DNA of 20,000 nt from Candidatus Woesearchaeota archaeon (GTDB lineage: Archaea > Nanobdellota > Nanobdellia > Woesearchaeales > WAPY01). The notes below the pieces were generated by a model. It was given only the letters and a program-made list of their open reading frames with translations. It ran no database searches and was not told the origin of the DNA. Where the stretch lies: NCBI GenBank assembly GCA_049700835.1, contig JBNAUL010000001.1:44491-64490 (forward strand), given 5' to 3'. Position 1 is the stretch's first letter. Every line of letters begins with the position of its first letter. This document shows, one piece after another, positions 1 through 20,000 of this stretch. Made by a program: the position numbers and the translations under genes.

Positions 1-2
1 TC

Positions 3-557
3 GATCTTACAAGCAAAAGCGATTTTTTGATAGAAGCAATTCTTTATTATAGCAACTCTAAAAACGAGGTAAAGAACATTAACAACAGATTGATTTCTGA
101 TTTGGGCAAAGAAATTGTAGGTAAAGATTTTGAGCATTTCTGCAAAGAAGAAAAAGAGGATAAAAAAGATGAAGATAAAGAAGATAAATACAGCGCAAGC
201 AAAAATAAAAAAACGAATTTTGTTGCATACAGCAAATACAGGCAGAATTTGAGCGTTTTAAGAAAAAATTCTTTGGTTGCAAATGTTAAAGAAATACTCT
301 TTACAGAAGAGCATGAAAAAGTTGCTGAGTTTTTAAGCAGCAGCGAAAAAAATATAGTCATTGCTCAGGTAAAGAACTATAAAGAACTCAATGAGCTTAA
401 GGGCTTTTTTGAATTGCTAAAAAATTCTATCTTAATTATTATATCCAACAATGAGCTTGATTTAAATATTCTTAAAACAGAAAGAACAAAGTATGAAAAA
501 CAAAAAATATTTCAAGGATTAAACTCATTGTTTTTGCATAAGATTTGTTTTGATTAA
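3..557 (+). CDS. Hypothetical protein, C-terminal part (frame open to the window edge), with an acidic/basic low-complexity insert
   Basis: The frame of ORF 27..557 has no stop from position 3, so the gene probably starts upstream of the window. No recognisable motif. Contains a KEEKEDKKDEDKEDK segment. Confidence 0.6.
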   Translation, partial: DLTSKSDFLIEAILYYSNSKNEVKNINNRLISDLGKEIVGKDFEHFCKEEKEDKKDEDKEDKYSASKNKKTNFVAYSKYRQNLSVLRKNSLVANVKEILFTEEHEKVAEFLSSSEKNIVIAQVKNYKELNELKGFFELLKNSILIIISNNELDLNILKTERTKYEKQKIFQGLNSLFLHKICFD

Positions 558-637
558 AAATTTTTGTTAAAGCAAAATGAAATTAAAATCCTTAAAATTT
601 AAAAAGCATTACAATTTAACATTCAGATATATTCAAA

Positions 638-2140
638 ATGAAATTCGCAAATTTTGGAAAGCATGGAAAAAAATTCAAAAGAAATTTAATTTCATTCCTT
701 TTTCTAGCAGCGCTCTTTGTATGCTCTCTCTTTTTAAGGATTTATTTTGCAAGATCAATATACTTTCCTGACGATGGTTCTTATTTCCATCTCAGGCAGA
801 TAGCTTATATAAGCAAAAAGTTCTTTCCTTTTTTTTACGATGAATTAAGCTATTCAGGAAGAATGGTTGTTATTCTGCCTGTTTTTGATTACATAATGGC
901 TATGCTAAACAAGTTTATTCCTGAAAAAATAAATTATTTTTATACAACAAAAATAATTTCATCTCTAATATGCGTAGTTGTTTTTTTAATAACCAAAAGC
1001 TTTTTTAGGAATAACTCTGCAGCGCTCTTTTCAGCTACAGGAGTTTGTTTTTTGCCTTTGCTTTTTGGAGAAACTCTGCATTCAGCAACTCCGCTCTCAT
1101 TTACAATAATACTTATGCTGCTGCTTACATACTCTTTTATAAGAATTAAGAAGAGAGAGAGCCTGCTTCCCTACATAGCGTTCTTTTTAAGCGCTCTCTT
1201 TACTTCCACTCTTACTCTTGTTTTCATAGTTGGAATTTGGATATTTTTAATCTTTTCCTACACTGAAAATCTTGAAAACAAGAACAGATATTTTGAACTC
1301 GGTGTTTTCTCAACATCATTAGCAATATGGACTTATTTGATTGTATTTAAAGAGGCGTTAAGTATTAACGGTGCTGCTGTGTTCTGGCAAGGAATGCCTG
1401 AGCTGTTTGCCAGGAATGCTCTTTCAAGTTTAAACATTAGAATAATAACTTATTCAATCGGTTCTGTCTCTTTTTTAGCAGGGCTTTACATAATCACTAA
1501 ATACTTATTCAAGAAGAAGAATGACTTCTTCTACATTGCATTCAGCATTGTTTTGGCAAGCATTTTGCTGATTTTTTTAAACCTAATATCTGTAAAGAAC
1601 GGCCTGATAATAATAGGCATAAACATAAGCATGCTCTCAGGATTTTTTGTCCTTGAATTCCAAGAGTTTATCAAAAAGACAAATTTTGCAAAACTTAAAA
1701 ATTTCATGCTTTTTTTTATTTTTGGGGTTTTGATTCTAAACAATATTTTGCTGTGCATTAGTTACTCAAATGAAAACATAAAAAACTTTCCAGGCAGAGA
1801 AGAGGTAATGGCCATGGAATACCTAAAGGAAAACAGCGAAAAGGATTCAGCAGTGCTTTCCAAGATAAAATATGGAAATTTGATAACTTATTATGCTAAA
1901 AGAAAGAATGTGATTGACAACAATTTCCTGCTTGTTAATGATGCGCAGACAAGATACTACGATGTTGAAAGGTTCTACAAAACAATCTATGCTGTTGATG
2001 CAATAAAGATAATGAACAAGTACAATGCAAAATACTTTATAGTTGACAACGAAATACCAAAATACCTGAATGATGAGGAGTGTTTCAAATTGATTTACAA
2101 CAATACAATCAAGGTATACAAACTTTCTTGCACAGTTTAG
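638..2140 (+). CDS. GT-C fold polytopic membrane protein, AglB/STT3-like, with degenerate WWDYG motif
   Basis: Many hydrophobic helices. First-loop motif DDGSYFHLR resembles the AglB D-x-YY/FH-x-R motif. C-terminal soluble domain AMEYLKENSEKDSAVLSKIKYGNLITYYAKRKNVID aligns by eye with the STT3 core 'ALxWLxxNTxxxxxVxSWWDYGxxIxxxxxR'. Confidence 0.7.
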   Translation: MKFANFGKHGKKFKRNLISFLFLAALFVCSLFLRIYFARSIYFPDDGSYFHLRQIAYISKKFFPFFYDELSYSGRMVVILPVFDYIMAMLNKFIPEKINYFYTTKIISSLICVVVFLITKSFFRNNSAALFSATGVCFLPLLFGETLHSATPLSFTIILMLLLTYSFIRIKKRESLLPYIAFFLSALFTSTLTLVFIVGIWIFLIFSYTENLENKNRYFELGVFSTSLAIWTYLIVFKEALSINGAAVFWQGMPELFARNALSSLNIRIITYSIGSVSFLAGLYIITKYLFKKKNDFFYIAFSIVLASILLIFLNLISVKNGLIIIGINISMLSGFFVLEFQEFIKKTNFAKLKNFMLFFIFGVLILNNILLCISYSNENIKNFPGREEVMAMEYLKENSEKDSAVLSKIKYGNLITYYAKRKNVIDNNFLLVNDAQTRYYDVERFYKTIYAVDAIKIMNKYNAKYFIVDNEIPKYLNDEECFKLIYNNTIKVYKLSCTV

Positions 2141-2148
2141 GTGGTCTC

Positions 2149-3570
2149 ATGAGCATAAAAAAGTTTTTAAAAAAACAAAGAAATTTTTTTATCATGCTGT
2201 GCACAGCAGCAGTATTCTTATTCTTTCCAGGACTAATCAGAGTGCTTTTTTATGAAAATATTTCTGGAGGAACAACAAACTATAAGGATATAATGCTTGC
2301 TTCAAGAATTTTTTCAGGAGATTTTTCAAACTATGCCATAGAAAAATCAGCATTAATAAATCCATACTATATTTTTCTGAATTTCCTTCTGAGGTTTCTA
2401 AATCCGCTCTTTTTAATGAACTTTTTATCCCCAATTTTTGGATTTCTGTTTATAATAGTTTTGCATGCTCTCCTAAAAAGAGTTGGGGTTGAGAAAGAGA
2501 GTTTGTTTGCAGCAATGCTCATGCTAATTCTTTCAGCGCCTTTCATCTACAATTTTACAATCATCAATGAAAACTCTTTTGTTCTGTTTTTTTTGGCTTT
2601 AGGAATGCTCTTGTTCCTTGCAGAAAACAAGATAAGTTCTGTGTTAGGACTCTTGATTCTTATAATAATCTCTTTTGGCAACCTAATAGCTTCAATAGTA
2701 AGCTATTCCTTGCTCATTCTTTTTTTGATACACCGCTCTTCAATTTTCGCCTACAGAACAGAAAAGAGAAAAAGAATAATCTTTACGATAAGTTCAATAT
2801 TCTTAATTTTAATGCTATTAAACATTTATCTAACTAAATGGAATATTATAAATGAAAACAAGGGAATTTTAACATACTTTTCAGAGATAACAATGTCAAA
2901 TGGGTTCAACACCATAATACTGATTTTGGCATTGATAGGTTTTTTAACAATAGGCAATGAGAGAAAACTGCTAAAAAATGTTTTTTGGATTGCGCTTTTG
3001 CTCTTCATTGTCTTTGGTTCAAACTTTATAGTTTATGCAAACATAGTTTTCTGCATTTCCGCAGCGTACGGGTTTGTTTGGGTTACAGAGAGAAAGTGGG
3101 AGTTAAAAAAACTGAAGTATTGGAGCATTCTTCTGATCGTATGCGGAATATTCTTTATTGCGATGAGTATCGACCTTAAAATTGCAAATCAGAGGCCTGA
3201 CTCGAGCGATATTGATGCTTTAAACGCATTAAAGGAACTAAAAGAAGGATTTGTTCTTTCTCATCAGAATTATGGATTTTGGATTGAATATTTCTCCAAC
3301 AAAAAATCCTTCATAAACAATTTAAATATAAATCTAATTAAGGATGAGGCATCTCTGCTCTTTTACAGTTACAACCTTTCCCTATCATACAATTTAATAA
3401 AAGAATACAATATAAGGTATGTGTTCATAACCCCTGAAATGAAAACAGGTCTGGTTTGGAATAAGGATGACGAAGGGCTCTTGTTCTTGATGAAAAACAG
3501 CAACAGATTCAAGAATTTGTATAAAAAAAACAATTACGAAATTTGGGAGGTTTTGGATGAACAGGGTTGA
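2149..3570 (+). CDS. Second GT-C/AglB-like polytopic membrane protein (paralogue), degenerate WWDYG motif
   Basis: Start moved from 2080 to ATG 2149, which follows an AGGTGG RBS at 2139-2144 overlapping the upstream stop. Multi-TM. C-terminal DIDALNALKELKEGFVLSHQNYGFWIEY...IKEYNIRYVFI resembles the STT3 core domain. Confidence 0.65.
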   Translation: MSIKKFLKKQRNFFIMLCTAAVFLFFPGLIRVLFYENISGGTTNYKDIMLASRIFSGDFSNYAIEKSALINPYYIFLNFLLRFLNPLFLMNFLSPIFGFLFIIVLHALLKRVGVEKESLFAAMLMLILSAPFIYNFTIINENSFVLFFLALGMLLFLAENKISSVLGLLILIIISFGNLIASIVSYSLLILFLIHRSSIFAYRTEKRKRIIFTISSIFLILMLLNIYLTKWNIINENKGILTYFSEITMSNGFNTIILILALIGFLTIGNERKLLKNVFWIALLLFIVFGSNFIVYANIVFCISAAYGFVWVTERKWELKKLKYWSILLIVCGIFFIAMSIDLKIANQRPDSSDIDALNALKELKEGFVLSHQNYGFWIEYFSNKKSFINNLNINLIKDEASLLFYSYNLSLSYNLIKEYNIRYVFITPEMKTGLVWNKDDEGLLFLMKNSNRFKNLYKKNNYEIWEVLDEQG

Positions 3571-4828
3571 TTTGCTTGTTTGGATTGTGTACTTTATTTC
3601 GCTCTACATTGCTGTATTTTGGCTTTTGAATGCGCTTGAAATAAAGAAATCAAAGAGAAGAATTAAAATAAGAAACTGGCCTTCTGTGTCAATAATAATC
3701 CCTGCATACAACGAGGAAAAACACATAAGCAACTGCATAAACTCTGTTCTCAATCTTGATTATGACAAGAATAAGATTAAGATCATAGTTGTCAACGATG
3801 GTTCAAAGGACAGAACAAGGGATGTAGTTGAGGAAATAATACGCAAGAAAAAGAATAGAGATATAATTCTAATAAACCAAAAAAACTCTGGAAAGGCAAA
3901 ATCCTTAAACAAAGCTCTTAAAATCGTGAAAACAAAATTCTTTGCATGCTTGGATGCTGATTCTGTTGTAAGCAGAGAATCTTTAAAGAGAATAATAAAA
4001 ACATTCTTTGAGCATGATGAAAATTTGGCAATAGTTACTCCTGCAATGAAGATTAGAAACCCAAAAAACATGCTGCAAAAATTGCAATATGTTGAATATA
4101 ACATTTCAATGCTTCTGCACAGGTTAATGTCAAACCTGAATTCAATATATGTTGCTCCTGGACCATTCAGCTTCTATAAAACAGATGTTGTTAAAAGATT
4201 AGGAGGGTTTGACAGCACAACACTGGCAGAAGACCAAGAGATTGCATACAGAATGCAAAAGAATTTTTATGACATAAAGCAGAGCCCAAATGCCTTTGTT
4301 TATACAACACCTCCTGACAATTTTAAGGCGCTTTATAGGCAGAGGAGAAGATGGTACATTGGGGGTTTCAGCAACATAATAAAGTATAGAGAATTGTTCC
4401 TCAATCCAAAATACGGACATTTTGGAATCGTTCAAATGCCTTTCAACCTTTTAAACTTTATAATGGCATTTATAGGGGTTTTTTTAATATTTTACTACAT
4501 ATTCCTCCCTGTTTTAAGATTTCTAAGAAACATTTTTATAATAAGGTTTGATGTTTATCCATACTTAAAAACATTTTTCAGCCAAAAACTTAAACTCTCA
4601 TTGACCCTTATAGATCTCAATGCTTTTAGAACAATGATTATTATAGTCCTGCTTGCAATAAGTTTGGCAATGCTCTTCTTTGCTTTCAAAAATGCCAATG
4701 AAAAAATAAAGAGCAAAAGCATGGTGTTGCTGCTTGTGCTGTACTTCTTTGTTTATTATGCTGTTTTAAGCTTTGTATGCGTTATCTCAATTTTAGAATT
4801 ACTTATTCTTAGAAAGAGCAGATGGTGA
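3557..4828 (+). CDS. Processive family 2 glycosyltransferase (cellulose synthase/PgaC-IcaA-like)
   Basis: IPAYNEE, VNDGSKD, GKAKSLN, DAD, AED and QRRRW (the D,D,D,QxxRW signature). N- and C-terminal TM helices. Overlaps the upstream stop. Confidence 0.9.
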   Translation: MNRVDLLVWIVYFISLYIAVFWLLNALEIKKSKRRIKIRNWPSVSIIIPAYNEEKHISNCINSVLNLDYDKNKIKIIVVNDGSKDRTRDVVEEIIRKKKNRDIILINQKNSGKAKSLNKALKIVKTKFFACLDADSVVSRESLKRIIKTFFEHDENLAIVTPAMKIRNPKNMLQKLQYVEYNISMLLHRLMSNLNSIYVAPGPFSFYKTDVVKRLGGFDSTTLAEDQEIAYRMQKNFYDIKQSPNAFVYTTPPDNFKALYRQRRRWYIGGFSNIIKYRELFLNPKYGHFGIVQMPFNLLNFIMAFIGVFLIFYYIFLPVLRFLRNIFIIRFDVYPYLKTFFSQKLKLSLTLIDLNAFRTMIIIVLLAISLAMLFFAFKNANEKIKSKSMVLLLVLYFFVYYAVLSFVCVISILELLILRKSRW

Positions 4829-4909
4829 TAACAGATAGTGATAAAGGTAATTTAGAACAGTTATGAAAAATACAAAAAATTTAAAAGCGGTTAAATCAGC
4901 ACTCCCTAA

Positions 4910-5617
4910 ATGGGCTTTAAAATGGGAGAAAGAAAGTTAAGAAGGAGAGAAGTTTACAAAAAGAAGTACTTGATGACAGGAATATTTACGACTCTCATAT
5001 TCCTCGTTGGATTTTTCTTAGGAGTTATTGTTGACAATAAAAGGATTGAAAGCATAAGAACAAAAACAGAAGTTCAGGAAATAGACTTTGTTGATTTGCA
5101 ACTCCAGTATGATTACCTAAACAAGATTTTAGAACAAGAGGATAATTGTAAAGTTATGAAGGTAGCGCTCGAGAGTGCTGTCAAAAGGCTTGGCGAATCA
5201 TTGTCAAAGATTGAAAAATATGAGCAGGAAACAGCAACCAAAAACGAGGACTATGTGAGAATAAAAAAGAAGTATCTGCTTGACAACATAAGATATTGGA
5301 ATATTGCAGAGAAAGCAAAGAAATACTGTAACTTGAGCATCTTGAGCATACTCTACTTTTACTCTGATCCATGCACTTCCTGCCCGAACCAAGGAGTTAT
5401 ACTAAGTTACTACAAAAACATTTATGGAGATTCTCTTCTTATCTTTCCATTGGATACATCAATTCAGGACATAGGAATACTTAGAATGATTATATTAAAA
5501 TACAACATAACAGAATTCCCTTCCCTTGTAATAAACAATAAAGTTTATTCAGGAGTTGTCAATAAAGAAGAACTCAAAGAAATAATCTGCAATGAAACAG
5601 GATGGGATGGTTGCTGA
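4910..5617 (+). CDS. Membrane-anchored protein with a helical region and a C-terminal thioredoxin-like CxxC domain
   Basis: One N-terminal TM helix (IFTTLIFLVGFFLGVIV). YFYSDPCTSC and YNITEFPSLVIN (thioredoxin cis-Pro loop pattern). The start could be ATG 4922. Confidence 0.7.
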   Translation: MGFKMGERKLRRREVYKKKYLMTGIFTTLIFLVGFFLGVIVDNKRIESIRTKTEVQEIDFVDLQLQYDYLNKILEQEDNCKVMKVALESAVKRLGESLSKIEKYEQETATKNEDYVRIKKKYLLDNIRYWNIAEKAKKYCNLSILSILYFYSDPCTSCPNQGVILSYYKNIYGDSLLIFPLDTSIQDIGILRMIILKYNITEFPSLVINNKVYSGVVNKEELKEIICNETGWDGC

Positions 5618-5648
5618 AAAACTTTTTTAAAACAAAAAACCAATAAAA

Positions 5649-7190
5649 ATGCTTAGAAGAATGATTAAAAAGGCATTAAAAAATTATTGCAGAACATGGT
5701 TCAATAATCGCTTCAACAATTTGTTCTTGATTTCTATTTTTTATTTTGCAATATTGATCCTGCTAATACTCTTGGGAAAGAGGGTTTTCTGGCCTGACGA
5801 AGGAATTTACATTGCTCTTGGAAAGTACATCTTCTCAAAAGGCAATTCTGGTTTGTTTGAACCATTTAGGCCGTTTTTATTGCCATTGCTCTTAGGCCTT
5901 TTTTGGAGAGTCGGGATAAACCCTTTAATTTTTGGTTATGTTTTTGAATTTGTAAGTGGTCTGGCATGCGTAATCTTAACTTGGGAGATATCAGAAAAAC
6001 TCTTTGGAAAAAAATATGCACTAATCGCTTCGCTCTTCATAATAACAAACCTTCAATTCATAATAAATAGCACAAGAATAATTGCAGATGTTCCTGCTCT
6101 TGCATTTGCCATAACAAGCATTTACTTCTTTTTAAACAGAAAATACTTTCTTTCAGGCTTATTTTCAGGAATGAGTTTCATGACAAGATTTACATATGGA
6201 ATTCTGCCTGTAATGATGCTTGCTGTTTATTTTATAGAAAAAATGTATTGGAGTAAACTGAAAAACGAAAAAAGGAACAAAATTTATGTTAAGAAACTCT
6301 TTTTTGAAATAATAAGTTTCATAACAGGATTAATAATAACAACTGCGCCATACTTCATATACAGCAAGATTTCATATGGAAGTTTAACTTGGACTTTGAG
6401 GAGCGCGAATTGCATAGTAAAGAGTTATGCGTGGTTTGTTGAATACTCAGGATTTTTTACTTATCTAAAAAAACTCTTTATCAGCATGCCGTTAATAGTT
6501 CTATCCGTTTTAGGAATGTTGTGTTTTTTAATGGCTTTGCTCTCAAAGAAGGGCGTGCTTAAAAATTTTAAGGGCTCAGAGTTTACAGCATTTTCTTTGA
6601 GCGCACTCTGCTCGCTCTGCTTTTTGTTTTACATAATCTATTTTGGAATTTTTGTCAGGCAGGAAGCAAGATATGTTTTGCACACAATATTTTTCGCAGC
6701 CATGCTAATTGCTTTTGGAATGCGCTGTCTTGAGAAAAGATTAAATATATTGAATAAAAGTTTGTCAAAGATTTTCAACGCTGCTGTTGCAATTCTGATT
6801 TTGATTTCAGTTGCGTGGCAGTTAAATTACATAACAGACATTTACAAAGGAGAGTACTACTCAAAATCAGAAGGAGAACTTATAGAATTTCTTAGAAATA
6901 ACATAAGAAATGATGATTTTTTATTAACAACAACATTTGTTCCTGCAATCTATTTTGACAACAAGATGCTTGGATTTGCTTCTTACGACTATGCACTCGG
7001 AGTTCTTGAACAGAACAAGTTTAGGAAGGGATTGATAATTGTAAACACATGCGCTTATGGCTGTGGTATAAATGATTATGAGTGCCAACTTAAAAGAGCA
7101 GAATTTTTAAGAGTGTTGGAAAAAGAAAAACTGATTTTTGAAACTAAAATAAACAGCGAATGCAGTTACAGGGTCTATGACAACAGATGA
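5649..7190 (+). CDS. ArnT/PMT-like (GT39/GT83-type) GT-C membrane glycosyltransferase
   Basis: WPDEGIY in the first loop, RPFLLP motif, GLFSGMSFMTRF, multiple TM helices and the RQEARY late-loop motif. Confidence 0.8.
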   Translation: MLRRMIKKALKNYCRTWFNNRFNNLFLISIFYFAILILLILLGKRVFWPDEGIYIALGKYIFSKGNSGLFEPFRPFLLPLLLGLFWRVGINPLIFGYVFEFVSGLACVILTWEISEKLFGKKYALIASLFIITNLQFIINSTRIIADVPALAFAITSIYFFLNRKYFLSGLFSGMSFMTRFTYGILPVMMLAVYFIEKMYWSKLKNEKRNKIYVKKLFFEIISFITGLIITTAPYFIYSKISYGSLTWTLRSANCIVKSYAWFVEYSGFFTYLKKLFISMPLIVLSVLGMLCFLMALLSKKGVLKNFKGSEFTAFSLSALCSLCFLFYIIYFGIFVRQEARYVLHTIFFAAMLIAFGMRCLEKRLNILNKSLSKIFNAAVAILILISVAWQLNYITDIYKGEYYSKSEGELIEFLRNNIRNDDFLLTTTFVPAIYFDNKMLGFASYDYALGVLEQNKFRKGLIIVNTCAYGCGINDYECQLKRAEFLRVLEKEKLIFETKINSECSYRVYDNR

Positions 7191-7225
7191 GATAAACAAA
7201 AAAAGAAACAAATAAAGAACTTCAT

Positions 7226-7717
7226 TTAATCCTTTTTATCAGTGTTTTTTCTGCTCTTTTCTTTTACCTTTACCAAATCCCCAAAAGTCAATTCTTCTCT
7301 TGGTTCTTCTTTTTTGCCTATAGGAACTTCTTGAACTTCCTCTATCAACTTTACATGCAATAACCTTTCCAACCTCTTTGCTGTTTCCAAATCCGGCTCT
7401 GCCTGAAATGTTTCAAGCTTGTGAACAAATGATTCTTTCAGAGAGAGTTTTTTAGCAAATTCCTCAATCTTCATGTTAGAATTTTCTCTTGCTTTTCTTA
7501 TAATGTTTCCATAATCGCTCCTTATAAAAAATTCCTTTTCAGCAGCAGGTTCCTTTGGTTTCTTTACAACCACAAAATCCTTGTTCTTTGGATCTTCATT
7601 AACAACAGAAATTACATTTCCAAGAGAAGAGCACTCCTTGCAAACCTTTAGTTTTGAACCTTCAATCATTGTTAAATATATCTTTTCTGTTTCTTTGCCG
7701 CAGATTTCGCATTGCAT
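7226..7717 (-). CDS. mbf1: Archaeal multiprotein bridging factor 1 (Zn-ribbon + Cro/C1 HTH, TIGR00270-like)
   Basis: CEICG...IEGSKLKVCKEC Zn ribbon. DYGNIIRKARE...FAKKLSLKESFVHKLE HTH. C-terminal LTFGD. GGTGG RBS upstream. Confidence 0.9.
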   Translation of the reverse strand: MQCEICGKETEKIYLTMIEGSKLKVCKECSSLGNVISVVNEDPKNKDFVVVKKPKEPAAEKEFFIRSDYGNIIRKARENSNMKIEEFAKKLSLKESFVHKLETFQAEPDLETAKRLERLLHVKLIEEVQEVPIGKKEEPREELTFGDLVKVKEKSRKNTDKKD

Positions 7718-7732
7718 TTAAACCACCCAAAC

Positions 7733-8137
7733 TTATAAGAGTTCAAAAAACACCCTTCTTGTTCTTGGGCCATCAAATTCCATTAAAAAGACTCTTTGGT
7801 ATTCTCCTAAAAACAATCTTGAATCCTTCACAGGAATCAAAAGATGAGTGTTGAAAAAACACGACTTTATGTGGGCTGAAGCATTGTTGTCAATTGCATT
7901 GTGCAAATAATTGCGTTCAGGAACAACTGACTTCAGGTTGTTCAAGATATCTTTGACAAGGTTTCTGTCTAAACCCTCATTTATCAGCAAAGAAGCTGTT
8001 GTGTGCAAAACGAACAGCAAGCAAACTTTTGAATCTTTATTGCATTTCTTAATGTTGGAGTTAATGATATTTGTTATGTCTATGGCTTCTTCCTTGGATT
8101 TTGTTTTTATTTCTATTATCATAAAATTTATTATCAT
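7733..8137 (-). CDS. yjbQ: YjbQ/UPF0047 family protein
   Basis: HTTASL, INE, NASAHIKS and LGEYQRVFLMEFDGPRTR family motifs. The real start may be the second ATG at 8122. Confidence 0.9.
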   Translation of the reverse strand: MIINFMIIEIKTKSKEEAIDITNIINSNIKKCNKDSKVCLLFVLHTTASLLINEGLDRNLVKDILNNLKSVVPERNYLHNAIDNNASAHIKSCFFNTHLLIPVKDSRLFLGEYQRVFLMEFDGPRTRRVFFELL

Positions 8138-8203
8138 AAAAATTATTTCATGCGTGTTTTTGCAGTGTTTTATGCATTTTTGTTATTGTATTGTTTTTTG
8201 TTC

Positions 8204-8860
8204 TTAAATATTTTTTCTAAGATTTATTCTTCCTGAAAAAAACGATATCAAAAGGTAAAATGCTATCAAAAGCCCTGCAAAAATCAAGAGTTCTTTGCTG
8301 ATTTTAAAAAAGCGCGTTGCTAGCGTTGCTCCTCTGCTAAAGCTGCTCAATACTTCTGCTTGCTCAGAACCTGACTTAAGGGCTTGAACTGGTGCTTGGA
8401 CAGTACTAACGCTGCTTACAAATTCCTGCTTTAAGTTTTGGGCGGTTTTGCTGAAAAAATTTAAGTTCAAATATTCTATGAATTCAAGAGAGATAAAGGA
8501 GAGCAGCGCTGCTGTCAAAATTTTTGAAAACTCCTTAACCAAAGAGCGCTCTTCTATTCTGTGCGCAAATATCACATACTGCTTTGAAACAGAATAATGA
8601 TTTATCTCCTTTCCTTTCTTGCTGTAATGGTATTCCTGCACTTCTATTAAACCTGAATTCAGCAATTTTTTCACATTGTAATGGACTGTTGACAATGGAA
8701 GTTTGAGTTCTTCAGCAATTCCTGATTCTGTCAATGTTTTGCTCGAAAGCAGTTTAAGTATGCTCCTCGATGTTTTGTTGCTTATAACCTCTGCAACTTT
8801 TGAAATCCTTTCATCATCAAGCGAAAGCAGCAAAAATTGTTTGTCCTGAATTTTGTTCAT
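8204..8860 (-). CDS. ArsR-type winged-HTH regulator with two C-terminal transmembrane helices
   Basis: ISNKTSRSILKLL...LTESGIAEELKLPLSTVHYNVKKLLNSGLIEV is an ArsR/HTH_20-like pattern. Hydrophobic segments follow. Start moved to ATG 8860, with a TTTAAATA TATA-like box about 25 bp upstream. Confidence 0.8.
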   Translation of the reverse strand: MNKIQDKQFLLLSLDDERISKVAEVISNKTSRSILKLLSSKTLTESGIAEELKLPLSTVHYNVKKLLNSGLIEVQEYHYSKKGKEINHYSVSKQYVIFAHRIEERSLVKEFSKILTAALLSFISLEFIEYLNLNFFSKTAQNLKQEFVSSVSTVQAPVQALKSGSEQAEVLSSFSRGATLATRFFKISKELLIFAGLLIAFYLLISFFSGRINLRKNI

Positions 8861-8973
8861 AGTTTTGCGTAATGCTTCATTATTTAAAAAATATTTGTTT
8901 TGTTTTAAAAAGAATTCAAAAAACAAAGGAGAAAGGGAAAATTTAAAAACAGGCAAACAACAAATTTTATCTG

Positions 8974-9939
8974 ATGGAAAAAAAGAGGGACTTGATAAGA
9001 ATCAGAGAAATTAGTTTTAGATATGAGAAGTTATCTGTTCTGAAAGATTTAAACATAACAATCCAAGAGCAAGAAATCTTTGGAATAGTAGGAATGAGCG
9101 GAGTTGGCAAAACAACCCTGCTCAACATCATAATAGGGTTTTTAAAACCAGAGAGCGGAGAGATTGATTACAGAATAAACAGCAGGTTCATAAACATACA
9201 TGAAAACATAAAATTGATAAGGGACTGTTTTGGATTTTCTTCTCAAAAACCATCTTTCTACAACGAACTCACTGTAAAACAAAATCTTGAATACTTTGCT
9301 TCTTTGTACAACCTTAACAAAGAAACAAAAAAAGAAAACATTGAAAGGGCTCTTGAGCTCGTTGATTTAAAAGATTCCAAGAACAAGCTTGCAGGAGAAC
9401 TCTCAGGAGGAATGCAGAAGAGGCTTGACATTGCCTGTTCAATAATTCATAAACCAAGAGTTCTTATAATGGACGAGCCAACAGCAGATTTAGATGTTTT
9501 TAACAGAGAAAAGATTTGGAATCTGATAAGGAGAATAAACGAGGTTGGAACAACAATAATAATTGCATCCCATTTTTTGGAAGAACTTGAAATTATCTGT
9601 TCACGAATTGGAATACTGCATGAAAAGAGAATGCTCGCAGTTGGAAGCATAGAAGAACTAAAGAAGGTGTATTCAAGCGCAAAAACCATACACCTGAAAA
9701 CAAAAAACATGAGATACGATTTAATTCTTGAGAAACTTAGAAAGTTTTCCTTGTTTGAAATCAGGAGGATAGAATCTGAACCTGAAAAACTTGTAATCTC
9801 AACTGAAAATGTTGAAGAAACAATGAGGAACTTGATGACTGCAATAAGGGAGCTTGATGACAGGATTGTACATGTCAGCGTGCTTGAACCTCGTCTAGGG
9901 GACATCTTTGAGAGAATAATAACAAAAAATAAAACATAA
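8974..9939 (+). CDS. ABC-2 type exporter ATP-binding protein (DrrA-like)
   Basis: Walker A GMSGVGKTT, signature LSGGMQKR, Walker B LIMDEPT, H-loop ASH, and a C-terminal accessory domain. Confidence 0.95.
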   Translation: MEKKRDLIRIREISFRYEKLSVLKDLNITIQEQEIFGIVGMSGVGKTTLLNIIIGFLKPESGEIDYRINSRFINIHENIKLIRDCFGFSSQKPSFYNELTVKQNLEYFASLYNLNKETKKENIERALELVDLKDSKNKLAGELSGGMQKRLDIACSIIHKPRVLIMDEPTADLDVFNREKIWNLIRRINEVGTTIIIASHFLEELEIICSRIGILHEKRMLAVGSIEELKKVYSSAKTIHLKTKNMRYDLILEKLRKFSLFEIRRIESEPEKLVISTENVEETMRNLMTAIRELDDRIVHVSVLEPRLGDIFERIITKNKT

Positions 9940-9947
9940 GAATAAAA

Positions 9948-11657
9948 ATGAAACTATTCCAAATAATAAAAAAGAACATAAGGATACTTGTAAAATCAAA
10001 ATCAACTTTGCTCACAATGATTTTAGGCCCTCTATTGGTAATGTTTCTCCTTGGGCTTGCTTTTGACAATGCAAACATATACAGAATAAACATTGGAGTT
10101 TACTTCAATGAAAAGAATAACCTGACCGAATCCTTTGTGGACAAACTTGAAACAAAGTTCAGGGTTGTGGAATATGAAAACCCTGAAAAGTGCATTGAAA
10201 GCATAAAACTTGAGACAATAAACACATGCATTATTTTTCCTGAAAACATGAGCATAGAAGAAAACAAAACAAACGAAGTTCAGTTCTATGTTGATTACTC
10301 TAAAATAAACCTTGTTTGGATGATTAGGGATGTAATAATGAGCAGTTTAGAGGAGAGAAGCGAGGAGATAACCCAAGATTTAACAAACCAACTGCTTGAA
10401 AAGATTGAAAGAATTGAAAAAGAGGTCAAGGAAAAGCAGCCAATTCTTATAGAAATGACAACCATAAACAACCTGCTGAGCGAGAATGCAAAGAGCGTGC
10501 AGGCAAAATTGAATGAATTGGATGTAAGTTTCAATCCAAGTTCTTTCAAAGCCAGCGAAATAAAAGAACAGATTGCAAAGTTAAAGACATTGAGTTCTGA
10601 TTCAATAGGCAGCTCCAACGACACCTTAAACTACATAAAATCCGTTGTTTCCTCTTCCAATCTTTCCTCATCTGAGAAGAATTCAATCAACAACAAAATT
10701 TTGGAAGCACAAGATGAGTTGAGCAATATAAAGTCAGCGGTAAATAACATTTACAATAATGAAAATTCTGGAGAGCTTAACATCTTGATGAGCAACCTTG
10801 CTTCAAGGATCTCTGAAGTTGAGAAAAAGTTTGAAGCAATCAACAAAACCCTGCAGAATGCAAGCAAGAGCTTGGATTACTCAAAAACCAAACTTTCAGA
10901 GGGGCTTTTAGGAATAATAAAATTGCAAGAAGGTTTCAACAACATAAACAAGGAAATAAGAAGCATAGAAATAAGAAGTGCTGAAAAGATAGTCAAACCA
11001 ATAACAATAACAATAAAACCGCTGAGTTATAAAAAGACCCATTTAAATTTTCTGTTCCCAACATTGGTAACAATAGTTTTAATGTTTGTAAGCATAATGC
11101 TGAGCTCTCTGATGGTTGTCATTGAAAAGAACTCTCCTGCATACTTTAGAAATTGCATAAGTCCTACGCACCAAAGCCTGTTCTCAATAGCAACTATAAT
11201 AACAACTATTTTGGTTGTGATGCCACAATTCCTTATTCTGTTCTGCATAGCAATGATTTATGTAAAAACAGAGTTGATAGCAAGTTTTTGGAGTTCATTT
11301 GCAATAGCTCTTCTAAGCATAATTGTTTTCACATTAATAGGAATGCTTATTGCCCAATTCTTTAAAAGAGAAGAAACTGCAATGGTTGCTGCGCTCATAA
11401 TTAGCACTCTATTCTTGTTTTTATCTAACACCATAATTCCAATTGAAAGCATGAACATAGTTCTTGCGAAGATAGCAAACTACAGCCCCTTTGTCATTTC
11501 AGAATTTCTCTTCAGGCACAGCTTGATATTCCAAACAAAACTCATTAATGTTTTATTTCAGTTAGAAATTCTCTGTTTATACATACTTATTCTGTTTGCA
11601 GTTGTGCTGGCAAAGGACTTTGCTTTTAATAGAAACCATAAGAAGATAAAAACATAA
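9948..11657 (+). CDS. ABC-2 type permease with a large extracellular coiled-coil insert (YhgE/Pip-like architecture)
   Basis: N-terminal TM helix, a long soluble region with heptad-like helical character, then about 5 TM helices (FLFPTLV..., LSNTIIPIE). Directly follows the ATPase gene. Confidence 0.85.
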   Translation: MKLFQIIKKNIRILVKSKSTLLTMILGPLLVMFLLGLAFDNANIYRINIGVYFNEKNNLTESFVDKLETKFRVVEYENPEKCIESIKLETINTCIIFPENMSIEENKTNEVQFYVDYSKINLVWMIRDVIMSSLEERSEEITQDLTNQLLEKIERIEKEVKEKQPILIEMTTINNLLSENAKSVQAKLNELDVSFNPSSFKASEIKEQIAKLKTLSSDSIGSSNDTLNYIKSVVSSSNLSSSEKNSINNKILEAQDELSNIKSAVNNIYNNENSGELNILMSNLASRISEVEKKFEAINKTLQNASKSLDYSKTKLSEGLLGIIKLQEGFNNINKEIRSIEIRSAEKIVKPITITIKPLSYKKTHLNFLFPTLVTIVLMFVSIMLSSLMVVIEKNSPAYFRNCISPTHQSLFSIATIITTILVVMPQFLILFCIAMIYVKTELIASFWSSFAIALLSIIVFTLIGMLIAQFFKREETAMVAALIISTLFLFLSNTIIPIESMNIVLAKIANYSPFVISEFLFRHSLIFQTKLINVLFQLEILCLYILILFAVVLAKDFAFNRNHKKIKT

Positions 11658-12857
11658 AACATAATTAAAACAAAAAAAATTTTGGGTTAATTTTCTTAGT
11701 GGTTATAAAGCAAAAGTGTTAAGAAGCGTACATGTTAAGAACAGTTCTGCTAAAAATAAGAAACTCCAACAACAGTGATTTTACAACAAAATGAAAAAAT
11801 AAAAAACAACAAAGAAAACAACAAAGAGAAAAGATAATAATTATGATGTCAAAACAAGATGCTTGGATAGGCATAAGATTTAACGAAAATATTCAACAGA
11901 AACAGCAAAAGCAGTTCTTAAAGACCATATAATATAGAATAAGGATGAACGAGGATGAACGCACTTAAGAAAAATTCATTTATAAATTAAAATTTAGATT
12001 TATCAGCAAATGATTATAGAATTATGGGCACCATAATCTTTGGCGTTTTAAAAGTTTTTGGTTTATTTTTGCATAAAAATTCACTTTTTGAATATAAAAA
12101 CATATAAAAACTATTTTTATTAACTTTTTATTAAATATTTAAACAGCAAAATCAATAAAAATGTAATTTTTTGTTGATTTTTTGCGATTTTTGTTGCAAT
12201 TTTCGTGTTTTAAAGTAAACAAAGCAAATCTTATAGAAAACTCTCACTTTTTATGAATAAAAATCTTATTATTGTTGGCTAAACTTTATTAAAAATACGT
12301 ATTTTAAAAATTATCAAAAATATCATTAAAAATCTCTAAATCCCTGGTTTAAAACTCATAAAACAATAACAAAAAGTGAGAAAACTAAGATTATTGCATT
12401 CTGTTGAGATTCTTGTACTTAACAGGGACTTAACAAGGCTTAACAGAGTTTTAGAACAAAATTCTGTATAAAAAATCCAAAATGCAATTTTTAACATAAA
12501 ATTGTTTTGTGATATGTATTTTATTTAACAACAATTGTATTTATTATTTATTAATATATCTTTTAAAATTATTATTATAAAATATAATAGTTGCATTTGG
12601 TTGCTCTGATTTTAAGTAATTATTAAAAAGTAAATAAAATAAAATTGTTTGTTCAGTTTGTTTAATCAAGTTGCGCAAAGGTGTTTTTTTCAACAAATCT
12701 TTTTTAAAATTCTTTTTATATTTTGTTTTTTTCGCGCTTAAAATCATGTCCTGATGTGTCCTTGTCATGTCCCGATCATGTCCCGATCATGTCCTTTTTT
12801 CAGGACATGTCCTTAAAAAACAAAGGACAAAAACAGCAAAAGAAGAAATTTCTTTTT
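11658..12857. other. 1.2-kb non-coding AT-rich region between convergent genes, repeat-rich; candidate replication origin or centromere-like locus
   Basis: No credible ORF in an otherwise gene-dense window. 12481-12660 has 27 G+C in 180 bp (15%). Contains several repeat families (see findings). The function is inferred. Confidence 0.5.
12743..12829 (+). repeat. Helically phased direct-repeat array (consensus ATCATGTCCyg) x5, plus palindrome AGGACATGTCCT and a further inverted GGACA
   Basis: TGTCC cores at 12747, 12757, 12768, 12779 and 12790 (spacing 10, 11, 11, 11). Perfect 12-bp palindrome at 12802-12813. GGACA at 12803 and 12825, 22 bp apart. Confidence 0.95.
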
Positions 12858-13619
12858 TTATCTTCCTGAAATCTTTAATTTCATTTCTTCTGTAAGATAA
12901 AATGCCTTTTCTTTTGAAGAAACAAGTTTGTCATTTATACCAAAACCCTTCTTCCTAAGTTCGTAAATTGAATTCCTTATTGTTTTTTCTTCTCTGCCCA
13001 ACATCCTCGACAAATCCGCATATGTCAATGGAGAATCTGATTCATATAAAATTTTTAGCAAGCTCTTTTCTGTTACTGAAAGTTCATTTTCATCGCGAAA
13101 TTCTGCAATTCTTTTTTTAACAACAAAATTCTTTGATTTTTTGAGTTCCCTATCAAAAAATTCTTTTTCAAACAAGAAAACCCTGTCTTTTCTCACGTCC
13201 TGATATGTCCCAATCATGTCCCGATCATGTCCCGACATGTCCTTATCATGTCCTGACGCGTCCTTTTTTTTGGAAAGCTCTGATTTTATTGCTTCAAACA
13301 ACTCTCTTATGTCATTGTGAACTTTTTTGATTTCAGCTATTTCATATTCCAAGCCCCTTTTCTCTTCAGATATTTTTAATGATGAAACATTGCTTTCAAG
13401 AAGAGCTGTCTTTTTCTCAATTTCATTCAACCTTGAAACAAGAGAATCTAGTCTTTTGTTCTGCTCATCAACCAAAACCCTTATTTCGGCATGTTCTGAT
13501 TCGTTCTTTAGAATCTTTGCATTAAAGAAATCTATCCAAAGTTTTACATTAAAAAACTCTGCCTTTATTTTTAAAAATGCTGCTTTTAGGGCTTGATTTA
13601 TGTTTTCTAAGCTTGGCAT
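12858..13619 (-). CDS. Uncharacterised protein: N-terminal coiled coil, repeat-encoded linker, C-terminal winged-HTH DNA-binding domain
   Basis: C-terminus LSVTEKSLLKILYESDSPLTYADLSRMLGREEKTIRNSIYELRKKGFGI reads as an HTH_11/MarR-like wHTH. The N-terminal half has heptad character. Start moved from 13670 to ATG 13619, with a TTTTAAAT TATA-like box about 25 bp upstream. Confidence 0.8.
   Translation of the reverse strand: MPSLENINQALKAAFLKIKAEFFNVKLWIDFFNAKILKNESEHAEIRVLVDEQNKRLDSLVSRLNEIEKKTALLESNVSSLKISEEKRGLEYEIAEIKKVHNDIRELFEAIKSELSKKKDASGHDKDMSGHDRDMIGTYQDVRKDRVFLFEKEFFDRELKKSKNFVVKKRIAEFRDENELSVTEKSLLKILYESDSPLTYADLSRMLGREEKTIRNSIYELRKKGFGINDKLVSSKEKAFYLTEEMKLKISGR
13192..13265 (+). repeat. 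Intragenic helically phased repeat array (same ATCATGTCC unit) x7
   Basis: YGTCC cores at 13196, 13206, 13217, 13228, 13238, 13249 and 13259. Spacings 10, 11, 11, 10, 11, 10 give 63 bp over 6 steps, or 10.5 bp. On the minus strand it encodes DASGHDK-DMSGHDR-DMIGTYQ-DV. Confidence 0.95.
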
Positions 13620-13638
13620 AATCAAAAAATAAACGCTT

Positions 13639-13650
13639 AGATTTAAAATC
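13639..13650 (-). promoter_or_regulatory. Putative TATA box of the wHTH gene (leaderless transcript)
   Basis: The minus strand reads AAAAGATTTTAAATCT, centred about 25 bp before ATG 13619, with a purine-rich BRE-like stretch 5' of it. Confidence 0.45.
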
Positions 13651-13940
13651 TTTTTGTTTTTTAAAATCATTTTTGGGCACCATAAATTTATTGATTTTGC
13701 AGTTTGTTTATGAAAAGTGAGAGTTGGCTATTATGTTTTTTGGATTTATAATAAAAGTTTACTGAATATACTGCTGAATATACTAATAAACAATAAAAAT
13801 AATAATGCAAAATACATTTTTGAAAACATATCTTATTTTACATTTTTGGTTTATTTTTTATTTTTGTCAAAAAACCGTTTAAATATGGTTTAAATATGGT
13901 TTTAATAAGCTTTATAAATAAAGAAATAATAGATTTTTTT

Positions 13941-15005
13941 ATGAAACATATCAGCAGTTATGAACTGATGAGACTTATTGAAGAAATGGAATTTTTAATA
14001 GGTAAAAGGCTTGAAAAGGCGTTTCAGGAGAACAGCGAACTCTTTTTGAGATTTGACACAAAACCAAAAACAACCGTTAGAATAAGCATTCCAAATTTCA
14101 TATACATTACAAAAAATTCTCCAAAGTCCTTTATTGGAATCTCAAAGATGATAAGGAGCTTATTCTCCAATCATAAACTTGCATCCATGAGACAGCACAA
14201 TTTTGACAGATTGGTAGAGTTTGATTTCAGCAGCAGAAAGATTTTCATAGAATTGTTTGATAAAGGAAACATAGTCCTGTGCGATGAAAATAATAAGATA
14301 ATTGGATTTCTGAGAAGCGAAAACATGAATAGAAGTATAAAGAACGGGCAGAAGTATTCTGCTCCTGAAAAAATAGATCCCTTCTCTATAAGCAAAAAAG
14401 AATTTGCAGAATTGTTTAACAATAAAAATAAGGAGCTTGTAAAGTTCATTGCATCTGAACTCGGATTTGGGGGGGTTTATGCTGAGGAAATATGCCTTAA
14501 CTCAGGAATAAACAAAAACAAGAAATTCTTAAGCGAAGAGGAATGCGAACTCATTTTAAAAATAATTCATGAAATAAAAAATAAAGAAAAAAAGCCTTCA
14601 ATTGTATATGAGAACAATCATCCTATAGATGTTGTCCCAATTGAATTAAAGTTCTATTCTGGTAAAGAACACATTCTGTTTGAAAATTACTCTTCTGCAT
14701 TGGAAGAATTCTGCAAAATCACGCAAAAGCGGGTTGTTGATAAGGAAGAAGAAAAAATTTTAAAAGCATTGGAAATGCAGAAGCGTGGAATTGAAAACAT
14801 AATTAAAGAACAAAGAGAGATTGAATTGATAGTCAGTTTGATTTATCAAAACTTTCAAAATATAAATAATTTCTTTGAAAAGATTAGAAAAATAATTAAA
14901 GAACCAACAAATAATAATGAAAAGGAAGAAAAAATCAAATCCCTGAAGAAATTTAAGGTTCATGAAATAAATTTCAAGGAAAAATTCGTTGTTTTGGAGT
15001 TATAA
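13941..15005 (+). CDS. NFACT/Rqc2 (FbpA-like) protein, N-terminal half only (NFACT-N + HhH + first coiled coil)
   Basis: QHNFDRLVEF, IELFDKGNIVLCD, LGFGGVYAEEICLNSGI (HhH), DVVPIEL. The protein stops before CC2 and NFACT-R. ATG 13941 is preferred because a TTTATAAA box lies at 13911. Confidence 0.85.
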   Translation: MKHISSYELMRLIEEMEFLIGKRLEKAFQENSELFLRFDTKPKTTVRISIPNFIYITKNSPKSFIGISKMIRSLFSNHKLASMRQHNFDRLVEFDFSSRKIFIELFDKGNIVLCDENNKIIGFLRSENMNRSIKNGQKYSAPEKIDPFSISKKEFAELFNNKNKELVKFIASELGFGGVYAEEICLNSGINKNKKFLSEEECELILKIIHEIKNKEKKPSIVYENNHPIDVVPIELKFYSGKEHILFENYSSALEEFCKITQKRVVDKEEEKILKALEMQKRGIENIIKEQREIELIVSLIYQNFQNINNFFEKIRKIIKEPTNNNEKEEKIKSLKKFKVHEINFKEKFVVLEL

Positions 15006-15007
15006 GC

Positions 15008-15907
15008 ATGCAAAAAACCGATAATAAAAATGATTCAAATAATTCAGAGAAAGCAGAAAAAGGTTTAGGTAGTTTAGTAATAAAGCCAAACATAAATGCT
15101 GTGTTCTTTTTCAGTGTTCTCAATATAATATTTGTCCTGATTTTAATCTTCGGAATTTCAAAGCTGATAGTATATTTTGTTGGAGAAAATCCGTTAAACT
15201 CACTGATAGAAATCTTGAGCATTTCAGGGATAGTAAAGGGCGGAGAAGGTTTAATATCATTAATAAATAATGTTTTAATTTTTATAATAATTATTTCCTG
15301 TTCAACCTATCTGTTGCTAAGTATTATAAGGGTAAATAACCTCTGCTTGGAATTAGAAGAGTTCTCTTTGAATTACACTTTTGGAATACTTGTAAAAAAG
15401 AACGAGAGAATAAGCTATGATAATATCATTAAAGTAAAATACAAAGAGTTCGTATTTGGGCTTGGAAAGATTATCATTGAAAGATACAATGTTGACAAAA
15501 CAATAGAAATGCCGTTTGTAAGCAGCGTAAGAGAGAATTTTGAAATTCTTAGGCAGAGCATAAAGGAAGGGTTGAAGAGAGAACTAAAAGAAGAAATTAA
15601 AAAAACCAGTGAAGGAAAACTTCCAGAGTATAATGTCAATGAAATTATTGAGATGCTGACAAAGGAAAATACTGATGCAAACGAAGTGCTAAACACTTTT
15701 AAAAACATCTCAAAAACTCAACCAATTACTAAAGAAACAAAGAATGTTTTCAAGCTTGTGCTCTTGGAACTTATAAAGAGAAGGATTATTAGCAGAGAAA
15801 TCATGAGGGAAGTTCTCAGGGCTTTGAGAGAACAAAACTTTATATCAAAGGAAGATATTGTTGACATAGTTGAGCTCAGATTTGCTATTGAAGAATCAAT
15901 ATATTAA
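15008..15907 (+). CDS. Membrane protein with two TM helices, a bacterial PH-like (bPH_2) domain and a helical C-terminal domain
   Basis: LNYTFGILVKKNERISYDNI...FGLGKIII resembles the bPH_2 pattern. Two hydrophobic segments precede it. Confidence 0.6.
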   Translation: MQKTDNKNDSNNSEKAEKGLGSLVIKPNINAVFFFSVLNIIFVLILIFGISKLIVYFVGENPLNSLIEILSISGIVKGGEGLISLINNVLIFIIIISCSTYLLLSIIRVNNLCLELEEFSLNYTFGILVKKNERISYDNIIKVKYKEFVFGLGKIIIERYNVDKTIEMPFVSSVRENFEILRQSIKEGLKRELKEEIKKTSEGKLPEYNVNEIIEMLTKENTDANEVLNTFKNISKTQPITKETKNVFKLVLLELIKRRIISREIMREVLRALREQNFISKEDIVDIVELRFAIEESIY

Positions 15908-15965
15908 TGAAAAATTAAATAACAATCTAAAAATTAACATAAAACACAAAAATCTGGTGAGTTCT

Positions 15966-16547
15966 GTGTTTGTAAGGATTAAAAAACACAAAGACAAGGA
16001 ATATGCTTATCTTGTTGAGAACATTTGGACTAAAAAGGGAACAAGGCAAAAATCAAGAAAATATCTTGGAAGGATTGTGGATTTTTCAAAAAGCACTGTT
16101 CCTATGAAAGACTATCTTAAAACTGCAAAAACTGCAGAAGAATTTGAGATAGAAGAATTCAAAAAGCGAGATTTTGATTCTGCAATAAAAAAACTTTTGG
16201 AAATTGAACTGCTTAAACTTGGCTTTAAAAAAAAGGCAGAATTTGCTTTTGAAAAAGAGTTCAATGGCAAAACATTTAATGTTGATCTAAAAGAATTGAA
16301 TTTTGTTTCAGGCAAAAAGAATTTTGTAATAAAAAACAACGAAGGATTTATATGCAGGGAAACAATAGAAAACCTGCTCGGAACAAGAATTGAAAAAAAG
16401 GAAAGCGAAACAGAGCAAAGGAATGCGTTAATAAAAGAACTTTTAAAAAATCTTTTAGAAGCCGGTTTAAAGCCTGAAAAGGATTTTTTGCTTTTGCTGC
16501 ATGACAAGTGCTTGGAGAAAATAAGCAACACAGATAAAAAAAAGTAG
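15966..16547 (+). CDS. Hypothetical protein with a basic N-terminal beta domain resembling IS1634 transposase N-termini; no DDE domain
   Basis: GTG 15966 follows a GGTGA RBS at 15956-15960 and gives MFVRIKKHKDKEYAYLVENIWTKKGTRQKSRKYLGR. Confidence 0.65.
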   Translation: MFVRIKKHKDKEYAYLVENIWTKKGTRQKSRKYLGRIVDFSKSTVPMKDYLKTAKTAEEFEIEEFKKRDFDSAIKKLLEIELLKLGFKKKAEFAFEKEFNGKTFNVDLKELNFVSGKKNFVIKNNEGFICRETIENLLGTRIEKKESETEQRNALIKELLKNLLEAGLKPEKDFLLLLHDKCLEKISNTDKKK

Positions 16548-16576
16548 AGCAAGCATAAGCGCTGCTGAACTAGAAA

Positions 16577-17440
16577 ATGAAAATAATAAAGATGCCCAAA
16601 AAATGGAAGAAGAAAATTAAAAATTTAATCATGAAATTGTTTGTTCTTATTTTGTTAGCAATAGCAACGATTAATTGGTATTTCAGAGAACTTCCGCAGC
16701 CAGCAATAGTTTTCCTATCTGATGTTAATGTCCCTAAAAAAGAAGACAGAGTGCTGATATTTGCTCCTCATCCAGATGACGAGACAATAGCAACAGGAGG
16801 TTTCATCATCAAGAGTTTGGAAAGGAATGCAAGCGTAAATATAGTAATAATTATGAATGGCAATTGGAAAGGAGAAGAAAAGAAAAGATACGACGAGCTG
16901 AAGGATGCTGCAAGAAGATTAGGAATCGATGAGGAAAACATCTACTTTTTGAACTATCCTGACAATACATTAAAAAAACAGGCTCCTGAAAAGGTTAAGA
17001 AGGAGTTTAGAAGAATTATCAAGGAAACAAATCCTACTTTCATTGTTTTTCCAATCCCAAAAGATTTTCACACTGACCATAAAACAGCAGGAAAATTGCT
17101 AAAGGAAATCATAGTTGAAGACAAACTTTACCAAAAAAACATAACCTTTTATGAATACCTTGTTCATTTCCCAAACTATCCTGAACCGATATTTGGTTTG
17201 AGGAAAACGCTTTCCTTGAGAAAATACTTATTGCCTCCTTCAAGGCTGCTGAGCTTTGATTATTCCTGGCAAAAATTGATTTTGGGTGATGATGAAGAAT
17301 CAAAAAAGTTAGAGGCTGTTCTTTCCTACAAATCGCAACTATCAATAATAAAGGAACCGTTTTTGAGAATGCTTCTCTTTGGCATGGTAAGAAGGAACGA
17401 ACTCTTCATAGTTGATCATGAAATAGAAAATAAAGGCTAG
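16577..17440 (+). CDS. PIG-L/LmbE family N-acetylglucosaminyl deacetylase with an N-terminal membrane anchor
   Basis: APHPDDE and DFHTDH metal-binding motifs, FLNYPD, YKSQL. Hydrophobic LFVLILLAIATINWYF near the N-terminus. Confidence 0.9.
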   Translation: MKIIKMPKKWKKKIKNLIMKLFVLILLAIATINWYFRELPQPAIVFLSDVNVPKKEDRVLIFAPHPDDETIATGGFIIKSLERNASVNIVIIMNGNWKGEEKKRYDELKDAARRLGIDEENIYFLNYPDNTLKKQAPEKVKKEFRRIIKETNPTFIVFPIPKDFHTDHKTAGKLLKEIIVEDKLYQKNITFYEYLVHFPNYPEPIFGLRKTLSLRKYLLPPSRLLSFDYSWQKLILGDDEESKKLEAVLSYKSQLSIIKEPFLRMLLFGMVRRNELFIVDHEIENKG

Positions 17441-17610
17441 TTTTTTCTAATTTGATTGTTCTTGATTAATTTCTCTTTTTTAAACTTTGTATTTTATTAT
17501 GTTTTATATTATCTTACGCTGCGCTAAAAAAACAAAAAAATAAAACAAGCATAAGGAAAACAGATAAATAAAATTAATTGTCTCTTTAATTCTCTCATTA
17601 ATTCCTTAAT

Positions 17611-18726
17611 TTACAAATCTTTGATTTTGTCAAGATCAAAGTAGGTATAAAATAAGAAAACGCGCTCAAATGTCAGCACTGCTGACTCTGCTAAAAATAA
17701 AAATAATAATAATCCAACACTAAGTATTTGAATGGCTAAATTGTTTGTAATGTATAAGTTTAAATAAACTTGTAAAGAAGGGGATGATAAGTAATTCCTT
17801 AATATTGAAAATATAATCAAAATTATAAAAATAACAAAAACCTGTCCTAAGTGGTGCCTTGTTAATTTAAAACTGTGCTCTATCGACTTCAAAGGTCCTT
17901 CTTTTTCAAGAAACATGATTGGAATAACATAAAGAACCCTTAAAATTATAATAAAAATGAATATTAGAAATACAACATATATTAAAGGAACCAGCAAAAA
18001 TCCTAGAACAGAAGAAAAGGTTAAGAAAAAGACACTAATACCTACGCCAACAGATATTATAGTTGTTATTATTAAAAAAACTAATAATTCAACACCTGCT
18101 AACTTTAATAAAAACTTATTTGTAAAATTCAAAACATTATTTAAAGAAAATTTCTCATTTTTGATTGCCAAAGCAATCATTGCATAAGACATGCATGAAA
18201 AATAGAAAGAAAAGAGAGAAATTGCTAATGCAAAAATTACTATCATAATTAAATTTTTAGTGCTAAAAAAGTTTTTATAAGATAGTTTTTAAGTTATTTA
18301 CCTTATCATTTATTTTTTGATCTGCTAGCAATTCCTTCTTTACTTGTTCATCAAGTTCAACACTATATTGCATAAGCGTAAATGTACTATTGTAATATTC
18401 TTCTTCTAGTTTAAGTAATTCTTGAAATTCATCAAATGTCTTTTCCTTTTTTTTCTCTTAATTGGTTTATTTTATCTTCCAACTCGCCCATTCTTTGTAT
18501 TTCTCTCATTAATTCTTCTGACTGTTCAGAATAAATTTTATCCTTTCTAATCTGCATTTCACTGCTTACATTAATTGTATCTTTAATCACTCCTCCTAAA
18601 CCAGATACTCTCAAAAACAAAAAACCTGCTAACAAAATAACAACAAGCGAAAGAAAGGAAGGAATATTATTATCTTGTTATGTTTTAATAAATCAAAATC
18701 TCCTTAAAGTCATTTTCTACTTTCAT
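17611..18726 (-). pseudogene. Frameshifted polytopic membrane protein gene (about 370 codons originally); ORFs 18432-18635 and 17611-18246 are fragments
   Basis: Stitching frames gives MKVENDFKE/FDLLKHNKII/IPSFLSLVVILLAGFLFL...LREKK/EKTFDEFQELLKLEEEYY...KVNNL/KLSYKNFFSTKNLIMIVIF... with four frameshifts. A TTTATATA box lies about 25-30 bp upstream of ATG 18726. Confidence 0.75.
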
Positions 18727-18940
18727 TTAGTTTTTTATTTAAAAGAACTTATATATAAATTTTTGCAAAAAAAAACAAAAAAATTTAAATAAGCAAAAAA
18801 TAAAATGCGTTAAGGTGTGATAAAGTAATACAAAATAAGATAACAAGAAAAATAAGATAGCAAGATTGATTATAAAGATCGATTGTATTAAGATTACTAA
18901 TTAAAAACAAAACAGATGCTAAAAAATTCAAGGTGACAAA

Positions 18941-19807
18941 ATGGAAATAACAAAGGCAGTAATTCCTGCTGCTGGTCTTGGCACCAGATTCTTGCCTGCT
19001 ACAAAAGCCCTACCGAAAGAAATGCTTCCAATAATAGACACGCCTGCAATCCAATACATAATAGAGGAAGCTGTTTCTGCAGGATTGACTGATATTTTAA
19101 TAATAACTGGTCGCGGAAAGAGAGCAATAGAGGACCATTTTGACAAGTGCTTTGAACTTAATCAACTTCTCAAGGACAAGGGAAAGATAAACATTTTAAA
19201 ACAGCTTGAAATGATAGAAAATTTGGCAGACATACACTACATAAGGCAAAAGGAAACTTTGGGTTTGGGGCATGCTGTTTCAATCGCAGAAAGGCACATA
19301 AATGGAGAACCGTTTGCTGTTCTTTTAGGAGACGATATTGTAAAATCAAAAATCCCTTGCATAAAATCTTTGGTTGACGAATCAAAGAAGTTGAAGAGCT
19401 CAATCATCGGGGTTGAGCAAATACCAATTGAAAAGATAAGCAGCTATGGAGTTGTAAAGCCGAGCAAGTTTGTTTCTGAAAGAACGCTTCTTATTGAGGA
19501 TTTGGTTGAAAAACCAAAAGTAGAGGAAGCTCCATCAAACTATGCTATCTTAGGCAGGTTTTTGTTGTATCCTGAAATATTTGACTACATAAAGAAAACT
19601 CCTCCTGGAAAGAACAATGAAATTCAACTCACAGATGCTATAAGATTGATGAAAAAAGATAAAGAAGTGTATGCTCATAAGATAGAAGGAAAGTGGCTAA
19701 CTGTTGGAACTCCTATTGAATATTTAAAAACAACCCTTGAGTTCGCATTTGAAAATCCTGAGATAAAAAAAGAATTGCTTGAATTTCTTAAGGAAAAACT
19801 TTCTTGA
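18941..19807 (+). CDS. galU: UTP--glucose-1-phosphate uridylyltransferase
   Basis: KAVIPAAGLGTRFLPATKALPKEMLP, GLGHAV, LGDD, VEKP and EIQLTDAI. AGGTGA RBS at 18931. Confidence 0.95.
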   Translation: MEITKAVIPAAGLGTRFLPATKALPKEMLPIIDTPAIQYIIEEAVSAGLTDILIITGRGKRAIEDHFDKCFELNQLLKDKGKINILKQLEMIENLADIHYIRQKETLGLGHAVSIAERHINGEPFAVLLGDDIVKSKIPCIKSLVDESKKLKSSIIGVEQIPIEKISSYGVVKPSKFVSERTLLIEDLVEKPKVEEAPSNYAILGRFLLYPEIFDYIKKTPPGKNNEIQLTDAIRLMKKDKEVYAHKIEGKWLTVGTPIEYLKTTLEFAFENPEIKKELLEFLKEKLS

Positions 19808-19845
19808 GTTTTCAAAAAACTTTATAAACACAAATAAAATCCTGA

Positions 19846-20000
<155 letters not shown>

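Follow-up and report, generated by a model that had tools for sequence, protein, structure and literature searches.

A chromosomal winged-helix gene of Nanobdellota with phased GGACA arrays inside and behind it: a candidate self-binding module

The window, that is, the whole stretch of 20,000 nucleotides of a Candidatus Woesearchaeota contig that was analysed, contains a minus-strand gene of an uncharacterised family together with two arrays of a short repeated word, one within the gene and the other just behind it, beyond which lies an AT-rich non-coding stretch. The features referred to below are as follows, with those of the protein given in residues.

12858..13619, minus strand: family gene, 253 aa (open reading frame and translation)
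Residues 4-121: N-terminal helical hairpin/coiled coil (long helices 4-81 and 85-121 in the AF2 model)
Residues 122-142: linker predicted to be disordered (pLDDT <50 at 123-140)
Residues 143-166: helix (AF2 model)
Residues 178-253: C-terminal winged helix
Residues 211-223: recognition helix, EKTIRNSIYELRK
13194..13263, minus strand: in-gene array of 7 units, 10-11 bp apart
12743..12829, minus strand: downstream composite element, beginning ~30 bp past the stop codon
11658..12742, no strand: non-coding AT-rich stretch of 1.1 kb, including the tract 12538-12589
13620..13730, minus strand: promoter-side region with the words CTCACTTT (13714-13721) and ATGGTGCC (13676-13683)

A longer frame of the gene, from 13670, would encode 270 aa, but relatives begin at MPSLE or MLNIE. 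The AF2 model of the 253-aa protein had a mean pLDDT of 84.4, with residues 182-242 forming the three helices and the beta wing of a winged helix-turn-helix fold. In Pfam, the families HTH_11, HTH_Mga and HTH_24 matched the protein, all within its last 75 residues and with nothing else being found, and HTH_11 was the only one past its cut-off (E 3.2e-6; 27.4 vs. a cut-off of 25). The coiled-coil and winged-HTH gene proposed from the letters alone was therefore confirmed by its reading frame, by HTH_11 and by the AF2 helices. Regarding the fold, the Foldseek matches were MarR/ArsR/Lrs14-type proteins (probability 1.00; E 2e-4 to 1e-3), among them AbfR2 (6cmv), which superposes on the C-terminal domain with an rmsd of 2.8 Å over 80 columns. 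These took the place of the proteins against which the fold was to be compared (Rep, Orc1-WH, TubR and DnaD), all of them absent, as was ParR, among the PDB matches listed. Furthermore, no AAA+, helicase or Rep_3 domain was detected in the protein with Pfam, and the NCBIfam models Lrs14 (17.6 bits vs. 90) and Sta1 (17.3 vs. 80) remained below their cut-offs. The protein family comprised 334 cluster representatives at E<=1e-3; 6 of 55 members matched Pfam MarR at E<=0.1, and no Rep family appeared among the 25 commonest families in the Pfam scan of these 55 members. The nearest clusters in the ESM Atlas were Nanobdellota proteins without names, a family-profile search of solved-structure sequences returned generic coiled-coil and HTH matches only, and in a literature search the family and its arrays were nowhere described. 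A two-copy homodimer prediction from the family alignment scored 0.12, which counts neither way.

The seven in-gene copies reported in the original prediction were found, five of them being strict GGACA on the coding strand (TGTCC on the plus strand at 13206, 13217, 13228, 13238 and 13249) and two being GGACG variants (CGTCC on the plus strand). They encode residues ~119-142 (DASGHDKDMSGHDRDMIGTYQDV), so the interdomain placing ascribed to them agrees with a linker that AF2 predicts to be disordered. On the gene strand, the composite element past the stop codon consists of an inverted TGTCC (12825-12829), the palindrome GGACATGTCC (12803-12812) and, at intervals of 10-11 bp, five direct units of GGACA (12747-12794). 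The five copies and the palindrome, which occupy 46-115 bp beyond the stop, had already been noticed, while the inverted copy had been missed. A period of 11 was obtained with TRF in both arrays, in line with the proposed repetition once per helical turn, and the 11-bp unit can be written m-R-GGACA-W-G-T-C, a degenerate version of the palindrome. Moreover, the window has 10 occurrences of CATGTCC where 0.81 would be expected (0 of 200 shuffles reached 10), with every match falling within the two arrays, which bracket the winged-helix-coding part of the gene.

Twelve related loci from Nanobdellota/Woesearchaeota genomes, found by means of the peptide pattern EK[ST]IRNxIY, were compared with the window (13 loci). 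The recognition helix is hence shared by construction, and the common word GGACA is no independent test in this set. Protein identities ranged from 28 to 64% and G+C contents from 26 to 54%, with one gene copy per locus. A GGACA array was present in the linker-coding DNA of all 11 genes having the linker on the contig, and the composite element (TGTCC, the palindrome and three to eight direct GGACA) appeared just past the stop codon in 13 of 13 loci. The density of GGACA/TGTCC was 13.7-22.9 per kb in the gene plus 130 bp, compared with 0.3-3.0 in the flanks. In particular, the 70 in-gene units were spread over reading frames 0, 1 and 2 (24, 21 and 25, respectively), so that what is conserved is a DNA word and not a peptide. 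In-gene spacings across loci were 10, 11 or 12 bp in 13, 26 and 7 cases (mean 10.87), the mean spacing in the downstream arrays was 10.62 bp, and the flanking consensus of the units was identical in coding and non-coding arrays. At the level of sequence, the layout of the repeats is kept across the subfamily and accompanies one recognition-helix sequence. The claim that the repeats are a DNA feature tied to the gene was thus upheld in all 13 loci, over all frames and with one recognition-helix class, which supports their reading as a functional, selected element.

The association between word and helix was further evaluated in 149 family representatives by the back-translation compatibility of the proteins, not in the DNA itself. 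A phased GGACA-compatible chain of at least four units was found in 29 of 33 representatives with the helix [IV]RNxI[YHC], and in none of those belonging to the other three helix classes (0/28, 0/28 and 0/34; 0/90 in total). Chains were also present in 4 of 26 unclassified proteins, three of the four having SIRNL[VM]YELR. In an unbiased test, GGACA ranked first among all 1024 five-mers, with shuffled proteins giving at most 2. However, the association may partly reflect common descent, as the helix classes are clades. The expected covariation of repeats with the recognition helix therefore stands for GGACA and one class, but is coarse only, the other classes being without GGACA. In those classes (TVKNxI, NTVR), peptides like SVTKSVTKSVT and SDTASDTRSDT give a hint of GTGAC/GTCAC. 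Taken with the linkage of arrays and gene, these data suggest that the arrays are quite probably the cognate sites of their own gene's product.

Another protein could instead read the arrays, for instance a neighbouring ArsR/HTH_20 regulator, or they could be a neutral by-product of slippage and gene conversion between the linker and a 3′ copy. HTH_20 genes do recur in the neighbourhood, and the number of direct units differs among close relatives (five in the window vs. eight in its closest relative, L001). Besides, array spacers were more alike within a locus (0.495) than between loci (0.408), the observed value being reached in 0 of 5000 permutations, although this likeness could partly stem from base composition. 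On the other hand, the HTH_20 neighbours have no constant position and GGACA goes with the recognition-helix class of the family protein itself. Furthermore, neither the core word nor its phasing is lost over 28-64% protein identity and a two-fold range of G+C content, which argues for selection. This alternative, in either form, is considered very improbable.

A further possibility is that the repeats act in RNA, with UGUCC and GGACA segments of the mRNA and its 3′ UTR pairing into a nested hairpin, which would serve transcript termination or stability or, in translational feedback, be bound by the protein. All eight downstream elements folded as RNA were more stable than their shuffled versions (z from -2.05 to -5.23; 0-5 of 200 shuffles as good), and three UGUCC pair with three GGACA in loci L005, L008 and L012. 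However, inverted copies of one invariant word always yield such z-scores, which therefore do not discriminate, and, the word being invariant, the fold offers no covariation to test. Moreover, complementary TGTCC partners are almost lacking for the in-gene arrays, a repeat period of 10.6-10.9 bp is characteristic of double-stranded DNA, the protein fold is that of regulators binding double-stranded DNA, and no Rfam family was matched. An RNA-level role is accordingly regarded as very improbable.

The gap behind the gene, taken as a whole (11658-12857, 1.2 kb), was the longest in the window, as had been claimed, but not the only long one, since a second of ~0.7 kb lies at 18247-18940. Its 52-bp tract (12538-12589) does contain exactly one G/C and is the unique 52-mer of this kind in the window. 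The gap had no ORF >74 aa, no Rfam match at E<=1 and no tRNA; the sole Rfam match of the window lay elsewhere (IS009, 9536-9694, E 0.13). Among the 13 loci, gaps >1 kb were found in the window and L001 only. In the other 11, the next ORF starts 66-692 bp past the stop codon, often directly after the array. The array there runs up to, or into, the 3′ end of a convergent gene (e.g. L008, 66 bp; L012, 79 bp). Comparing the gap of the window with that of L001, the array block (12736-12831) was best conserved (80.6% over 108 columns), and besides it only 12239-12270 was conserved (90.6% over 32 nt). The homologues thus have the predicted repeats in the linker and past the stop but, L001 apart, not the predicted long intergenic gap. 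As judged from these alignments, the 1.1-kb stretch is lineage-specific filler outside the conserved module, in which it had originally been included.

Three explanations of the gap or its array were considered and rejected. The gap stands where 10 of the 12 related loci carry a small convergent AAA_18 kinase gene; 10 kinase proteins searched by tblastn gave no match at E<=1 in the gaps of the window and L001, and across the full window and L001 none reached E<=0.01, which speaks against a decayed kinase gene. Descent of the downstream array from a decayed tandem paralogue was discarded because tblastn of seven family proteins on 11658-12857 matched the array itself and, below E 0.05, no other sequence. 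Finally, a non-coding RNA was discarded for lack of any Rfam or tRNA match, merely the 32-nt block being shared with L001.

The AT-rich gap bears most directly on the reading of the module as a replication origin with its own initiator, Orc1/Cdc6-independent or secondary, in which the arrays would be iterons and the adjacent AT-rich DNA would be melted. The lambda O initiator has repeated binding sites inside its own gene, in the DNA of a flexible interdomain linker (ori-lambda). By analogy, the sites in the window also sit in linker-coding DNA, with site and binder inseparable; an array directly downstream of the gene recalls some cis-acting plasmid initiators, and the one-G/C tract lies 150-200 bp past the downstream array. 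However, in contrast to lambda O, the protein combines one C-terminal winged helix with a coiled coil and has no initiator sequence or fold match, and neither two Rep_3-type winged helices nor a lambda O N-domain was found in it. There is, moreover, a second array outside the gene and no conserved AT-rich unwinding region adjoining the iteron candidates, the long gap being restricted to 2 of 13 loci and unconserved save for the 32-nt block. The context is chromosomal, and relatives on plasmids or phages were not found by tblastn. No GC-skew sign change or coding-strand switch was consistent over the 13 loci, a check whose power is low with flanks of ~5 kb. The repeats themselves are GGACA units, and no Orc1/Cdc6-ORB-type AAA+ initiator gene was found in the window or the neighbouring ORFs. 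A recent preprint reports ORC1/Cdc6 in 206 of 208 complete Nanobdellota genomes (bioRxiv 10.64898/2026.05.13.725050), and with ORC1/Cdc6 near-universal in the phylum nothing here demands an Orc1-independent origin. The origin reading first proposed is therefore, on this evidence and with a MarR/Lrs14-like fold, most unlikely.

Concerning the genomic context, synteny was conserved with RqcH/NFACT, an ABC transporter and a small kinase. As had been read from the letters alone, the 18 window ORFs scanned contained no orc1/cdc6, parA, integrase or transposase domain, and no AAA+/Orc1 domain was detected in these or in 34 neighbouring ORFs of the related loci. Both the kept synteny and the lack of plasmid and phage matches support the expected view of the module as resident and chromosomal. 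An origin from a mobile element was rejected, as the window protein matches no PHROGs family (its relatives give weak wHTH matches only) and no plasmid or phage sequence by tblastn. Likewise, the two copies of a 12-nt direct repeat on either side of the gene (12025/13674) were rejected as att sites, since they belong to a conserved start-region motif that other loci also have at the neighbouring gene. The promoter-side region 13620-13730 had no GGACA site, and L001-L003 also carry the pair CTCACTTT/ATGGTGCC ahead of the family gene, while in L002, L003, L005 and L010 it is found where the adjacent kinase gene begins. Scans for terminator-like and promoter-like sites gave none of the former and, for the latter, a number not exceeding that of shuffles (20 vs. 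15.0, sd 3.7), but were of bacterial type and of little use here.

Phased arrays of this kind could also nucleate a large complex for segregation or compaction, as a centromere-like or chromosome-organising landmark. In ParR-parC of R1 and TubR-tubC of pBtoxis, about five or more direct repeats of 10-12 bp make up each of two clusters, which lie on one face of the helix and adjacent to the gene of the protein that oligomerises on them, and ParB/Spo0J has parS inside its own gene. Two phased clusters of 5-8 direct repeats of 10-12 bp likewise accompany the gene of the presumed binder here, site and binder being tightly linked as in partition modules. Moreover, the gene is single in each locus, its chromosomal position is conserved, and the arrays are nearly confined to the locus, with few isolated palindromes elsewhere (four further occurrences of GGACATGTCC in ~107 kb outside the modules, one of them directly upstream of the L006 gene). 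In contrast to the ParR and TubR systems, however, the arrays are placed in and after the gene and not in the promoter, and the fold matches MarR/ArsR/Lrs14 and neither the ribbon-helix-helix protein ParR nor TubR. Neither the window nor the 34 neighbouring ORFs scanned contained a ParA, ParM or TubZ-type motor; the convergent P-loop gene matches a putative small kinase model (PRK03839) below cut-off and is missing from the window and L001. A centromere-like function is consequently rather unlikely.

The best reading of the locus is a self-binding cis-trans module, either autoregulatory or a chromosomal landmark, because a layout conserved across distant relatives looks like an assembly on the protein's own gene rather than a replication origin. 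In its full form, this explanation proposes a Nanobdellota-specific DNA-binding protein with its own target word inside and behind its gene, and it is favoured tentatively, with the balance close to even. The winged helix would read GGACA through helix 3 (EK[ST]IRNxIYELR), and protomers, nucleated on the core palindrome, would sit side by side along one face of the DNA. Neighbours would be joined by the N-terminal coiled coil, which could also bridge the two arrays, 350-460 bp apart, so that a compact nucleoprotein assembly would cover the gene's 3′ half. The most plausible effect of such a complex would be feedback on the expression of its own gene, with RNA polymerase blocked or looped against and the gene insulated from its convergent neighbour; it would also create one very strong chromosomal binding locus, the isolated palindromes elsewhere being secondary targets. 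Roadblock or looping is a conjecture, and autoregulation as the main role is possible but somewhat doubtful. In addition, the palindrome lies after the stop codon, and a site of the array word occurs in the promoter region of L006 only among the 13 loci, so classical promoter autorepression is not supported.

With regard to proteins of similar fold, the C-terminal domain resembles MarR/ArsR/Lrs14 proteins such as AbfR2, but the protein differs from them by an added N-terminal helical hairpin of 120 residues and the disordered linker, by predicted targets that are phased multi-copy arrays instead of a single promoter palindrome, and by not reaching curated family cut-offs except that of the generic Pfam HTH_11. 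BldC of Streptomyces is a small DNA-binding protein forming cooperative multimers on direct repeats (PMC5859096); unlike the protein described here, it has a MerR-like fold without a coiled coil, and the accessible text of that source describes no self-encoded arrays for it.

The highly reduced DPANN archaea have not been cultivated, and to our knowledge their chromosome biology is essentially unknown; we know of no segregation machinery defined so far in Nanobdellota. Defined by sequence alone, the module offers a directly testable protein-DNA pair, made up of an uncharacterised family, a probable 5-bp word and two arrays in fixed places, as well as a clean natural case of a DNA signal overprinted on coding sequence. 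An autoregulatory device, if such it is, would be unusual in having its sites in the gene body and at the 3′ end and not in the promoter. A bolder and doubtful proposal is that of a self-encoded chromosomal landmark across Nanobdellota, where the protein polymerises on the arrays of its own gene and this one locus serves, like a centromere or as a licensing site, in chromosome segregation, compaction or the control of replication. If this holds, archaea would possess an analogue of parS-in-parB assembled from unrelated components, and a chromosome mark used in segregation or in the control of replication would close a gap in the cell biology of archaea. Finally, one word read in the three frames of the linker explains the odd peptides GHD, KDMS, GQVR, RTSQ and RTCP, motifs that were observed in hundreds of database proteins.

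The window contains a helically phased DNA word under selection, with core GGACA (reverse complement TGTCC), which is repeated in two arrays that bracket the winged-helix-coding third of the family gene:

12858-13619, minus strand: ORF of the family gene, with a 253-aa product
13194-13263, within the minus-strand gene: in-gene array of 7 units, 5 with the strict core
12743-12829, past the stop codon: downstream array of 5 direct units, a palindrome and an inverted copy
12803-12812, within the downstream array: palindrome GGACATGTCC
12825-12829, within the downstream array: additional inverted copy

A total of ten CATGTCC matches were observed in the window versus 0.81 expected, a count attained in none of 200 shuffles of the 20 kb, and all ten were confined to the two arrays. 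Both arrays had a period of 11 according to Tandem Repeats Finder. Moreover, every particular of the sequence observation behind the original prediction (gene, arrays, gap and AT tract) was reproduced on recomputation.

The sole Pfam domain of the 253-aa protein was the winged helix HTH_11 at its C terminus (E 3.2e-6), and no specific family for it was found in NCBIfam, PHROGs or Pfam. In the AlphaFold2 model (input alignment of 55 sequences, mean pLDDT 84.4), two long helices (4-81 and 85-121) form a hairpin, followed by a stretch with pLDDT <50 (123-140), a helix (143-166) and the winged helix (178-253), with EKTIRNSIYELRK as its third helix. The product of the in-gene array (residues ~119-142) coincides exactly with the predicted disordered linker. 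Foldseek against the PDB returned only MarR/ArsR/Lrs14-type regulators (best E 2.3e-4), with AbfR2 (6cmv) superposing at an rmsd of 2.8 Å over 80 columns, and among PDB sequences the family profile matched nothing beyond coiled coils and HTH domains of a generic type. The DNA-binding domain falls within the broad MarR/ArsR/Lrs14 structural class, the generic HTH_11 being the sole curated cut-off passed. The family is large: the protein search gave 334 cluster representatives at E<=1e-3, or 138 when the limit was set to E<=1e-10, and the labelled members were of Nanobdellota/Woesearchaeota origin. In the member P0063, the frame continues beyond the winged helix into the peptide ...KKDMSLQVEGQVRDN, which looks like the downstream array translated once the stop codon was lost.

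The array layout was conserved family-wide. A total of 12 related loci (L001-L012, L001 being the closest relative of the window) were retrieved from Woesearchaeota, Nanoarchaeia and Nanobdellota MAGs by the pattern EK[ST]IRNxIY, and they have a common recognition helix by construction; their proteins were 28-64% identical to the window protein, and locus GC ranged from 0.26 to 0.54. The linker-coding DNA carried 5-8 GGACA units, 10-12 bp apart, in all 11 genes with the linker region on the contig (10 loci and the window). Past the stop codon, a composite element appeared in 13 of 13 loci, consisting of TGTCC, 4-17 nt, GGACATGTCC (often with a further TGTCC behind it) and 3-8 direct GGACA. The occurrence of GGACA/TGTCC was 13.7-22.9 per kb in the gene plus 130 bp, versus 0.3-3.0 in the remainder of each locus. 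In-gene spacings of 10, 11 and 12 bp were found 13, 26 and 7 times (mean 10.87), and downstream spacings of 9, 10, 11 and 12 bp were found 1, 15, 22 and 2 times (mean 10.62). Furthermore, the extended consensus m-R-GGACA-W-G-T-C was identical for coding and non-coding arrays, so that each unit is a degenerate copy of the 10-bp palindrome. The unit number differed among close relatives (5 in the window vs. 8 in L001). The two arrays of a locus may evolve together: the similarity of the five bases after each core was 0.495 for within-locus array pairs vs. 0.408 across loci (as high in 0 of 5000 permutations), a likeness to which base composition may add, and in L012 and L008 the unit order also agreed between the two arrays.

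On the evidence of these sequences, GGACA is conserved as DNA rather than as peptide. The 70 in-gene copies were distributed over frames 0, 1 and 2 as 24, 21 and 25, and a peptide repeat cannot give an 11-bp period. Since GGACA occurs in all three frames, the family has odd linker peptides, namely GHD, GHV and GQV (frame 0), RT, GT and RTCP (frame 1), and KDMS and KDIS (frame 2). Moreover, the layout was tied to one recognition-helix type. Among 149 representatives with a length of 150 aa or more, chosen without regard to helix, those whose peptide is able to encode at least four GGACA words 10-12 nt apart were counted per helix-3 class, a comparison that measures peptide compatibility, not DNA, and in which helix classes are clades.

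Proteins with a GGACA chain of at least four words, by helix-3 class
[IV]RNxI[YHC]: 29 of 33
TVKNxI: 0 of 28
NTVR: 0 of 28
Other T-x-R/K: 0 of 34
Unclassified: 4 of 26

Of the four positives without a class, three had SIRNL[VM]YELR, near-identical to the first class, and for the GGACA chain shuffled proteins gave a mean of 1.1 and a maximum of 3. When all 1024 five-mers were tested, GGACA was top for [IV]RNxI[YHC] (29/33) and the next words merely overlapped it; no five-mer gave such a chain in more than 3 proteins of the other named classes, nor in more than 2 in the shuffles. Family members P0036, P0050, P0054, P0066, P0026, P0030 and P0051 have other recognition helices and linker repeats such as SVTKSVTKSVT, SDTASDTRSDT and RHSDVTQSD, which would fit another phased word, perhaps GTGAC/GTCAC.

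This organization would best be explained by a winged helix reading GGACA, with adjacent protomers lined up along one face of the DNA from the dyad-symmetric core onward and joined by the N-terminal helical hairpin, which may also bridge the arrays, 350-460 bp apart. The promoter region had no GGACA site in any locus except L006, so that feedback, if any, would act on the elongating polymerase or via a loop, and the array at the 3' side may act as an insulator towards the convergent neighbour. Outside the modules, the palindrome was found four times in ~107 kb (L003 5889, L005 1464, L006 4733, L007 1700); since this exceeds the ~0.1 expected by chance on a rough estimate, some further targets of the protein are probable. 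The main rival, in which the module is centromere-like or organises the nucleoid, agrees with the array anatomy but comes without a motor gene, and is considered rather unlikely. A role of the downstream element at the RNA level would be in line with its folding (z -2.05 to -5.23); however, such values are expected whenever a word that never varies is present in inverted copies, and complementary partners are almost absent from the in-gene arrays.

Two known arrangements resemble this pairing of a winged-helix protein with GGACA arrays. In lambda O/ori-lambda the gene of the binding protein itself holds the sites, in the segment that codes for a linker. ParR-parC and TubR-tubC present short, phased direct repeats in two clusters. 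However, the domain, fold and accessory features of these systems were tested and not found here, so the module belongs to neither. BldC, for which cooperative binding to direct repeats is reported (PMC5859096), would be a functional analogue in that respect. The literature search found no account of the family or of archaeal GGACA arrays, and GGACATGTCC appeared mainly as a p53 half-site. The module would be a cis-site/trans-factor pair with in-gene sites.

The original prediction had proposed a replication origin that included the AT-rich gap. The gap (11658-12857) had no ORF >74 aa, Rfam family or tRNA, and its 52-mer at 12538-12589, with a single G/C, was unique in the window. The distance from the stop codon to the next ORF (>=80 aa) exceeded 1 kb only in the window (1200 bp) and L001 (1114 bp), with 66-692 bp for the remaining 11 loci, and in L005, L008 and L012 the array reaches or enters the convergent gene at its 3' end. 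Conservation between the window and L001 was confined to the array (80.6% over 108 columns) and a block of 32 nt (window 12239-12270, L001 6158-6189; 90.6%), which places the gap outside the module. Moreover, GC skew and coding-strand fraction had no consistent switch across the 13 loci (flanks only ~5 kb), domain searches found no ATPase or helicase-loading domain in the protein, and the plasmids and phages searched held no relatives of it. ORC1/Cdc6 is present in 206 of 208 complete Nanobdellota genomes and in the single-copy core, according to a preprint (bioRxiv 10.64898/2026.05.13.725050). For all these reasons, an origin at this locus is highly improbable.

The downstream neighbour in 10 of the 12 loci (L002-L010, L012) was a convergent small P-loop kinase gene (Pfam AAA_18), with PRK03839 as the best NCBIfam model, under its cut-off. 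In the window and L001 this gene was absent, with no detectable remnant, and no copy was found elsewhere in the 20-kb window. The contigs of L002, L004, L008 and L009 are titled 'uncultured Methanosarcinales archaeon', which may misstate the organism, as their gene order (RqcH/NFACT or HTH_20-S-layer gene, family gene, small kinase) is that of the Woesearchaeota/Nanobdellota contigs.

A second conserved word pair, aaCTCTCACTTTt followed 5-30 nt later by ATGGTGCCCAa, was found upstream of the family gene in the window and L001-L003 and at the start of the convergent kinase gene in L002, L003, L005 and L010, with additional copies within the 1.2-kb gap. This pair may act as a shared promoter element or regulator site. 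Copies of its words were located in the window at:

13714-13721, minus strand
13676-13683, minus strand
12243-12250, plus strand
12373-12380, minus strand
12027-12034, minus strand

The conserved 32-nt block includes CTCACTTT, which was far over-represented near these loci (e.g. 11 copies in the 7.6 kb of L004), and ATGGTGCC is in some cases the start codon itself (MVP...). Furthermore, an exact 16-nt direct repeat, AACAAGATGCTTGGAT, was found at 6960-6975, near the 3' end of a PMT_2-like membrane protein gene, and at 11853-11868 in the gap, within a 29-codon ORF (11843-11932). Small perfect or near-perfect non-coding tandem repeats were located at 11942-11961 (AGGATGAACG x2) and 12417-12446 (ACTTAACAGGG x2.8), and another at 13877-13907 (GTTTAAATATG x2.8) overlaps the RqcH/NFACT gene start at 13896. 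Finally, of the stretches in the window that lack a convincing ORF, the second longest (18247-18940, ~0.7 kb) had a low GC (0.245) and a strongly negative GC skew at 18401-18800.

Follow-up and report, generated by a model that had tools for sequence, protein, structure and literature searches.

Among the systems closest to the locus described here, that of lambda carries inverted-repeat-like iterons in the linker-coding middle of gene O, where the number of repeats changes the length of the protein (PMC6022878, PMC7466680). In Stx phages, the iterons have been recoded synonymously (PMC7466680). Blocks of short repeats are also found at tubC, which has split blocks of direct repeats and whose binder TubR has dual repression and segregation roles (PMC6009700). 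In the Thermococcales, a published account describes a cluster composed of ORB and mini-ORB elements inside dp1 that is bound by Orc1/Cdc6 at the origin and has a twin cluster in nearby non-coding DNA (PMC1904270). The parC site of R1 comprises two sets of five iterons bound by ParR.

The locus reported here lies in a window of 20,000 nucleotides (the whole stretch of DNA that was analysed) from a Candidatus Woesearchaeota archaeon. As in lambda gene O and the six-iteron Stx phage origins, the sites of a protein, which are putative here, lie in the codons of its own flexible linker. However, the iterons of lambda are 18-19 bp long, with an AT-rich unwinding region adjacent, its replicon is mobile and its DNA-binding domain is N-terminal. 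Here the units measure 10-11 bp, the gene is accompanied by a further array outside it, the locus is on the chromosome in conserved synteny and the DNA-binding domain is C-terminal; the protein does not resemble O in sequence, and skew gives no evidence of an origin. The plasmid centromeres of R1 parC/ParR and tubC/TubR combine two blocks of short, phased direct repeats (in the present locus, seven and five units) with a cooperative small binder that represses its own operon, but those blocks lie upstream of the binder gene and beside a motor gene (ParM, TubZ), whereas here they lie inside and past the gene with no adjacent NTPase. ParR is a ribbon-helix-helix protein, and the 253-aa protein encoded here has no sequence similarity to TubR. 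The ORB cluster of dp1 likewise consists of conserved archaeal repeats in coding sequence with a non-coding twin, although dp1 does not encode the binder of its repeats, whereas here the repeated word co-varies with the protein of the host gene and the locus lies 55 kb from orc1. MarR/Lrs14 regulators such as AbfR2 share the winged-helix fold but have neither an N-terminal helix of 118 residues nor a linker coded by repeats. Within the limited collection of literature searched, no paper was found on this coiled-coil/winged-helix family, its function, or intragenic arrays in DPANN archaea.

The winged-helix gene and its product

The gene and the elements within and upstream of it are as follows.

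12858..13619, minus strand: winged-helix gene encoding a 253-aa protein (stop codon within the coordinates)
13192..13265, minus strand: intragenic array in which seven units, GGAC(A)nnnnn(n) when read along the coding strand, follow one another every 10-11 bp and encode linker residues 117-145
13640..13653, minus strand: putative TATA-like box read from the sequence, AAAGATTTTAAATC on the coding strand, upstream of the start codon (ATG at 13619) by about 25 nt

The 253-aa form is that of the database protein P0001, and the open frame in the ORF list reaches 13670, giving 270 aa (ORF 12858..13670, minus strand). In the AlphaFold model of the 253-aa protein (mean pLDDT 86.3) and an alignment of orthologues (A1), a long helix occupies the N-terminal part (aa 4-121) and is joined by a disordered linker to a winged helix at the C-terminus (aa 177-253). 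The pLDDT falls below 50 at residues 123-143, and this disordered stretch coincides with the array, in agreement with an initial annotation that had placed the repeat in a tolerant linker between the helix and the winged helix. Judged by its modelled fold, the winged helix is of the MarR/Lrs14 type; Foldseek matched it to AbfR2 of Sulfolobus acidocaldarius (PDB 6cmv) with an rmsd of 2.8 over 80 columns, 26% identity and an E-value of 7.7e-4, and to MepR with an E-value of 1.3e-4. At the sequence level, Pfam recognized HTH_11, whose 27.2 bits barely exceed the cut-off of 25 bits, and otherwise just HTH_24. The NCBIfam models stayed far under their family cut-offs, for example Lrs14 at 17.6 against 90 bits and Sta1 at 17.3 against 80, with Csa3 likewise far below, and a sequence search of the PDB with profile A1 returned coiled-coil noise and weak Csa3 winged-helix matches only (E 0.005). 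The PHROG search with the 253-aa protein gave no match, and the protein has no similarity to O/Rep initiators. A homodimer prediction with two copies (alignment A2) gave a score of 0.12 against a required mark of 0.42, which has no bearing either way.

A sequence similar to the TATA-like box, AAAGGTTTTTAAA, stands at the same distance upstream of the genes of the sister clade.

The intragenic array

The seven GTCC cores of the array begin at 13197, 13207, 13218, 13229, 13239, 13250 and 13260 on the plus strand. Their spacings of 10, 11, 11, 10, 11 and 10 bp, with a mean of 10.5, had been reported in the initial annotation and were confirmed at 13197-13263. The units fall in codon phases 2, 0, 2, 0, 2, 1 and 2, which are read as the peptide KKKDASGHDKDMSGHDRDMIGTYQDVRKD. 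Tandem Repeats Finder resolves 13193-13265 into a period of 11 (5.7 copies) and one of 21 (3.4 copies). As had also been stated, the array is richer in GC than the rest of the gene (0.514 in 13192-13265 against 0.305), and the A/T run that abuts it is only 8 nt long. GTCC itself is not enriched across the window (47 copies against 40 expected), whereas the longer word ATGTCC occurs 15 times against a shuffle mean of 4.2 and maximum of 11, so that none of 200 shuffles reached the observed count, and 11 of the 15 copies fall in two clusters, at 12746-12812 and 13205-13253.

The downstream twin array and its surroundings

A second array of the same word, absent from the initial annotation, lies past the stop codon of the gene.

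12743..12794, minus strand: non-coding twin array in which the word recurs in five units with a period of 10-11, beginning 64 nt past the stop codon
12802..12813, no strand: perfect palindrome AGGACATGTCCT on the stop-codon side of the non-coding array
12814..12857, minus strand: T-rich stretch with runs of 5-6 T on the coding strand, between the stop codon and the palindrome, read from sequence

The twin array contains a 43-nt stretch that is 88% identical to 13193-13235, and its five units together with the perfect palindrome GGACATGTCC span 12743-12813, just past the stop codon. The 10-bp core of the palindrome has one copy in the genome against 0.25 expected, and orthologues carry a palindrome or near-palindrome at the equivalent place. 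The T-rich stretch is possibly an archaeal termination signal, and termination there would leave the twin array untranscribed.

These features bear on the proposal, which we regard as very unlikely, that the units act as an RNA or single-strand element, folding in the mRNA and 3' UTR and controlling translation or stability, or binding an RNA-binding protein. Both arrays do fold better than shuffles (z -3.71 and -3.46, with none of 200 shuffles as good) and both are oriented as the gene in all nine orthologous loci described below, but the fold advantage follows trivially from the palindromic character of the units, and T-runs separate the stop codon from the downstream array. The extragenic arrays of the sister clade, moreover, lie upstream of the TATA box and carry their word in both orientations, which argues for action at the level of DNA rather than RNA, and no Rfam family was matched. 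The Rfam scan, which covered 11000-14200, gave a chance microRNA match only (best E 0.53), and a tRNA scan of the window found none.

The locus neighbours are NFACT and AAA_18/ABC-2 genes, and the downstream array sits between convergent 3' ends. Beyond it, in G000, lies a 1.1 kb AT-rich stretch (11658-12742) of GC 0.23 without a long ORF, which is merely patchy in similarity to its counterpart in G001; at other orthologous loci, a gene is found about 130-200 bp past the array where G000 has this tract. A remnant of AAA_18 in 11658-12742 was considered and rejected, as the best tblastn E-value there with three orthologous AAA_18 proteins was 0.62, and the genome as a whole gave no match at E<=1e-5.

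Conservation and dual coding in orthologues

A word-index search for homologues gave just four close relatives and was replaced by an HMMER search of representatives. Both arrays are kept in all nine full-length orthologous loci, which come from several families and encode proteins of 30-65% identity, and the synteny of the locus is chromosomal and vertically inherited. The 59 intragenic units of these nine loci are distributed over the codon phases as 20/18/21, and with the three phases used so evenly the encoded peptides differ while the DNA word stays; the linker peptides of orthologues are accordingly mixes of three readings (GH/GQ/GT, RT and D-M/K). The expectation of a conserved DNA word under a peptide variable in sequence and length was thus borne out by the GGAC(A) arrays of the nine orthologues. 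The exact period of 10.5 bp, on the other hand, holds for the array of the present gene but not in general, the mean of 48 intragenic spacings over the nine loci being 10.8 bp, and the proposed rule that 10+11=21 bp keeps the reading frame fails in orthologues with runs of 11,11,11,11 or 10,10,10. It is the 10-11 bp period itself that leads to the reading of all three frames in the present clade.

Per kb, GGACA occurs 33.7 times in the linker and 46.1 times over the 200 nt that follow the stop codon, compared with 1.7 in the rest of the ORF, 2.8 upstream and 1.2 far away. The frame in use is open across the array in 9/9 cases, against 7/18 for the unused frames and 11/27 for the frames of the non-coding arrays; it stays open because unit variants that would create a stop are avoided. 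Between G000 and G001, third positions at identical residues agree in 14 of 15 cases in the array and in 90 of 147 elsewhere, a small sample that bears out the predicted suppression of synonymous change, while amino-acid identity is lower in the array (16/29) than elsewhere (150/223). Free synonymous change beneath a conserved SGHD peptide, the pattern named in the initial annotation as a sign of protein-level selection, was not found.

A unit length that is not a multiple of three could also suggest a contingency locus, in which gain or loss of a 10/11-bp unit shifts the frame and switches off the winged helix, or recombination between the arrays deletes the domain. The two direct arrays do flank the segment coding for the domain, with the similarity given above (88% over 43 nt), and assemblies break at the arrays. 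This is nevertheless highly improbable in our judgement, as the 9 full-length genes of the present clade and 17 of the sister clade are all in frame, the units are heterogeneous and therefore poor substrates for slippage, and the non-coding twin array and the 12-bp period of the sister clade are left unexplained. The contigs of two DNA runs, which drop rare variants, hold no length variant or array-to-array joint. A lone contig joint with a 21-letter side was taken as unrelated, the contig being a long one that matches only short pieces of the stretch.

Thus, DNA-level selection acting on translated DNA is well supported at the sequence level by the conservation of the arrays, the phase-independent word, the open frame and the exchange of the word in the sister clade; the strongest support comes from this exchange in both places and from the non-coding twin. 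The corresponding proposal of the initial annotation is upheld, now with the twin array added to the evidence for it.

Uniqueness and chromosomal setting

In the whole 1.07 Mb genome, these two arrays are the only chains of at least three GGACA/TGTCC words spaced 9-12 bp apart. The pattern ATGTCC-N5-ATGTCC has five matches in the genome, all at the locus, and its reversed control has none. Five further genomes of the clade hold 55 phased GGACA pairs in all, of which 42 are at the orthologous locus and the remainder are singletons at control level. A regulon search with 7-mer half-sites found them at or below background elsewhere in the genome. No ParA/MinD-like or other partition NTPase is present among the 18 window proteins scanned, and the only ParA/MinD-like gene of the genome lies at C1:177.7 kb, 120 kb from the locus. 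No GGACA chain was seen near orc1, including the AT-rich region beside it.

The chromosomal setting also bears on an iteron-type origin inside an initiator gene, as in lambda, by which the winged-helix protein would initiate replication independently of Orc1 at a secondary origin of the chromosome. The layout matches that of lambda (mid-gene O iterons, a flexible linker and residues added with added iterons; PMC6022878 and PMC7466680), the units are near-palindromic and as a single strand fold better than shuffles (z -3.7 and -3.5), and the AT-rich stretch past the downstream array of G000 as well as the Thermococcales ORB cluster inside dp1 (PMC1904270) could be counted in its favour. However, the cumulative GC-skew minimum of contig C1 lies at about 100 kb, beside orc1/cdc6 at C1:112439, and there is no skew turning point at the locus itself (C1:57.2-57.8 kb), 55 kb from orc1. 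Across six genomes, the distance to orc1 takes values between 4 kb and 329 kb (122 kb in G228), the AT-rich tract gives way to a gene at the other orthologous loci, and neither similarity to O/Rep nor a PHROG match speaks for an initiator. Together with the chromosomal, vertical synteny of the locus, these observations make an origin quite unlikely.

Exchange of the word in the sister clade

In the sister clade, the word is a different one, the palindrome AAACAGCTGTTT, and it is present in the linker and upstream of the promoter, at 24.3 words per kb in the linker, 14.5 upstream and 3.0 far away. The extragenic array of this clade thus precedes the promoter, whereas that of the present clade lies past the stop codon. 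The intragenic period of the sister clade is 12 bp, which is not helical, and a single reading frame is kept with a repeated VQTG peptide. The sister-clade locus is often only a few kb from orc1, compared with 55-122 kb in the present clade. A few isolated palindromes elsewhere in sister-clade genomes are near control level.

A first, crude measure of k-mer sharing between ORF and flank over 41 loci was confounded by clade motifs and was replaced by counts per clade and an unbiased linker/flank word test. This test was positive at 9/9 loci of the present clade and 13/17 of the sister clade, but at only 1/15 of the more distant family loci, where sharing was scored for the primary gene. Among the distant subclades, an 8-mer listing showed no word clearly common to linker and flank of the primary gene; three loci have linker words without flank arrays, and at three loci paralogues have yet other words, common to their own linker and upstream region. 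Within the present clade, the two arrays of a genome agree in their unit variants at 0.469 against 0.242, a value reached by 11 of 20000 permutations. The co-variation between clades comprises few independent events, related genomes not being independent of one another.

This co-variation is relevant to a further alternative, that the arrays are sites for another factor, such as a chromatin protein or Orc1/Cdc6, whose link to the host gene is coincidental. We consider this unlikely, as the word changes along with the clade of the protein, fine unit variants track each other within genomes, arrays are confined to the winged-helix gene in six genomes and the AT-rich region beside orc1 is without a GGACA array.

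A possible mode of action

We favour, as reasonably probable, the interpretation that the arrays serve as iteron-like binding sites for protein and are under selection as DNA, most likely being read by the product of the gene itself and acting in feedback, as a landmark, or both. The gene's own protein would bind the arrays cooperatively, its winged helices occupying one GGACA(T) word after another at intervals of a helical turn along a single face of the DNA, and its long helix pairing or bundling protein molecules. The resulting cooperative nucleoprotein complex would bracket the approximately 450 bp that encode the winged helix. Its immediate output would likely be dosage feedback, with the complex acting as a roadblock or forming a loop on the transcription unit of the gene, and the complex may also be a centromere-like chromosomal landmark, a role suggested by the uniqueness of the site in the chromosome and by the protein's helix of about 118 residues. 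We infer the identity of the binder, the geometry of binding and the physiological output, and a different protein could be the reader of the arrays.

Several features of the locus sit uneasily with reading by the gene's own product. Neither array overlaps the promoter in the present clade, and a position between convergent 3' ends is an unusual one for an operator. For a regulator with clustered sites solely in its own gene an output is not obvious, the locus has no partition NTPase beside it, and the intragenic period of the sister clade departs from the helical repeat.

A bolder and rather doubtful extension would apply this arrangement to a class-wide DPANN family, in which the disordered linker is a translated cis-element that carries the array of its own protein in codons, with a twin outside the gene and a word that co-evolves with the protein. 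The unique landmark would then be a centromere- or kinetochore-like anchor or an Orc1-independent replicator, a self-marking gene without an adjacent motor.

As to its wider meaning, the locus is a clean natural case of dual-coding DNA, in which a helically phased array with a period that is not a multiple of three is read in three frames and kept open. It shows some low-complexity linkers to be shaped by a DNA-level rather than a protein-level function, which matters for annotation, dN/dS and disorder predictions. Across many lineages, the pairing of each protein with its DNA word provides a ready-made data set for learning the recognition rules of winged helices. If the complex does mark the chromosome for segregation or replication, it would offer a testable route into the DNA handling of minimal uncultured cells. 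The coiled-coil/winged-helix family itself is common across Woese- and Pacearchaeota-type archaea, with members in 99 of the 301 genomes sampled from the class and a total of 417 clusters at 50% identity.

Two phased arrays at one locus

The array gene is an ORF on the minus strand, and the word repeated within it recurs in a second array past its stop codon, which was overlooked in the initial annotation.

Features of the locus in the window
12743-12794: downstream (non-coding) array, five units of the same word as the intragenic array, period 10-11
12802-12813: perfect palindrome AGGACATGTCCT, on the gene-proximal side of the downstream array
12858-12860: stop codon of the array gene; downstream array and palindrome both lie beyond it
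13192-13265: intragenic array, inside ORF 12858..13670 (minus strand), coding-strand word GGAC(A)

On the + strand, the GTCC cores of the intragenic array start at 13197, 13207, 13218, 13229, 13239, 13250 and 13260, with spacings of 10, 11, 11, 10, 11 and 10 bp, and Tandem Repeats Finder calls periods 11 and 21 at 13193-13265. The seven units occupy codon phases 2, 0, 2, 0, 2, 1 and 2 and are translated as KKKDASGHDKDMSGHDRDMIGTYQDVRKD, and the GC content is 0.514 within the array versus 0.305 for the remainder of the gene. The original description of seven GTCC cores in GC-rich coding DNA is thus accurate. The two arrays are 88% identical over 43 nt. While GTCC alone is not enriched across the window (47 copies against 40 expected), ATGTCC occurs 15 times against a shuffle mean of 4.2 (none of 200 shuffles reached 15), and 11 of these copies fall into two clusters.

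A search of the entire assembly (1.07 Mb in 4 contigs, 98.7% complete) gave five matches to ATGTCC-N5-ATGTCC, all at the two arrays (reversed control, 0). Chains of at least three GGACA/TGTCC words 9-12 bp apart are found only at the two arrays, and the 10-bp palindrome is present in a single copy against 0.25 expected. Isolated half-sites elsewhere in the genome are at or below background; thus, nothing points to a regulon. In five other genomes of the near clade (defined below), the array-gene locus accounts for 42 of the 55 phased GGACA pairs (11/12, 6/8, 8/10, 6/8 and 11/17), and the remaining pairs are singletons, similar to the reversed-pattern control. The genome has no further array of this kind; the feature is real and conserved, and the intragenic DNA is dual-coding.

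Relatives and genomic context

Protein matches were found in 19 of 61 related genomes. When 301 genomes sampled across the class were scanned with a profile built from ten sequences, 99 had matches; of the 205 high-quality genomes, 94 did. In a set of 1.84 billion representatives, the profile matched 417 clusters (50% identity; E<=0.001). From the nearer clade, here termed the near clade, nine full-length loci were analysed (the window's own and eight from other genomes, of several families and with protein identities of 30-65%). Both arrays are present in all nine, in constant orientation relative to the gene, and in a tenth genome (G004; loci L013 and L025) the gene is split over two contig ends exactly at the arrays.

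Density of GGACA/TGTCC in the nine near-clade loci (per kb)
Linker window: 33.7
200 nt past the stop codon: 46.1
Upstream: 2.8
Remainder of ORF: 1.7
Farther off: 1.2

Short-read assemblies are prone to break at or near the arrays, as in L013 and L025, and contigs of run X1 break at window positions 12794/12834 and 12994/13005. The gene is therefore probably often fragmented or absent in draft genomes, and its true distribution may exceed the count.

The upstream neighbour in the near clade is a divergent NFACT_N gene (window, L007-L010, L028), the downstream neighbour is a convergent AAA_18 (kinase-like) gene (L008, L010, L011, L012, L014, L028), and ABC-2 transporter genes lie farther downstream. 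This conserved synteny argues for a chromosomal gene of vertical descent and not a mobile element. Given the convergent neighbour, the downstream array separates the 3' ends of two genes that face each other, and a promoter is not to be expected there. The AAA_18 gene is absent from the present genome and its congener (G001); in the former it is replaced by about 1.1 kb of AT-rich DNA (11658-12742; GC 0.18-0.24, no ORF >74 aa), bounded by the downstream array and an ABC-2 permease gene. No AAA_18 remnant is detectable in this stretch, which has only short patches in common with the congener (best, 32 nt at 91%). We also note that the NFACT_N (RqcH-like) gene of the window (13896-15005) has its usual C-terminal part either missing or split off, and that the following ORF (15008-15907, 299 aa) has no Pfam match.

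Selection on the DNA word within an open reading frame

The word is independent of codon phase and is the same in coding and non-coding copies. Counted over all nine loci, 59 units within the gene are distributed over codon phases 0, 1 and 2 as 20:18:21, and the array peptides are mixed readings of three frames (GH/GQ/GT; RT; D followed by M, K or I) that vary in sequence and length between orthologues, with the word retained in every locus. Between the genome and its congener, amino-acid identity is 16/29 in the array-coded part and 150/223 in the rest of the gene, whereas third positions at identical residues agree in 14/15 and 90/147 cases, respectively, a small sample that nevertheless is in line with the suppressed synonymous variation predicted initially. 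The earlier interpretation, that selection acts on the DNA within linker codons, is thus supported and can be extended. Translation through the array is also under selection. The true frame is open across the array in 9/9 near-clade loci, against 7/18 for the unused frames of the intragenic arrays and 11/27 for the non-coding arrays, and the common unit GGACATGA, which contains a TGA stop in one phase, is avoided in that phase. A phase-independent word in an array that is kept open in its real frame implies that the DNA is truly dual-coding.

The mean period of exactly 10.5 bp proposed earlier holds for the window's own spacings, but the mean of 48 intragenic spacings over the nine loci is 10.8 bp, excluding two gaps of 22 and 33 bp, both multiples of 11. 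Nor is the combination 10+11=21 a general frame-preserving rule, since orthologues show spacings of 11,11,11,11 or 10,10,10.

Co-variation of the word with the protein clade

Different protein clades have different words. In a sister clade of 17 more distant loci (ORFs of about 200-230 aa), the array gene has a palindromic word, AAACAGCTGTTT. Arrays of this word (period ~10) and full palindromes lie 60-200 bp ahead of a TATA-like box, and the linker codons repeat it three times with period 12, reading KQTAVYAVQTGVQTGVQTP. AACAG/CTGTT in this clade reaches a density of 24.3 per kb in the linker and 14.5 per kb upstream, compared with 3.8 per kb for the remaining ORF and 3.0 per kb far off, and neither clade is enriched for the word of the other. 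Within the near clade, linker 9-mer unit variants are matched in the downstream array of their own genome at 0.469 versus 0.242 for other genomes, a difference reached by 11 of 20000 label permutations and only indicative, the genomes being related. In three loci, yet further words are shared between the linker of the convergent paralogue and the DNA upstream of that paralogue (GTCTGTC-type in one locus, GAATGAATG-type in two). An unbiased test, requiring a 6-mer with at least three copies in the linker window and at least three in 560 nt of flanking DNA, was positive for all 9 near-clade loci, for 13 of 17 in the sister clade and for 1 of 15 others, the sole positive among the last having a word that is also frequent far away; three loci have linker words and no flank array inside 500 nt. 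Thus, sharing of a word between linker and flank is common, though not universal, in the superfamily.

The sister-clade gene is followed by a convergent paralogue with a coiled coil, a linker encoded by repeats of the (ACAG)n or GAATGAATG type, and a winged helix (weak HTH_36/DnaD_N/HTH_11 matches). A AAAGTGAGAG-type word is repeated several times at irregular spacing in intergenic DNA downstream of sister-clade genes and in other loci, and a conserved dyad-like non-coding element of the GTGCACTTAGGTTA... type, often preceded by GATGCAAA...TTTGCATC, lies immediately upstream of the sister-clade arrays.

Elements of the sister-clade and other loci (locus coordinates)
Convergent paralogues: L054, L055, L047, L041 (downstream); L040 2590-2975; L036 2440-2810; L046 2490-2850
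AAAGTGAGAG-type word: L054 1860-2000; L055 1890-2100; L047 1880-2050; L046 2080-2270; L040 2200-2220, 2970-2985
GTGCACTTAGGTTA-type element: L054 990-1030; L051 1010-1045; L041 915-945; L043 895-925; L044 1055-1085

Predicted structure of the protein

The database form of the protein (P0001, 253 aa) starts at the ATG at 13619, about 25 nt downstream of a putative TATA-like element, AAAGATTTTAAATC. An AlphaFold2 model built from a 55-sequence alignment (mean pLDDT 86.3) has a single uninterrupted helix (residues 4-121), followed by two stretches with pLDDT <50 (123-129 and 131-143); beyond a weak helix (146-163) comes the winged helix (177-253). The array-coded residues 117-145 coincide exactly with the low-confidence linker, so that the array falls in a predicted disordered linker of a winged-helix protein, and the initial placement of the array between the long helix and the winged helix thus agrees with the model. 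The protein matches Pfam HTH_11 (27.2 bits, cut-off 25), and its C-terminal domain groups with MarR-type regulators in Foldseek (MepR, E 1.3e-4), the best local superposition being with the Lrs14-type AbfR2 of Sulfolobus (26% identity and rmsd 2.8 across 80 columns). It scores far under the cut-offs of the NCBIfam Lrs14, Sta1 and Csa3 models, and a PHROG search gave no match.

Possible roles and known systems

It is quite likely that these are DNA-level protein-binding arrays; the whole proposal, including binding by the gene's own product, we hold with less assurance, as somewhat probable. The product would bind with one winged helix per GGACA(T) word, the winged helices being placed one turn apart on one DNA face, and the long helix may serve in dimerisation or bundling. 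An occupied intragenic array would hinder elongation and, with the downstream array, could loop the intervening 450 bp, which would provide dosage feedback. Feedback on its own seems too small a purpose for a protein without clustered sites elsewhere, and we prefer an extension in which the locus may serve a structural role as a unique, centromere-like chromosomal mark. Functional analogies are offered by bacterial DNA anchors with coiled coils, among them RacA and MatP.

The array system works like several known systems but is a member of none, as defining features of each are missing, and a search of a literature library found no paper on the array-gene family. In design, the lambda origin in mid gene O comes closest; there, the iterons bound by O are described as lying in DNA that codes for a flexible linker, and additional iterons in Stx phages as lengthening O by 13 residues (PMC6022878, PMC7466680); unlike gene O, the array gene has no initiator homology and its locus no skew signal. 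The reported hallmark of parC/ParR and of tubC/TubR (PMC6009700) is a small, autoregulating protein that binds phased direct repeats in split blocks, whereas the array locus has neither an adjacent motor nor a promoter overlap. Among archaea, initiator boxes are described as clustered within the dp1 gene of Thermococcales (PMC1904270), but the array locus does not adjoin orc1. No partition NTPase adjoins the array gene, and one ParA/MinD-like gene lies 120 kb away.

The single orc1/cdc6 gene is at C1:112439 of the window's contig. Directly upstream of it are some 900 nt of DNA that is extremely AT-rich (C1:110600-111540; locus L026 1-600; no ORF >82 aa), in which neither GGACA arrays nor, in a repeat scan, clear repeated boxes were found. 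With the minimum of the cumulative GC skew of the contig at ~100 kb, this stretch is likely the chromosomal origin, and the array locus (C1:57.2-57.8 kb) shows no turning point in the skew. The family gene is close to the origin in the two sister-clade genomes examined for this, and is not so in the near clade. In other genomes, the distance from the family gene to orc1 is 329 kb in G021 (a weak family match), 122 kb in G228 (near clade), 31 kb in G030, and 6 kb and 4 kb in G284 and G144 (sister clade), respectively.
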